DNA of 64,000 bases, from contig CAXXJS010000061.1 in the NCBI GenBank assembly GCA_963662665.2, positions 96,001 to 160,000 on the forward strand, written 5' to 3'. This document shows positions 1 through 64,000 of the stretch, one piece after another (positions within the stretch are counted from its first letter, which is position 1; each line of letters begins with the position of its first letter). The stretch is from Candidatus Latescibacterota bacterium (GTDB lineage Bacteria; Latescibacterota; UBA2968; GCA-2709665). Below the pieces are notes generated by a model. The model was given only the letters and a program-made list of their open reading frames with translations, was not told the origin of the DNA and searched no databases. The translations under genes were made by a program, and so were the position numbers.

Positions 1-1
1 A

Positions 2-145
2 GCGGCGTTTGGTGATGCGGAGATGATTTCGGCGATGCTAGACGCCGGCGCAGATAAATCAATCTCAACCTCGGAGGATAAACTCGCCGTTGACTACGCG
101 ATGGAGAACAATCGACCTGAAGATATCATCGAAATGATCGCTTAG
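2..145 (+). CDS. 3' end of an ankyrin-repeat protein (truncated by window start)
   Basis: Frame 2 reads AAFGDAEMISAMLDAGADKSISTSEDKLAVDYAMENNRPEDIIEMIA-stop, an ankyrin-like repeat; TAG at 143-145. Confidence 0.7.
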   Translation, partial: AAFGDAEMISAMLDAGADKSISTSEDKLAVDYAMENNRPEDIIEMIA

Positions 146-172
146 CGGCCAAGATCAGTGTCCCTCGCACGT

Positions 173-256
173 CACATAACACGTCCGTGCCCGGCTTCGG
201 CCTGCGCCCTTCGCCCAAACGCTGCGCGGTTCGGGCACGGCGAAAACGTCAGCTGC
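173..256 (+). other. Degenerate attC-like integron cassette recombination site A
   Basis: Starts with CACATAAC (R''-like) 28 bp after a stop codon. Inner inverted repeat CG(T)CCGTGCCCG / CGGGCACGGCG has one unpaired base. Ends GTCAGCTGC (R'-like). Confidence 0.55.
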
Positions 257-269
257 AATTTGCGACAGT

Positions 270-304
270 AAAACTGGCGGCCCCGCAATGGGACCGCCAG
301 TTTT
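270..304. terminator. Bidirectional intrinsic terminator
   Basis: AAAACTGGCGG-CCCCGCAATGGGA-CCGCCAGTTTT hairpin with A and T tracts, between convergent genes. Confidence 0.7.
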
Positions 305-323
305 CGATTGCATTCCCTTCTGA

Positions 324-1788
324 CTAAGCCGATAAAGGCTCTTCGCTTGTCTTCCCTCCGTGTCTACCAAACAAAGCGATGATCTTGTCGTATTCCTTCT
401 GCTCATTAGATGTTTCATAGGGATTTGCGGTATATGGCCCATCGGCCCCCTTCTCGAGTGCCCGATCCAAAGGCGTCTTACCCGCTTCGTCCAACGCGTT
501 CACGTCCGCACCACGCTCTATCAGTAGCTCTATCACGCCTGTGTTGTCGCTGGTGAATGGCATCCTGACAGCCGCGTGAAGTACGGTATGGTCAAACTGA
601 GGTGCGTCGTTTCGACCTCCGGATCGGACATTGGGGTTTGCGCCATGATCCAATAGAAAGCGGAGGAACGTCACACTTCCGTTGGCCGCTGGGATGAATA
701 TGGCCTCTCCACGAATCCTGGCTCCGTGTTCCAACAGAATCCGGGCTACATCAACTCTCTCGCCCCAGGCGGCCCACTCCAACGGAGTATGCCCCTTGGA
801 ATTGTCGTGGGCCAGTTTAGGATCTTTCGCAAGCAAGTCATTGACCCGGTCCGTCATGCCCAGTATGGAAGCAATCGTAATGTCGACGTCTGCTCCCTTA
901 TCTAACAGCAGTTGCCGGGTTTCCTGACTTCCCGCTTCGATTGCGTAATGTAGCGGTGTCCGGTTCGATCCGCACCGAGCGTTAATTTTCGCTCCTTGTT
1001 CAAGGAGAAACTCAACGGCGCCTGTATGACCGTGCCAAGCTGCTATATGCAGAGGTTTCCAGCCCCGTGCCTGTTCGGGATACGAGTCTGACAGAGGTGC
1101 ATCAGATTCGACCAGGCCCGGGTTGCGGGCAAGGAGAGCTGCGAGCCTGGAGAGATCGCCCGCTTCTGTCGCCCGGATTATCTCCATCGCCTCGTTGGCG
1201 AATCTATCGTATCTGGAAGGCCGATAACCCTCAAGCGTATCATCCACCATCCTTATTATCCTTTCCTCAAGCCGCTTCCGGGACCTCTGTGGCCGTTTAT
1301 TCACCGTTGGCAGAGACAGGTCCAGGAATTCGGCTATTTTCTTTTGAGAGAATTCAGTCAATTAGAACGGCACCGTGGCAATCCGCTTGTGCTCATGGGA
1401 GTCTGGAAAGCCGCGTGAACCAATGCCTGCGTTTCCTGAGTTTCTATCGGTTCCGTCTGGTCCGGACCATCTGTGGAAACGCTCACTGCGCCCCCAAGCG
1501 GCTTGAACGCGAGACGGCGAGTCTGGTTGAGCGGAGTGCCTTCCGTATCACCATTCGCTTAAATCACGCGGGAAACGCGTCGGGCGCTTCAGATTTTCCG
1601 AGATCGGTGTACGCGGTAAGGAACGCATCCTGTGAAACGTCCTGAGCGAGATGAAAATTACCCAAAATCCCGTACGCGCATCCGTAAGCCAGGTCTTGAA
1701 ACCGACGTACCAGACACTCAAACGCGGCAGGCCGCTTCGTCGGGTCACCGTCGGAGGCCGCCCTGACAAGGTCGCAACTTGACTGCAT
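324..1788 (-). pseudogene. Disrupted ECF sigma-70 factor fused to C-terminal ankyrin repeats
   Basis: Region 2 (AFECLVRRFQDLAYGCAYGILGNFHLAQDVSQDAFLTAY) ends at TGA 1564-1566, where a Trp is expected (FPAW). Further frameshifts follow, then region 4 (SQKKIAEFLDLSLPTVNKR..RSRKRL) and ankyrin repeats (PLHIAAWHGH, TPLHYA, TPLEWAA) in ORF 324..1361. Confidence 0.8.
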
Positions 1789-1976
1789 ATCATGTTCCTT
1801 CACCAGGGAGAATTTGCTCGAAGGCCTTCGATAGAAGGTGTCATTCAGGTTCGGAAAGGTGACAGAAAACTTGGAGAAAGGCGGATTTCCACCTATCTTT
1901 TTCAGGAGAAATATAACACCGCTCACCCTTTTCTGACATCGGACCTTTTGCGGGGTGCCCCTCCAGGTCGCAAACA

Positions 1977-2122
1977 GCAGCTAACACGAGCACCCACGGC
2001 TTCGGCGCGTTCGCGCCTGCGCTGAAACCTGCCACCCGCGTAGCTGATCTGCAACTATGGGGATCCATTGACTGCATTCGCGATGGGTCGGCAGGTTCGC
2101 CGGTGCCGAGAACGCTACATGA
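1977..2122 (+). other. Degenerate attC-like site B
   Basis: Starts GCAGCTAAC. Arms CG(A)GCACC/GGTGCCG and AACCTGCC/GGCAGGTT. Ends GCTACATGA, 24 bp before the next start codon. Confidence 0.6.
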
Positions 2123-2146
2123 AATGCAAAAAACATTGAGGTTAGC

Positions 2147-2485
2147 GTGGACGTAAAGGCAAAGTTGATAAAGCTCAAGGAGAATTCGGAGGATGGCGTG
2201 GCAGCATGGGCAAGCGCCATCAACGGGCGCAAGGACGAAGCATTGGCTACGTTACGCGACGAAGGAATGAAAGTCGAGTCCTGGTTCCTGCTGACTTTAG
2301 ATGACGGAGTATATCTCCTCTCGTACATGCGATCCGAAGACTTAGAGCGCGCCCATGAGGTCTTCAGGCAGTCGAAACATGAGATTGATACCTTCCACCA
2401 ACAGTTCAAAAAGGATAACTGGGTGCGTGGATCGACGACAGAGTTGGAACTCCTTGTAGATCTCGCGGTAGATGAAGACAAGTGA
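2147..2485 (+). CDS. Small hypothetical protein, DUF6176-like
   Basis: 112 aa, GTG start with GAGG RBS; EALATLRDEGMKVESWFL...SKHEIDTFHQQFK pattern recalled for this family. Confidence 0.65.
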   Translation: MDVKAKLIKLKENSEDGVAAWASAINGRKDEALATLRDEGMKVESWFLLTLDDGVYLLSYMRSEDLERAHEVFRQSKHEIDTFHQQFKKDNWVRGSTTELELLVDLAVDEDK

Positions 2486-2503
2486 TTGAATTGGTTGGGC
2501 ACA

Positions 2504-2604
2504 TCATGTAACACATCGGTGTTGCGCTTCGGTGCTGATCGCTCGTTGACCTCCGGCAAACCCTCGACATGCTACGGCTTCGCAAACCGTGGAAACGATT
2601 TATG
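2504..2604 (+). other. Degenerate attC-like site C
   Basis: TCATGTAAC 18 bp after the stop codon. Arms CGGT(G)TTGCG / CGCAAACCG with one unpaired base. Right core is decayed (GATTTATG). Confidence 0.45.
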
Positions 2605-2804
2605 AATCGGGAAAGGGAACAGGGCCCGTTCGGTAACTTTGACAAAACAAGAAAGGACGGTCTCAAATGGTGATGGATGCCCGACAAATCTTGACAAAGC
2701 CATTTGAGAGCGAGGATCAAGACGCTGTCCGTAGTCTAATCTTAGCTGTACTTGCCGAACACTGGGAAATCGTAAGCAGCCGCTGCGTAGACGTGTTTTG
2801 AATT

Positions 2805-3863
2805 ATGTTTGTCGTCAATCTCACAGACGCACAGCTTGAATCCTACAGGTTGATCAGGGGGAGCTTTACAAACTTCGACTGGACCTTTCTGGGTCGGCGG
2901 CGGACCTTCGGATTCTACGGACGACTCAGGGTGGACGAAGCAGGAAGCGTCGATTTACTCGATCTTTGCGTGGCTTGCTCGGGAAAACATGAGAATGATG
3001 AGCTGGATGACGAGGTCGAACGCCTTGGACGGAAGTTGCGTTCCGGATCGACAGCGTCCGGTTCCGGAACTGCCGATTTCGGAGTTGAACTGTTCTCCTG
3101 CGAGACCGAACGCGGAACCAGGGCGAGTCACCTTATACTTACCCTTGGAGACTCGGAAGACCTGAAAGAAGCCTACTTCAGTCGATTCGAGCCAAAGGGG
3201 GAGGAACCGGAAGATCCGTTTGCCGCGAGAACCGAGTACTATCCGGTCAGCGCAAAAGCGTGTCCGGAAGCGGCAAGACGCATTTCGGTCCCGGAACTGC
3301 AGTCACTCGTGTACCAGAACCCGGTGATCGCCCTCACGGGCGCGGGAATTTCCACAGTGAGCGGCATCCCAAGCTTCAGAGGTCCGGACGGTCTGGAGCG
3401 CCACTTCCCGCTGCATGAACCGTTTCCCGGCGCCGTCGCGGGCTTCATGATCGAAAAACCCCGGGAACTCGCAAGGATTCTGGCGAGATTTCAAGCCGCG
3501 TTCATCCAGGCGGAACCGAATGTCGCCCACCGGTCTCTTGCGAGGCTGGAGGCGAGAGGCTGCGTTCGCCGCGTAATCACAGGGAATGGAGACAGGCTCC
3601 ACGAGAGGGCGGGATCTGTGAACGTCCACATGAAGAATCCGGATGACTTCAAACCGGGAGCGAGAGGATGGGAGTGGTTCAAGCAGGGAGACGTTCTCCT
3701 GGCGATCGGGCTTGGAAGAGACGAACACGGTCTAATCAGCTATTCGCGTGACAATGGCATGAAAGTCGCCGCCATCTCTCCTGATCGGCCGGAGTTTCTG
3801 CACGAGGAGGACCTGTATGTGGGTGGGAAGGCGGAAGACGTGTTACCCCGTCTCGCCGGTTGA
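2805..3863 (+). CDS. Sir2/sirtuin-family protein with ~160-aa unknown N-terminal domain
   Basis: TGAGISTVSGIPSFRG, EPNVAHRSLA, ITGNGDRLHERAG and GKAEDVLP sirtuin motifs. Confidence 0.8.
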   Translation: MFVVNLTDAQLESYRLIRGSFTNFDWTFLGRRRTFGFYGRLRVDEAGSVDLLDLCVACSGKHENDELDDEVERLGRKLRSGSTASGSGTADFGVELFSCETERGTRASHLILTLGDSEDLKEAYFSRFEPKGEEPEDPFAARTEYYPVSAKACPEAARRISVPELQSLVYQNPVIALTGAGISTVSGIPSFRGPDGLERHFPLHEPFPGAVAGFMIEKPRELARILARFQAAFIQAEPNVAHRSLARLEARGCVRRVITGNGDRLHERAGSVNVHMKNPDDFKPGARGWEWFKQGDVLLAIGLGRDEHGLISYSRDNGMKVAAISPDRPEFLHEEDLYVGGKAEDVLPRLAG

Positions 3864-4053
3864 GTGGCGACAATTTTTCGGCACGGGACACTGGGCCATT
3901 GGATTGCTTGAAGGGACTTTTTCCATTCGGGTATGGGACCGTGAATGAAATAGACTCTGACGGGAAGGTTGTTACAGTGTCTGAAGATATTGTCGGAATT
4001 CCCGATTGACGGTGATTCCGAATGCATTGGACGAAACTCTCGGGAGGCGCGCG

Positions 4054-4461
4054 GTGAAACAACAACTGGAAAGCGTAAGACGTTTTCATGAGGTCTTTCA
4101 GGTAAACATCGAGCGCACGCCTACCGCAAGACTGCCTGCGGAGATAACCGAATGGCGTATCAAGATGTTATTGGAGGAGCTGGACGAGTATCGAGAGGCC
4201 GTGAAAAACCGCGACGTCGTCGAGATCGCAGACGCCCTTACAGACATGCTTTACGTACTGCTGGGTACGTTCATCGCTCATGGGCTGCAGGATATTGCCG
4301 AAGAGCTCTTTGATGAAGTCCACCGAAGCAACATGAGCAAGCTGGATGAGCAGGGTAAGCCAATTTTCAGGGCGGACGGCAAAGTGCGGAAGTCAGGTAG
4401 GTTTAGAGATCCGGATTTGCGACCCATCATAGCGAAAACCGGGCAAGCTGAGCCAAGTTGA
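4054..4461 (+). CDS. All-alpha NTP pyrophosphohydrolase (MazG-like/PRA-PH family)
   Basis: EELDEY..EIADALTDMLYV..EVHRSNMSKL..GKPIFRADGKV; GGAGG RBS before GTG 4054. Confidence 0.85.
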   Translation: MKQQLESVRRFHEVFQVNIERTPTARLPAEITEWRIKMLLEELDEYREAVKNRDVVEIADALTDMLYVLLGTFIAHGLQDIAEELFDEVHRSNMSKLDEQGKPIFRADGKVRKSGRFRDPDLRPIIAKTGQAEPS

Positions 4462-4503
4462 ATGGACTCGCGTATCCAGAAGAGCGCCAACGACGCCTGG
4501 AAG

Positions 4504-4688
4504 GTGGAGCGGACATTCTTGTCTGCTCACACACGTCTACCCGAATAATGGGAATCCTGCGTCAGGAGACGCCAGGACTCGCTGCCGTCTCCTCCACTAG
4601 AAAAAGGCCGGCGCTATCTACTGGATCACTTCTGTCGACATTCCGACAGAAGGACGATTAGAAGGGCAGACAGGAATGTCTGCCCCAC
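4504..4688. repeat. Inverted pair of GTGG-type REP palindromes (REPIN/BIME-like)
   Basis: GTGGAGCGGACATTCTTGTCTGCT (4504-4527) and inverted GGGCAGACAGGAATGTCTGCCCCAC (4664-4688), with an internal hairpin CTTCTGTCG/CGACAGAAG. Confidence 0.6.
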
Positions 4689-4728
4689 CTTCAGACAGCA
4701 ATCCTCAACGGCACGACGAGCCAATGTG

Positions 4729-5404
4729 CGGGTATCAGAAATCCTGCCCTCGAGTTCAACTTCGGCGAATGGGGAGGAGAGATCTGGCGCTACGGGGACG
4801 AATTTTCAGTATTTCGAAAGGCTCTTTGGAATGAGTACCGGGACGCAAGGGGACTTCATGGGCCACCGTGGGAGTCTGTTCATCTCCTTCGCAGCCTGCA
4901 GGAACTCATTTGGACGATGACTGCACGAAAGACCATTGGACGCGGAGGAGAATCATATGAATCCGAAGTGGAACGTCTGCTTCGGACATTAGAAAGAGAC
5001 GACGGAAGCGCTTTGAGCTCAAGGGGATAGGGTGTACGCCAACCAACGGCAGGTTTTTTGCGCTTTGCTCTCGGAGTTCATCCCGTGCTTGGCGAAGGGT
5101 TCCGCGGCCTTTGGGCAACCTTTCGACGACCTGAGTTGAGGCTCAGGGTGAAGACTCAGTGGTCGTGTGTGCGGTTGCAATTGCGATTGGTTGGGCATAA
5201 TTGGTGGAGAATTGAGACAACTATGCGTATTCGGGAGTTCGATTAATCTGATGCTGAATGTCTCGTCGAGATCCTGAGACTGCACAGTCAATATTCGCGT
5301 GCCGAGGTCGAAGGTCCGGCCGCTATGGAAAGATTCGCTCGATGCGACGCCGCTCTCTTCCTCGTCGCCGTGGAAGGAGGTCGACCAATGGGATTCTTGA
5401 GCGC
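4729..5404 (+). pseudogene. Decayed partial duplicate of the phosphotransferase 3' end and GNAT 5' end found at ~7472-8122
   Basis: 4729-5016 aligns to the 3' end of 6725..7759. 5185-5404 aligns to 7902-8122, with TCA>TAA at 5244-5246. Confidence 0.85.
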
Positions 5405-5511
5405 TTGATGTTTGCCCGAGATTGTCCTGGCCCCGGCAGGGTGTCACCGGTTAACGCGTGATCCGGGTTCAAATGAAGATGAATCGCATCGTCTCATAGG
5501 GGAATTCACGA

Positions 5512-6573
5512 ATGGAGCTATCGGATCCAACCACCGATGCGAAGCAAATCACGCCACCAGAACTGACCGAAAGACTGGTTCGGAACGGTATCATACGATC
5601 CGGACGGGTTATATCGGTCGAAAAGACGGATTCCTTTGAAACTTCCGCCGCAGAGTGGGACCGGCTCACCGTTGAATTCAGCGATGATTACGATGGCGAT
5701 GTATCGGACGCAATAGTCCTGAAGGTTTTCAGAAAAGGATGGTTTGGGGGTGGCGTGCTTGAGTGGGCATTTTACAACGAACTTGCGCCAAGTACACCCG
5801 GGGCGCATGTCTGCCCCGTCTATGACGGCGGAATCGACCATGAAAATAAGATTTGCCACCTTATAATGGCCGACCTTTCCAGGACACACACCGAACCGCC
5901 AATGAACGCGAAAGATCGCCCCCACGACCAGGTCGTCGCGGAATTGCTCAAATACCACGTTCGGTGGTGGAACCATCCACGGCTGGAAACATGGTCCTTT
6001 TACGCCCGACACGGCGGACCGCTAAGGATGGCGCAGGCCATCGCGGAAGCGGACGTCCGGGCGAATTGTCGCGCGTTCGAACCTGCGCTTGAGGATTTCG
6101 TAAAAGACGCTGGCGACGAACTGCAACCTTCATGGATCGAAACAGCCGGACGGGTGATCGCGGAATATCCCGAGGTATTTTTGGCGCGTGTTTCAAGCGG
6201 TCAGAATATTACGCTTCTACACGGCGACGCCCATGTGTGGAATCTCTTCTACCCGAAGAATGCTACGACCGATAGGCTTATCCTGTTTGACTGGGAGACG
6301 TATAAGCGGGGCATCGGCGCCTATGACCTTGCCTATCTGCTGGTTCATGGAACAAGCGGGCGACGACGAATTGAGAGCGAACTGATGAACCAGTATTACG
6401 ATGGGCTGATTGCCGGCGGCATCGGCAACTATTCCCGTGACGAATTCGAATACGATTTCCGTCTTTCGATCATTTCGTGCATCTTTTGTCCGCTGATCTG
6501 GAAGCGAGTGATTTCGATGAAATTCGCTATGGAAGCCTACGAGGATTGGGGTTGCGAGGAACTCCTGAAATAG
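5512..6573 (+). CDS. APH/choline-kinase-like phosphotransferase
   Basis: TLLHGDAHVWN, LFDWE and DLAYLL motifs. Confidence 0.85.
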   Translation: MELSDPTTDAKQITPPELTERLVRNGIIRSGRVISVEKTDSFETSAAEWDRLTVEFSDDYDGDVSDAIVLKVFRKGWFGGGVLEWAFYNELAPSTPGAHVCPVYDGGIDHENKICHLIMADLSRTHTEPPMNAKDRPHDQVVAELLKYHVRWWNHPRLETWSFYARHGGPLRMAQAIAEADVRANCRAFEPALEDFVKDAGDELQPSWIETAGRVIAEYPEVFLARVSSGQNITLLHGDAHVWNLFYPKNATTDRLILFDWETYKRGIGAYDLAYLLVHGTSGRRRIESELMNQYYDGLIAGGIGNYSRDEFEYDFRLSIISCIFCPLIWKRVISMKFAMEAYEDWGCEELLK

Positions 6574-6606
6574 CGCGTAACTTACTACCTGCCAACGAAA
6601 TGCCAT

Positions 6607-6636
6607 TTGACTTCGCATCCGGGCTTAGTGTAGAAT
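6607..6636 (+). promoter_or_regulatory. Candidate sigma70 promoter
   Basis: TTGACT-18 bp-TAGAAT upstream of 6725. Confidence 0.4.
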
Positions 6637-6724
6637 ATTTGGGCGGTGTGGAGAACCTGAAACGACAGCGAGAAGGAACATTGGCAAAAGCGGACGTGGT
6701 CGTCCCAATTCGGTTCACCCGGAT

Positions 6725-7759
6725 ATGAAAGCCTCTGCCGCACTCGAAGCCATCCTGATCAGGCCTCACCTCGATCGTTTCTGCGAGGAGTTCGGACTGA
6801 CGCCGGTAGAGCTTGAACCCGACTTTACGGGCTGGTCGAAGCATATCATCAAGTCTCCGGATCTCGTCTTTCTGTTTCCCCGACATCCCAGGTATCAGAG
6901 TCAACTGAATACCGAGCTAAAACTGTATAAGCTGTTGAATGCCGGGGACGGGCTGCCGGTACCCCGTTTCGTCAGGTCAGTCGATGATTGCGAATTGAGC
7001 ACTTACCCTTTCGGGGTTGTCACGCGCCTGAATGGGGTGTTGCTCGGCACGATCGAACGATCCTTGCGTTCGATAGATTATGAGCAGGTCCTCCGTTCGG
7101 TTGGACGGCTGGCAGGAATCTGGCATAGCCTTCAATTGGGCCCGAAAACAGTCTTTCTGAAACCTTTGTCTCACGATCTCGACGGCGATCATGCCGACTC
7201 GTATCGATGGATGTACGGGGCGCTGCGATCCGGTTCGCCGGGCGAAGTGCCGGGATTGATCGCTTCATTGGTTCGTGAATTGACTGCCGAGGGCGACACG
7301 GCGGTATTTGGAGAGCTGATTTCCGAAACGAGTTTTGGTAAGTGGCAACGGGCGTTGTCAGAGCTTGCCGGCATGGACAATGTGCTTCTTCACGGCGATA
7401 TCCACGAAGACCAGATCCTGGTCCGGTCGGACCGGGACCTGGAAGTGACAGGGATCCTGGATTGGGGAAACGCAGGTGTCGGAAACCCGGTCCTCGAATT
7501 CAACTTTGGCGAATGGGGAGGAGAGATCTGGCGTTACCGGGACGGATTCTCAGTATTTCGAAGGGCTCTTTGGAGCGAGTATCTGGACGCAAGGGGACTT
7601 CATGGGCCGCCGTGGGAGTCTGTTCATCTTCTTTACTGCCTGCAGGAGCTTATTTGGACAATGACTGCACGAAAGTCCATCGGGCACGGAGGCGGATCGT
7701 ACGAGTCCGAAGTCAGGAGGCTGCTTCGGACATTGCAGGAGACGACGGAAGCGCTATGA
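6725..7759 (+). CDS. Aminoglycoside-phosphotransferase-like kinase
   Basis: LPVPRF, LLHGDIHEDQILV and GILDWG motifs. Confidence 0.85.
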   Translation: MKASAALEAILIRPHLDRFCEEFGLTPVELEPDFTGWSKHIIKSPDLVFLFPRHPRYQSQLNTELKLYKLLNAGDGLPVPRFVRSVDDCELSTYPFGVVTRLNGVLLGTIERSLRSIDYEQVLRSVGRLAGIWHSLQLGPKTVFLKPLSHDLDGDHADSYRWMYGALRSGSPGEVPGLIASLVRELTAEGDTAVFGELISETSFGKWQRALSELAGMDNVLLHGDIHEDQILVRSDRDLEVTGILDWGNAGVGNPVLEFNFGEWGGEIWRYRDGFSVFRRALWSEYLDARGLHGPPWESVHLLYCLQELIWTMTARKSIGHGGGSYESEVRRLLRTLQETTEAL

Positions 7760-7939
7760 GCTTGGGGAGATACTTGCACGTTCTCCATCGACCCTGTGCA
7801 CAGCGTGCCGCCGTCCAGACCTGGTTTCCGGGAACCCTCCGACAGGCGCAGGGCGGGGCTAAGGCGCAGGCTCCGCGGTCTCCCACAGGGTTCGCGGTCG
7901 TGATTGGCTGGTCATAATTGGTGGAAAATTGGGGAAACT

Positions 7940-8341
7940 ATGCGTATTCGGGAGTTCGATTCATCCGATGCCGAATGTCTCGTCGAGATCTTACGACAGA
8001 ACGGCCAATATTCGAGAGCGGAGGTCGAAGGTCCGGCTGCCATGGAGAGATTCGCTCTGTGCGACGCGGCTCTCTTTCTAGTCGCCGTGGAAGGAGGTCG
8101 ACCGATGGGATTCCTGCGCGCCGTGTATGACGGCTCAAGAGCTATTGTACACCTTCTTTCGGTGCATCCTGCATGTCATAGTAGAGGTATCGGTTCAGAC
8201 CTGCTTACCGCTGCACAGACGGAGCTACGGCGTCGTGGCGCTCCTTCACTGAGTGTGACTGTAACCGAGGAGAGTGCAGGCTTCTGGGAGAAACACGGGT
8301 TTAGCCGGTTACCGGTATTTTTAATGCTCAAGGAATTCTGA
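7940..8341 (+). CDS. GNAT acetyltransferase
   Basis: LSVHPACHSRGIGSDLL motif A; FWEKHGF. Confidence 0.85.
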   Translation: MRIREFDSSDAECLVEILRQNGQYSRAEVEGPAAMERFALCDAALFLVAVEGGRPMGFLRAVYDGSRAIVHLLSVHPACHSRGIGSDLLTAAQTELRRRGAPSLSVTVTEESAGFWEKHGFSRLPVFLMLKEF

Positions 8342-8886
8342 CTATACTGAGTTGACCAATACCGACCAACACGCCCGTACGTGGTACCTCTCTGATATGT
8401 TTCGGGATGCCCATCCAGGTTCGGGAGGATATTCGACATCGCAGTCAACCGTGCAGGAGATGGAGTGGCGAATTTCGCCGACGATGTGTGCGATATCCTT
8501 GAGAAGATGGGGTTATGTGACTCCTATCCGGAGAGGGTCGAGCCAATCCGTAAGAAAAACGGTAACCACCTCTATCGGATCGCGCTTGTGGGTTCAACTT
8601 ACATCCGGTAGCTGCGGATGCATTCCGGTCTGCATACGGTGAGACCGATCCAGGTGAGAAGGTCCTGGACGAATTGATGGCTCCTCTCTGTGTTCTGGTT
8701 GAAGCCTTTCGTCGGCCGAGATTTCCTTCCTGGGCGGAGGAAAGTCTTGAACTTGCAAAAAGTGGAGAAATTCACAGCAGGTTTGAACGGGTTTTGGAGA
8801 TTCTGTGAGAGTAACCTTGGGATAGATCCTATCGACAAGCGTTGAGGCGCACGACGCGTCGCCGGATGACCAGACGCAGGCTGAAC

Positions 8887-9444
8887 ATGGACCGTACGGA
8901 CTTCGACACGCTCATCTCGAAATACCCTGTCCTGAGTGAGGAACAGGGGCAGTTGCGCCCCAAAGTGCACTTCCGAGGATTCGAAAGTGAACCGGCTTCG
9001 ACTATCTGCGGCGCATCCTATGTCATCCCATTCCTCACGGACAGTCACTGTCTCGTGACGAGGCGGGCGAACGGAAAATGGGTCCTGCCGGGGGGTACTC
9101 TCGAACCCGGCGAGAATTGGGAGGAGGCCGGTCGCCGCGAACTATTGGAGGAAACAGGGAGCATTCTGTCGAAACTCCAACCGATCGGGATGTATCACTG
9201 CGTTTCCCGAGACGACCGCCCCAGGTTGCCCCACTTTCCGCACCCGGCGCATGTGCGGGTCGTATCGTGGGCGAATGTAATTGGCGAAATCGAGGACAGA
9301 GCCGATCCGGATCCGAACAGCAGGATTGTGGACGTTCGGACCGTCCATTTCAGACAGGCGGCAGAGCTGTTCGGGCCGGAGTCTGCGGACTTCGGGGAAC
9401 TCTACCGATTCGCTTATGATATGAAGCGGACTCGTCGGGCGTGA
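8887..9444 (+). CDS. NUDIX hydrolase
   Basis: Nudix box GGTLEPGENWEEAGRRELLEETG. Confidence 0.9.
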   Translation: MDRTDFDTLISKYPVLSEEQGQLRPKVHFRGFESEPASTICGASYVIPFLTDSHCLVTRRANGKWVLPGGTLEPGENWEEAGRRELLEETGSILSKLQPIGMYHCVSRDDRPRLPHFPHPAHVRVVSWANVIGEIEDRADPDPNSRIVDVRTVHFRQAAELFGPESADFGELYRFAYDMKRTRRA

Positions 9445-9511
9445 AGGTCAAAGACGGCGGCCTTACCCCACCAGTGGCCAGGCGACCCGCCCCCTGGAGC
9501 TCAGGGTCTGA

Positions 9512-10267
9512 ATGAATGATTCCGTGCCATATACAGTCGCGGTAATTGCAGATATTCACGGCAACGTCGCCGCACTCAACGCTGTTCTCGAGGATCTCAA
9601 GCGTCGACCATATGACTGCCTGGTGGTCGCCGGGGACCTGGTGCTGAACGGACCCCGCCCGCGCGAGAGCCTGGACGCGATACGAAATCTGGATGCACCC
9701 ACGATTTACGGAAACGCAGACCTGTTCGTCTTTGATGAAGAATATTCCTTCGACGGCGTGGACTGGGTGAGAGAGAAACTCGGGTCAGATGGCTTGAGCT
9801 ATTTGAAGGGTCTGCCCTTTGAGCACAGGATAGTGCCGCCGGGTGGCGAGTCTCTGGAAGACGACCTACTCATCGTGCACGCGACTCCTGCTGACGTGAC
9901 CGGTGTGCTGGTTCTCGAATCTGATCCATTCGGGCTTCTTGCCGTTACACCGGAGGCGGAGGCCAGGGTTCTGCTCGGGGATGCAGAGGCCAATCTGATC
10001 GTGGCCGGGCACCTACACTACGCGTCCTGTGGCGCGCCGTGCGGTCAGCGGTATGCAATCATCGATTCCACCGGGTTTCCGTTTGACGGCGACCAGCGAA
10101 TCGGATACGCCACGGTGTCATGGGTTGGACGGAAATGGCGCGTGGCGAATCACAGATTGAGCTACGATTATCACGCCGTTGTTGCGGACCTCCGGTGCTG
10201 CGGCGCGCCGTTTGGCGAGTCGTCGGCCGAAAGGATTCTTCAAGCCAGATTCAGACCAGCAATGTAG
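9512..10267 (+). CDS. Calcineurin-like metallophosphoesterase
   Basis: ADIHGN, GDLV, GNAD and GHLH motifs. Confidence 0.9.
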   Translation: MNDSVPYTVAVIADIHGNVAALNAVLEDLKRRPYDCLVVAGDLVLNGPRPRESLDAIRNLDAPTIYGNADLFVFDEEYSFDGVDWVREKLGSDGLSYLKGLPFEHRIVPPGGESLEDDLLIVHATPADVTGVLVLESDPFGLLAVTPEAEARVLLGDAEANLIVAGHLHYASCGAPCGQRYAIIDSTGFPFDGDQRIGYATVSWVGRKWRVANHRLSYDYHAVVADLRCCGAPFGESSAERILQARFRPAM

Positions 10268-10326
10268 GATCAGAATCCCGGAAACGCAGACGTGAAATGG
10301 TTGCCCCACAAATGTGTGAGACTGCC

Positions 10327-11019
10327 ATGACATCAGTGCTGCTGTTCGACGTTGGGGAGACGATTCTTGACGCCGTCGGTCAGCAGGATGCCTTGATGGA
10401 AGTACATCGAACCGCGCTCGCAAAATTTGGCTTCAAGCTATCCGTTGAAGAATACCGGCGGCTGGACGGCGACAAAATCTCGCAGTTCGTTCCAAGTGCC
10501 ATGCACGCCATCACGCGGCACTTTGCCAATTCAGACGTGAGCCTCTTCAATGAGATAACTGAGGAAGTGCGATCGCACTATTCGGAGATCCGGTCGCTCG
10601 GGTACCAGCTCTACCCCGGGGCCGCTGTGATTCTGGAACAGTTGGCCGAAGATTTCACGCTCGCGTTGGCCGGCAACGCGCCGGCGAGTATCACGGGCGT
10701 TCTCGAAAATCTTGGCGTGTTGCGCTGGTTTTCCCATCGGGAGGTGTCGGGGACCTTCGGAATCAAGAAGCCTGATAATCGTTTCTTCCGTACAATACTC
10801 GACAGGGCCGGGTTTACGCCTTCTGAGGCGATCATGATCGGCGATCGACTCGACAACGACATCATTCCGGCAAAGAAGCTGGGTTTGCGAACCATTTGGT
10901 TCCGGCAAGGCAGATATGCGACTTTGGAACCTCGTGTACCGGATGAAATCCCTGATGTGACAATTAACGACCTGGAAGACCTGCCCTCGGCGGTCTATTC
11001 GATCACCGAATCCAACTGA
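10327..11019 (+). CDS. HAD-superfamily hydrolase
   Basis: LLFDVGETILD, KKPD and IGDRLDNDIIPAKKLG motifs. Confidence 0.9.
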   Translation: MTSVLLFDVGETILDAVGQQDALMEVHRTALAKFGFKLSVEEYRRLDGDKISQFVPSAMHAITRHFANSDVSLFNEITEEVRSHYSEIRSLGYQLYPGAAVILEQLAEDFTLALAGNAPASITGVLENLGVLRWFSHREVSGTFGIKKPDNRFFRTILDRAGFTPSEAIMIGDRLDNDIIPAKKLGLRTIWFRQGRYATLEPRVPDEIPDVTINDLEDLPSAVYSITESN

Positions 11020-11101
11020 ATTTCCGGGATGGCCCCTTATCACGGGAGCACCCGATAGTTTGCGATTTGTCCACAACATTGACCCGGCACCCTGAGCCGC
11101 T

Positions 11102-11169
11102 CCCTGAGCTTGTCGAAGGGTCGGCGAAGGAAAAAACGTGCCGAAACGCGGGCGCTTCGACAAGCTCAG
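11102..11169. repeat. CCCTGAGCTTGTCGAAGGG-type palindromic repeat pair
   Basis: Inverted pair at 11102-11120 and 11155-11169; related copies at 5082-5148, 7835-7853 and 43151-43169. Confidence 0.65.
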
Positions 11170-11281
11170 CGTCCCCGTTTGAGCAAGTTCTTCTCCACCG
11201 TCGCAGGCGTAATAGATGTCAACTATTTACTGCTCCCGGTAATAACTCCATACAGAATCTCCATCCGGACAGGTACGTACA

Positions 11282-12256
11282 ATGGCAAAGCAAAGAAAAA
11301 CAGTTTCACATGATAGCGTACAATTGACGCCGATGACCGCATTTGACAGTCCAGCCCTCGAATTCAACTTTCCGGGTATGAAGGTCGGTATCGCCGAATA
11401 TGAAGAGGGTCCAACCGGTTGTACCGTCTTCCATTTCCCGAAGGGAGTCTCCACGGCGGTCGATATTCGAGGGGGCAGCGTTGGCGCCAGCGAGACCGGT
11501 TATGGCTGGTATCACGCGATTTGCTTTGCCGGCGGCTCTCTCTACGGTCTTGAAGCAGCTCTCGGTGTGCGCGCTGAACTTCTCGCACTGCAGAATTATT
11601 CCATAAACTGGGAGAATATTCCTCTCGTATCCGGCGCCATTATCTGGGACTGGCGAGGCAGGAATAACGCAATCTATCCGGATATACATTTGGGCCGGGC
11701 CGCGTTGAGAACAGCCCGTACTGGCGTCTTTCCTCTCGGCGCACGGGGCGCCGGCCGTTCGGCTCACGTTGGCGGTGGAACCGGGCTGGGCGTTCGAGAG
11801 TCATCCGGACAGGGCGCTGCCTTTCGACAGGTGGGCCGTACCAGGATTGCCGTCTTTACCGTTGTGAATGCGCTCGGCGCGATTGTGAATCGTAAAGGGC
11901 AGGTCGTTCGAGGGAATCGAGATCCAAATACAGGAAACCGCCTGCATATACGGGATCGGGTAGAACACAGATCGGGTAAGTCGGCAAAGAGCAAACCGTC
12001 TCGCGAAAACACGACTCTGACATTGGTTGTCACAAACCGGCAGCTGGACGCGGGATCTCTCCATCAATTGGCTAAACAGGTTCATAGTTCCATGTCGCAG
12101 GCCATTCAGCCCTTCCACACCCAATATGACGGCGATATCCTGTATGCCGTTACGACAAACGAAGTTAAGACAAAATCCCTGGATGAGCTCGATATTGGAT
12201 TCATAGCTACTGAATTGGCCTGGGACGCCGTGTTAACGTCATATGGGGACGTTTGA
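11282..12256 (+). CDS. P1/S58 family peptidase (DmpA-like)
   Basis: GPTGCT, GGSLYGL, ENTTL (autoproteolysis site) and PFHTQYDGD motifs. Confidence 0.9.
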   Translation: MAKQRKTVSHDSVQLTPMTAFDSPALEFNFPGMKVGIAEYEEGPTGCTVFHFPKGVSTAVDIRGGSVGASETGYGWYHAICFAGGSLYGLEAALGVRAELLALQNYSINWENIPLVSGAIIWDWRGRNNAIYPDIHLGRAALRTARTGVFPLGARGAGRSAHVGGGTGLGVRESSGQGAAFRQVGRTRIAVFTVVNALGAIVNRKGQVVRGNRDPNTGNRLHIRDRVEHRSGKSAKSKPSRENTTLTLVVTNRQLDAGSLHQLAKQVHSSMSQAIQPFHTQYDGDILYAVTTNEVKTKSLDELDIGFIATELAWDAVLTSYGDV

Positions 12257-12296
12257 AAGGTGCGAGCATCCATAATCCATCGAAGGGTCGGTCAAG

Positions 12297-13099
12297 ATGG
12301 CCAAAGACACCTCCCCCCGGCCTCGGCAATACTGGGATGATTACGCGAGCCGATTCAAGAATAGAAGCCTGGCCGATGCCTACGAGCTTCGTCCGCCATA
12401 TCCGTACGAAACGTATGAAATTATAAGGCACCTGCTTGGCGAGTCGCCGGGCCGGGTCCTGGATGTCGGATGCGGTCCGGGTAAGATCGCGCGGATCCTC
12501 GTCGAACACGTGGAATGCGTGGATGCAGTCGACTTTTCGGAGGAGATGATTCGCGTAGGAAAGTCACTGGTCAACGGTGACCATCCACGTCTCACGTGGA
12601 TTCAGGGACGGGTCGAGGAGGTCGAATGGAACCCGCCCTATTCGATGGTGACAGCGGGCGCGAGTATTCACTGGATGGAGTGGGGCGCAGTCTTTCCGAG
12701 ATTCAGGAAAGCGATGCCGGATGGCGGATACGTCGTTATCATCGACGGCGATCGACCCGTCGATCCAACCTGGCGGGAAGCGGAGCTTGTATTGATTCGC
12801 AAGTTCTCGACGAACCCGCATTATGAGGAAATCGACCTGATTCAGGAAATCGAAACGCGGCGCCACCTTCACCTTCTCGGAGACAAACTGACCGAACCCG
12901 TTCGTTTTTCGCAATCGGTGCGGGACTACGTCGGTTCCTTTCATTCGCGCGAAAGTATGTCAGTCGAACATATGGCAGGGAAAACGCCGCGGTCTTCGAT
13001 GCCGAGTTGACGAACATCCTCAGCGACTACGCCGACGAAGCCGGGATGCTGAGCTTTGATCTCCAGACGCGGGTGTCCTGGGGACGGCCGCTGGACTGA
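12297..13099 (+). CDS. Class I SAM-dependent methyltransferase (one frameshift near 12975)
   Basis: RPPYP and VLDVGCGPG motifs. The C-terminus continues in another frame (ENAAVFDAEL...SWGRPLD) to TGA 13097-13099. Confidence 0.8.
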
Positions 13100-13128
13100 A
13101 ACGTGACCTGCAACGCTCGCCGAAGGCC

Positions 13129-13153
13129 GGACGCCCACAAGGGGCGCCCCTAC
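13129..13153 (-). repeat. GTAG-type REP palindrome
   Basis: Minus strand GTAGGGGCGCCCCTTGTGGGCGTCC. Confidence 0.6.
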
Positions 13154-13276
13154 AGGTGAAGCAGGAAAGAGCCGGGCGGAGGGTGCTTGAACAGGTACCG
13201 AGAACTGGGAGGCGATTGTCACATTCCGATCTGTTGTATATCCCTTCATCGCATCTTGTTCCAGAACCAAGAGTCA

Positions 13277-14086
13277 ATGGCAGAAATGCACGATACAAAG
13301 CGGATGGCATCGCTCATTGAGGCTGCACGGGAAGATGACGTTCACCAGAGTTTCTCGTACCACGGGTGGGTTGTGCCCGAGTACAAATGCCTGTGCATGA
13401 CGATTCCAAAGGTTGCCTGCACGACGGTAAAGGTGACGCTCTACCATCTGGCTGGAAACCCGGCGCCGGCGGAACCGAACGACGTCCACGGTCTCGATAT
13501 TGGGTTGTTCCTTGCGGAATACAGCACTGAAGAGATCATCGAGATGCTCACGTCACCGGAATGGGTGAGATTCTGCTTTGTCCGCAATCCGTACCATCGA
13601 CTGCTGTCCGCCTACAAGTCGAAGATCGGAAACCCGTCGGACGGCCAGTATTTGTGGCTGCGCGATGCGATCCGGGGGAAGTTCAATTACCCTGATGGCG
13701 ATGGATGTCGCGCCGTCACGGCAACCTTCGCAGAGTTCGTTCATTTCCTGTCTGACTGTAACGCACGGGTACGTTACGAATTTAAGCCGGACGCAATCTA
13801 TGACGGACACTTCAATGCTCAGTCACGGATTCTCAAGCAGGACTTGATCAATTATGATTTCATCGGCCGTTTCGAGAATTTCGCAGACGATTTCAAGACG
13901 GTCCTGACATCTATCGGCGCTCCGGAGGAAACCATCGCCCTTGCCTCGGAGAAGCGGAACGCAACGGCCCACGTACCACTGAACGTAGCGTACATTCGCG
14001 AGTTGGCGGATCTGACCCATGACCTCTACCGCAACGACTTTGCGGCGTTCAAATACGACAGGGATAGCTGGCATTGCGACTCTTAG
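13277..14086 (+). CDS. Sulfotransferase family 2 protein
   Basis: IPKVACT (5'-PSB), FVRNPYHRLLSAY (3'-PB), YDFIGRFENF and DFAAFKY motifs. Confidence 0.85.
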   Translation: MAEMHDTKRMASLIEAAREDDVHQSFSYHGWVVPEYKCLCMTIPKVACTTVKVTLYHLAGNPAPAEPNDVHGLDIGLFLAEYSTEEIIEMLTSPEWVRFCFVRNPYHRLLSAYKSKIGNPSDGQYLWLRDAIRGKFNYPDGDGCRAVTATFAEFVHFLSDCNARVRYEFKPDAIYDGHFNAQSRILKQDLINYDFIGRFENFADDFKTVLTSIGAPEETIALASEKRNATAHVPLNVAYIRELADLTHDLYRNDFAAFKYDRDSWHCDS

Positions 14087-14108
14087 CCCCAATCCGAGAG
14101 AGCAACCC

Positions 14109-14915
14109 ATGGCTTCGCCTGAAACGCCACCCCCTCTCGGCACGTTTTCCTGGTTCGGCTATGAACTGCCTCTGCCTGAACGCATGAGGCTGATCGGGCA
14201 GAGTGGTTTCAGCCACACCTTTCTATGGATCGGAAGTGAGGAACCCCTGGTTGAGTCCGGTCGTGCTCACGAAATGCCCCGGATGGCGGCGGATGCCGGA
14301 CTCGCCGTCGATCACGTCCACGCACCGTACGAAAATGCGAATGCATTCTGGTCAGACAGGGCCAGCGAACGCAACGCTTTTTTAAATGAGAACCTTAAGC
14401 TAATCGAGTACTGCAGCCGGCATTCCATTTCCTGCATTGTGCTTCACGTAACAAAGGGGCCGACACCGCCTCCGCCTCATGAGGAAGGCCTGGGGATTTT
14501 CCGACGATTGGGCGAGGCGGCGGCAGAGAGCGGGGTCGCGCTAGCTCTTGAGAATACAAGGATTGACGATCGCCTGGATTTCATTCTGAATAAACTCCCT
14601 ATGGACAGCCTGGGTTTGTGCTACGATAGCTCACACGACTACCTGTATTCCAGTTCTCCCGGTACAGTACTCGGGAAGTGGGCGCATCGTCTCATCACGA
14701 CGCATTTCTCGGACACTGATGGTCAGGCCGACGTTCAATGGTTGCCAATGAAGGGAATCGTGGATTGGGATGCCGTTGCGAAAGCATATCCCTCGTCGCA
14801 CCCGGGCCCGGTTATGATCGAGGCCGTGCCCAAGGACCCCTCTCAATCGCCGGCGGAGTTTTTGGCTGAGGCGTACCAGGCAGCGGTAAAATTGAGGGAG
14901 AAACTGGTTGGATAG
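14109..14915 (+). CDS. Sugar phosphate isomerase/epimerase family TIM-barrel protein
   Basis: LALENT, CYDSSH, THFSD and GIVDW motifs. Confidence 0.85.
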   Translation: MASPETPPPLGTFSWFGYELPLPERMRLIGQSGFSHTFLWIGSEEPLVESGRAHEMPRMAADAGLAVDHVHAPYENANAFWSDRASERNAFLNENLKLIEYCSRHSISCIVLHVTKGPTPPPPHEEGLGIFRRLGEAAAESGVALALENTRIDDRLDFILNKLPMDSLGLCYDSSHDYLYSSSPGTVLGKWAHRLITTHFSDTDGQADVQWLPMKGIVDWDAVAKAYPSSHPGPVMIEAVPKDPSQSPAEFLAEAYQAAVKLREKLVG

Positions 14916-14924
14916 GTACTCACC

Positions 14925-15710
14925 ATGACCGAAGACCCCTACAGTCTGGCGGCGAAGCACTACGACGCGGCGTATAGCGCGAAGGAGGACCTGGTCGATA
15001 GGGATTTCTATCTCGATCTGGCCGGGGAGTATGGCGGGCCGGTCCTCGAGCTCGGCTGCGGGACCGGCAGAATTACCCTGCCGTTTGCGCGGCAGGGTCT
15101 TGACGTAACGGGGGTCGATGCTTCCCGTTCGATGCTGGCGATCTTGCGGGCAAAGATCGACGAAGAACCTGCAGACATTCAGCGGCGTATACGAGTGGTT
15201 GAGGGCGATTTCAGGACCGTTCATCTGGGCGAAGGATATCCACTGCTGGTTATTCCGTTCAGACCGATGCAGCACATGTACACCGCGGAAGATCAACTTG
15301 CTGCCCTGACAAACGCGGCGAGCCACCTGGCGGACGGGGGAGTCCTCGCGTTTGACGTGTTCAATCCCCGCTTCGACAAGCTGCTATCCGGTGACGGCGA
15401 AGAACACCTGGAACTGGAATGGCCCACAGACGGCGGGACTGGCAGGACGATCCGACGGTACTTTGTGAAGGACGGGTACGATCCGGTCAATCTGGTTTTT
15501 TCAGGCCGGTTTATCTTCCGCATGTATGAGGGCGACCGGATAATTACAGAGGAAACCGAAAACTTCAAAATGAACGTCTATACTTATCCGCATCTCAAAG
15601 CACTTTTCTACGCGTCCGGTCTTGAGAGCGTGGGGGAATTCGGTTCATTTGATCGGAAACCGATCGGGCCCGACATGCCTGAGATGATATTTCTCTTGAA
15701 ACGTCAGTAA
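14925..15710 (+). CDS. Class I SAM-dependent methyltransferase
   Basis: VLELGCGTGR, GVDAS..ML and GGVLAFD motifs. Confidence 0.9.
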   Translation: MTEDPYSLAAKHYDAAYSAKEDLVDRDFYLDLAGEYGGPVLELGCGTGRITLPFARQGLDVTGVDASRSMLAILRAKIDEEPADIQRRIRVVEGDFRTVHLGEGYPLLVIPFRPMQHMYTAEDQLAALTNAASHLADGGVLAFDVFNPRFDKLLSGDGEEHLELEWPTDGGTGRTIRRYFVKDGYDPVNLVFSGRFIFRMYEGDRIITEETENFKMNVYTYPHLKALFYASGLESVGEFGSFDRKPIGPDMPEMIFLLKRQ

Positions 15711-15798
15711 GACGATTCCTTTGAAATCGGCCGCGAGAATTCGCGCAAGACCGGACCTTTCACGGATATTCGATACTGACGATGTGAGAAAGAAAAGA

Positions 15799-16212
15799 AT
15801 GAAAACTGTCGTGCGCATCTCAGGTATTCTGATCACGCGTGATGGCCTGTTGCTCGTGAAATGCGATGGTATCAAGGACTACCTGTTGCCGGGCGGAAAG
15901 CTCGAGCCCGGTGAGTCGGACCTGGATGCATTGCGGAGGGAACTCCTCGAAGAGCTCAACATTGTCCCGACGGATCCCGAATTCTTCGGCGAATACGAGC
16001 GTGTAGTTCGTCCTCCGGAATCTGCAGAGACGTACAGGGTTAGCGTTCGAGCTTACGTGGCAGGCTTTGACGGAGAACCGGTCCCGGACCTGGAAGAGGT
16101 ACTTGAAATCGCCTGGGCGTCTATGGCCGATCTCGAATCGGGGAAGTATCGCTTGAATCCTATCCTGCGGAATTTCATTGTCCCCGAACTCAAGCGACAG
16201 CAACGGCTTTAA
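15799..16212 (+). CDS. NUDIX hydrolase
   Basis: PGGKLEPGESDLDALRRELLEELN. The stop codon overlaps the MITE left end. Confidence 0.85.
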   Translation: MKTVVRISGILITRDGLLLVKCDGIKDYLLPGGKLEPGESDLDALRRELLEELNIVPTDPEFFGEYERVVRPPESAETYRVSVRAYVAGFDGEPVPDLEEVLEIAWASMADLESGKYRLNPILRNFIVPELKRQQRL

Positions 16213-16404
16213 CCTTGATTCGACAAAACCAGCAACTCTGCGCCGCGATTAAACCTTCCGAAATGGGCCGAAATGGTCGTCCAAAAGGACTTTTTTTCAG
16301 TTCACATCCAGTGACCTGGTGTATCCTGGTAATCCGAAGTCTAATCGCCTTTATCTACTTGCATGAATTCGGTTTTACTTCTCCGAAGAATTACGAATCA
16401 AGGT
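16212..16404 (+). mobile_element. 193-bp MITE, copy 1
   Basis: Perfect terminal IR ACCTTGATTCG/CGAATCAAGGT, flanked by TA on both sides; three further copies in the window. Confidence 0.8.
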
Positions 16405-16546
16405 TAATATCTTCAGCACCAACGCTGTCGACTTCCATAACCCAAACAACTGAGGGTCCGAAAACCGTCGAGAATCCAATATGTGTTGCTCCAGGACAGT
16501 CCAATGAGGCAGTATCCCACAACTTCCGCGCAGAGAGGGGCGTAGC

Positions 16547-16909
16547 ATGCAAAAGGTTCAGGGAATCGGCGGGTTCTTCTTTCGGGCAAAGGACCCGGAA
16601 CGACTCACGAAATGGTATCACGTTCATCTTGGCATCAATCCTGCTCCGACGAACATGGAGATGGCGCCGTGGGTGAACGAGTCCGGCGTCACGGTTTTCT
16701 CACCCTTCGAAATTGACACGGACTATTTCGCAGCGGACAAGACTTTCATGCTGAATTTCCGCGTGGCCGATTTGGACGCGATGATCACACAACTGAAGTC
16801 CGCCGATATTGAGGTGAGCCACGAAAGCGAGATGGAGGGCATCGGCCGCTTCGCCCGCATCCACGACCCCGAAGGAAATGCGATCGAGATTTGGGAACCC
16901 GCGTCGTGA
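16547..16909 (+). CDS. VOC/glyoxalase family protein
   Basis: KVQGIGGFFF, NFRVADLD and DPEGNAIEIWEP motifs. Confidence 0.9.
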   Translation: MQKVQGIGGFFFRAKDPERLTKWYHVHLGINPAPTNMEMAPWVNESGVTVFSPFEIDTDYFAADKTFMLNFRVADLDAMITQLKSADIEVSHESEMEGIGRFARIHDPEGNAIEIWEPAS

Positions 16910-17121
16910 GAGTCGAGCAGGGCATACCGGCTGGGGGCATCGGGACCGTGCTCACGCTGGCGCCGATGGAGGATGCCCGACAGTTGGGGTACCGGATTGC
17001 CGTCCTGCAGGCGTCCAGAATGGGTGAACCCGTCTACCGGAAGATCGGTTTCAAGTCATACTTCAGATACAACTATTGCCATCCAAGGGGATGTACGTTT
17101 GCGAAATTCATGGCGGCGTGA
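16906..17121 (+). pseudogene. C-terminal fragment of a GNAT acetyltransferase
   Basis: GIGTVLTLAPMEDARQLGYRIAVLQASRMGEPVYRKIGF without the N-terminal part. Confidence 0.65.
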
Positions 17122-17280
17122 GAATCTCCCGGGGTGGCGCTTGTGTTGTTCGACTGGACGAGACGCAATTCCACGTGGGTCCAGGATTGTTGTGGCCTAC
17201 GACGTGATGTTTCAGCAATACGCTGTTGCGGGCCTGGCGCTCGAGAAGGAAAACGTCAACCAAACAAGGGAAATCCCATC

Positions 17281-17664
17281 ATGAAAATTGTACTCACCGG
17301 TGTATTTGTAGATGACCAGGACAACGCCCTGAAGTTCTATACCGAAACGCTTGGTTTTGTGAAAAAGCATGACGTCCCGGTAGGGGAGTTCAAGTGGCTC
17401 ACCGTCGTCTCGCCCGAGAACCCGGACGGTCCTGAACTCTTGCTCGAGCCGAACGAAAATCAGGTCGCAAAGGATTACCAGAAGGGACTCTTCGAACAGG
17501 GGATCCCGGCTGCGTCCTTTGGCGTTGAGGATATCCACGCCGAGTTTGAGCGATTGAAGGCGCTGGGAGTCTCGTTTTCGATGGAACCAACCAATTATCA
17601 GGACGTTATGCTGGCGATCTTTGACGATACGTGCGGCAATTTCGTTCAGATTATGCAGACGTAA
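17281..17664 (+). CDS. VOC family protein
   Basis: VFVDDQDNALKFYTETLGF and FDDTCGNFVQI motifs. Confidence 0.9.
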   Translation: MKIVLTGVFVDDQDNALKFYTETLGFVKKHDVPVGEFKWLTVVSPENPDGPELLLEPNENQVAKDYQKGLFEQGIPAASFGVEDIHAEFERLKALGVSFSMEPTNYQDVMLAIFDDTCGNFVQIMQT

Positions 17665-17695
17665 GGTCAATCCGGCGTGCGCTTGACAGAACATC

Positions 17696-18482
17696 ATGCT
17701 GAGGAAGCCGCGATTGGAGAAAACCGTGAAGACCTTTATCCAGTCCGGCACCAGGTTTCTCGTAGAGGTCGGGACTAAACCAGAGCCAGCCCTGGTTCGA
17801 TGGACGACATGGGGCAACAGCGACATTCAACAGTCTTATCTCCTTTCCACATCCGATGGATCTATTCTGATTGATCCGATTCGGCCCATTGGTAGACAGG
17901 CTCTGAATGCCCTGAGGGAACATGCCGATGGTCGATTTCAAGCTGTAGTCTGCACGAGCCCAAACCACGAACGAGATGTGGAGTGGTTCCGCAAACGGTT
18001 CAAGATACCTGTATACGGGCCGGAGTTGGCCCCTGCTAGGTCACGCATCAGGCTGAATTCAGATGAACTGTATCGAGATGGCGATATGCTTTCCGGAAGC
18101 ATCCGCGCCATCAGTTCAGGAGATAAACGAGGCGAGATGTGGCTGCTGTGTAGGGCTTCCAGGACATCCAGGGTCCTGATTTGCGCTGACTCGATATATG
18201 GACAATCCCGGAGGGGTGGGTTCGATGGCGCGACCGTACCGCACTGGATTCAGGAAGGCGGGATCCGGTTGCAGATGAGTGGCGAAGTCAGTCCCGGCGA
18301 AATGAGACGCAGGTATGAACGTCTTGAAGATTATGAGTTTGGGATCGTCCCTGAACGGTCACAATCCGCGTCCTATTGAGAATGCGAAATCTGCACTTGA
18401 AACAGCGCTGACCCAGGGCAAATATGAGGCGTATCCGAAAGGCGCGTTCAGTGTTATCGCGGCAGATTTATCGGGGGAATGA
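17696..18482 (+). CDS. Metallo-beta-lactamase-fold protein (one frameshift at CCC 18349-18351)
   Basis: ILIDP, TSPNHERD and CADS motifs; LNGH continues in the shifted frame to TGA 18480-18482. Confidence 0.65.
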
Positions 18483-18542
18483 ATTCATGGGAGCACTCGA
18501 TACCCTCTGTGCCTATACTAAATGAGACAGTACCCCTTTTAA

Positions 18543-18734
18543 ATGGGAATTGTAGTGGGTACTACGGATGAGCGCAAGAAGAAGCCGGTCGTAGGGATTG
18601 TTGATAGTCGGTATAGGCCAGCGAAGGCGGAGATGGAAGAGGAGATTGTGATAGATGCGTGCCCGGACGAGTTGCTACGGGCGGCTGTTCAGTATGAAGA
18701 ACTTCGGATTGTTGATCCAAAAGGGAAGCGGTAG
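18543..18734 (+). CDS. Small hypothetical protein (63 aa)
   Basis: YRPAKAEMEEEIVIDACPDELLRA; natural-looking composition. Confidence 0.5.
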   Translation: MGIVVGTTDERKKKPVVGIVDSRYRPAKAEMEEEIVIDACPDELLRAAVQYEELRIVDPKGKR

Positions 18735-18854
18735 GATAACGCTGACAACAAAAAGGGTAGGGTTCGGAAAATTAAAAAACCTGCCAGTATGTTACTTCTG
18801 GCAGGCTGTTGATAGCGTTATGGGAGGTCAGGTTACTTTTTGAGATTTTCTTCT

Positions 18855-19100
18855 TTAAACATGACCGTAAAATTCATTCCGGTCTATCTGCAATGCTCTC
18901 AAAACTGCTCTGATTTGTGGTCTCCTGATTTGTTCATTGGGTTTGCCTGCTGTTCCTGAATATAGTAATTCTCCGTCGACTGTGCGGGTAAAACCCCAAT
19001 AAGTTCCAATAACATCGGTGCCGCTTTCCTGAATATCACATTCGCAATCGAAATTTTGTATTAAACACTCTTTGAATTGTTCATACGTCAGATAAAACAC
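18855..19100 (-). CDS. Divergent HicA-like toxin
   Basis: 81 aa; C-terminal IRRPQIRAVLRALQIDRNEF resembles the HicA end helix; lies 10 bp downstream of the HicB-like gene. Confidence 0.5.
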   Translation of the reverse strand: MFYLTYEQFKECLIQNFDCECDIQESGTDVIGTYWGFTRTVDGELLYSGTAGKPNEQIRRPQIRAVLRALQIDRNEFYGHV

Positions 19101-19110
19101 AGCGAATCCC

Positions 19111-19467
19111 TCATGCGCAGACGCGCGAGTTCGCTTTTACAACAGGCATCAAAGATGTTTTCCATACATCAAGAGCAAGTCGACGATGATTGCGTTTTAG
19201 CTGAGCGTCCTCGGCTTCCTCAAACATGGTCCAGAATTTCTCAGGGGCCTTCTCAATACCCTGTAAGATTTCCCGGTTATTTGTGGCATCAAAATGGCAA
19301 TGAGTCATAATTGTAACGTAAAACCGAGCCCTGACCTGGGGTATTGTCTGTCCTTGAGCAACTATATCATATTCAAGACCCTGAGCAATCCAAACATCTT
19401 CGTTCCTATACAAAAGGACGCTTACTTGAATGACATCTGACAACGACCTTGTAGATTTCCCGTTCAT
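19111..19467 (-). CDS. HicB-like antitoxin (partial RNase H fold)
   Basis: VLLYRNEDVWIAQGLEYDIVAQGQT..Q and AP..FW motifs; GGGAG RBS. Confidence 0.65.
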   Translation of the reverse strand: MNGKSTRSLSDVIQVSVLLYRNEDVWIAQGLEYDIVAQGQTIPQVRARFYVTIMTHCHFDATNNREILQGIEKAPEKFWTMFEEAEDAQLKRNHRRLALDVWKTSLMPVVKANSRVCA

Positions 19468-19506
19468 TGCGTACTCCCGTGGTTGTCACTTGCATATCTT
19501 TTCACA

Positions 19507-19536
19507 AAAGTACGTTAACGGAGTACGGTTTGTCAA
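19507..19536 (-). promoter_or_regulatory. Candidate sigma70 promoter of the hicB-hicA-like pair
   Basis: TTGACA-18 bp-TACTTT on the minus strand, with the palindrome CGTTAACG in the spacer. Confidence 0.45.
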
Positions 19537-19920
19537 GTATAAAAATCTAGAAACGCATGTACGTACCGGGTTGTACAGACCGTAACAGGAAGGGGAACAA
19601 AGTGCGGGGATCGTTGACATGTGACATTGCGCTATAATTTCCTTTTTGAAATGAAGAACGATGAAGATGGCGAAGGAACGCCTAACGTCAACGGATGTAT
19701 CAATAGGTGCTTGCCGACGGGGCTTCGATTAGGCTGCGGATCTAAACTCGCGGAAATGGAAACTCGCAGTTGGTGTTATACAAGCTCGATCAAAATGAGC
19801 GTGCTAAGCGTGATCAAGCTTGTGATCTGGATTCCCAAAAGCCATCGAATTCAGGACAGAATATAAAATTGGCCTTGCTCGAGACTGTTCAAGCGTGCAT
19901 CCATCTGCTCAATAATCCCG

Positions 19921-22023
19921 TCAAACCGCGACGAGCGGCCGTTCTATTCCGAACAGCCCCAAAAGTTCATCGCTATTCAATTGGGCGGACAGATCCATCG
20001 ACACATCGTCGATGAGTTGGTTAAACAGTTCCCGTTTGTTCTCCAGAATATTGTCAATACGCTCCTCAATAGTTCCGATGCAGGAATACTTGATGACGTT
20101 GACTTTGACCGTCTGGCCGATGCGGTGGCTTCGGTCTTCGGCTTGACTTTCTACGGCGGGATTCCACCAACGGTCCAGGTGAATCACGTAGGACGCCTCC
20201 TGAAGGTTCAATCCCAGGCCGCCCGCCCGCAACGACAGGACCAACACTTTGTGTTCGCTGCTGGTTTTGAATCGTTCGATGACTTCGGTTCGCTCATACG
20301 GAGGCAAGTCTCCGGTGATGGTAAGCGGAATGAAATCCCGCATGTGGTTGACCACGGCGCCAACGCCGGATGTGTCGCTGACGTACTGCGAAAAGATCAG
20401 CGTCTTGTGTCCCTGGGCTACAAGTTGGTCCACGCGGTCCTTGATGTCGGCCAATTTGCTGGATTCACCGGTCTTTGGGTCGGCGTTGCAGATTTGTTTC
20501 AATCGAGTGATGAGCTCAAGCACGTGCCGCACGTTGACTTCCGCGCCAAGAGACTTCAGGTAGACGATGCCTTCCTGTTCGGCCTTATCGTAGCTCTCGC
20601 GTTGGCGGGAGCCCAACTCGATGTCGACCTTGGTGGTCTGCTTGACAGGAAGATCCTTTAAGACCTCCGCTTTTTTGCGTCGAACCTGCAACTCACGGTG
20701 TCGCCTTTGCAATTCCACACCTGGACGGTACCGTTTTGTCACTCCAGTGCAGTCATAATCAACAAACTCCAGTATCGAGGCCAGCTCCTCTTCGCGATTC
20801 TCCATTGGGGTGCCGGTCAGAGCCCACGAACGATTTCTTTTCAACCCCTTCAGGGCATCGCTCGTTTCGTTGCGGTTCTTGATCCTTTGAGCCTCGTCCG
20901 CTACGACCACGTCCCAGTTCTTGCGACCAACAAGAGATTGGGTGCTGAAGTCGGTCCTCAGGGTATCGTAACTCACGAGTGTTATCTCTTTCTCGGCATC
21001 CCACTGCCAACTGCGGTCCGATACAGAACCACGGATGATGATGGCGGAAAGCTCAGGCGCCCATTTTTCGATTTCGCGTCGCCACTGATTCAGCACGCTT
21101 GCGGGAGCCGTGATCAAACACGATTTGATTTCTCGACGTGCCCGGAGAATCCGTAAGGCTGTAATCGCCTGTACGGTCTTACCCAGTCCCATGTCGTCGG
21201 CCAACAGTAGCCGGCGGTTTTCCAGCAATGCCTGGACACCCTGCCGCTGGAAGGGCATCAAGTCGCCCGCCCAATGTAGCGGGATCGTTTGGGAAGGATC
21301 GGGTGGATTGGCCAGAACGTTCCACAGACGTTCGGCCAGAGTTAAGTCGGGTCGTGGGCCTGAACTTGCCTTATGGATATTCTCACGAATTGCGGAGTAA
21401 TCGCTGGCTGGATATCCGGGGCGTTCGGACAATGAAGATAAGCTCACTACAACTGCCAGACCTGAAAGGTCGGTGACGGCGTGAATCCGATCGTCGTCAA
21501 ACGCTACGTCCAATCCTGCAGTCGCCCGTTCGAAAGGTTCAGCGGGATTGCCGCGGTCCAGTATTTCTACGAGAATTTGGCTCGCTTCGTTATCCGGATT
21601 GGGTTTTTCCGTAACCCAAAACAGATCAAAACCTTCGTTATGCGGGTCGTCCGATTCGCCATTGGGCCGAACACCCGACGTTGCGATACGGCAAAAGGGT
21701 ACCTGTACCTTTATTTCTTCGTTGATCGATCCATGAGGTACTTCATCGGCCCGAGCGAGTATCAACGTTGGCACAGAAGTGACAGCTCTGAGTAGTGATC
21801 CTGCCAGCGATTGCAAGATTTCCGGCTTGACGATTGCAAGTTTTCCGCCAGACCCCGAGTAAACCGTCCGTGTGAAGCAGAAGTCCATTGGTTCACCCTG
21901 CGCGGATGTCTGGAACAGCGCCGCACGTATGCCGTTACCGCCCTTTTCTTCGACGAACCGCAGCCAGGCCACCGTGCCGGATCCCGTATTCACCGATTTC
22001 CGTTCATTGAAAAGTTCCGGCAA
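19921..22023 (-). CDS. SNF2-family (SF2) helicase/ATPase with ~240-aa unknown N-terminal region
   Basis: LLADDMGLGKT, DEAQRIKN, LTGTPMEN, LKQICN, LIFSQY, GGLGLNL and WWNPAVESQAEDRSHRIGQ motifs. Confidence 0.92.
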   Translation of the reverse strand: MPELFNERKSVNTGSGTVAWLRFVEEKGGNGIRAALFQTSAQGEPMDFCFTRTVYSGSGGKLAIVKPEILQSLAGSLLRAVTSVPTLILARADEVPHGSINEEIKVQVPFCRIATSGVRPNGESDDPHNEGFDLFWVTEKPNPDNEASQILVEILDRGNPAEPFERATAGLDVAFDDDRIHAVTDLSGLAVVVSLSSLSERPGYPASDYSAIRENIHKASSGPRPDLTLAERLWNVLANPPDPSQTIPLHWAGDLMPFQRQGVQALLENRRLLLADDMGLGKTVQAITALRILRARREIKSCLITAPASVLNQWRREIEKWAPELSAIIIRGSVSDRSWQWDAEKEITLVSYDTLRTDFSTQSLVGRKNWDVVVADEAQRIKNRNETSDALKGLKRNRSWALTGTPMENREEELASILEFVDYDCTGVTKRYRPGVELQRRHRELQVRRKKAEVLKDLPVKQTTKVDIELGSRQRESYDKAEQEGIVYLKSLGAEVNVRHVLELITRLKQICNADPKTGESSKLADIKDRVDQLVAQGHKTLIFSQYVSDTSGVGAVVNHMRDFIPLTITGDLPPYERTEVIERFKTSSEHKVLVLSLRAGGLGLNLQEASYVIHLDRWWNPAVESQAEDRSHRIGQTVKVNVIKYSCIGTIEERIDNILENKRELFNQLIDDVSMDLSAQLNSDELLGLFGIERPLVAV

Positions 22024-22058
22024 TTCAGTTTCCCCCAGGAAGGAGAAATGGTCGCCTT

Positions 22059-23327
22059 CTAATCAGTGTCGTCCCGGGACTCTCGTTCGAGGTCGGCGTT
22101 CTCTGCATAGGGGTGTCGGAACTCCTCGCCCTCGGTGTTGGGTTCGTAGTCGGGATAGTGCCGCATCAAATCCCATTCGTTAATGGCGGCGCGGACCTTG
22201 TAGCGCATCCGATTCTGATATCCGGCGCCGCCGGCCCTAATTGGCACCGGCGGAGCATCCCAGCCGTAGGCCTCGGTGTAGAGTCTCCGTAAATTCTCCA
22301 TGGTCAGTTGGACGCCCGCGTCTGTTGGTTGATTCAACGGCGAACAACCTCGTTCCAGCAATCTCATGCCGGTAATAGCGTCCGCCTTCAAATCCCTGTA
22401 ACGATCTGTGCTATCCAACTTTGGCTCCACGTAGTCGCGGTCTTTTTTTCCATCCGTGATGATTACGGGTGCAAAGTCGTCGGTGACGGAACCCACGGTT
22501 CTCAGACCGGGATACGACCCGTTGGCGGCCTGTCCCAACCAGCGAGCCAGCTCGGCGTAGGACCTTCCCCGTTGCAGGAGAGTGTACGAACCGACGAGTT
22601 CGATCTCGTCCAGCAGCACCACCCAGCCCCTGTAACCAGCAGCCCTGATCAGCTGGACGGCGAAACGGAGACGCTGGGGCGGCAGGTCTGCAGCCCGGGG
22701 CGCTCGGAAGGTGTAACTCTGCTTTTGCCCTATCTGCCTGAGGCCGTTCTTGACCCGGGAAATGTAGATTCTGTCGCCCGCCCAGAAGTTCTCGATCTCA
22801 CTGTTCAGCTCGAGGTCGCGCGACCGTTCGTGAACGAGCAGACTGGCCGGGAACATCTGGCTCAATCCGTTAGAGTCGGTGTCGTTTGACCACTTAAAGA
22901 AGCTGGCGTATTCTTTCGAATCGGGCTTTAACGCCTGTCCCAATTCCTCCATCAACCGGCCGGTACGGTCGGGCATCTGGGTGTTATCCACAGCCGACTT
23001 GAATACCTTGCCCAGGTCGTATAGCGGCGTCTCCTTGCTGATAATCACCTTGCTACAGACGAAACCCAGGGAAAGGGCCCGATCTTCCAGGTGAGTCAGC
23101 AGGTGAGACTTGCCGGAGCCGAAATCACCGGAGACCAGCATCCCGAAAGTGCCGGACGAAAGGTCGACGCCTTCCGTAGCCCTGGTCAACATGCCTTCGA
23201 ACTTATCTTCAGCCTCAGGCTGGTTGCAGCCCAATATCTTCACCGCGTCCCTGTTGGGTACGCCGTTTCGGAGAGCCTCCAGGGCCCGCCTGGAGGCGAA
23301 TTTGTGTTTATCGGCCAAAACCGCCAC
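22059..23327 (-). CDS. P-loop ATPase, DUF2791/BrxD-like
   Basis: RRALEALRNGVP start, Walker A GDFGSGKSH, SKETPL, and AGYRGWVVLLDEIE Walker B. Confidence 0.85.
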   Translation of the reverse strand: MAVLADKHKFASRRALEALRNGVPNRDAVKILGCNQPEAEDKFEGMLTRATEGVDLSSGTFGMLVSGDFGSGKSHLLTHLEDRALSLGFVCSKVIISKETPLYDLGKVFKSAVDNTQMPDRTGRLMEELGQALKPDSKEYASFFKWSNDTDSNGLSQMFPASLLVHERSRDLELNSEIENFWAGDRIYISRVKNGLRQIGQKQSYTFRAPRAADLPPQRLRFAVQLIRAAGYRGWVVLLDEIELVGSYTLLQRGRSYAELARWLGQAANGSYPGLRTVGSVTDDFAPVIITDGKKDRDYVEPKLDSTDRYRDLKADAITGMRLLERGCSPLNQPTDAGVQLTMENLRRLYTEAYGWDAPPVPIRAGGAGYQNRMRYKVRAAINEWDLMRHYPDYEPNTEGEEFRHPYAENADLERESRDDTD

Positions 23328-23341
23328 TGCCTTCCACCTTC

Positions 23342-24310
23342 CTATGTCAGCCGCACCAGGGATGCGACCGGATTTACCCGGTTCCTATCGCGAACATCGT
23401 CCATCACCCGCGTGCGCAGGGCCTCATAGATACCGTATCCCCGGGACCTGCGATCGCCACTGTCGTCGAGAAAATCGCTGTTGGTTACGACTACCAGTAC
23501 CGTGCTCGTCAACCGGTCAACGCCGTCGACAAATTCCCGTAGTAACTCGTAGTGTTCCATCGCCATGGCTCTGGTGTAGTAGCGCAGACCGTCCCTCGGA
23601 TTTCTGGCCACCGTTACGCGAGCGTTGTCAAACAATACTACCGTTCCCGAGTGCCCCACATGATGAATCCAGTAGAGGGCCGATTCGATGAAGTATCTGG
23701 CCGTGTTGCGATTGATACTGGTGTAGATGGAAAAGGGCCGGACGCCACTGATTCGCGTGTTCTCTCCCGTCAGCCAATCCAATAGGGGCTCACCTGTGTA
23801 CACGCCACGGCTGTTCTCTTCCATGCAAAGATGGCTCATACACACCCGGAAATCTCTCGCCATCTTTGTGTTCCTGAAGACAGTGTTCTGAATCTTCGGC
23901 CTCAGGTTTCCGAGCACGAACTCCGATTCGAGACCGTTGGCTGTTGCGATGGAGTCGAAGACATTGCCGTCCACGCCGGGAGGAATTCCGTCAATCCGGT
24001 AGCCCTGCTCGGTGGCGAGCCTCAGGATCATACGGCGAGCCAGCAGCCGCCAATCGACCTGGCTGGCGAACCTGAAAAAGAAATCCTGCGGCATGTGCGC
24101 CCGCATCGTCTCAGCGTTCAATTTAATGAAAATATAGTCCAATTCATCGCAGTTGGCCTCCGTTTCTGCGTACAAACCAGTCCTGGAACCCTCGTTTGAT
24201 GGCACTGCAAACTTTATCGACGCGCCGCCACAGCGGACATACGACGACAGGTATTCTTCGTTAATGACCTGAAGCCAGTCCTTGAGAGAGATTGAGATTG
24301 TGTTGTACAT
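23342..24310 (-). CDS. DUF2791/BrxD-like protein with degenerate Walker motifs
   Basis: EEYLSSYVRCGGASIKFAV, WLTGE, VGHSGTVVLFDN, YELLREFVD and YEALRTRV match the family pattern, but there is no GxxxxGK[ST]. Confidence 0.7.
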   Translation of the reverse strand: MYNTISISLKDWLQVINEEYLSSYVRCGGASIKFAVPSNEGSRTGLYAETEANCDELDYIFIKLNAETMRAHMPQDFFFRFASQVDWRLLARRMILRLATEQGYRIDGIPPGVDGNVFDSIATANGLESEFVLGNLRPKIQNTVFRNTKMARDFRVCMSHLCMEENSRGVYTGEPLLDWLTGENTRISGVRPFSIYTSINRNTARYFIESALYWIHHVGHSGTVVLFDNARVTVARNPRDGLRYYTRAMAMEHYELLREFVDGVDRLTSTVLVVVTNSDFLDDSGDRRSRGYGIYEALRTRVMDDVRDRNRVNPVASLVRLT

Positions 24311-25110
24311 CAGTCGTCCCTTGCAAATCGAATGCCAAAGTACTTGATATCCTGGCCCTGTGGACCCACAAAGGTGAATACGTTTCTTCCGCCCCGGGTG
24401 CCAGTGGATGCGTGGAAAAATACTTTGGCGCCTGACGTAGTTTCTGTAACTCCGCTTGTCTCCAACTGGTAGAGGTCACGGGCAAAGTCAATTTGTGCAT
24501 AATCTCGCCCGCTACCCGGCAGTGAGGTGAATAACCTGTAGATTCTTGCCAAAAGTACCACGCGACCGGAGCCGCCCTTCATGAGTCCATCCGAAGCATC
24601 TTCCTTCACAAGCTCCAGGTAAACTTTGTACAGGGCTTCCAAAAACCGTTTCGCGGAGAAGCGACTGCGCTTCTGCTGGTTTGCAACCAGCAGACCGGCC
24701 AGGTAGGAAGGCTTAATGGTCGAGATTTTCTTGTTGTCAATTCGGATCGCCTCATCCTCGGGAAATATTCGCACGATGGATGGGTGTGAGATTAACTGTT
24801 CGTCCCGCAAATGGATTTCCAGACCCCTTTCCAACGCGACACGACGTAGCTCGTGTGTATAGCCTCCCTTGAGGTATTCAGCTACTTCATCATCTTCATA
24901 GGGCCAGGACCGGATAGCGTCCGTCACTACTTGCGTCAGGTTCTCAAGCGCAACATTGAGTCCGGCTCGTGCCTTCTTGATAGCGCCTATGTTACCCTCT
25001 TTTGCGGCCTTTTGCAGGCGTCTGGTCAAATTCACCAGGTTCGTAGCGGACTGGCGGGCTGATTCAGCTGCATTTTCGGAATTGTCAAATGCTTGTCCGA
25101 TATTGTCCAT
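24310..25110 (-). CDS. Hypothetical protein (helical N-terminus, possible winged-helix C-terminus); first gene of the operon
   Basis: 266 aa from ATG 25110; its TGA overlaps the next ATG at 24310; IYRLFT..DYAQIDFARDLYQL motif. Confidence 0.8.
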   Translation of the reverse strand: MDNIGQAFDNSENAAESARQSATNLVNLTRRLQKAAKEGNIGAIKKARAGLNVALENLTQVVTDAIRSWPYEDDEVAEYLKGGYTHELRRVALERGLEIHLRDEQLISHPSIVRIFPEDEAIRIDNKKISTIKPSYLAGLLVANQQKRSRFSAKRFLEALYKVYLELVKEDASDGLMKGGSGRVVLLARIYRLFTSLPGSGRDYAQIDFARDLYQLETSGVTETTSGAKVFFHASTGTRGGRNVFTFVGPQGQDIKYFGIRFARDD

Positions 25111-25248
25111 GTCTTTTTCCTGCGTTCGAAAGATTCGTCGAATAAGCGACGTGATTAATGGTGGCGCAAACACGGCAGTCACGGGAACGTCTTCCTGTTC
25201 CTCCGTAATGCATGTAGCCGAAATTGCCCCGCGGTGGCTGGCTTATTC

Positions 25249-25277
25249 AGCATAAAGTACTACCTGCGTGTTGTCAA
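25249..25277 (-). promoter_or_regulatory. Near-consensus sigma70 promoter of the four-gene ATPase/helicase operon
   Basis: Minus strand TTGACA (25277-25272)-17 bp-TATGCT (25254-25249). Confidence 0.65.
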
Positions 25278-25359
25278 GCGAATCGTTCGCAATAGTCAGA
25301 AAGCCGCCGCCGTAATGGCCGCGCCTTACTTCTGTGATTCTGTTCGATGGATCGTCGGT

Positions 25360-26634
25360 TCAGTCAATCAGGCCATGTCTGCGAAGCACGGCGTCGACAT
25401 CATCCAGCCCCGTTCCCTTCCTGGTTCCCTCGAACTTTAATCCCGCATTCAACAGCCTGTCGATCACGGCCGGGTAGTCGGCCCCGGGTCTTGGCGAATT
25501 GATCGCGAAATGCAGGGTCGTGCCCATTGCGGTGCCGCCGAATTCGTTCCGCAATTCGAGCAAGGGGCCGTGATCGAGGATCAGGTCCATGGTGTCCGGA
25601 TGTCCCTGGGAAGCGGCCCACATCAGGGCTGTCATCTTCCACGTGGCCTGTCCGTCCACGTCGACGCCCTTTCCCAGCAGGTATTCGGCGATATCCGTCC
25701 GTCCGAACCGGCAGGCATCTTCAAATGCGGCCGCCAGTTCCGCCTCAGATACGCCGCGTTCTTCAACGAATTCCGTCGTCAGGTCCAACCGGCCCAGTCC
25801 CGCGGCCATCGCGACGTTCTTCACCTCCGCCCCCAGGCGCACCAGCGCGGCTGCCGACTCAGGGTACCCGAATTTGAGCGCCAGACGAACCGGCGCGCCG
25901 TCGTTCTTAACGCCATCCACTTTGGAACCCGCCTCGACGAATATCTCGATCAGTTCGGTCGCCACGCCGCGATAATGGGGATGAACGCTGGTCACGAGCG
26001 CCAGCATCGGCGGTTCTCCCGAGTCGCCCGGCCCGCACAGGGCGTCCACCTCAGCGCCGGCATCCAGCAGACGCCGCGCGATCTCCGGCGCATTGGCGGG
26101 TGACCGCTGGCGAAAGTCCTCAATTCCGTTGGCGGCGAGGTAATACAGCAGCGTCGCCCGGTGAATGCGCGCCGAATGGGCGTGGGCCAGAGCCGGATTA
26201 CCGCGCAGCAGCGCTTCGAGCGTTGGGAGGTCCCCGTCGACGACGGCATCGGCCGCGACCTCGAACTCAGCCCCGGCGTCGGTCTCGCGCGTATCTTTTT
26301 CGACGAATCTGGCGAACGCATCCCAACTCGCAAAGCTGTGGGCTCCCGCGATGAGAAACTGAGCCCTGGCCAGCGTGAGCCCGTCGCCATCATCGCCAGC
26401 CTTCTCCGACATTTCAATGGCGGCTTTTTCGACTTCGCCGATCGCCCGTTCCCAACTGCCCCGCACAAAATCCGTCAGGTCGGGTCCGGACACACGGACT
26501 ATCTCGCCGAGCCAATCGTTACAGAACCCCTTTACAGCGCTGGCATTCTCCGACCGGGTTGCCTCGGTGAGTCCCTCCGCCAATTTCGTGTAATCCGGGA
26601 GATTTGGACGGGCGGGTAACGGAAGGGTGTCCAT
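25360..26634 (-). CDS. Ankyrin-repeat protein
   Basis: N-terminal LPARPNL..LARAQFLIAGAHSFASW module, then ankyrin repeats (TALMWAASQGH, LLDAGAEVDA). Confidence 0.85.
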   Translation of the reverse strand: MDTLPLPARPNLPDYTKLAEGLTEATRSENASAVKGFCNDWLGEIVRVSGPDLTDFVRGSWERAIGEVEKAAIEMSEKAGDDGDGLTLARAQFLIAGAHSFASWDAFARFVEKDTRETDAGAEFEVAADAVVDGDLPTLEALLRGNPALAHAHSARIHRATLLYYLAANGIEDFRQRSPANAPEIARRLLDAGAEVDALCGPGDSGEPPMLALVTSVHPHYRGVATELIEIFVEAGSKVDGVKNDGAPVRLALKFGYPESAAALVRLGAEVKNVAMAAGLGRLDLTTEFVEERGVSEAELAAAFEDACRFGRTDIAEYLLGKGVDVDGQATWKMTALMWAASQGHPDTMDLILDHGPLLELRNEFGGTAMGTTLHFAINSPRPGADYPAVIDRLLNAGLKFEGTRKGTGLDDVDAVLRRHGLID

Positions 26635-26974
26635 GGAAAGGTCCTCTAGATAAAGAGCGGTAAGACGGGAGACGGAAGACGTGAATGGATATGAGTGCCC
26701 CGTGCGTTTTCATTTCTTGCCGGAGGCATAAAGGAAGACTCAATCGGGCAAGGACGTCTTCTCCCGTCTCACCTCTACCCTCTCACGGCTTTCAGGTTTT
26801 TCCTCTACAGGTCTTATATCAAGCTATACAATCCAGCCCACCGTTTCAAGTTCTATGGCGCTTACGCTTCAGGGCAGTCGAACCCGCCCGCGTGGTTCCT
26901 GTTTTGGATTCTTGCCCCCTTTGAAATCCATTTTCGCAGTAAGAATCAGGAGCGATTGTGTTATATTGACAGCT

Positions 26975-28402
26975 ATGAGACGAGAAGACTACTATGAATG
27001 GGCCGAACGTGCCGCACGATGGGGCGGGGAATACCTGTCTACGCTCGAGAATCGGCCTGTTCGTTCGCAGACTGCGCCGGGTGAGATTGCCGCACTGCTG
27101 CCCGCGGCGCCGCCCGAGCGACCGGAAGCCATGGAGACGATCTTCGCGGACTTCGAGCGTATCGTGCCGGGCGGGATGACCCATTGGCAACACCCACGCT
27201 TCTTCGCGTACTTCCCCGCCAGCGCCGCGCCGGCTTCGATGATCGCCGAGAATCTGACGGCGGTGATGGCCGCACAGTGCATGCTCTGGCAGACCTCGCC
27301 CGCGGCCACGGAAATGGAGACCCGGATGGTGGACTGGATGCGCCAGGCGCTCGGTCTGCCGGAGGGTTTCCAGGGAGTGATTCAGGACACGGCAACGTCA
27401 GCCAATCTCTGCGCCGTGCTGACGATGCGCGAACGCGCGCTCGGTTGGCGTGGAATTGACTCCGGAATGGCAGGTGAGAAACGGCTCAGGATCTACGCCT
27501 CGCCCGAGACCCACTCGTCGATAGACAAGGCGATAAGGATCGCCGGGATCGGCCAGCAGAATCTCGTCAAGGTCGCTACGGACGGAGAGGGCGCGCTCGA
27601 CCCGGACGCGCTTCGCGAGGCGATCGATGGTGACCGCGCGGCGGGTTTCCTCCCGGCCGGTGTCGTCCTCTGTGTCGGCGGGACGTCGGTCGGCGCGTCC
27701 GACCGGTTGCGTCCGGCCATCGAGGTCGCGCGCGCGTATGATCTATATGTCCACGTGGACGCCGCGTGGGCCGGTTCCGCGATGATCTGTCCCGAGCAAC
27801 GTGGGTTATGGGACGGCGTCGAGGGGGCCGACAGCATCGTCTTCAATCCTCACAAATGGCTCGGCGCGCAGTTCGATTGCTCCATCCAGTTTCTCGCGGA
27901 CCCGGAACCGCAGGTCCGCACGCTGGGAATCCGTCCGGATTATCTCGAAACCCTCGGCCAGACGGAGGTCACCAACTACAGCGAGTGGACGATCCCGTTG
28001 GGGCGCCGTTTCCGCGCCCTCAAGCTCTGGTTCCTGCTGCGCGCACATGGTCTCGAAGACCTCCGCAAGCGCATCCGGAACCAAATCACGTGGGCCGGGG
28101 AGGCCGCCGCCGTGATCGCATCACTGGACGGATTCCGCCTGATAACGGACTGCCGACTGTCGCTCTTCACGTTCCAGTACGCGGCCGATGGCGAGGATGC
28201 CAACGCCGCCACCGAGCGCCTGCTACGTACGGTCAATGACGACGGCCGGATTTATCTGACGCATACGATCCACGAGGAGCAGTTCGTCATCCGCTTCCAG
28301 GTCGGACAGTTCGACTGCCGAAGAGAAGACGTGCTCCTGGCAGTCGATGTGCTCCGGGAGTTGGCCTCAGGCATCAACCCCCGTGCTCGGAACGGACGTT
28401 GA
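26975..28402 (+). CDS. PLP-dependent aromatic-L-amino-acid decarboxylase (group II)
   Basis: THWQHPRFFAYFP, SPAATEME, HVDAAWAG, NPHKW (PLP Lys) and PLGRRFRALKLW motifs. Confidence 0.92.
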   Translation: MRREDYYEWAERAARWGGEYLSTLENRPVRSQTAPGEIAALLPAAPPERPEAMETIFADFERIVPGGMTHWQHPRFFAYFPASAAPASMIAENLTAVMAAQCMLWQTSPAATEMETRMVDWMRQALGLPEGFQGVIQDTATSANLCAVLTMRERALGWRGIDSGMAGEKRLRIYASPETHSSIDKAIRIAGIGQQNLVKVATDGEGALDPDALREAIDGDRAAGFLPAGVVLCVGGTSVGASDRLRPAIEVARAYDLYVHVDAAWAGSAMICPEQRGLWDGVEGADSIVFNPHKWLGAQFDCSIQFLADPEPQVRTLGIRPDYLETLGQTEVTNYSEWTIPLGRRFRALKLWFLLRAHGLEDLRKRIRNQITWAGEAAAVIASLDGFRLITDCRLSLFTFQYAADGEDANAATERLLRTVNDDGRIYLTHTIHEEQFVIRFQVGQFDCRREDVLLAVDVLRELASGINPRARNGR

Positions 28403-28602
28403 TGACGATGGTGCAGATTCGAGGATATTTCGACGAGGCCAGGCGTGAGTTCTAAGAACCGGAAGGGTTGTCCGATCATCTGCTGCTTACCGTGCATAAG
28501 TGCAGGCACAGTTTCCCCGACGAATACAAACGGATAGCATATCCCGTTTAAAGAGCTACTTCAATTTAAGGCCCAGCCGATGCCGAAAAATTAAAGAAGC
28601 AG

Positions 28603-29091
28603 ATGGAGAAACCGGTGAATAGAAACTGCCGTTTTTCCGGCGGATGTAATTGCGGAGCGATTGGATTCGTGCTTCGGAACCCGCCTCTATTTGTTCATGC
28701 GTGTCACTGCTGCGACTGCCAGAAGGCTTCCGGTTCGGCCTTCCGGATTACGACTATCGTCTTGGAAAACGATATCACGTTCGTTCAGGGCAATGTTGCC
28801 TCCAGGAAGAAATCCGAGCAACGAACGGAATTCGTCTGCAAGTCATGCGAGGGTCTCATTTACCTGACGGCCACAAATCACCCGGCAACGGCGCTCCTGA
28901 ACTCGAAAACGCTGGATGAACTCAGGGTGCTGGAGATTGGCGCGCACATCTGGACGTTGGACAAGCACGCCTGGCTCGAGTTGCCAGCTGATGTTCCGCA
29001 GTTTGAAAAGGGATACGACAGGAACAAAGTGTGGCCTCAGCGGAGCCTTGAGCGCGTGCTTCGCGCTGTGAACGACAACGGCCCGACCTGA
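28603..29091 (+). CDS. GFA family (CENP-V/Mss4-like) Zn protein
   Basis: GGCNCG, CHCCDCQK and CKSC motifs. Confidence 0.88.
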   Translation: MEKPVNRNCRFSGGCNCGAIGFVLRNPPLFVHACHCCDCQKASGSAFRITTIVLENDITFVQGNVASRKKSEQRTEFVCKSCEGLIYLTATNHPATALLNSKTLDELRVLEIGAHIWTLDKHAWLELPADVPQFEKGYDRNKVWPQRSLERVLRAVNDNGPT

Positions 29092-29150
29092 CTGACGTAT
29101 TCGATCCACGAGAGCCGGTTCTTCATCCGCAAAGGAGGGGAAAGACAGGC

Positions 29151-29519
29151 ATGGAACGCGCGTACCCCATCCTCCGGATTGACGACTACGACATGGCAAA
29201 GCGCTATTATGTCGAGTTCCTGGGGTTCGAAATCGAATTCGAGTGGCGTCATGCTGCGGATTCTCCAGTCTATATGGGCGTTACACGAGGCGGCCTCGCA
29301 CTTCATCTGTCGGAGCATCTCGGCGAACCGGCAGGCAGGCCTGGCGCCGCCCTGTTTCAGGTTGATAAAGTCCTGGATTTCTTCGAAGAGCTGAAGGGTA
29401 AGAAGAGCGACATGACGGAAGCGCCTGTCGACCAGGCATGGGGCTTTACGGAACTGAGGCTTTTGGATCCATTTGAGAATAAGCTGACCTTCACGAGCCC
29501 GACACCCGGGCAGGCGTGA
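29151..29519 (+). CDS. Glyoxalase/VOC superfamily protein
   Basis: PILRI..AKRYYVEFLGF, LHLSEH and DPFENKL motifs. Confidence 0.88.
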   Translation: MERAYPILRIDDYDMAKRYYVEFLGFEIEFEWRHAADSPVYMGVTRGGLALHLSEHLGEPAGRPGAALFQVDKVLDFFEELKGKKSDMTEAPVDQAWGFTELRLLDPFENKLTFTSPTPGQA

Positions 29520-29625
29520 CTGGTATTCGCAGCTTGCGCTACGCCGAACCATGCCAACTTTCCCCTGGACTTCGGCAACCGGTAAAGCGTGATACGCCAG
29601 GCAGGAAATATATGGAGCCGTTCAG

Positions 29626-30096
29626 ATGCGGTTCGATATTGAACCTTTGAGTCAATCAGACGCCGAGACGATCGCTACATGGCGTTACGAGGGCGAATTC
29701 GCGTTTTATGATGCGGAAGCGGATCCCGAAGACTTGGCGGAGCTTCTGGATCCCGCACTTCGAGGCGACTCCATGTTCGCCGTTCGGGAGGGCGCAGGCG
29801 AGCTAATCGGCTACTTCGCGTTCCAGAACGCGGATGGCGTGGTGGATTTCGGTCTGGGGCTTCGCCCGGACCTGACGGGGAGGGGTTTGGGGGCGGACTT
29901 TGCCCGCGCAGGCCTCGGTTTTGCAAGAACCCGATTCTCGCCGAAGACCATCCAGCTTCGGGTCGCAACATTCAACAAACGGGCGATCAAGGTCTATCAG
30001 CGAATCGGTTTCACGGAAGTCGAATACTACATGAATCGGTCGAACGGCGGCGAGTTCGAATTCATCCGAATGGAATTGGTCGATACGCCAGAATAG
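29626..30096 (+). CDS. GNAT acetyltransferase
   Basis: GLGLRPDLTGRGLG and VATFNKRAIKVYQRIGF motifs. Confidence 0.9.
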   Translation: MRFDIEPLSQSDAETIATWRYEGEFAFYDAEADPEDLAELLDPALRGDSMFAVREGAGELIGYFAFQNADGVVDFGLGLRPDLTGRGLGADFARAGLGFARTRFSPKTIQLRVATFNKRAIKVYQRIGFTEVEYYMNRSNGGEFEFIRMELVDTPE

Positions 30097-30181
30097 CAAG
30101 CAGGGTTGAAATTGTGCCAGCGTTGGGAAGCGTAGCTTTCCTGGTTCCTGGATTCAGTATCGCAAGTGATATCGAGCGAAG

Positions 30182-30637
30182 ATGGCTAAGCAGAGTGTTT
30201 ATCTGGATTCAACGATTCCGAGTGCGTACTACGATTCAAGAACACCAGAACATCAGGGACAGACCATTCAGTTTTGGAACCGCCGTTTACCGGACTATGC
30301 ACCGGTAATTTCAAGTGTCGTCCTGTTGGAGATTCGTGCCACTCCAAATGATGAAAGGAGAACGCGTTTAGAAAATCTGGTACAGGACTGCGAGGTCCTG
30401 GTGTTTGACGAAGAAGCCGACACGCTGGCTCAGGAATATGTTACAAGGGGGATTTTTCCGGAGAAATATGTAGATGATGCAAATCATGTTGCCGTTGCGG
30501 TGACCAACGGAATTGGGTATTTTTGCAGTTGGAACTTCACGCACATCGTAAACGTGAATATTCGACGAGAGGTCAATCTTTTTAATGCGTTGAAGGGTTA
30601 TGGACCGATAGAGATTATCGCTCCGCCTGAACTATAG
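30182..30637 (+). CDS. PIN-domain (VapC-like) toxin
   Basis: VYLDSTIPS, DDANHVAVA, SWNFTHIVN and IIAPPEL motifs. Confidence 0.85.
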   Translation: MAKQSVYLDSTIPSAYYDSRTPEHQGQTIQFWNRRLPDYAPVISSVVLLEIRATPNDERRTRLENLVQDCEVLVFDEEADTLAQEYVTRGIFPEKYVDDANHVAVAVTNGIGYFCSWNFTHIVNVNIRREVNLFNALKGYGPIEIIAPPEL

Positions 30638-30647
30638 GAGACCCGGC

Positions 30648-30833
30648 ATGAGGGAAGTGACGCAGGCAGAGAAGGAGACAATCCGGGAGGAAGTTCGGAA
30701 GGAATTTCCAAATGACGGAATGATGCAAGAGATACATTTTATTCGCCAGGTGCACTACCTGCAGTCGAAAGAGATGTCCCTGGACGAGCGGCTTCGATTC
30801 TACGGTGGTGAACGCCGGAAGACGTCGGTGTAG
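30648..30833 (+). CDS. Small putative partner (antitoxin) of the PIN protein
   Basis: 61 aa, AGGAG RBS, 10 bp after the PIN gene; EFPNDGMMQEIHFIR. Confidence 0.65.
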   Translation: MREVTQAEKETIREEVRKEFPNDGMMQEIHFIRQVHYLQSKEMSLDERLRFYGGERRKTSV

Positions 30834-30990
30834 CGAAATCATTGACAAGGCGATGGCGCGACCTTGATAACAGCCCTCTATTGCCTGGAGCGAAGGGGGC
30901 TGTTGACGTATAGAGAATGTCAAAGTATCAGGATTCGGAGATGGGAGATCCTCTGAGGACAGACTTTGTTGCAAGGCAGGTGTCGACACG

Positions 30991-31512
30991 ATGCACCTAT
31001 ACAAAGTAACTGCGCCCCGAAAGAGCAGGCTGTTCAATCCAACGAAATTCTATCGTACTCAGGATTTTCGGAGCAGCAGTCCGCGGCCCAAACCGGGCTA
31101 CATTTCGGAATGCCTGCTCTATGCCGGCGACTTTGACGAAATTTCAATTCACCTGTTTCCAAAGATCCACCGAATAAGAGTCAGGAACTCGGACACCTCC
31201 AGGAGCGAGCTCTCGACCCTGGGATATGAGACGGACCCGGGAAAGCGGTGTCTCATCTTCGTGAATAAGGGGGATGAGACGCAGATAATGGCGTTTGTGG
31301 CCAACGTCTATATTTTCGAGGATCGCCATTTCACGAAGACGCCCAGCAACGAGTACATTTCCAGAGAACCGGTCGAAGCCATCGGATCGGAATCGTATGC
31401 GATGCCTGAAATACTGCGCCGTTGGGGCATTCAACTGGTTTTCGTCGACTCGGTGCCCGAACTATCCTTGGTTCTCACCAACGCTTGCGTCGACTATTCT
31501 TATCAGACGTGA
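30991..31512 (+). CDS. Hypothetical protein
   Basis: 173-aa ORF co-oriented with neighbours; no motif recognised. Confidence 0.65.
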   Translation: MHLYKVTAPRKSRLFNPTKFYRTQDFRSSSPRPKPGYISECLLYAGDFDEISIHLFPKIHRIRVRNSDTSRSELSTLGYETDPGKRCLIFVNKGDETQIMAFVANVYIFEDRHFTKTPSNEYISREPVEAIGSESYAMPEILRRWGIQLVFVDSVPELSLVLTNACVDYSYQT

Positions 31513-31766
31513 ACGGTGATCGGCCCGTATCAACCAATTGCGTGTATTCTGCATAAGATCGACGTACGCACCCGAAGCCATTATACGACACCACACGTGA
31601 CACGATAAATGCCACCGACGATCCGATCGGCTACCTCTGGTGTTCTGTCCCAGAAATAGGTTGCCTATATTCGGCCGTCGAGTCGCCCGGCTCGCAAGGC
31701 GCCACCGACCTGCGTAAGTTCGGCAAGCGAAGGCAACGCCGCGAGACGGGATGAATCGGTGGTCGA

Positions 31767-32114
31767 ATGGCGAGGAATTTTTGGGACAGGGCGATAGATT
31801 CAATTGCCGGGTTCGTCGGAATCGGACCCAGCCGGGATCCGGTGGATGAACGCCTCGGCGAAATTGATACGATCGCTGTCGATCCATCGCACTGGCGCGC
31901 AGGAATTGGCAAGGCATTGATGTCCGTCGCATTGCGTTATCTGGTTGCAGACGGCTACAACGAGGCAGTCGTGTGGACCGTCGAGGGCTACGAGCGGGGG
32001 ATCGCTTTCTACGAGGCCGCGGGGTGGCGCCGCGATGGTGGCGTCCGGGATGGTGGGCGACAAATCCGCTTCAGGCGTGAATTCACGAATGGGTTCCCGG
32101 AATGGAAACATTGA
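31767..32114 (+). CDS. GNAT acetyltransferase, probably N-terminally truncated
   Basis: IAVDPSHWRAGIGKALM and FYEAAGW motifs; the usual N-terminal third is absent. Confidence 0.7.
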   Translation: MARNFWDRAIDSIAGFVGIGPSRDPVDERLGEIDTIAVDPSHWRAGIGKALMSVALRYLVADGYNEAVVWTVEGYERGIAFYEAAGWRRDGGVRDGGRQIRFRREFTNGFPEWKH

Positions 32115-32653
32115 CTGAACGCCTGCGCCTGAGGGAGTTCACCACGAATGACGTGGACGCCGTCGCCGAGTTCAGGAAGGACCCGAGGTACCTGGAATAT
32201 TACTACCGGCCTCCTTACACGAGAGAAGAGTGCGTCCGCTTTGTAGACAAGTGCATCGCATGGTCCAGGGAAAATCCGAGGGCCAGATTCCAGCTGGCTA
32301 TCACAGACCGATCGGGCGAGGTATTGCTCGGTAACTGCGGAGTGCGTACAGAAAGCATTGAGAGCCGACGAGGCGACGTCGGTTACGAGTTGTCGCCCGC
32401 TTATTGGGGCCAGGGATTTGCGTCAGAGGCGGTCCGGGCCATCCTGCAGGTAGGTTTTGAAGATTTGAGGCTGGACGAGATCGAAGCGAGATGCGTTGTT
32501 GCAAACAGACGTTCTGTCCGGCTTCTCCACCGGCTAGGCTTTAGGGAGGCGGAGCGCATACCGCCCGGACCGGGCAGAGACGAATTTGCAGACCGCATGT
32601 TGCCCGAGCGGTGCGTATTCCTCCTGGATCGGGACAGATGGATTCACGGCTAA
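32102..32653 (+). CDS. RimJ/RimL-type GNAT acetyltransferase
   Basis: TERLRLREF, VGYELSPAYWGQGFASEA and NRRSVRLLHRLGF motifs. Confidence 0.9.
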   Translation: METLTERLRLREFTTNDVDAVAEFRKDPRYLEYYYRPPYTREECVRFVDKCIAWSRENPRARFQLAITDRSGEVLLGNCGVRTESIESRRGDVGYELSPAYWGQGFASEAVRAILQVGFEDLRLDEIEARCVVANRRSVRLLHRLGFREAERIPPGPGRDEFADRMLPERCVFLLDRDRWIHG

Positions 32654-32716
32654 TCAGGTCTTGACGCTTGATTTCGGTACAGTATTCTTTATCACCGCAA
32701 TAGAGGTATTAAGTGC

Positions 32717-33496
32717 ATGCGAATCGCCATCATCTCCGATATCCACGGGAATATCGTGGCTTTTGAAGCAGTCTTGAACGATCTCAAAACAGAACACATC
32801 GATCGCGTTGTGTGCCTGGGTGACGTCGTCTCCGGAGGTCCCCACCCCGGTGAGGTCATTGCCCAATTGAAAACGCTGAATTGTCCGGTTGTAATGGGCA
32901 ACATGGACAATTGGTGTCTCGACCCACAACCAGGTGAAGGAAATAGCAAGAACGCCAAACGAGGAGATGAAGTTCAATTATGGGGTGTCCGTAAGCTATC
33001 GTCTGAAGATCTCAACTACATGCGCACGTTCCAGGCAACGGTCGAGGTACCTCTCGATGCAACTACCAGTTTTCTTTGCTTTCACGGTTCCCCACATTCC
33101 AATGAAGATGTAATCGTCTCAACCACTTCAGATGAGGAATTGGAACGCATGCTGTCTGGTTATCGCGCTATGGTATTGGTCGGGGGACACACGCACACGC
33201 AGATGATTCGTTATCACGCAGATAGCACGATAATCAATCCTGGAAGTGTTGGTGCTCCAATTCATGCGCACGAGCGCATACGCCGGGTTACTCAACGACC
33301 GTTGAGAGATATGCGCGATAGGGAATATCCTCCCTGGGCAGAATATGGAGTTATCGGTTGGGAGAACAGGAGCCTTCGCATCGAGTTACGTCGCGTGCCG
33401 ATTGATGTCGATCTGCTGGTGAAAGAGACGCACGAGAGTGGGATGCCACACGCCGATTGGTGGTTGAGTTCGCGGTATGGCGATTCGGTGAAATGA
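32717..33496 (+). CDS. Calcineurin-like metallophosphoesterase
   Basis: SDIHGN, LGDVV, GNMD, HGSP, GHTH and NPGSVG motifs. Confidence 0.92.
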   Translation: MRIAIISDIHGNIVAFEAVLNDLKTEHIDRVVCLGDVVSGGPHPGEVIAQLKTLNCPVVMGNMDNWCLDPQPGEGNSKNAKRGDEVQLWGVRKLSSEDLNYMRTFQATVEVPLDATTSFLCFHGSPHSNEDVIVSTTSDEELERMLSGYRAMVLVGGHTHTQMIRYHADSTIINPGSVGAPIHAHERIRRVTQRPLRDMRDREYPPWAEYGVIGWENRSLRIELRRVPIDVDLLVKETHESGMPHADWWLSSRYGDSVK

Positions 33497-33537
33497 GGCA
33501 TCGGTGGAGACTACAATCTTAGCTGGGAGGAAAATCT

Positions 33538-33906
33538 GTGAGCGTACATCGAATCACCGCGATGGTTCCAATAACGGATCTGGATCAGGCCATTGCCTTC
33601 TACACGCGGGGTCTCGGTCTGCGGGTCGTTCGCCGCAGGGATGATTGGGGTCACGCCGTGCTTGAAGGTGAACATGGTTGCCAGGTGATGATTGACCGTT
33701 CGACACGAACGGAATCGAACGCCTCGACTGTCGTCTATTACTATACGTCCAATATTGAAACCGTACGGGACCGCTTGATCGCCGCCGGATTCGACCCTGA
33801 CCCCATCGGCGTAACTTTTTACGACATGAAGGAATTCAGAGTGCGGGATCCCGATGGGAATCGGGTCTGGGTCGGGGCGCGTGCCCGTCCTGAGAAGCGT
33901 TCTTGA
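33538..33906 (+). CDS. VOC family protein
   Basis: DLDQAIAFYTRGLG and EFRVRDPDGN motifs. Confidence 0.88.
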   Translation: MSVHRITAMVPITDLDQAIAFYTRGLGLRVVRRRDDWGHAVLEGEHGCQVMIDRSTRTESNASTVVYYYTSNIETVRDRLIAAGFDPDPIGVTFYDMKEFRVRDPDGNRVWVGARARPEKRS

Positions 33907-33968
33907 GACTGTTCCGGGATCCAATCGAAATACGATCCACCATGATGGACCACGGAATACAAGTTTTA

Positions 33969-34161
33969 GCCCCAATTCAAAAAAAACAGCAGCACGGCGA
34001 CGCGACGAAAACCCCTGAAACGGGGCGTAACGGTCGTCAAGAAGGACGTTTTTTCAGTTCACGTCCAGTGACTTGGTGTATCCTGGTAATCCGAAGTCAA
34101 ATCGCCTTTATCTACTTGCATATATTCGGTTTTACTTCCCCGAAGAATTGCGAATCAAGGT
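33969..34161 (+). mobile_element. 193-bp MITE, copy 2
   Basis: TA|GCCCCAATTC...CGAATCAAGGT|TA; collinear with copy 1. Confidence 0.8.
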
Positions 34162-34191
34162 TAGGAATCGACTAACGAAAGGAATAACTCC

Positions 34192-35094
34192 ATGAGCAAT
34201 CACATCGTCGTATCGAGCATTTCGTACGCCCCGATCAGTGGTGATGACGAGAAGGTGATGAAGCAGACCCACAAGGACCTGAAGGACCTGGTGGGGCAGG
34301 TCGCCCGGGCGACCACGCCCGATCTGGTCGTCCTTCCGGAGACCATCTGTCGGACGTGTGACGAGGACGTGCCGGAGGGGCCGACGACACAACTGCTGGC
34401 CGGCCTGGCAAGGGAGTATAACTGCTATATTACCGTGCCGGTCCATGAGAAGGAACGCAAGAGCGGGGCGATCTTCAACGTTCTCGGGCTTCTCGACAGG
34501 CAGGGGGAACTGGCAGGAGTCTACCGCAAGTACATTCCGGTCTACCCGGAATTCGACCACGGCACCCGTCCGGGTCCGGGCGCAACCCTGATCCGCACCG
34601 AATTCGGGCCGGTGGGCGGGGTGATCTGCTTCGATCTGAATTTCGGTGAACTGCGGGCGCAGTACAAGAAGCTCAAGCCGAAACTGCTGCTTTTCAGTTC
34701 CATGTATCACGGCGGGCTGGTGCAGAACTTCTGGGCGCTGGACGTGCAGGCCTACTTCGTCGGCTCGGTGTACAGGGGGACGCCCTGCACCATTATCGAT
34801 CCGCAGGGTACCACCCTGGATACGAGCAATAACTACCGGAGTTGGGCCTCCGCACGCATCAATCTGGACTTTGAAGTCGTGCATCTCGACAAGAATCGGG
34901 CCCGGTTCGACGATATCCATCGAAAGTACGGCGAGGCCGTACGCATCGTCACCACCGGGGAGGTGGGCACTTCGGTGATTTACAGCGAGACGCCGGAACG
35001 CACCGCGGCCGACATTGTCGATGAATTCGAGCTCGTGCGGCTGTACGATTATTTCGAGTGGTCACGGGAACTGAGGACGGAACATCTAAAGTGA
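34192..35094 (+). CDS. Carbon-nitrogen hydrolase (nitrilase superfamily)
   Basis: Glu-Lys-Cys triad contexts VLPE, YRK and ICFDLNF. Confidence 0.88.
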   Translation: MSNHIVVSSISYAPISGDDEKVMKQTHKDLKDLVGQVARATTPDLVVLPETICRTCDEDVPEGPTTQLLAGLAREYNCYITVPVHEKERKSGAIFNVLGLLDRQGELAGVYRKYIPVYPEFDHGTRPGPGATLIRTEFGPVGGVICFDLNFGELRAQYKKLKPKLLLFSSMYHGGLVQNFWALDVQAYFVGSVYRGTPCTIIDPQGTTLDTSNNYRSWASARINLDFEVVHLDKNRARFDDIHRKYGEAVRIVTTGEVGTSVIYSETPERTAADIVDEFELVRLYDYFEWSRELRTEHLK

Positions 35095-35354
35095 GCATTG
35101 CGATGCACGCCATCGGAGACCGGTAAGTCAATGCAAGTCACGTTTCTCGGAACATCCGCGGCGCCTTCGCTTTCGGCGAAGCGGGCTTCTCAAGGACAAT
35201 GCACGGGTCTACGCGACGCACCTTTCACACGAGGGATACCTGGAACACGACGAATTGGACAGGTACGCCGCCGACCATGGATACAGAGTCGCGTTCGACG
35301 GATTGGCGCTGACTATCGATGGGTGAGATCAGTACAAGCAGCACAAACAGGGCA

Positions 35355-35407
35355 AGTGCTCAGGAACCGGCTCGGCTTCTGCGACTCCCCCTCAAGGGGG
35401 GAGTAAT
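35355..35407 (+). repeat. ~53-bp palindromic repeat; inverted copy at 43048-43100
   Basis: CCGGCTCGGCTTCTGCGACTCCCCCTCAAGGGGGGAGT occurs at both sites in opposite orientation. Confidence 0.75.
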
Positions 35408-35493
35408 CGCAACGTCAACAGGCTCGCGTTCATTTCCGCATGTTTGGTTGCGGCTGGACAACACGACAGCCGGTTGAGGCTGGAACGGATACC

Positions 35494-36585
35494 ATGGAAA
35501 CCATTCGCCCCATTCGCGAGTCGGAACTCGAGGAACTCCTCGACCTGCTCTGCCTCGTGCACAACCCCAAAGGCCGCGAGCGGTACCGGCGCTACATCAA
35601 AGGCGATCCGACGTGGCGTACGTCACAGACACCGGTTGTCGTGGTCGACGGCCGGATCGTGTCGACGCTTCGGATCTGGGACCGCCGGGTCCACGTTGGC
35701 GCCACGCCCTTCCGCATGGGCGGTATCGGCGGTGTCACCACCCATCCGGACTACCGGAAACGCGGCATCGCCACGCGGCTGATGGCGCACGCGGCGGAGT
35801 ACATGCGTGACGATGGATTCGACCTGGGGCTGCTGTTCTCAGCGATCCCGGCACGCTTTTACCTGCGTCTCGGGTGGTGCTGCGTGCCGCTGACGGGTTT
35901 TCGGGCCGAGTTGCGCAGTGCTCCGAAGCGCGAGCGGTCGGCACGCGAAGTTCTGCCTTTCGATGAGACTCGCGACCTGGAGGAGACGGTCGCGCTCTAC
36001 CAGCGGCACAACGCCGGCCGCAGCGGCAGCATGTTGCGTCCGCGTCCCTACTGGGACTACGGTCCCTCCCGCGTGCGGGGCGTGCTGCCCGCGACCGTCG
36101 TCCGCAGCCCGGATGGTCTGTGTGGATACATCAACTGGGAAGCGAACGGCGACGGAGTCGAGGTGTACGAGGTTGCATACGACAACGGCACGTCCCTGGA
36201 TGCTCTTGTGCAGTGCGTGCTTGACACGTGCGCGGATGCCGGTGTGACGCGAATAAGCGGAGCGATCCCCCACAGCCATCCCTTTGTGGACGCGCTGGTC
36301 GCAGCCGCTGACGCGGACCTGGAAATCACGGGCGACAACTCGATGATGGTGCTGCCCTTCGAGCTCGGTTCGCTCGTCGGCAGGGCCGTGCCTGAAGCCG
36401 CGGAATTGGCTGGCAGGCTGCCGGTCGATCTGATGTGCCGGCTCCTCTTTGGCGAGACGTCCGGCAGCGATCTGGGATCCATCCTTCGCGCCCGCGGCAT
36501 CTCACTGTCGACCGAAGAAGCCCGCCAACTCGACGAGGGGTTCCCCCGCCGCGAGGTCATCTTCTGGGCGCCGGACCATTTCTGA
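35494..36585 (+). CDS. Eis-like tandem GNAT acetyltransferase
   Basis: GGIGGVTTHPDYRKRGIA and FYLRLGW motifs plus a second GNAT-like domain. Confidence 0.85.
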   Translation: METIRPIRESELEELLDLLCLVHNPKGRERYRRYIKGDPTWRTSQTPVVVVDGRIVSTLRIWDRRVHVGATPFRMGGIGGVTTHPDYRKRGIATRLMAHAAEYMRDDGFDLGLLFSAIPARFYLRLGWCCVPLTGFRAELRSAPKRERSAREVLPFDETRDLEETVALYQRHNAGRSGSMLRPRPYWDYGPSRVRGVLPATVVRSPDGLCGYINWEANGDGVEVYEVAYDNGTSLDALVQCVLDTCADAGVTRISGAIPHSHPFVDALVAAADADLEITGDNSMMVLPFELGSLVGRAVPEAAELAGRLPVDLMCRLLFGETSGSDLGSILRARGISLSTEEARQLDEGFPRREVIFWAPDHF

Positions 36586-36861
36586 TGCCCGGGTGGCCAT
36601 CTCGCCAAAGACACCGGACCGGGTCATCCGATACGAGCGGCGCTCGTTGTGAATAGGATCAATTGCCATCACACCTGTTCAAAATCGGCTGCGTTCTTGG
36701 GGACAGCAGTGGCCCAAAGAAGGTGACCTGTATTGGCGCCACGTAACGACTTTCAAGAAAACCAGGTACTTATGCGTTCAAAATCGTCATTTCTAAATTA
36801 TCTTGGACAGCAGTGAATTGGCATATTGAATCAAGATTCGATTGACATGTGGGGGATTCTG

Positions 36862-37209
36862 ATGATTGTCAGATCCGAGGCTGCAAAAGAGGTCACATTC
36901 GAAGGTCTTAAGGTTCGAGACTATACCCCATGTCACGACCACAGTTCTTCATTGGCCACGGTCGAGGTACCACCGGGGATGCAGCACCGGAAAGCGCGGA
37001 CAACGCGTTCAGACAAATACTACTTTGTGATGGATGGAATCGTACGTTTCACTTTGGGTTCCAGCGAACACCAACTCGAAGCGGGAGACTTCTGTTTGGT
37101 GCCGAAAGGAATCCACTTCAAGTACAGCAATGACACTTCAGTGAAGGCGGTCTTGCTGTTGGTCCATACCCCCAGCTTTGATCTGTCGGCGGAGGTTTTC
37201 GAGGATTGA
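36862..37209 (+). CDS. Cupin domain protein
   Basis: VEVPPG..H, YYFVMDG and LEAGDFCLVPKG..F motifs. Confidence 0.85.
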   Translation: MIVRSEAAKEVTFEGLKVRDYTPCHDHSSSLATVEVPPGMQHRKARTTRSDKYYFVMDGIVRFTLGSSEHQLEAGDFCLVPKGIHFKYSNDTSVKAVLLLVHTPSFDLSAEVFED

Positions 37210-37418
37210 ACCCCTTGTCCATACCGAACTTTTTTGTGGCATCATCCGCTGCGATTCTGCATTGGTATTCCTTTTGGATGGCATATAGAGTGAAACGCTG
37301 CGTTACATTCGTATGTGCAGCATAGTCGCATCCGCGCATCATTTTCAATCTGCTTCGCAGCTTTGCAACAGGAGGCTCTGTAATCGAAGTGCGGGCCGGG
37401 CCGGACGGGAGTACAGGT

Positions 37419-38351
37419 GTGGAAATCTTCGACCATGGACGTGTATCCCGATCCGACGCGGTCTTGCGGAGGATTCTTGACGCCGTTAACCGGACGGAAG
37501 AGATCACTTCGATCGCCAGCGACATCGAGCTATTCGTCCAGGAATACGGATTGATCGCGGCCCATCTCCGAGGGTTGCACCTGGAGACCGGGCTTGTCGT
37601 CATTGTCAAGGTCGGCACGAGCGCGCGCGAGAACTTCTGGTGCCGGGAACTCCATCGCCATTGCCCCGACCTGGTCCCACGAGTATATGCCGTGGGATCC
37701 CGCATTGGGGATATCGACGTCCACTGGATCGCATTGGAAGCCATCCCGTATGGGCCTCTCGGGGATTCCTGGAACGGCAGGGAGTTCGAGTTGATGCTCG
37801 ACGCGGGGATTCGGTTCTATCGACACGCGAGGCTGATCGATGACCCCACGCTGGGCGTCACGACGCGGGGCGAAGTTTTCGGCTGGCTTGAGGGCGCAGT
37901 CCGGCAGCGTTGTCCGGGCGCGGTCGATATGCTTCTATCGAGACTCGACGACCATTGGGAGTTTATCCTCGCGAAGTGTGGATCCGAAACCTGCTTCGAA
38001 GACTTCCACCTGTGCAACGGATTGATGAGAGATCCGCCTCCCGACGGTGACCGCGCGGTCCTGATCGATATCCATCCGAATTGCCGCCCGTGGATCCTGG
38101 ATCCGGCATATCTCCAGGTCCTGAATTCTGGAGACAGGAATCGGCCCGGTAACAGGGACCTCGTCCCCAGAATGGCCGCCAAACGCCGCGACGCGGAACT
38201 CGCGAGCCTTGAGGGATCCGACCTGGATGCCGCAACGAAAATTGCCCTGGGTTGGATGGCCGCCCGTCAGTGGCGACCTGACCTGGTGGATTCGCAACCC
38301 CGTTACCGCGACGCATTTCAAGAGTTCATTGACAGCGCCGCAGAAGTGTGA
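37419..38351 (+). CDS. Divergent APH-like phosphotransferase
   Basis: VIVKV, LVPRVY, FEDFHLCN and VLID motifs; start codon uncertain. Confidence 0.65.
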   Translation: MEIFDHGRVSRSDAVLRRILDAVNRTEEITSIASDIELFVQEYGLIAAHLRGLHLETGLVVIVKVGTSARENFWCRELHRHCPDLVPRVYAVGSRIGDIDVHWIALEAIPYGPLGDSWNGREFELMLDAGIRFYRHARLIDDPTLGVTTRGEVFGWLEGAVRQRCPGAVDMLLSRLDDHWEFILAKCGSETCFEDFHLCNGLMRDPPPDGDRAVLIDIHPNCRPWILDPAYLQVLNSGDRNRPGNRDLVPRMAAKRRDAELASLEGSDLDAATKIALGWMAARQWRPDLVDSQPRYRDAFQEFIDSAAEV

Positions 38352-38357
38352 ACGACA

Positions 38358-39227
38358 ATGCCGTATACATCCATGAACGGCTTCAGGATGTACTTCGACG
38401 TGCGGGGCGAGGGAGATGTCATCGCGTTCGTCCACGGGGGATTTCCTTCGCTCGATATGCATCTCCGCGCGGATGCGACCGGTGCATGGGGGTGGGAGAT
38501 GGACTTCGCGTCGGAATTCAGGTATGTGATGTACGATCGGCGGGGTTGCTGGCTGTCATCCCGTCCGGAGTCGGGCTATGACCTTGAGAACCAGGCACGT
38601 GACCTGGCCGAACTGCTGGACCACCTCAATATCGAAAGCGCGCACGTCATCGGTTCCTCCGCCGGAGGTCCGATTGCGATCCTTTTTGCAACGCAATACC
38701 CCGAGCGAGTCAGGACACTCGTCTTGGCCGGGACCGCGGCGCATCTCTGGCCGGATGACGACACGATTACCGGTATTGTCAAGAATCAGTTGGCAATACT
38801 TAATAAACAGGGTGATATATCGGCATGGAAGAACCGGCCGGATGGCGTCGAACTTTCTCTCGACGTTCTCTGGGAACGCGACGAGATGGAGGAGCGGGGA
38901 GCCCTGGCGGAATACGAGGAGCGAGTCAAAAAGCTTGTGGCGAAATCCAGCTTCCAGGAACGCGTTGAGTGGTACGGTACCCAGTTGAAATCTATTGACG
39001 CGTACCTTGACAGAGATTTAACCGTCGAATGCGGCCGCATATCGGCGCCAACGCTTGTGGTGCACGGAGCCAGAGATCGCGAAGTGCCTGTGGATTGGGG
39101 CAGGGAACTGGCAGCGAAGATTCCCGGCGCTGAATTCCGGGTGTATCCGGATAAACCACACAGCGTGGTCCACGGAAGCAAGAGCGTTCGCGAAGATCTG
39201 CTGGCGTTTTTCCGCAAGGCAGGCTGA
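38358..39227 (+). CDS. Alpha/beta hydrolase
   Basis: FVHGG, YDRRG, GSSAGG nucleophile elbow and HGARD motifs. Confidence 0.9.
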   Translation: MPYTSMNGFRMYFDVRGEGDVIAFVHGGFPSLDMHLRADATGAWGWEMDFASEFRYVMYDRRGCWLSSRPESGYDLENQARDLAELLDHLNIESAHVIGSSAGGPIAILFATQYPERVRTLVLAGTAAHLWPDDDTITGIVKNQLAILNKQGDISAWKNRPDGVELSLDVLWERDEMEERGALAEYEERVKKLVAKSSFQERVEWYGTQLKSIDAYLDRDLTVECGRISAPTLVVHGARDREVPVDWGRELAAKIPGAEFRVYPDKPHSVVHGSKSVREDLLAFFRKAG

Positions 39228-39264
39228 AGACGCCAACACCATAATACAGTTGAGGGATGAGCGA

Positions 39265-39810
39265 ATGGCTGCAAGAGTTGTTGAACATCGACGACACTCG
39301 ATGAGGACGAAACCAGGCCAGCATCTTTCTCAGGCCGGTGTCGACCTCGCCAGGAGCGTGGGGGAGGGGATGACCGCATTCGCTAAAGTGTACACGAGTA
39401 CCATCCCCCGCGCATTCGAAACCGGTATTGCCATGGGATATGCGGTCGACCATCAGGTCGAACTGCTCGCTTCCATGCCTTCGGACGCGGAGATCTCTTT
39501 CGATGAGGGATTTGACGGATTCTCTGCCTATATTCGTCAACATCCAAACTGTGTCGTCGCGAACTTCGCCAGAAAACTGGCCGCGTTTCACCTGGACGTC
39601 GCCCGGTCGCTCCCGGACGGCGGCCAGGCACTGATTATTTCTCACGGGGGATTCATCGAAGCCAGTGCGGTCGGTTGCCTGCCCGACGCGGACCACGGTG
39701 TCTGGGGGCCTTCCTGCAACTACTGCGAAGGGGTCAGGTTGACGTACGACGAAGGGGTGTTCACGGAGTGCGATATTCTCCGGGTCCCTGGCACCGTCCT
39801 TCTGAACTGA
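39265..39810 (+). CDS. Histidine phosphatase (phosphoglycerate mutase)-like protein
   Basis: RRHS, TSTIPRAFETG and LIISHGG motifs. Confidence 0.75.
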   Translation: MAARVVEHRRHSMRTKPGQHLSQAGVDLARSVGEGMTAFAKVYTSTIPRAFETGIAMGYAVDHQVELLASMPSDAEISFDEGFDGFSAYIRQHPNCVVANFARKLAAFHLDVARSLPDGGQALIISHGGFIEASAVGCLPDADHGVWGPSCNYCEGVRLTYDEGVFTECDILRVPGTVLLN

Positions 39811-39855
39811 CCGTCCAATGAGATTTATCCATGGACGGTCTTCCGCGAGGACCTC

Positions 39856-40914
39856 ATGAGCCCGACGAAAGTCGCCGTGATCGGGTGCGGTCAGATCGCA
39901 ACCACACAACATCTGCCGGCCTACAGAGAGGCAGCACATGCCGGGGTCTGCTCGCTTGTGGGCGTATGCGATCTGGATCCCATCCGGCTGTCGCGCGCCA
40001 GCAGGCAGTTTAAAGTCGCCGGATTTCAGGACGCGGAAGCGATGCTTGAAAAGACAAAGCCCGACGTCGTAAGTATCGCCACGCTGCCTTCGAGTCATCG
40101 AGATCTCGCGGTAATGTGCCTGGAGGCGGGATGTCACGTCCTGTGCGAGAAGCCCGTGGCGATGGACGCGGGCGAGGCCCGGGACATGGTCCGCGCCGCC
40201 GAAACAAACGACCGGCTGCTGAGTATCTGCTTCGAATACCGGACCTGGGACGAGTCTCGGTACCTGAGAAACCGAATTGCAGAGGGCGTCCTGGGTCACG
40301 TGCACGCCGTTCGGACGTGGGGAGGGTGTGCTTCCGGACTGCCGGGGATAGCATACAGTCCGGTTGGATTAACCGGCGGCGGCGTTCTCGCGCACTGGAC
40401 GATCCACAACCTTGATCTCGTGCTCTGGCTGCTCGGCAATCCCGAACCGCTGACCGCCAGCGCATTCTGCCATCAGCGGGTGTCCGAATACCCGCCGGCA
40501 GCCGGACACCTGTCAGACGACGTCGATCCAGCGTCGATCGATCCCGATTTCGAAGACTTCGGCGCAGGTTTCATTCGACTGTCCGGAAACACCATCCTGA
40601 CCGTGGAAGGAAATTTTCTTCAGGCGCCCTCTGACAGGCATGAGGGTTGGGAATTTCTCGGAAGCCGGGGTAACGCGTCCATCTCACCACTCAGAATCCG
40701 GACCGACGACGGAGGATCGTGGCGTGAAGAGACCCCCGACTTGAAGCCTTGCGACTACGATATGAGGCAGCTGATCAACGAATTCCTGGGCGCCGTGCGT
40801 CAGGGTGAGGCGTCTCCCGTTTCGGGCGTGGAAATCATTCGAATTCAGCGGCTCATGGACGCGCTCTACGCTTCGGCGTCATGCGGGCATGAAGTTGCTG
40901 TCGCGAGAGCCTGA
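39856..40914 (+). CDS. Gfo/Idh/MocA oxidoreductase
   Basis: VIGCGQIA, HVLCEKP and GGGVL..IHNLD motifs. Confidence 0.92.
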   Translation: MSPTKVAVIGCGQIATTQHLPAYREAAHAGVCSLVGVCDLDPIRLSRASRQFKVAGFQDAEAMLEKTKPDVVSIATLPSSHRDLAVMCLEAGCHVLCEKPVAMDAGEARDMVRAAETNDRLLSICFEYRTWDESRYLRNRIAEGVLGHVHAVRTWGGCASGLPGIAYSPVGLTGGGVLAHWTIHNLDLVLWLLGNPEPLTASAFCHQRVSEYPPAAGHLSDDVDPASIDPDFEDFGAGFIRLSGNTILTVEGNFLQAPSDRHEGWEFLGSRGNASISPLRIRTDDGGSWREETPDLKPCDYDMRQLINEFLGAVRQGEASPVSGVEIIRIQRLMDALYASASCGHEVAVARA

Positions 40915-40935
40915 GACATCAGGAGAACACACACG

Positions 40936-41544
40936 ATGGGGCTTGTCTACATCGAGTACATCAGCCGTCTGCCAGGCATCGATCTGGAGACCTTTCGCGC
41001 ACAGGCCGCACAGGGACAGGAGGGGTGGGACAGCGGGTATGAGGACGAGATGGTCCTGTCAATCGGCCGCACGTGGCGATTGGGGCCCAACCCGGGCTAC
41101 ATGACCGTCTGGCATACGCGGAGCGCCGGCCTTGAGAGGATAGACGCGTGGGACCGGATCTTTCGCAGCGGCGAGGCGGACGACCTGGAACAGCCTTTCT
41201 TTCAGGTCGCACGGATCGACGTGGCCGGCTGCTACGACCCGTTGCTCGAACCGGTCCCGGCCCGCAAGGGTACGTACTACGCCGAGTTTTTCGGCTCCCG
41301 CGACACCACGGATACCGTCAGAAGCTTCTTCAGGAGCCGTGCAAAACAGCATCCTGAATTCACGCTCAATCTCCTCGTACAGAGAATAGGGAAGCTGGCG
41401 CCCGAGCCCGGCGGCCTGGCCGTCTGGACCGTCCCCAATTTCGCAGCGCTGGATTCCATCGCAACCGAGTTGGACGAACCGGACATCCCGATCAGCCTCT
41501 CCGCCGCCGGGACCTATGCGGACTTCGGCAGTGAGATCCTTTGA
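40936..41544 (+). CDS. Hypothetical protein with an apparent two-fold internal repeat
   Basis: AGGAG RBS; the halves share the patterns YIEY/YAEF and RLGPNPGYMTVW/KLAPEPGGLAVW. Confidence 0.7.
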   Translation: MGLVYIEYISRLPGIDLETFRAQAAQGQEGWDSGYEDEMVLSIGRTWRLGPNPGYMTVWHTRSAGLERIDAWDRIFRSGEADDLEQPFFQVARIDVAGCYDPLLEPVPARKGTYYAEFFGSRDTTDTVRSFFRSRAKQHPEFTLNLLVQRIGKLAPEPGGLAVWTVPNFAALDSIATELDEPDIPISLSAAGTYADFGSEIL

Positions 41545-41635
41545 GAAGCTTGCTGGCGCGGCCTGTAGCGAGCCATTCCATTAGGTCCGCGGTATCAAGG
41601 GTGCGTACCTGGAACATAACATCGGACCGCAATCG

Positions 41636-42931
41636 ATGCTCTTTGTATCGCTCATCTGTGCGCTGTTGACGTTTTGTTTCCTCAGCTGTTCTGTTGCGTG
41701 CGCGCAGGGCGGTCTGACCGCGGAGCAATATGAAGAGGACTTCGATTTTCTCTGGGAGACGTTCCGTTCTGAATATGCCTATTTTGATGAAAAACAGACG
41801 GATTGGGATCGTGTCAGAGAGATCTACCGGCCACAACTCCGATCGATTTCGACAGAATCGGAATTTGTTGCACTGATGGAGACCCTCCTGGAGGAGCTGT
41901 ACGACGATCACATTCATCTGAACACGCATACGGCTTCTTCCCCGAACATCGTCCCGTCTCGGATCGACGTCTGGGCGGAATGGAAGGACGGGAAAGCGAT
42001 GATAACGGGAATCCGACCGGGCTTTCCCGCCGATGCCGCTGGTCTGCGGCCCGGGATGGAGATCCTGCGTTTCAATGGCATTCCAATCGAAGACGCCGTC
42101 CAAAAGCGGATGGGGCGGTCCTTTGTCCTGATTGACGACGAGATTGAGAGTTGGACGCTGAGAAAAGTGCTGGCGGGATATCGGAATCAGACCCGGACGA
42201 TCGAAGTCAGGTACCAGGGCGAGACGACGCGCGTCTCCATCCCGCCCGAAGCGTTCGATGCCGCGTATGATACACAGCACCGGACAAGACTCGATTTCCG
42301 GATGCTCGATGACCGGATCGGTTACGTGGCCATCAATGGTACCCTGGAAGGCCGTGGACTCCTGGACGACTTCGATTCAGGGCTGGAAGCGTTGCGGGAG
42401 ACCGCGGGATTGATCCTGGATCTCCGCAGAGTCGGCGGGGGCAATACCGGGATTGTGGAAGGAATTATTGGACGTCTGATCGATCGGGAGCGGGTCTACC
42501 AGAGAACCGTGCCGAGAGAAGGAACGCCGTTTCTGAGCCGCGTGAGACCGCGTGGAGAGTGGCAGTACAGACACCCGGTTGTCATACTGGTGAACCACTG
42601 GACGGGAAGCGCCGCCGAGGGTCTGGCAATCAGCCTGGATGCGATCGGGAGCGCGACGGTCGTCGGAACAAAGATGGCCGGCCTTGAGGGTTCAGTCTAC
42701 ACGATGCGGATGCCCCATACGGGAATCGGGTACCAATGCACCAAACAGAGGGTATTCAACGGCACGCTGAAGGGTGACCCGGCCTCGCGGGAGTTCGCCG
42801 GATCGTCCAGAAGCGCGTATATCCCATCCGTTCTCGTCGATACGATGACGGAAGCCTGGCGCGAAGACGAGGATCCGATTCTTGAGAAGGGTCTGAAGGT
42901 TCTCGGCAAACTGATGATTCGAGCGAGATGA
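41636..42931 (+). CDS. S41 family peptidase, secreted
   Basis: Signal peptide, PDZ-like PADAAGLRPG, LILDLR..GGG and TGSAAEG motifs. Confidence 0.88.
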   Translation: MLFVSLICALLTFCFLSCSVACAQGGLTAEQYEEDFDFLWETFRSEYAYFDEKQTDWDRVREIYRPQLRSISTESEFVALMETLLEELYDDHIHLNTHTASSPNIVPSRIDVWAEWKDGKAMITGIRPGFPADAAGLRPGMEILRFNGIPIEDAVQKRMGRSFVLIDDEIESWTLRKVLAGYRNQTRTIEVRYQGETTRVSIPPEAFDAAYDTQHRTRLDFRMLDDRIGYVAINGTLEGRGLLDDFDSGLEALRETAGLILDLRRVGGGNTGIVEGIIGRLIDRERVYQRTVPREGTPFLSRVRPRGEWQYRHPVVILVNHWTGSAAEGLAISLDAIGSATVVGTKMAGLEGSVYTMRMPHTGIGYQCTKQRVFNGTLKGDPASREFAGSSRSAYIPSVLVDTMTEAWREDEDPILEKGLKVLGKLMIRAR

Positions 42932-43047
42932 TTTATCATTCCCTGGTACCATTGCATCTTTCATCGTCGACGCCTTGGCGCGGCTTCGCTTTGCTCAGCC
43001 GCAACCAAATAGGTGACACGGAACGCACGCGTCCGCTTGATGAACCA

Positions 43048-43100
43048 ATCACTCCCCCCTTGAGGGGGAGTCGCAGAAGCCGAGCCGGCACCTGAGTACT
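43048..43100 (-). repeat. Inverted copy of the 35355-35407 repeat
   Basis: Reverse complement matches 35355-35407 with few substitutions. Confidence 0.75.
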
Positions 43101-43462
43101 CGCTATCTGCCTGCCGAAGAATGTCGTGGGCGTTGCCCTGAGATTGTGGTCCCTGAGCCTGTCGAAGGGACCGGCGACGGCTGATGCGGTGGGGGGAATA
43201 CAACACCATACCGTATGCAAGCAGCATTATTAAACATGCACGCATTTTGCGTTGAAGTCCTATTGTAGGGTCTAAAGACCATAGGCGTTCCCACGGAACC
43301 GTATGGTTCGGACATCGTCGGCCGGGCGACATTCCTGTAGATTTCAACTTCGGAACTATCGAAAACCTTGCTCCTGGAGAGCCAATAATCTATATTGGCG
43401 TTGTGTACTTAAGTTGCGGTATACCACCAGGAAATATTGGAAGTCCCTGAAGGAGCGTAATT

Positions 43463-43639
43463 ATGTGGAAGGACCCTATCGTTGAGGAAATTCATGCAGT
43501 TCGACGACAGATCGCAAAAGAGTGCAACCACGATATTCGTCAAGTTGTAGAACGACTACGCGAAAAAGAGAAAAGACATAAAGGAAGGCTTACGTTTCCG
43601 AAGCACGGCGTTGGGAAGAAGCCCAAAGCTACCGCATGA
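43463..43639 (+). CDS. 58-aa protein resembling partners found downstream of PIN toxins (orphan here)
   Basis: Not in the ORF track. AAGGAG RBS; MWKDPIVEEIHAVRRQIAKECNHDIRQVVERLREKE... Confidence 0.7.
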   Translation: MWKDPIVEEIHAVRRQIAKECNHDIRQVVERLREKEKRHKGRLTFPKHGVGKKPKATA

Positions 43640-43718
43640 TGGCTTCTCGTTTTGCTGCGGAATAGCGCCGAACGTGCGTTAACTGGACTGACGAAGGGCC
43701 TGAGAAAGAGAGACGCAA

Positions 43719-43958
43719 TTGAAAACAGACAGGGTACCGATGCAGGATGAACTGCGGGCGGAGTATGATTTGAAGAGCCTGCGGGTGAGGAAGGTGGGTC
43801 CGGGGCGAAAGGGCTTTGGCAGATTCGTCGTCCAGTTGGAACCTGATGTTGCAAAGGTGTTTCCAGACGCTGATTCCGTTAACGAGGCATTGCGTTTCCT
43901 GATACGCGTGACCACAGAAAACAAAGCGGCGCTTTCTGAAGATGATGGTAATATCTGA
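43719..43958 (+). CDS. BrnA-like antitoxin (orphan)
   Basis: DELRAEYDL...VQLEPDVAKVFPDADSVNEALRFLI, a pattern typical of genes following BrnT toxins. Confidence 0.7.
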   Translation: MKTDRVPMQDELRAEYDLKSLRVRKVGPGRKGFGRFVVQLEPDVAKVFPDADSVNEALRFLIRVTTENKAALSEDDGNI

Positions 43959-44187
43959 TGCCTGAAGTGAACGATCCGGACACCTAACTCCTTTAAATAC
44001 AATCGTATTTTCCTTGTATGCAAATCCCCGTTGGTGCGGTTGGCTCGCGGGGATTGTTTTCAATGAGTGGATTTGTTTTTCCGGGACACCAGGACAGATT
44101 TCGATTTGTTGGCGCGGACTGTGAGATCTTCGATTCCTTCCACGAACTTGTCGAAGCGCATCTATTGGTTGGAATTGCCGGCAGTTA

Positions 44188-44380
44188 GCCCCAATTCGAA
44201 GAAAACAGCAACTCGGCGACGCGACGAAACCCCCTGAAACGGGGCGTAACGGTCGTCAAAAAGGACATTTTTTCAGTTCACGTCCAGTGACCTGGTGTAT
44301 CCTGGTAATCAGCAGTTAAATCACCTTTATCCACTTGCCTATATGCGGTTTTACTTCCCCGAAGAATTACGAATCAAGGT
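44188..44380 (+). mobile_element. 193-bp MITE, copy 3
   Basis: TA|GCCCCAATTCG...CGAATCAAGGT|TA. Confidence 0.8.
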
Positions 44381-44415
44381 TAGACGTATACAACGTATAC
44401 AGTGAGGGAGAAACG

Positions 44416-45327
44416 ATGAAGACCTTTCCGTTGCAGTACACGGCGGCCGCCGCGGCCGGCCAGATGTCGTTCCATCTTCCGAAGGCCGTGCAGTACGAGG
44501 GAAATCCGGTCCTGGCGGCGACAGACGACCAGGAGTTCGCGGGACAGGACGCGACGTACATCTCGGTGCTACCGACGGCGGGGGTACTTCCGGACCCGAT
44601 CGACGCGTACTATGCCTACGTGGCGACGCACGACGGGTCGGAAATCTGGCTTGCGACGGCGGCGCACCCGCTGGGGCCATGGACGTGGCGGAGGGCCGTG
44701 CTGGAACTCTCGGCGACGTCGTTCACGAAGCACATATCGTCTCCTTCGGCCGTCATGCACAACGGGGAGGTCTATATGTACTTCCATGGCGTACACCCTA
44801 CCGGCAGGCAGCCGACGGCGCTCGCGACGTCCAATGACGGAATCCATTTCGAGCAGAAGGTGTTCCCCATAATGTCAACGCATCCCAACCTGGAGAACCA
44901 CTGGTACGGTCAAAGCGTAAGCTACGTCCGTGTGGTCAAGGACGGCCCCATGTTCATTGGGACCTTTCAGGGGAACGGACACGGGTGGAACGCGCAGGCG
45001 AACGGGGTGACGACCGTGGCCGGTCTGGCAATGAGCGATGACGGGATCCACTGGCGCCTGTCGAAAAAACCGTTGCTGGGAAATATGCCGGGCAGCCGGG
45101 GTCCGTTCGCCTCCATCCTCGTCCGGCTGTGGGACCGCTGGCTGATGCTGTTCAATGATGACCGCGGACTCTCCGGTGCGCTTTCGGAGGGCTCGGACGT
45201 GACGGGTCCGTACGAAGACATGGGTTGTGTGATCGAATCCGGCCACTGGCCGTTTCCGGTGTTTCACGAGGACAAGCTTTATCTTCTGTGCGGAGGAATC
45301 AACGCCGCGGTGGTCGAGTGGAAGTAG
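44416..45327 (+). CDS. Glycoside-hydrolase-like five-bladed beta-propeller protein
   Basis: YEGNPVL, ATSNDGIHF, AMSDDGIHW and GPWT/GPYE repeats; GAGGGAG RBS. Confidence 0.7.
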   Translation: MKTFPLQYTAAAAAGQMSFHLPKAVQYEGNPVLAATDDQEFAGQDATYISVLPTAGVLPDPIDAYYAYVATHDGSEIWLATAAHPLGPWTWRRAVLELSATSFTKHISSPSAVMHNGEVYMYFHGVHPTGRQPTALATSNDGIHFEQKVFPIMSTHPNLENHWYGQSVSYVRVVKDGPMFIGTFQGNGHGWNAQANGVTTVAGLAMSDDGIHWRLSKKPLLGNMPGSRGPFASILVRLWDRWLMLFNDDRGLSGALSEGSDVTGPYEDMGCVIESGHWPFPVFHEDKLYLLCGGINAAVVEWK

Positions 45328-45382
45328 ACGAAGCGCATCGTAACTGAATTGAATCGAACGATTGGATGCCGGGGGAAGAACC

Positions 45383-46042
45383 ATGAATAGAAGGTTGCTG
45401 CGAACGACGTATCATGCGGAAGTCGAAGTGGTCAACTTCACGCACGGCCTGCCGGCCCGGATGACGCAATCGCTGACCGGATCGTCGAGGGCCTCGACTT
45501 ATGACTATACCGATCCTTACGGGAGCCATTACGCGATGGTCCCGAGTGGAAATGCCGGAGAGGGCGTGACGCTGGCGGGGTCTCGGGTTTGCATGTCCGT
45601 CGCGAAGGTGTTGGAGTTGGAGGCGGTGGGGGTGACCGTGGCCGGACCGACGGAGTTGACCCTGGGGCTCGTGTCGCCGATCGACGGCGTCGCCGGGATA
45701 CAACTGCAGGCGGCCCCGATTGACGCCGGTGCGGCGCCGGCCGGACGCGTGAGGCTTCTGCTGCGGGACGGGTCTTCGGAGGGAAAGCAGACGCTTTTCG
45801 CGGAGGGCAACGACGGTCAGATCCATGACGGGGGGACGGTGATCGATGACGTTGACCTGGGGGTCATTGTTGATATCGATGCGAAGACCGCGCAGGCGCA
45901 CCTGGGGTATTCATACGTCTCCTGCGGTCCCGAGGGCTTTCCGGACGGACAGGTGCTGGCGCCCGCCATCCGGACGGCGCTGGTTGCCGATGGAAAGGCT
46001 TCGGCGAAGGTGCGCCGGATGACGATAGGGATATACAGTTGA
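45383..46042 (+). CDS. Hypothetical beta-rich protein
   Basis: 219 aa with GC-rich coding pattern; no motif recognised. Confidence 0.65.
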   Translation: MNRRLLRTTYHAEVEVVNFTHGLPARMTQSLTGSSRASTYDYTDPYGSHYAMVPSGNAGEGVTLAGSRVCMSVAKVLELEAVGVTVAGPTELTLGLVSPIDGVAGIQLQAAPIDAGAAPAGRVRLLLRDGSSEGKQTLFAEGNDGQIHDGGTVIDDVDLGVIVDIDAKTAQAHLGYSYVSCGPEGFPDGQVLAPAIRTALVADGKASAKVRRMTIGIYS

Positions 46043-46120
46043 ACGGGAAACCATTGGGAAGGAAGACGTGACAAAGAGAAGCGAATCGGTCACGTTCAAT
46101 GGCCATATCGAGACCAACAG

Positions 46121-47014
46121 ATGACAGATAGGTCCAGGGCGCTTGTGGAGGTGCATGTTGCGACACTCCTGTATGGATTTATCGGACCCCTGGGAAAGGC
46201 GGTCGATCTCGACCCGTATCAGATCGTCTTCTGGAGGACGGCGCTTGCAGCCATCGTTATATTCGTCGTCGCCGGGCGGCTCAAGAGCCACGTGCCCGTC
46301 AGGAGTTGGAACGATCTTGGGACCTTTGCGGCGATCGCAGCCTTGCTTTCGGTCCACTGGGTGCTCTTCTTCCAGTCGATCAAGGTCTCGACGGTCGCCA
46401 TCGGTCTGGTGACGACGTATACCTATCCGGTCCTCATGGTGTTTCTTGAGAGCCTTTTCTTTAATGTGAGGCTGCGCGCCCTTGACTTCGCCAGTGCGAT
46501 TGCGGTCCTGATCGGGGTCTACTGCCTCCCGCCGAATATCGACCTGTCCGATGCGAATTTCCAGGGGGTTCTCTACGGCGTGGCCTCCGGCGCCATGCTC
46601 CCGCTCTTCATCCTGTTGCGCAAAAAACGGATCATCGACAGATACAATACCTGGGACATATCAGCCTATGAAATGGGCATCGCCGGCCTTCTCCTTCTTC
46701 CATTCATGGTTTACAATGAGACGCTGTTCGAACTTCCCGGTACAAGGGACCTCCTGCTCGTGGTGGTGCTGGGCGTGGTGCTGACCGGATTCGCACGGAT
46801 TCTCTTCGTCAACAGCCAGAGACACCTTTCAGGAAAAGTTGTCGGGATTACCCTGGCCCTGGAAACGGTCTACGGTGTCATCATCGCGGTCATCTTCCTG
46901 GCTGCCATACCGTCCGGAAGAGAAATCATTGGCGGGCTGATCATCCTGTCCGCCGCTGTGTTCGAGAGCCTGAGAGCGCCGGGCGATCAAACAGCCGTTA
47001 GCGATAGTCAGTGA
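46121..47014 (+). CDS. DMT/EamA family transporter
   Basis: About ten hydrophobic segments; HWVLFFQSIK and LETVYG motifs. Confidence 0.88.
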   Translation: MTDRSRALVEVHVATLLYGFIGPLGKAVDLDPYQIVFWRTALAAIVIFVVAGRLKSHVPVRSWNDLGTFAAIAALLSVHWVLFFQSIKVSTVAIGLVTTYTYPVLMVFLESLFFNVRLRALDFASAIAVLIGVYCLPPNIDLSDANFQGVLYGVASGAMLPLFILLRKKRIIDRYNTWDISAYEMGIAGLLLLPFMVYNETLFELPGTRDLLLVVVLGVVLTGFARILFVNSQRHLSGKVVGITLALETVYGVIIAVIFLAAIPSGREIIGGLIILSAAVFESLRAPGDQTAVSDSQ

Positions 47015-47104
47015 TTCGGGAGATCCGCGGTACACGTAGAGAGATCTATCGACTGGACCGTGTCACCCACGGTGAATAAAGGAGGGCTCGAAAACAGACG
47101 ATTG

Positions 47105-47296
47105 GCCTCAATTCGAAAAAACAGCAACCCGGCATTGCGACGAAAACCCCTGGAACGGTGCGTAATGGTCGTCAAAAAGGACATGCTTTCAGTTCACGTC
47201 CAGTGACCTGGTGTATCCTGTTAATCAGAAGTTAAATCGCCTTTGTCTACTTGCACATATTCGGTTTTACTTCTCCGAAGAATTACGAATCAAGGT
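47105..47296 (+). mobile_element. 192-bp MITE, copy 4
   Basis: TG|GCCTCAATTCG...CGAATCAAGGT|TG. Confidence 0.8.
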
Positions 47297-47325
47297 TGGT
47301 TTCAGTAATCCTGGAGAGCGAAAAG

Positions 47326-48396
47326 ATGAAAGTCGGAAAGTTCATGATGCCGCTGCATCCGCCGCAAAAGAACCGCACGCAGACGTTCGAAGAGGACATC
47401 GAGTGCGTGCTATGGGCCGAGGAACTCGGTTTCACGGAAGCGTGGATCGGCCAGCACCACACTGCAATGTGGGAGCCCATTCCCGCCAACGACCTGTTCA
47501 TCGCCCACGTTCTGCCGCAGACGGAGCGAATCCGACTGGGCACGGGCGTCACCATCATGACGCAGCATCACCCGGCAAACGTGGCGGTCCGCCTCGCCTA
47601 TCTCGATCACCTGTCGAAAGGGCGCATCAACGTGGGCTTCGGGCAGGGGGGCGTGCCAACCGACTGGCCGCTGTTCGATCTCCCGGACCCGCGCACGCAG
47701 GGGCTGATGAACCTGGAGGCGATGGACATCGTCCTGAAGCTCTGGACCGAAGACGGTCCGTTCGAGTTCAAAGGGGACTTCTGGAACGTGGCGATGGCGG
47801 AGAAAGTACCGGAACTGGGGTTGGGGGAGGTGTTGAAGCCTTATCAGAAGCCCCATCCACCCATTGCCATGAGCATCGTCAAGGAAGAATCGATGGCGGC
47901 AACTACAGGCGGCAGGCGCGGGTTCCTGCCGATCAGCATCAATATGGCGCCGTCGCACAAGGTGAAACGGCAATGGGAAATGTACTGCGAGGGGGCCGCG
48001 GAAGGAGGGCGGCCCGAACCGGACCGGCGCGACTGGCGGATTTCGCGCAGCATCTGCGTTGGCGAGACCGATGCCCAGGCACGCGAGCACGCGTTAAACG
48101 GCGCTTTTGCCGACTCGCTGATGTACCTTCGCGGCATGCTCGAAATTGCCAATATGCTGGACCTGCCGAAGATGGACCCTGGGATGTCCGACGCGGACCT
48201 CACACGCGACTATTTCATCGACGAGATCGCCATCGTCGGCAGTCCCGACACGGTGACGAGACGCCTCCAGGAGCTGTACGACGTCACCGGTGGTTTTGGT
48301 ACGGTACTGATGATCGGTCACGACTGGGATGACAAGGCGAAGATGAAGCGCTCGATGGAGTTGATGGCGAAGGAAGTCATTCCACGCCTCCCATAA
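47326..48396 (+). CDS. Luciferase-like (LLM class) flavin-dependent monooxygenase
   Basis: AEELGFTEAWIGQHH, IRLGTGV, LDHLSKGR, KPYQKPHPP and VGSPDTV motifs. Confidence 0.92.
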   Translation: MKVGKFMMPLHPPQKNRTQTFEEDIECVLWAEELGFTEAWIGQHHTAMWEPIPANDLFIAHVLPQTERIRLGTGVTIMTQHHPANVAVRLAYLDHLSKGRINVGFGQGGVPTDWPLFDLPDPRTQGLMNLEAMDIVLKLWTEDGPFEFKGDFWNVAMAEKVPELGLGEVLKPYQKPHPPIAMSIVKEESMAATTGGRRGFLPISINMAPSHKVKRQWEMYCEGAAEGGRPEPDRRDWRISRSICVGETDAQAREHALNGAFADSLMYLRGMLEIANMLDLPKMDPGMSDADLTRDYFIDEIAIVGSPDTVTRRLQELYDVTGGFGTVLMIGHDWDDKAKMKRSMELMAKEVIPRLP

Positions 48397-48453
48397 GTGA
48401 CCCTACCCGCTGCGCCCAATTCCCTTTTCAAATTACACGTCAGGAGATATCCA

Positions 48454-50355
48454 ATGAGTACCGCACCCGCCCGCCGCGCCATTGTCGCTGGAATGGACGG
48501 CGCCAGTATGGAACTGGTGAAGAATATGGCCGACGCAGGCCACATGCCCAACGTAAAGGCCCTGATGGAGGCGGGCGTCTGGCGGCCCATGGTCGGCGTC
48601 TTTCCCACCCTCACGCCGCCGGGCTGGACGGCCCTGTCCACCGGCTCGTGGCCGGGCACCCACGGCATCCTGGACTTCAACATCCGCCACGTGGGCCAGC
48701 CCCTGGACCGCACACTCTGGGGCATAGACACCTCCCTCTCGCGCTCGGAATACATCTGGAACGCGTTCGAGCGCGGCGGCCGGACGCCGATCCTGGTAAA
48801 GTGGGAGATGTCCTGGCCGCCCACGGTGCGCTCGGGGGTGCAGGTGGAGGGCACCGGCCCCGGTGTCTCCAATCACCATCAGGTGGCGGGCTATCACCTG
48901 TTCGTGGCCGGCAAATGGGCGCCGCGGCGGCTCGAAGCCCAGCGCGACCCTGAGACACTGGACCCCAGCGCCCTGCAGGGGGTGCGCGAGTTCGACCCCG
49001 TAACCCTGGTTGACGCCGTGGGATGGACCGGAACGCCCGATTCGGCGCGGCCGCCGAAGGAGGCGGTCCTCACCATCCAGCCCCTGGCCAGGGGCCGCGA
49101 AGGCATGAACCGGGGCCGGGAGGGCGCCCCCGTGCCGCTGCACGCCCTGATCTACGCCAGCGGCGGCGGCGGTTATGACCGGGTGCGCCTCTGCCGATCC
49201 AGGGACGCGGCCCGGCCGTTGGCCGATCTGGCGGTGGGGGAGTGGAGCGAGTGGTGGCTGGACCACTTTGAGATCGATGGCCGGAAGGTGGGCGGCTACG
49301 TACGTGCGAAGCTCATCACGCTGACGCCCGAGGCCGACGCCTTCGAGCTCTTTATTCCCCAGATCTGGCCGCCCGACGGTTACACGAAGCCCGCCCCGGT
49401 GGCCAATGAGATTGACCGGAACGTGGGCAACTTCCTCCAGAACCCTGCGCGAGACGCCCTCGGCCTGATTGACGACGACACCTATTTCGAACTGCTCGAG
49501 TTCCACCATCAGCGCCTGGCCGACGTGGCGGAATACCTCGCCGGCTCCCGGGACTGGGACCTGCTGATGACGGAGACCCACGCTTCGGACTACACCAGCC
49601 ACTTCTTCCTGCGCGCCGCCGATCCCCACTCCGGGGCGCCGCCGGAGGTTCAGCGCCGCTGCCGTGAAGGGGTGGAGCGCACCTACGCCTCCATCGACCG
49701 CTGGATCGGACGCTTGCGCCAACTCGCCGGGGACGACACCGCCTTCTTCGTGGTGTCCGATCACGGAGGCACTTCGCAGCAGCACACCGTTGTCAACGTC
49801 GCCGCGGTGCTGGAGCAGGCCGGTTTCCTGAAGTACACGGGCAGCGGCCCCGACCGATGCATCGACTGGTCGCGCACGCGGGCGGCCGACGTGGGCCTGG
49901 TGCACATCTTCGTGAACCTGAAAGGGCGGGAGCCCGGCGGCATCGTCGATCCCGCGGACTATGACGCCGTCTGCCAGGACATTATTCAGGCGCTATATGA
50001 CCACGAGGACCCGGAGACGGGGCGGCGGACCTTCGCGCTCGCCCTCACGCGGGAGGACGCGGAAATGGTGAACCTGTGGTCTGACCGGGTGGGCGACGTG
50101 GTCTACGCCCTGCGACCGGAGTTCGACGGCGCCCATGGCAAGCAGTTGCCCTCGGTGGCCTTCGGGATGGCCGGCCAGCACTCGACGTTCATCGCCGCGG
50201 GCGCGGGCGTGCGTCAGGCGGGTCTCCTCGAGCGGCAGGTGCGCGTGATCGACGTGGCGCCCACGGTCTGCTACCTCACGGGGGCGCCCATGCCGCGAAA
50301 CGTCGAGGGCGGGGTGGTCTACGAGGCCGTGGAGGACGCGGACCTGCACCGGTAG
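48454..50355 (+). CDS. Alkaline-phosphatase-superfamily nucleotide pyrophosphatase/phosphodiesterase
   Basis: GMDGA, PTLTPPGW..LSTG.WPGTHGI, VVSDHG and IDVAPT motifs. Confidence 0.88.
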   Translation: MSTAPARRAIVAGMDGASMELVKNMADAGHMPNVKALMEAGVWRPMVGVFPTLTPPGWTALSTGSWPGTHGILDFNIRHVGQPLDRTLWGIDTSLSRSEYIWNAFERGGRTPILVKWEMSWPPTVRSGVQVEGTGPGVSNHHQVAGYHLFVAGKWAPRRLEAQRDPETLDPSALQGVREFDPVTLVDAVGWTGTPDSARPPKEAVLTIQPLARGREGMNRGREGAPVPLHALIYASGGGGYDRVRLCRSRDAARPLADLAVGEWSEWWLDHFEIDGRKVGGYVRAKLITLTPEADAFELFIPQIWPPDGYTKPAPVANEIDRNVGNFLQNPARDALGLIDDDTYFELLEFHHQRLADVAEYLAGSRDWDLLMTETHASDYTSHFFLRAADPHSGAPPEVQRRCREGVERTYASIDRWIGRLRQLAGDDTAFFVVSDHGGTSQQHTVVNVAAVLEQAGFLKYTGSGPDRCIDWSRTRAADVGLVHIFVNLKGREPGGIVDPADYDAVCQDIIQALYDHEDPETGRRTFALALTREDAEMVNLWSDRVGDVVYALRPEFDGAHGKQLPSVAFGMAGQHSTFIAAGAGVRQAGLLERQVRVIDVAPTVCYLTGAPMPRNVEGGVVYEAVEDADLHR

Positions 50356-50368
50356 GCGCCCCGTTCAG

Positions 50369-50722
50369 TTGAATGGGAAGAGGACTCTTCTTCCTCAGAC
50401 CGTTGAAGCGATTACGGCCCGCCATCGAACCGGAATGAAGGACGAAATCCTGGGTCCTATTGCGGACATGGGTCTGGGTTTCTGCGTCAACTCGAACATC
50501 TACGGCAGGGAGTCGGTTCCGTACGGGTTCGGGCGATACGCCTCTCCCCGTGCATCTGGCAATGCAGGCTATCAGTCGTCGATCGCCTTCGTGGATCCCG
50601 ACGCGGGCCTCGTCGTCGTGTGCATTTTCAACGGCACACCGGGTGAAGGCGCTAATCAGGTCCGCAATAGAGAGACGAACAGCGCCATCTACGAGGACCT
50701 CGGTCTGACTGTGGCGCGTTAG
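50369..50722 (+). pseudogene. C-terminal fragment of a serine hydrolase/beta-lactamase family protein
   Basis: MGLGF..ASPRASGNAGYQSSIAFVDPDAGLVV matches the family C-terminus; there is no SxxK N-terminal part. Confidence 0.65.
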
Positions 50723-50805
50723 CCGAGCGGATTACCGACTCTTCGGAAATCCAGTCACGCACTCGCGTTTCCATCTCCTCTCAGCCCTCCGCGACATCTC
50801 CTGAA

Positions 50806-50923
50806 TGTCCATATTCGGACACTTCTGTATCAAAAACGAACACCATCCGTTGGTTCCCACTTCCTGCCCGTTATGTATAACTCCCTGACAAATATGCACA
50901 TGAATGTTTGGCACGATTATTGA
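50806..50923 (+). promoter_or_regulatory. Sigma54-type promoter with upstream palindromic activator sites
   Basis: TGT-N10-ACA (50806-50821), TGT-N11-ACA (50826-50842) and TGGCACGATTATTGA (50909-50923; GG-N10-GA). The block is repeated at 61081-61197. Confidence 0.6.
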
Positions 50924-51002
50924 TTTATCTTGTATGAGATCTGTCGTCAACCGAACATGTCAATCCTCGGCGTGCTCAGCAGATACATCAGGGACGCACT
51001 TC

Positions 51003-53429
51003 ATGTTCCGAAACGTACTCCTCATCACCATTCGCAATATGCGTCGCTATAAGCTCTATTCGGCCATCAATATTGCCGGGCTTTCGGTCGGGATCGCATG
51101 TTGTCTAATGATCGGACTGTTGATAGAAGATGAACTGCGATACGACCGGTTTCACCAGCACGCCGACCGTATCTTTCGGCTCACAACCTGGATCGAAATC
51201 AATCACCCAAAGGCGAATGCGCATCTCGGCCCAAGGCTTGTTGAGGATTTTCCCGAAGTTGAACAGGTCGTCCGCTTGGCGCGCCTGCCAACAAAAACGT
51301 TGACTGTAAACCAGGATCGGAAATTTCTCGAGGACGATCTGTTGTATGCAACCCCCGAATTCTTCGACGTATTCTCGTTTACACTCGTTCGGGGCGATCC
51401 CACGACCGCGCTTGCTTCGCCCGATGCGATCGTGATTTCCCAAGACATGGCAAAACGCCTTTTCGGCGACGCAGATCCGATAGGCAAGCCATTGCGGATA
51501 TCCCCGCGGTCAAAGACAACCACGCTTCAGGTTACGGGCGTACTGGGAGACCTCCCCCGCCGCTCTCATATAGAATTCCGGGGACTTATCTCCTACGCAG
51601 CATATTCCAGTGGTGAACGAAAGTTTGCAGGCGCCTACACGTATCTCCTCCTCGACGATAAGGCAAAGACCCAGAAATTGGCTGACAAACTCCGCGACTG
51701 GCTGCCTCATCAGTTTACCGCCAACGAGGATGACGACAAATCCGCCGCCAGCACGTCCACTTCCTCTAGACCATTCCGGCTGATGCCACTTACAGATATC
51801 CATTTGCATTCTCATATGGAGCAGGAACTGGGCGCCAATCGCGACATTAATGAATTGTACTTGTTTGGTTCTGTGGGAGTTCTCATCCTGCTGATTGCCT
51901 GCGCGAACTACATGAATATGGCCACGGCGCGTTCCGCCAACCGGGCCCGGGAAGTGGGGCTGCGCAAGGTCGTGGGTGCCGACCGCGGGCAATTGATCCG
52001 GCAATTCACGGGCGAAGCCGTTCTTGTCGCCATACTTGCATTTGCCGGTGCCGTAATCCTTACAGAGATGTTTCTTCCGATCCTGAATGCTGCTGTCGGC
52101 AAGTCCCTTGGCATAACTTACGACGGCCGTTTCTTTTGTATCCTGGCTGCGGCGGCACTCGCGGTCGGGGCACTAGCAGGAAGCTATCCGGCATTCTTCT
52201 TGTCGCGTTTTCGCCCCATAGAGATGCTAAAGGACCTTTCAACAACCACACACAGGAGCGCAGGATTTCGCAAGAGTCTTGTGGTCATCCAGTTCGTAAT
52301 CTCAATTGGCCTGATCGGTACGACAGCCGTGGTGATGAGACAGTTGCATTTCACAAAGAGCAAGAATCTGGGCTTTGATACACGTAATGTGGTTGTACTC
52401 GATACGGAGGGAATCGAGTGGAATGTGAATTCCGCGGAGCATCGTTTCCGTTCTATAAAAGACGAACTGAAGCGGCATCCGGACATCCTCAATGTGTCAC
52501 TGGCCTCTGTCGTTCCGGGCCAGGACTATTTGCCCAGATCCCAGTATACCCTGATCGACTCGCCTGGCAGCCAACCGAAGTCCATCAAGACAGTGTATAT
52601 CGATCAGGACTACCTGGAGACGATGGGTATTGAACTTATCGCCGGGCAGAATTTTGCCTCCATTTTCGCCAAGAAATCGAATGACGGTGTCATTCTCAAT
52701 GAATCAGCGGCGGGAGAGATGGGTATTGGTAGTACAACCGGTCAGAGGGTGCACATGAAGTCTTGGATGATTGAAACGGCTGGCACTATTGTGGGTATTG
52801 TGCGAGACTTCCATATTCGGTCGCTGCATCACAGAATCGAACCATTGGCGTTACGATTAAATCTTGATGGAAAGTATGTTTGGAATGCCACTGAAATTGC
52901 CGCAAAATTGCGAACCGGTACTGTCCAGTCGGCGCTGCCATACCTGAGAGAAAAATGGGCTGATTTTGCCCCCTCACAATACTTTCGGTATACCTTTCTC
53001 GACACCTATTTTGATTTCGATCAGTTATATCAAGCAGAAACACGATTGATGCGCGTATTCGGCGCATTCTCGGCGCTGGCGATTTTTGTGGCATTTCTCG
53101 GGTTGTTCGGACTCGCATCATTCACGGCTGAGAGTCGCACCAGAGAAATCGGCATCCGCAAAGTTCTCGGCGCATCCGAGGTCGATCTCGTTTCCCTGAT
53201 ATCAAGAGATTTTGTATTCTTGGTGATCATCGCCATCGTCATCGCCTGGCCTCTCGCGTATTTCGGCGCGGAAACCTGGCTGCAAGACTTCGCCTATCGG
53301 GTCGACGTCGGCTGGTGGACTTTCGCGCTTGCTGGTGCACTGACGCTCGCTATGGCTCTGTTAACCGTCGGCTGGCAAGCCGGTAAAGCCGCCCGCGCCA
53401 ATCCGGCGGATGTATTGCGAAATGAATAA
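51003..53429 (+). CDS. ABC transporter permease, duplicated MacB/FtsX type
   Basis: SAINIAGLSVGIACC, PLTDIHL, RAREVGLRKVVGA, RTREIGIRKVLGA and ANPADVLRNE motifs. Confidence 0.92.
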   Translation: MFRNVLLITIRNMRRYKLYSAINIAGLSVGIACCLMIGLLIEDELRYDRFHQHADRIFRLTTWIEINHPKANAHLGPRLVEDFPEVEQVVRLARLPTKTLTVNQDRKFLEDDLLYATPEFFDVFSFTLVRGDPTTALASPDAIVISQDMAKRLFGDADPIGKPLRISPRSKTTTLQVTGVLGDLPRRSHIEFRGLISYAAYSSGERKFAGAYTYLLLDDKAKTQKLADKLRDWLPHQFTANEDDDKSAASTSTSSRPFRLMPLTDIHLHSHMEQELGANRDINELYLFGSVGVLILLIACANYMNMATARSANRAREVGLRKVVGADRGQLIRQFTGEAVLVAILAFAGAVILTEMFLPILNAAVGKSLGITYDGRFFCILAAAALAVGALAGSYPAFFLSRFRPIEMLKDLSTTTHRSAGFRKSLVVIQFVISIGLIGTTAVVMRQLHFTKSKNLGFDTRNVVVLDTEGIEWNVNSAEHRFRSIKDELKRHPDILNVSLASVVPGQDYLPRSQYTLIDSPGSQPKSIKTVYIDQDYLETMGIELIAGQNFASIFAKKSNDGVILNESAAGEMGIGSTTGQRVHMKSWMIETAGTIVGIVRDFHIRSLHHRIEPLALRLNLDGKYVWNATEIAAKLRTGTVQSALPYLREKWADFAPSQYFRYTFLDTYFDFDQLYQAETRLMRVFGAFSALAIFVAFLGLFGLASFTAESRTREIGIRKVLGASEVDLVSLISRDFVFLVIIAIVIAWPLAYFGAETWLQDFAYRVDVGWWTFALAGALTLAMALLTVGWQAGKAARANPADVLRNE

Positions 53430-53712
53430 ATGGAATCCACTTCCAATGTCACAAGCACGGCAACTCCGGTAAGTCTGACGCACATAAATCCGTCGGAGAA
53501 AAAGAGACGTGGTCCGACCTAATCGAATCCCCGACTATATTTCTCCCGGCCAATTTCAACTTACCTTCTATGGACGGGTAACGAATCCATTGGATTCTTT
53601 GGGTCTCAAGGAGATTTAACTGGTAAGCACGAGTCTCGTCCTGGCAGAGAGTGTCGAGGGCTCATTGTTTTATTACATGAAACCATTTAAGCAATTTTCC
53701 AGATTTACACCG

Positions 53713-54948
53713 ATGCCGTTGTCAGATTTTAGACCGAGTCTGACACTTCGCCGGCCAATCCCACCTGGCTTCCGGATCTTGTGCGGGTTATTGGTTGTAT
53801 TGTTTGGATGCGCTCCAGGTGAATCAGGGCGAACTCCCCTGGTTTATACCCTTTCAAAACAACCCTTTCACAGAAGTGTGGACGCCGATGGTGTATTGGA
53901 GGCCAAACGGGCAACAACGCTTACTGCACCCCGTCCACGCTATTGGTGGGAACTCGAGATTTCGTATCTGGCCGCTGAGGGATCCGCTGTCAAGAAGGAT
54001 GAAGTGGTCGTCAGATTTGATACCCAGCCTTTCGAGAACGACTATCGGAGCGCATTCAACGCGCTCGCTATAGCTCGCGCCGATGCCAACAAGAAACAAG
54101 CGGAACGAAAGGCCCAGCAATTCATGCTGGAAGCGGACCGGGAAAGCGCGCGCACCGCCGCGGCGATTTCACGGCTTCAACTGGCCAAGCTCGAATTCGT
54201 TGCGCCTCGGCTCAGGGAAATCAAGCGGCTTGAAATGGAACGAGACGAGTTGCGAACAAAAAAGATCAGCAGGAAGCTCGAATCCATGGCGGCTATTCAG
54301 AAGGAAGAGCGCGCCCACACGGACATCCTCATCAAACAGGCCGAACAGAAGCTCAATCAGGCGGAAGAATCGATTAAAAAACTTAGCATTAGAGCGCCAA
54401 CCGCGGGCATAGTGATCTATGACCGGGGCTGGCGAGCCGTCAAGCCTCGGGCAGGCGGTGCAAAATACCCTGGGGAACCCGTCTTAAGGATCCCCGATCT
54501 GTCTGTTATGCAGGTGACGTTGCAGGTTGACGAGATTCAGTCACAAGGACTGAAAGAGGGTCAGCATGCGGAAGTTGTGATTTCGTCGTTGAGTATGGAA
54601 CCGATTTCGGGGAAGGTCGCGCGGGTTGCCACACGTGCAACACCGTTGGAGGCTGGCTCCAGTGTGAAGAAGGTCGAGGTCATCGTGGAACTGGATTCCA
54701 CAAGGTCTGGTTTTACAACCGGTCTTTCCGCACGGGTGCGCATATTCGTGGAAAAAAGGCCTGAGGCCCTCGTTGCGCCGCTTGATTGTGTATTCCAACA
54801 GGACAGCTTGCATGTGGTCTATATGCGACAAGGGAAACGATTCGTACCGCGCCGGGTGAGACTGTCCGCCAGGAATTCAGATTTTGCAGTCATCGAAGGT
54901 GACCTGGAGGCTGGAGCGGAGCTGGCGCTACGTCGGCCACCGGAGTGA
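53713..54948 (+). CDS. Efflux periplasmic adaptor (MFP) 1
   Basis: Lipobox-like LFGC, lipoyl halves (EGSAVKKDEVV, IRAPTAG), coiled coil and IPDLSVM; start uncertain. Confidence 0.85.
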   Translation: MPLSDFRPSLTLRRPIPPGFRILCGLLVVLFGCAPGESGRTPLVYTLSKQPFHRSVDADGVLEAKRATTLTAPRPRYWWELEISYLAAEGSAVKKDEVVVRFDTQPFENDYRSAFNALAIARADANKKQAERKAQQFMLEADRESARTAAAISRLQLAKLEFVAPRLREIKRLEMERDELRTKKISRKLESMAAIQKEERAHTDILIKQAEQKLNQAEESIKKLSIRAPTAGIVIYDRGWRAVKPRAGGAKYPGEPVLRIPDLSVMQVTLQVDEIQSQGLKEGQHAEVVISSLSMEPISGKVARVATRATPLEAGSSVKKVEVIVELDSTRSGFTTGLSARVRIFVEKRPEALVAPLDCVFQQDSLHVVYMRQGKRFVPRRVRLSARNSDFAVIEGDLEAGAELALRRPPE

Positions 54949-54970
54949 TTTCATTGCACGGGAGTATGTG

Positions 54971-56206
54971 ATGAGAACGCCCAATTCCCTGTTCGGTCCT
55001 TTTGCTCTGGCAGCGTTGACTGCTTGCGCAGGCGTAGCCGCTCCGAAGGTCGAGACCTACAAGGTCAAGCCTGCGGAGTTTACCAGTAACATCACTGTTA
55101 CCGGAGAACTCGAAGCGGTCCGGTCCGTGGTGGTTGTGGCGCCACCTATCGACTGGCGATTTGGCGAACTCAAGATTGTAAAGCTCGTGGATGATGGTAA
55201 GCAGGTTGAGAATGGCGATCTACTCGTTCAATTTGACGAAGGCGAAGTCCAAAAAGCCATTTCAGAGGCAAAGTCCAACCTTGAAATAGCCGAGGCCGAA
55301 CTACGCAAAGCCCGGGCCAATAACAACTCCGAGATCGAAGGTCTTCAGATAGATCTCGAAATAAGCCGCGTCAATAGGGAAATTGCACAGCTAAAGCTGG
55401 AACAGGCGGTGTTCAAGGCCGAAATCGATCGAAAACAGGATGAGTTTCGGCTCGAGGAAGCTGGCATCAAGCTTGAACTGGCCGGCCGGGAATTGGAGAA
55501 TAAAAAGAATATCCACCGCGAAGAAATCAGCAAGCTGAAGTTGAAATTGCAGCAGGAACAGGACAAACTGGACGCGGCGAAAAATACGCTTTCCATGCTT
55601 ACAGTCAAAGCGCCAGCCTCCGGCATCGCGATCCTTCGTAAGAATCCCTATACTCGCGACAAGTATCAGCTGGAAGATCAGGTTTATGCGGGCTGGCCGG
55701 TTATCGGCCTGCCGGACCTGAGCCAGATGAAGGCGAAGGTTCAAACCAGCGAGATCGAAATCGCCAAAGTCAAGATCGATCAGCAGGCTTCGGTAACCCT
55801 CGACGCGTATCCTGATACCACGTTCACCGGACGGGTAGTCGAAATCGCCTTGCTCGCACGGAGCAAGTCGAAAGAAGCGAAGGTCAAGGTATTCGACGTC
55901 GTCGTAAAGCTGGACGGACATGACGAAAAACTGATGCCCGGGATGACAATCAGTTGCCAGCTCCTTGTAGAAAGGATTCCAAATGCGTTGTCCGTACCTC
56001 TTCCGGCCGTATTTGAACAAAACGGGAAACCGATCGTATACCGACGGACCGGAAGGAGGTTTGAGGCGCATTCCGTTACCCTTGGTGAGGAAAACGGCAC
56101 CCATGTGGTCGTCGAAAGCGGCCTGTCGGACGGCGATGAAGTCGCGCTGGCAAATCCCAATGCGATCGTCGAATCGCAATCTCCTGGAGAAGATGGGTCA
56201 AGATGA
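54971..56206 (+). CDS. Efflux periplasmic adaptor (MFP) 2
   Basis: LTAC lipobox, DGKQVENGD, VKAPASG, LPDLSQM and LMPGMT motifs. Confidence 0.88.
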   Translation: MRTPNSLFGPFALAALTACAGVAAPKVETYKVKPAEFTSNITVTGELEAVRSVVVVAPPIDWRFGELKIVKLVDDGKQVENGDLLVQFDEGEVQKAISEAKSNLEIAEAELRKARANNNSEIEGLQIDLEISRVNREIAQLKLEQAVFKAEIDRKQDEFRLEEAGIKLELAGRELENKKNIHREEISKLKLKLQQEQDKLDAAKNTLSMLTVKAPASGIAILRKNPYTRDKYQLEDQVYAGWPVIGLPDLSQMKAKVQTSEIEIAKVKIDQQASVTLDAYPDTTFTGRVVEIALLARSKSKEAKVKVFDVVVKLDGHDEKLMPGMTISCQLLVERIPNALSVPLPAVFEQNGKPIVYRRTGRRFEAHSVTLGEENGTHVVVESGLSDGDEVALANPNAIVESQSPGEDGSR

Positions 56207-57462
56207 ACCGCGAATCCGGTGATCCACAAAACAACGAACGACAGGGTCGAAGTGATGCGAAAAGAATCCGCGAGCTCGGCCGGTGTCTTCTTGTATCTGC
56301 GATTCTACTCGCACAGTACCGATGCGGCGATTTAGAACATCAATATGCAAGGGTTGAGCGAGGCCGGTTTCGGTCTACGTTGACCGAGACCGGAGAACTT
56401 CAGGCTGTACGGTACACGATCATCCCCATGCCCCATTTCAATTGGCAATTCGGCCGTCCGAAAATAACTGACCTGGAACCCGAAGGTACTCTTGTGAGAA
56501 AAGGCGATCTGGTGGGGAATATTGAGGCTTCGGGTGTCGTCCAGCAAATGGGCCGCAAGCAGGCCGACCTCGCAATTGGACGGGCCGACCTGAATAAAAT
56601 GCGCGTGCAGCACGCAAGCAACGTCAAGGAATTGGAGGGTAAAATCCGTTCGGCCGAATCTTCCTTGCGTATGGCGGCAATCGACGAGCAACGCGTAAGA
56701 TTTGAATCCAAGACTCAGAAGAAAATCAAAGCTTCTGATAAAAGGATCAAACATCTTACTCTACAACGGCTACGCGAAAAACTTGAAACCGTAAAGCTTG
56801 TTCAGGAAGAAGACCTGAAGATTCACCGGGCCAAAATCAGAAAAATCGAATCGGCAGTCGACATGGCTCGCCGGACCCTCGAAAGCTTCGTCTTGAGAGC
56901 GCCGGCTGACGGCTTGATCGAATACAGGCAGAATCGGCAGACCGGTCAGAAAGTCGCTGCGGGCGACCAGTTGTGGCCCGGTACCCCCATTATCGGCCTG
57001 CCGGACCTGAGTCGCATGAAGGCCCGGACGTGGGTCAGCGAGACCGACATCAAAAAGGTAACGCTTAAACAGGAAGTTCGACTCAGGTTGGACGCCTTCC
57101 CCAAGTTTGTCTTTACGAGCCACGTTACCGAGATCAGCCGTATCGGGCGGCGCAAGGACAAGAACGACAAGAGCAAAGTTTTCGCCATTGAAGTGTTGTT
57201 GCATGACTCGGACCCGCTCTTGCGTCCGGGTATGACCGTCAGCTGTGAATTCGTGGTGGCAGACCTGGATGACGCTCTATTTGTACAAAGCGATTGCATT
57301 CACAGCGACAACGGCGAGTTCGTTTTGTACGTTAAGCGGATCTGGGGACTTAAACGCGTTCCGGTCAACCTTGGACCGCGCAGCAACCGAGCTGTCGTCA
57401 TATCCGGCGACGTCTCGGCAGGCGACAGGGTTGTCAGATCTGTCAGGGAGGGCTCGACCTGA
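56203..57462 (+). CDS. Efflux periplasmic adaptor (MFP) 3
   Basis: EGTLVRKGD, LRAPADG, LPDLSRM and LRPGMT motifs. Confidence 0.88.
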   Translation: MNRESGDPQNNERQGRSDAKRIRELGRCLLVSAILLAQYRCGDLEHQYARVERGRFRSTLTETGELQAVRYTIIPMPHFNWQFGRPKITDLEPEGTLVRKGDLVGNIEASGVVQQMGRKQADLAIGRADLNKMRVQHASNVKELEGKIRSAESSLRMAAIDEQRVRFESKTQKKIKASDKRIKHLTLQRLREKLETVKLVQEEDLKIHRAKIRKIESAVDMARRTLESFVLRAPADGLIEYRQNRQTGQKVAAGDQLWPGTPIIGLPDLSRMKARTWVSETDIKKVTLKQEVRLRLDAFPKFVFTSHVTEISRIGRRKDKNDKSKVFAIEVLLHDSDPLLRPGMTVSCEFVVADLDDALFVQSDCIHSDNGEFVLYVKRIWGLKRVPVNLGPRSNRAVVISGDVSAGDRVVRSVREGST

Positions 57463-58700
57463 TGGACCGGCGTGACATGCTTCGGGTTGGCCTGGAAGGC
57501 CTTTCTCAACACCGGCTGCGTTCCGTTTTAACTACGCTCGGTGTGATATTCGGGGTCGCGGCGGTGATTGCCATGCTCGCCATCGGGGAGGGAGCAAAGC
57601 GAGAGGCCCTGGAGAAATTCAGGGTGCTGGGAGTCAACAACATCATTGTGCGCGACAGGAAGTTGACCGAAGAAGAATTGGAGGAGGCGCGCGCCAGATT
57701 CTCGTCGGGACTGTCGCTGGCGGACGCCGAAGCCATCCGCTTGATCGTACCCGGCGCGATGCATGTGGCGCCACAGGCCGAACTGGATACGGAAGCCAGA
57801 TATGGAGACAAGTCGACAAAGATCACCCTGGTGGGGGTGAGCGACGCTTTCAAGGCGATATTTCAGTCCGCTCCCGCTAATGGCGAGTTTCTATGGCGCG
57901 ATCAGCACGATCGGGAAGTTCGGGTATGCGTGTTGGGTGCGGAGGTCGCCCGGTCGCTCTTTCCAATAGAAGACCCCATCGGCAAGCAGGTAAAGCTGGA
58001 CGACCAGTGGTTTGAAGTGGTCGGTACAATGGCAGACAAAGCACTGTTTACAGAGACCGTGGGCGAATTGGCCGCACGCAATCTCAATCAGGACGTCTAC
58101 ATTCCGCTCTCGGCTTTCTTGCGCCGATTTAGCAAAGAGAACGCCCTTGCCAGTCAGATTGATCAGCTAACCGTCCAGGTGGCGGACTCGGAGCGCCTGC
58201 CGGAAGCGGCTGCGGTTATCAGGCGCGTCTTACAACGCAGACATCGCCAGAACGTCGACTTCGACCTCGTCATTCCATTCGAGTTGCTCAAACAGGAGGA
58301 GCGGGAACGCCGCATCTACAATATGGTGCTGGGATCAATCGCGGCGATTTCGCTTCTGGTAGGCGGTATCGGCATAATGAACATCATGCTGGCCACCGTG
58401 CTGGAACGGACCCGCGAGATCGGTGTGCGCCGGGCTATGGGAGCAAAGCAGCGAGAGATTCTGATTCAGTTCCTCATCGAGGCCGTTGGCCTTAGCGTCG
58501 CTGGCGGGTTTGTTGGCATTCTTCTTGGAGTGGGCATGGCCGTAATTATTGGCGCCATTGCGGAATTCAAGACGATCATCTCGCCCGTCGCCGTCGTACT
58601 CGCCTTCGGCCTGTCGGGGATAGTGGGCGTAGTGTCCGGCACGTTTCCAGCCCGACGCGCCGCCCTTGTGAACCCCATTGAAGCGCTCAGGTACGAGTAG
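57462..58700 (+). CDS. MacB-like ABC permease
   Basis: RLRSVLTTLGVIFGV, GGIGIMNIML..V.ERTREIGVRRAMGA and NPIEALRYE motifs. Confidence 0.92.
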   Translation: MDRRDMLRVGLEGLSQHRLRSVLTTLGVIFGVAAVIAMLAIGEGAKREALEKFRVLGVNNIIVRDRKLTEEELEEARARFSSGLSLADAEAIRLIVPGAMHVAPQAELDTEARYGDKSTKITLVGVSDAFKAIFQSAPANGEFLWRDQHDREVRVCVLGAEVARSLFPIEDPIGKQVKLDDQWFEVVGTMADKALFTETVGELAARNLNQDVYIPLSAFLRRFSKENALASQIDQLTVQVADSERLPEAAAVIRRVLQRRHRQNVDFDLVIPFELLKQEERERRIYNMVLGSIAAISLLVGGIGIMNIMLATVLERTREIGVRRAMGAKQREILIQFLIEAVGLSVAGGFVGILLGVGMAVIIGAIAEFKTIISPVAVVLAFGLSGIVGVVSGTFPARRAALVNPIEALRYE

Positions 58701-58844
58701 CATTTCAAGAACAACCCTTATCGCACAGTACATCCGGGTTCGACGTTGTACGATAATCATGTCGCCAATAGAGATTCCGGTGTCGGCGCGAACACCCCGA
58801 AACTTGCGTTCCGGATGCCGTCCAAGCGAAAGTTGAGGAATCCC

Positions 58845-60370
58845 ATGCGCCTTTTGACGATCTGCCTGATCATTGTCTCCGGGGTGTCATTTCAAGCCCA
58901 GGCGCGGATGCTGGTCCTGACGTTGAACGACGCCATTGGACTGGCCCTGGACGACGGGTACCGCGCACGTCACCTTTGGCTGGACCTTCAAGACGCCAGG
59001 TTCCAAATGGACGCTGCGAAACGCAGCACGCGAGCGCGTGTGAATCTGTCATTGCGAGCTCCGGATTACGTGGAGAGTGTGCAGGCCATTCGTGTACCTA
59101 ATCAGTTACCTATTTACAACAAGATTGGAATGCTCCAATGGTTTGGGGCGGTCTCCTTCGCACAGCCATTTCTGATGACCAACGGCGAATTGAGTTTCGG
59201 GTCAAATTTCAGGCAACTTCGGGAATCCGTTTTTCAAGAACAGTTCAATCTTGCCGAGCGCAGTAAGCGCTTTTTCAGTACCCTTAGCGTTCGCTTTCGG
59301 CAACCCCTGTTTGCGCCGAATCAACTCAAACTAAATCTGGAACGCGCCAGGTTGAACCTCGAGAACCAGCAGCGTGCATACACCAGCACCCAACTCGATA
59401 TAATCTATGAAATCACGAGGGCATTTTACGATTTCTACAGCGCTCAACGTAGCCTGGAGATTGCTAGCGAAGCCCTGGTTCAACAGGAGCAGTCTCATGA
59501 TCTGGCAAGGAAAAAATACGAGGCCGGGCTGATTCCGGAAGTGGAGGCGCTACAAATGGAAGTTGCCCTGTCTCGAAGCCGCAACGAGCTCCTTCAGGCC
59601 GAGGGTCGTATGGCGCGCAACTCCGACCAACTGAAGCTGGCGATTGGTCTATCGCTGAACGATAGTGTGACGGTTCGCCCCGATCTGGATCTGAAGACGT
59701 TTGAAATCGACGAAGATCGGGCAATTACGCACGGTATGCGCCACAGCGCGTCGCTACGTCAAAGCGAGATCTATCAGCGCCTTGCCGAAATCAACCTCCG
59801 GGAGACTCAGGCGGCCGGGACCGTCCGCGGAGAATTCTCCGCCTCGTATGAGCGGACGGGGTTCACGAACGCCTTCCCCGAAGACACGTCCACAGCCGAC
59901 CTGCTGGATGCCAGTTGGAATGACCTCCGGCGCCGCCCACGTAACCTGGGAATGGAGTTTACGCTTACAGTCCCACTCTGGGATTCCCGCCTGAACAGAG
60001 CAAGAGTTTCATCGGCGAGGACAAGGCTGGACCAGCGCATGCTCGATCTGGAAGACGGGCGTCAAAGGGTAGTTTTACAGATTCGCAGTGCGATTGCCAG
60101 GATTCGCGAAGCGCGCGACAGGCTGGAGGTCCTTAGAAAAAGCTGAGGACGTGGCGTTGCGTGGTTATGAGATCGACCGTGCCAGATTTGAGAACGGGAA
60201 TATCACAGCGCAGGATCTCACGCGAACCCGTGACGACCCTTACGCATTCCCGCCAGGCCTATCTGGACGCCTACATCCAGTACCAGTTGGCGGTGGCTGA
60301 CTTAAAACGCCAGACGCTCTACGATTTCGAGAACGAGCGCAGTCTCGTCGTGGAGGAGAGTTCTCCGTAG
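58845..60370 (+). CDS. TolC-family outer membrane protein (two +1 frameshifts near 60140 and 60238)
   Basis: Signal peptide, [14 protein letters not shown] and TVPLWD motifs. [12 protein letters not shown] and [14 protein letters not shown] continue in shifted frames. Confidence 0.8.
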
Positions 60371-61065
60371 TGGCCGGGAAGGATGCGATTATTATTGACC
60401 TGAAACGTATCTTCAAAGCCTATCGGATGGGCACCCGGGACCTTCCGGTTCTGCACGACGTGAACCTGCAGATCGAAGCCGCGGAATACATCGCAATAAT
60501 GGGACCGTCCGGGTCGGGGAAATCCACCCTGATGAACATCATCGGGTGCCTGGACACCCCGACGACCGGAGAATATTTCCTGGACGGTGAAAGTGTAGCG
60601 GACCTGGACGACGACCGGCTCGCGGAAACACGCAATCTCAAGATCGGATTCGTGTTTCAGACGTTCAACCTGCTGCCGCGTGCAACCGCCCTTGAAAACG
60701 TGGCGCTTCCCCTGATTTACTGTGCTACGTCTCCAGGGGTGCGCAAGAAGCGAGCCATCGAGGAACTCGAGCGAGTTGGTTTGGAAGACCGCATGTATCA
60801 CCGGCCCATTGAGCTTTCGGGCGGAGAGCGCCAGCGAGTCGCGATCGCCCGGGCGCTCGTCAATAACCCGGCCATTATTCTGGCCGACGAGCCAACGGGG
60901 AATCTGGATTCCAAAACCGGGACCGAAATCATGGATATCTTTGATGGGCTGCACGTACGCGGCGGCACGATCATCCTTGTCACCCACGAGGCGCAGGTCG
61001 CCAGGAAAGCCGGGCGGATTGTGAATGTCCTCGATGGCCGCCTGGTTGAAAAAAACGGAACGTGA
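60370..61065 (+). CDS. LolD/MacB-type ABC ATP-binding protein
   Basis: [29 protein letters not shown] and VTHE motifs. Confidence 0.95.
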
Positions 61066-61080
61066 ATCGGACGGCTTTGT

Positions 61081-61197
61081 TTCCGTTTTCGGACATTGCT
61101 GTATCAAAAACGAACACCATCCGTTAGTTCCCACTTCTTGCCCGTTATGTATAACCCCCTGAAAAATATGCACATGAATGTTTGGCACGATTATTGA
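61081..61197 (+). promoter_or_regulatory. Second copy of the sigma54-type promoter/activator module
   Basis: Near-identical to 50806-50923; TGGCACGATTATTGA at 61183-61197. Confidence 0.6.
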
Positions 61198-61275
61198 TAT
61201 ATCGCGTACAATCTATCATCTTCCGTACGCGCCAATCCTGAAGGTTGCCACCCAGTTCGATAGGTGTCGCCGGTT

Positions 61276-63702
61276 ATGTTCCGAAACGTGCTTCTCATCA
61301 CCTTTCGCAATATGCGTCGCCATAAGCTCTATTCTGCCATCAATATCGCCGGTCTTTCGGTGGGGATCGCGTGCTGTATAATGATCGGGTTGTTGATAGA
61401 GGATGATCTGCGTTACGACCGGTTTCATGAGCACGCCGACCGAATCCATCGGCTCTCAACGTGGAAAGATATGCCAAAGGCGAGTGCGCACCTCGGCCCA
61501 AGGCTCCTTGAGGATTTTCCTGAAGTTGAACGGGTCGTCCGCTTGGCGCACCTGCCAACAGAAACGTTGACGGCATATCAGGATCGGGAGTTCTTCGAGG
61601 AAGAACTGCTGTATGCGAGCCCCAGCTTTTTCGACGTATTCTCGTTTGCACTCGTTCTGGGCGATCCCACGACCGCGCTTGCTTCGCCTGATGCGATCGT
61701 GATTTCCCAGGACATGGCAAAACGATACTTCGGCGACGCCGATCCGATAGGCAAGCCATTGCGGATATCCGCCTGGTCGGAGACAACCAAGCTTCAAGTT
61801 ACGGGCGTACTGGGAGACCTCCCCCGCCACTCTCATATAGAATTCGGGGGGCTTGTCTCCTATGCAGCATATTCCACTGGTGAACGAACGTTTTCAGGCG
61901 CCTACACGTATCTCCTATTGGACGATAAGGCAAAGACACAGAAATTGGTAGACAAACTCCGCGAATGGCTGCCTCTTCAGTTTACCTCCAACGAGGATGA
62001 CGACAAATCCGCCGCCAGCGCGTCCACTTCCTCTAGACCATTCCGGCTGATGCCACTTACGGATATACACTTGCATTCCCATCTGGAGCAGGAGCTGGGC
62101 GCCAATCGCGACATAAGTGAATTGTACTTGTTTGGTTCAGTGGGAATTCTCGTTTTGCTGATTGCCTGCGCGAATTATATAAATCTGGCGACCGCGCGTT
62201 CAGCCAACCGGGCAAGGGAAGTGGGTCTCCGCAAAGTCATAGGGGCAGACCGCCGGCAACTGATGCGGCAATTCCAGGGCGAAGCTGTCTTTATCGCCGT
62301 TCTCGCTTTTGCCGCTGGTGTAATGCTTACAGAGATGTTTCTTCCGTTCCTGAATGCTACCATTGGCAGGTCCCTGGCGATCAGCTACAGTGGACGCTTT
62401 CTTTGTACGCTAAGCTTGGGGGTATTGATTGTAGGCATGTTGTCAGGGAGCTATCCGGCATTTTACCTTACTCGTTTCAAGCCCACTGCGATGATGAAGG
62501 ACCTGTCAAGGGCTACACCCAGGAGCGTCGGATTCCGAAAAGGCCTCGTTGTCTTCCAATTTGCAATTTCGATAGGTCTGATAGGGTCAACAATCGTAGT
62601 GATGAGGCAGTTGCATTTCACCAAAAACAAGAATCTGGGCTTCGAAAGTCGAGATGTAGTTATACTCAATTCATCGGAAATCGACTATGATGTGTATTCC
62701 GCGGAGCATCGTTTCCGTACCATTAAGGGCGAACTGAGGCGGAACCCGAATATTCTCAACGTGTCACTTTCGTTTGTCGTACCTGGGGAAGAATTTTGGA
62801 CTGGGACGGAGTTTACGTTAATTGATGCGCCCGAAAGTAAACCGACGATAATCAAGACAATGTATATCGACCAGGATTACCTTGAGACGCTGGGCATTAA
62901 CCTCGTAGCGGGGCAGAATTTCAAGTCCGCATTCGCCACCAGGTCCTTTGACGGCGTTATTTTCAACGAATCTGCCGCCCAAGAGATGGGAATCGGACGA
63001 ACCACCGGTCAGAAGGTGCATATGAATTTGGGAAACGTCGTGGAGACAAACGGCACTATCGTGGGCATAGTGCGAGATTTCCATATACGGTCGCTGCATC
63101 ACAAAATCGAACCATTGGCATTGCGCTTGCATCTCGATAACGTGGGTGTAGGGGGGCACGCCCGTCATCTCGTTGCAAGATTGCGCCCCGAAAACGTCCC
63201 GGCGACGCTGCAATTCCTGAGGGACAAACTGGCTGAGTTTGCGCCCTCGCAGCATTTTCGGTATACTTTTCTGGACACTTATTTTGATTTCGATCAGCTA
63301 TATCAAAACGAGACGCGATTGATGCGCGTATTTGGCACATTCTCCGGATTGGCGGTATTTTTAGCCTTTCTGGGGTTATTCGGTCTCGCATACTTCACGA
63401 TGGAGAATCGCACCCGGGAAATCGGTATCCGGAAAGTCCTCGGCGCATCCGATTCCGATGTCGTTGCCCTTGTATCCAGAGACTTCGTAGTATTGATGAT
63501 TATTGCCATCGTCATCGCGTGGCCGGTCGTGTATTTCGGCGCGGAGGCCTTGCTGGAGAACTTCGCCTATCGGGTCGGCGTTGGCTGGTGGACCTTCCCG
63601 TTGTCAGGCGCCCTGGCGCTTGGGTTGGCGCTGTTTACCGTCGGATGGCATGCTCGCAGAGCTGCCCGCGCCAATCCGGCGGATGTCTTGCGGCAGGAGT
63701 GA
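61276..63702 (+). CDS. ABC transporter permease, paralog of 51003..53429
   Basis: Same motif set and long near-identical stretches (e.g. NEDDDKSAAS.STSSRPFRLMPLTDIHLHSH). Confidence 0.92.
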   Translation: MFRNVLLITFRNMRRHKLYSAINIAGLSVGIACCIMIGLLIEDDLRYDRFHEHADRIHRLSTWKDMPKASAHLGPRLLEDFPEVERVVRLAHLPTETLTAYQDREFFEEELLYASPSFFDVFSFALVLGDPTTALASPDAIVISQDMAKRYFGDADPIGKPLRISAWSETTKLQVTGVLGDLPRHSHIEFGGLVSYAAYSTGERTFSGAYTYLLLDDKAKTQKLVDKLREWLPLQFTSNEDDDKSAASASTSSRPFRLMPLTDIHLHSHLEQELGANRDISELYLFGSVGILVLLIACANYINLATARSANRAREVGLRKVIGADRRQLMRQFQGEAVFIAVLAFAAGVMLTEMFLPFLNATIGRSLAISYSGRFLCTLSLGVLIVGMLSGSYPAFYLTRFKPTAMMKDLSRATPRSVGFRKGLVVFQFAISIGLIGSTIVVMRQLHFTKNKNLGFESRDVVILNSSEIDYDVYSAEHRFRTIKGELRRNPNILNVSLSFVVPGEEFWTGTEFTLIDAPESKPTIIKTMYIDQDYLETLGINLVAGQNFKSAFATRSFDGVIFNESAAQEMGIGRTTGQKVHMNLGNVVETNGTIVGIVRDFHIRSLHHKIEPLALRLHLDNVGVGGHARHLVARLRPENVPATLQFLRDKLAEFAPSQHFRYTFLDTYFDFDQLYQNETRLMRVFGTFSGLAVFLAFLGLFGLAYFTMENRTREIGIRKVLGASDSDVVALVSRDFVVLMIIAIVIAWPVVYFGAEALLENFAYRVGVGWWTFPLSGALALGLALFTVGWHARRAARANPADVLRQE

Positions 63703-64000
63703 TCTTGGGAGAGCGGCGCATTTCGCTACTCTCCTGTGCCTACCGTTGTCCTGATCCGGGATTAAATCGTGTACCAGTCCTACTTGCAGGATTCTTCAGA
63801 TGGGCGGCGCCAGGATCAACATCAGATGTGCGCCTGCTTTCCCCGCGCCGTTCCCGCGCAGATTCCCTGAACGCTCCCACCATATTTCCCGGATTCCACT
63901 GCAATCGAACCTCCGGTTGGCGATATTTTCATTCTGCCCCTTAATTTGCGCAAGGCATCGCATATAGGAATTCGCCAGAATTCTTTTTTTCCTATTTTTC

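Follow-up and report, generated by a model that had tools for sequence, protein, structure and literature searches.

A 64,000-nucleotide stretch of Latescibacterota DNA (the window) carries a cassette of four minus-strand genes, here termed A, B, C and D, behind a promoter-like TTGACA-17-TATGCT site, and the order of these genes is conserved across many bacterial phyla. The cassette is probably an undescribed variant of the class that joins a BrxD/SngB-type ATPase to a helicase. With moderate confidence, we regard it as a mobile accessory module of this ORC/Cdc6-like AAA+ ATPase–helicase class, most likely engaged in surveillance and defence against foreign DNA. We infer the defence role from the conserved gene order, the fact that only these four gene clusters are common to most loci, the fused and split arrangements of an endonuclease V (EndoV)-like domain and an SNF2 helicase, the link of a variant cassette to validated modules, the accessory behaviour of the cassette, the intact motifs of C and D, and the restriction, toxin or abortive-infection genes that neighbor some loci.

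Layout and conserved gene order

The cassette and its upstream site are arranged as follows:

25249–25277, minus strand: promoter-like TTGACA-17-TATGCT, upstream of A
24310–25110, minus strand: gene A, 266 aa from ATG
23342–24310, minus strand: gene B, 322 aa
22059–23327, minus strand: gene C, 422 aa, 14 bp after B
19921–22023, minus strand: gene D, 700 aa, 35 bp after C

The open reading frames agree with the first-pass annotation, which described four tightly linked minus-strand genes: base 24310 is common to the stop codon of A and the start codon of B, and the two remaining gaps are 14 and 35 bp. An upstream GTG start, which would extend A to 290 aa, was disfavoured because homologs are mostly 266 aa long and their alignment begins at the ATG. 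The start codon of D is TTG, in agreement with the MP... N-terminus of its homologs. The near-consensus promoter noted earlier is indeed present at 25277–25249, with 10 of 12 positions matching. However, the motif alone is weak evidence, because that region contains nine promoter-like sites against 5.0 expected. The cassette also runs against its surroundings, as had been noted, since most flanking genes in the window lie on the plus strand; these genes are metabolic.

Gene order was assessed in two sets of loci, a near set (80 loci, with A 44–97% identical) and a distant set (A about 32% identical). Of the 80 near-set loci, 79 have B directly after A and 77 have C after B. Where C is complete and at least 1000 nt of sequence lies beyond it, D is the next gene in 64 of 75 near and in all 29 distant loci. 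A, B, C and D are the only clusters common to most of the 80 loci (63–69 loci each); the next cluster occurs in 8, and neither set revealed a fifth conserved gene. The suggestion that the cassette is a self-contained unit is thus upheld. D is missing after A-B-C in the other 11 of the 75 near-set loci, and the D domain was absent from the entire genome in six of six D-less genomes (positive controls, 4/4), suggesting that the helicase is not obligatory.

Gene A and the ATPase pair

For gene A, searches gave nothing above noise: Pfam and PADLOC yielded no family at E ≤ 0.1, and NCBIfam returned just two noise hits far below cut-off. When 41 diverse members of the A family were searched at E ≤ 10, none of the 25 families listed, out of 54, was a TerB family. 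Clustering of the A family gives 236 clusters at 90% identity and, at 50%, 836 representatives, none of which is annotated. An AlphaFold2 (AF2) model of A (pLDDT 86) found no match in Foldseek searches of PDB and BFVD. The model has three predicted parts:

Residues 4–67: long helical hairpin
Residues 83–146: small alpha/beta middle part with conserved E87, D103, D125 and Q145
Residues 187–263: C-terminal helix-helix-beta-wing part

In our reading of the model, the C-terminal part is winged-helix-like. A possible E...D...DxK pattern in A is not kept in a distant variant, which has Asn instead of D125.

Both B and C score above the gathering score (22.2 bits) of Pfam family PF10923 (BrxC_BrxD), C with 63.9 bits and B with 32.7 bits (E 4.9e-8) over residues 148–321 only. 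The Walker A (GDFGSGKSH) and Walker B (LLDEIE) motifs of C are invariant, whereas B has LLDN at the position of LLDE in C. The P-loop is found in 115 of 116 C copies but in none of 130 full-length B copies, exactly the pairing of a dead and an active DUF2791 protein that had been proposed. As judged from these motifs, C is a BrxD-like AAA+ ATPase in which both Walker motifs are intact, and B is a BrxD-like (ORC/Cdc6-type AAA+) paralogue without a P-loop. Since the loss of the P-loop is kept in all 130 copies, B appears to be a functional inactive subunit rather than a product of decay. Against the NCBIfam BREX_BrxD model (NF033438, cut-off 350 bits), B scores 22.5 bits and C only 58.9 bits, indicating that C is not a BREX_BrxD equivalog. 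C also matches SngB, but only in the P-loop region (E 7.4e-5, 20 bits).

The relationship of the cassette to named modules comes from a variant found at two loci (L161 and L162). It encodes an A-like protein (hhalign probability 97.5%, E 5.7e-12), two P-loop-bearing BrxD/SngB ATPases (PF10923, E 1.6e-55; SngB, E 2.1e-33) and a helicase that matches both BrxHI (E 2.9e-87) and SngC (E 3e-73) and is fused to an SF1 helicase. The copy to which B aligns in this variant is the first BrxD, an active one. Through its A-like gene, the variant ties our cassette to Shango and to the BrxD–BrxHI pair of type 2 BREX. Shango is a phage protection system (PMC10250203). BrxD and BrxHI, in turn, are described as a tightly linked pair (PMC12839542) in which BrxD is a stand-alone ORC/Cdc6 AAA+ ATPase and proposed helicase loader.

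The helicase and its N-terminal domain

Gene D encodes two domains separated by a variable linker (residues ~196–245):

21439–22023, minus strand: predicted EndoV/PIWI-like RNase H-fold domain, residues 1–195
19954–21288, minus strand: SNF2 helicase core, residues 246–690

The core matches SNF2-rel_dom (PF00176, 158 bits) and Helicase_C (PF00271, 70.7 bits), and the motifs GLGKT, DEAQ and QAEDRSHRIGQ can be read in the translation. The N-lobe, Helicase_C and motifs I, II and VI together place D, at the sequence level, in the SNF2 family. PADLOC matches of D (ZorD, E 6.6e-85; DpdE, E 3.2e-66; DrmD) involve the helicase core only.

The N-terminal domain had no Pfam hits in any of 51 members. An AF2 model of this domain (pLDDT 79) had endonuclease V 4xpu (E 7.9e-5), 3hd0, 3goc and 6ozg as its top Foldseek hits in PDB, with probability 1.0 and E-values from 7.9e-5 to 8e-4; short-Argonaute complexes (8i88, 8jkz) were also detected. 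Over the EndoV and Argonaute matches, E-values run from 7.9e-5 to 1e-3 at probability 1.0, with 110–190 aligned columns. The model thus shows an RNase H-like fold as in endonuclease V and PIWI, albeit with low TM-scores to the fold hits (~0.2–0.33). EndoV catalysis depends on conserved acids, with one Asp on strand 1 and another after strand 4. Among 96 sequences from two subfamilies of the D domain, conservation of polar residues is confined to R/K22, R52, E94, E162 and R166, and there is no conserved Asp, which makes both EndoV membership and nuclease activity doubtful. The earlier statement that the cassette lacks a recognisable nuclease overlooked the EndoV/PIWI-like fold and has to be amended. 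A clear nuclease, or any other effector of killing, is missing from the cassette. In 61 ORFs the EndoV-like domain and SNF2 are fused, and in 35 cases the domain has an ORF of its own, located upstream of SNF2; 33 of 35 matching ORFs shorter than 450 aa are separate EndoV-like genes of about 180–200 aa. Such alternation between fused and split forms constitutes a Rosetta-stone link between the domain and the helicase.

These features suggest how the cassette might work. The live C and the P-loop-less B could form a hetero-oligomer on DNA, with A, through its coiled coil and winged-helix-like end, contributing DNA or target recognition. Together, A, B and C would load or activate D, presumably an active SNF2 double-strand DNA translocase. 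Its EndoV/PIWI-like domain may read some abnormality in a nucleic acid, for example an end, nick, flap, lesion or hybrid; since it has no conserved Asp, binding is more probable for this domain than cutting by the classical two-metal route. Translocation by D might then block replication of the invader or pass it to host nucleases.

Distribution, competing explanations and known systems

We next consider how the cassette is distributed. It belongs to a segment that is present in some genomes of the genus and absent from others:

18473–25296: presence/absence segment of 6.8 kb, comprising the cassette, the promoter-like site and a tail of 45% G+C in which two small ORFs lie
19111–19467, minus strand: small ORF downstream of D, 118 aa
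18855–19100, minus strand: small ORF downstream of D, 81 aa

Strong matches to A are found in 9 of 15 species of the host genus, and none in six same-genus genomes that are each at least 95% complete; in the phylum as a whole, 15 of 168 genomes have the cassette. Same-genus genomes without it have 688 bp in place of the segment (right boundary ~25296), at one fixed site, and the two boundaries show no direct or inverted repeats of 9 or more bases. In the tree of C, Latescibacterota are nested inside Dehalococcoidia (support 97), and Chloroflexota requires at least six changes. The two small ORFs were initially taken for a toxin–antitoxin pair, but neither matches any Pfam family at E ≤ 5. Among loci L001–L166 they are present only in L004 and L005, and are thus lineage-specific passengers outside the conserved cassette.

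Immediate neighbors of the cassette for the most part have housekeeping or metabolic functions (epimerases, oxidoreductases, sulfatase, iPGM, AcrB, Pol A, FtsK, CinA), and at some loci they are of defence type (REase_I, type IIG, mad2/3, AriA, AbiLi, PIN). One neighbor of the 150 scanned matched DrmMI. Among the 150 nearest neighbors listed there is no recurring element gene, be it an integrase, a transposase, a relaxase or another, and A was found neither in 72,556 plasmid nor in 50,697 phage records. The mostly housekeeping neighbors, the metabolic flanks in the window and the lack of plasmid and phage matches speak against a defence role, as do the missing effector, the D-less loci and the weak scores of C against BrxD and SngB.

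Some of these observations would suit a genome-maintenance or DNA-repair module, in which the EndoV-like domain finds bases that are damaged or deaminated, or intermediates that have stalled, in the DNA of the cell itself and an AAA+-controlled SNF2 motor clears or remodels the site, in the manner of RapA/Mfd-type motors. The EndoV fold match, the housekeeping neighbors without recurring mobile-element genes, the absence of A from plasmid and phage records and of a killing effector from the cassette are all in line with it, and the best NCBIfam helicase matches of D include the non-defence SNF2 families SCO1167/SCO6262 and pilus_reg_Snf2, though far below cut-offs. Nevertheless, we consider repair unlikely. 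The patchy distribution, the clean presence/absence difference at a single site, the conflict of the cross-phylum C tree with taxonomy and the interchangeable helicases are typical of accessory conflict systems, not of core repair, and the kinship with BrxD/SngB and BrxHI/SngC also points away from it.

Alternatively, the cassette could be a divergent member of a named system, either Shango or a detached BrxD–BrxHI pair of type 2 BREX, differing by mere sequence drift. The matches of B and C to BrxC_BrxD, the weak match of C to SngB and the strong SngB and SngC matches of the variant at L161 favor this view, and the three-part logic of small protein, ATPase and helicase mirrors SngA-SngB-SngC (PMC10250203). 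We nonetheless find it rather improbable: A has no TerB, TerB_N or TerB_C match in Pfam or PADLOC, one copy of the doubled ATPase is permanently dead, D carries an added EndoV-like domain and is SNF2 rather than DEAD/Lhr, SngC is not among its best 25 of 46 PADLOC families, and PglX, PglZ, PglW and BrxC are not conserved near the cassette in the 80 loci.

Still more improbable is that the cassette serves a mobile genetic element, for example in replication initiation, loading or counter-defence. A helicase accompanied by ORC/Cdc6-type ATPases does recall the sets that load replication machinery (PMC12839542 draws the loader analogy too), and the cassette moves between phyla. However, recurring integrases, transposases, relaxases and other element genes among the 150 listed neighbors, terminal repeats at the segment boundaries and copies of A in the plasmid and phage records are all missing, and within the genus the cassette is on its own in the chromosome and keeps a fixed site.

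A defence-class accessory module remains our preferred reading, and it can be set against known systems. We found no literature description of the cassette, and PADLOC 2.0 has no model for A, so the view that the architecture is unnamed holds in this respect; the variant, however, links it to BrxD/SngB and BrxHI/SngC. Like Shango, the cassette is an operon in which a small accessory protein comes first, followed by an AAA+ ATPase of the BrxD/SngB family and then by a large helicase. Unlike TerB-like SngA, A is without TerB and is unrelated or undetectably related; there are two ATPase copies, one of them without the P-loop; and SngC is DEAD/DEAH, whereas D is SNF2-type with the EndoV/PIWI-like domain carried or encoded just upstream. 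With BREX types 2 (Pgl) and 6 the cassette shares the BrxC_BrxD family of B and C, but BrxHI is Ski2/Lhr-like. Searches of the four proteins in Pfam, PADLOC and NCBIfam found no PglX/BrxX, PglZ or BrxC, and PglW is likewise missing, bearing out the earlier claim that methyltransferase, PglZ and TerB are missing. ZorD (Zorya I), DpdE, DrmD (DISARM) and BrxHII are likewise SNF2 helicases of defence systems, yet D has a different N-terminal domain and no Mrr or other nuclease domain, and neither ZorABC, DpdA-K nor DrmABC/DrmMI is conserved beside it. Set beside EndoV and the PIWI domains of (short) Argonautes, the D domain has no MID or APAZ partner.

More tentatively, A-B-C may be the core of an unrecognised, widespread surveillance machine, a live/dead ORC/Cdc6-like hetero-oligomer with a new DNA-binding adaptor and interchangeable motors. 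If so, the motors would be an SNF2 translocase with a non-cutting EndoV/PIWI-like reader, a BrxHI/SngC-SF1 double helicase, or none nearby, and the reader would represent a new guide-independent recognition of foreign or aberrant DNA by a helicase. In that case, Shango and the BrxD–BrxHI pair of type 2 BREX would belong as branches to a single larger superfamily of modular make-up.

Layout and conserved core of the cassette

The cassette consists of four tightly packed genes, encoding a novel protein (A), a P-loop-less BrxD-like protein (B), a BrxD-like ATPase (C) and an SNF2 helicase (D). It is arranged as follows:

25360-26634, minus strand: ankyrin-repeat gene, directly upstream of the cassette
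25277-25249, minus strand: promoter-like TTGACA-17-TATGCT, from a motif scan
19921-25182, minus strand: four co-directional ORFs, from ORF calls
start ATG at 25110, minus strand: gene A, 266 aa
23342-24310, minus strand: gene B, 322 aa, its first base being the last base of the A stop codon
22059-23327, minus strand: gene C, 422 aa, 14 bp beyond B
19921-22023, minus strand: gene D, 700 aa, TTG start, 35 bp beyond C

Nearly all A homologs are 263–268 aa long, and their alignment begins at the Met encoded by the ATG at 25110. Likewise, the TTG start of D agrees with the 'MP...' beginning of its homologs. With nine promoter-like sites returned by the scan where 5.0 were expected, the TTGACA-17-TATGCT motif alone is weak evidence. 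The ankyrin gene belongs to the syntenic flank and is kept in cassette-free genomes, and is therefore not a component of the system; its product matches the PADLOC candidate PDC-M72A (E 3.7e-12), via the ankyrin repeats only. The other genes of the window are mainly plus-strand and metabolic (glyoxalase, NUDIX, PLP decarboxylase, GFA, GNAT), and a small-molecule-type methyltransferase is among them.

We asked how well this gene order is kept in two sets of homologous loci. The near set (A 44–97% identical) comprises 80 loci kept from 108 in a genome collection. B follows A in 79 of these 80 and C follows B in 77, while D lies within 3.5 kb after C in 64 of the 75 loci in which C is complete and followed by at least 1 kb of sequence. 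When all flanking ORFs of the near set were clustered, A–D were the only widely shared clusters, found in 63–69 loci each; the next most shared cluster reached eight loci. The distant set represents a branch with A about 32% identical to that of the window (80 loci kept from at least 566 relatives in a metagenome collection). Here the A-B-C order is likewise kept and D follows in all 29 loci with room for it, the sequence of the remaining loci ending too early to judge D.

The SNF2 gene is not obligatory. A-B-C stands without it in 11 of the 75 near-set loci (Vicinamibacterales, Nitrospirales and one Chloroflexota), and a Terriglobia locus (L019) likewise lacks an SNF2 match. In a Nitrospirales locus with A-B-C only (L025), the next genes are unrelated, encoding a DUF4143 ATPase and an MFS transporter. 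Moreover, the EndoV-like domain that forms the N-terminal part of D was absent genome-wide from all six A-B-C-only genomes searched, and each of four full-cassette genomes, used as positive controls, gave one match. These loci and genomes identify A-B-C as the invariant core. In one Chloroflexota genome with A-B-C only (L049:13300-15363, minus strand), a convergent 687-aa gene occupies the usual SNF2 position. It encodes a nuclease domain of NgoFVII/PLD-like type, with weak indications of a P-loop ATPase, and could be either a substitute effector or a restriction gene with no tie to the cassette.

Metatranscriptome contigs from four RNA-library runs of two studies are 90–95% alike to the window over 19709-23969, a span that takes in D, C and part of B, and one of them crosses the C/D junction. 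As these contigs stem from relatives and DNA carry-over is possible, they hint only weakly at expression of a related cassette; A and the flanks are without cover and uninformative.

Protein families of the cassette

C is a BrxC_BrxD AAA+ ATPase (Pfam PF10923, E 1.7e-17), whose Walker A (GDFGSGKSH) and Walker B (LLDEIE) motifs are invariant among 56 homologs. It scores 58.9 bits against the NCBI BrxD equivalog model, far short of the 350-bit cut-off. In B, the match to PF10923 is confined to residues 148–321, and LLDN stands where C carries LLDE. A P-loop motif is missing from all 130 full-length B copies and present in 115 of 116 C copies, which indicates that the dead state is an old, maintained feature. 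Direct hhalign comparison of B with C gave a probability of 11%, around the Walker B region only; the paralogy of B rests on its Pfam match, its gene position and a tblastn alignment to the first BrxD copy of a variant cassette described below.

The SNF2 core of D is complete (SNF2-rel_dom 158 bits, Helicase_C 70.7 bits; GLGKT, DEAQ, QAEDRSHRIGQ), and the PADLOC models ZorD, DpdE and DrmD align with this helicase core alone. The first ~250 residues had no family match in any of the 51 homologs examined. An AlphaFold2 model of the N-terminal part built from 51 sequences (pLDDT 79, core >90) shows a beta-beta-beta-alpha-beta order. Foldseek matched this model to endonuclease V (4xpu, E 7.9e-5; also 3hd0, 3goc and 6ozg; probability 1.0) and grouped it with PIWI domains of Argonautes, both short and long (8i88, 8jkz, 5vm9, 5ux0). 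Since the TM-scores of these matches are low (~0.2–0.33), EndoV/PIWI is a fold assignment and not a statement of family membership. A profile search of PDB sequences with the domain returned chance-level rows only, and the ESM Atlas gave nothing above 0.80. Across 96 sequences from two subfamilies, conservation among polar residues is limited to R/K22, R52, E94, E162 and R166, and no Asp is conserved. Judging by RNase H-fold nucleases, the lack of such an Asp would argue against classical two-metal catalysis.

In 61 ORFs the EndoV-like domain and SNF2 form a fusion, and 35 ORFs shorter than 450 aa, most of them 180–200 aa long, carry the domain separately. The separate ORF sits between C and the SNF2 gene in the distant branch and in five near-set loci. 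Such alternation between fusion and split is a strong sign that both parts act jointly. Within the distant subfamily, one locus (L129:10074-11534) has the SNF2 gene directly after C with no EndoV-like domain detected, and two others (L097 and L156) have an extra 0.8–0.9 kb between C and the EndoV-like gene.

A has no match in Pfam or PADLOC, and NCBIfam gave only noise far below cut-off. The family comprises 236 clusters at 90% identity, all 'hypothetical' or unnamed, and, at 50% identity, 836 representatives (E<=0.001), of which 604 reach E<=1e-10; nearly all members are stand-alone proteins of 250–280 aa. The structural model (pLDDT 86) predicts three parts: a long helical hairpin, a small alpha/beta portion with conserved E87, D103, D125 and Q145, and a C-terminal helix-helix-wing that we read as winged-helix-like. 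The whole model found no Foldseek match in PDB and BFVD at E<=0.001, a search probably dominated by the hairpin. A profile search of PDB sequences gave chance-level rows only, and the ESM Atlas only unnamed 'hypothetical protein' clusters (0.97). The conserved acidic residues prompted us to consider a PD-(D/E)xK nuclease (E87...D103...D125-x-K127), an idea that found no support: the predicted strands fit the canonical core poorly, K127 is not invariant, Asn replaces D125 in a distant A-like protein, and Foldseek returned no nuclease.

Accessory distribution and transfer

A matches occur in 15 of 168 Latescibacterota genomes. The strong ones come from the window's genus, where nine of 15 species have them, and from one other family. 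No A match was found in six genomes of this genus with a completeness of at least 95%, of which two are single contigs. In cassette-free genomes of the genus the flanks are collinear, with homology to the window ending at 18472 and resuming at 25297; 688 bp lie between these points, as against 6,824 bp in the window. The corresponding segment is:

18473-25296: presence/absence segment, with the promoter-like site, the four genes and a tail of 45% G+C that contains two small ORFs

No boundary repeats of nine or more bases were found at its ends. G+C content is 47% over 18001-20000 (45% over 18473-19920) compared with 56% for the whole window, and the low-G+C tail is inside the presence/absence segment and outside the conserved cassette. 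The first-pass annotation had placed a TA pair next to the cassette, which we could not confirm: the two small tail ORFs match no family and are present only in two close relatives, and thus are not part of the system. Two short repeats lie further out. One of ~200 bp, at ~16209-16407 between two plus-strand genes, has dozens of copies per genome listed (77–86% identity in five of five same-genus genomes searched, with 41–44 matches each, mostly this element) and resembles a MITE- or REP-like repeat interspersed between genes. The other (~100–150 bp, ~26650-26800) lies between the ankyrin and PLP decarboxylase genes and has many copies at 71–91% identity in same-genus genomes, one of which (G052) is especially rich in them.

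When 56 C rows were placed in a quick maximum-likelihood tree, the Latescibacterota clade is nested in Dehalococcoidia (support 97), Proteobacteria and Acidobacteriota are intermixed, and Chloroflexota requires at least six label changes. Overall, phylum labels are clustered, with 10 changes against a minimum of eight. We read this sequence-based tree as probable occasional inter-phylum transfer followed by vertical descent. Within the near subfamily, C is 55–75% identical across at least nine phyla. The hosts include Latescibacterota, Dehalococcoidia, Binatia, Caldilineaceae, Entotheonella, Nitrospirales and others, names that we take to be typical of marine sponge microbiomes, and two 'sponge metagenome' runs contain 35–39% of sampled words of the stretch. 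Together, these observations suggest gene exchange inside one habitat. A was not found in the plasmid and phage collections searched.

The nearest upstream and downstream ORFs of 81 loci (naive calls, 150 of 153 ORFs listed) are a mixture of defence-type and housekeeping genes; these are raw tallies without a matched control set, and we claim no enrichment near defence genes. The former include type I and IIG restriction enzymes, mad2/mad3, AriA, AbiLi, type IV restriction, PIN and HNH; metabolic or housekeeping neighbours are many (epimerases, oxidoreductases, sulfatase, iPGM, AcrB, DNA polymerase A).

Putative function and relation to known systems

How BrxD/SngB ATPases and helicases work together is a question posed by both Shango and BREX type 2. 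The present cassette is a compact, abundant and very strongly conserved version that makes this question testable through its obligatory dead/live ATPase pair, its new first protein, A, common to a variant with a BrxHI/SngC-type helicase, and its EndoV/PIWI-like domain, which occurs as a fusion with the SNF2 motor or as the product of an adjoining separate gene. In PMC12839542, BrxD is characterised as an AAA+ ATPase of the ORC/Cdc6 type that forms a tight pair with BrxHI and may load it. Combining that account with the anatomy of the cassette, we propose that B and C would form a mixed oligomer on DNA, with A contributing recognition. The A-B-C complex might then load or license the SNF2 translocase D, whose EndoV/PIWI-like domain would read an abnormal nucleic-acid feature.

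The variant cassette (L161 and L162) was reached through other genera of Latescibacterota, in which A matched weakly. Its A-like protein of ~300 aa aligns with the A family over 225 columns (hhalign probability 97.5%, E 5.7e-12). It is accompanied by two BrxD/SngB ATPases, both P-loop-bearing (PF10923 E 1.6e-55 and 2e-22; SngB E 2.1e-33), and by a 1,893-aa helicase whose N-terminal part gives matches to BrxHI (E 2.9e-87) as well as SngC (E 3e-73) and whose C-terminal part is an SF1 helicase of the DpdJ/MkoA type. Window C aligns best to the second ATPase copy and window B to the first, which indicates that the window cassette is related by descent to the ATPase–helicase modules of Shango and BREX type 2.

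Shango has been shown to protect Pseudomonas and E. coli (PMC10250203; 10.1101/2022.05.11.491447). This kinship, the exchange of helicases as modules and the accessory distribution together point to defence, although we put the chances that the cassette is a defence module at about even. The main weakness is that none of its genes encodes an evident effector that would kill the cell or cut the invader, and a repair-type function therefore stays alive as a rival. The cassette would also bring two unannotated families into the parts catalogue of conflict systems, the EndoV-like domain and A, the latter with 836 representative clusters.

PADLOC 2.0 (2023) has no model for A, and no description of the cassette was found in the literature searched at the level of titles, abstracts and selected passages. 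Two protein families in the cassette are new, as is its combination of domains. Compared with BREX, it lacks PglX, PglZ and BrxC and thus the defining features; compared with Shango as defined, it lacks the TerB protein and the DEAD-type helicase; and with Zorya, Dpd and DISARM it has only the helicase core in common. We class it as a probable, previously undescribed variant of the kind that combines BrxD/SngB ATPases with a helicase.
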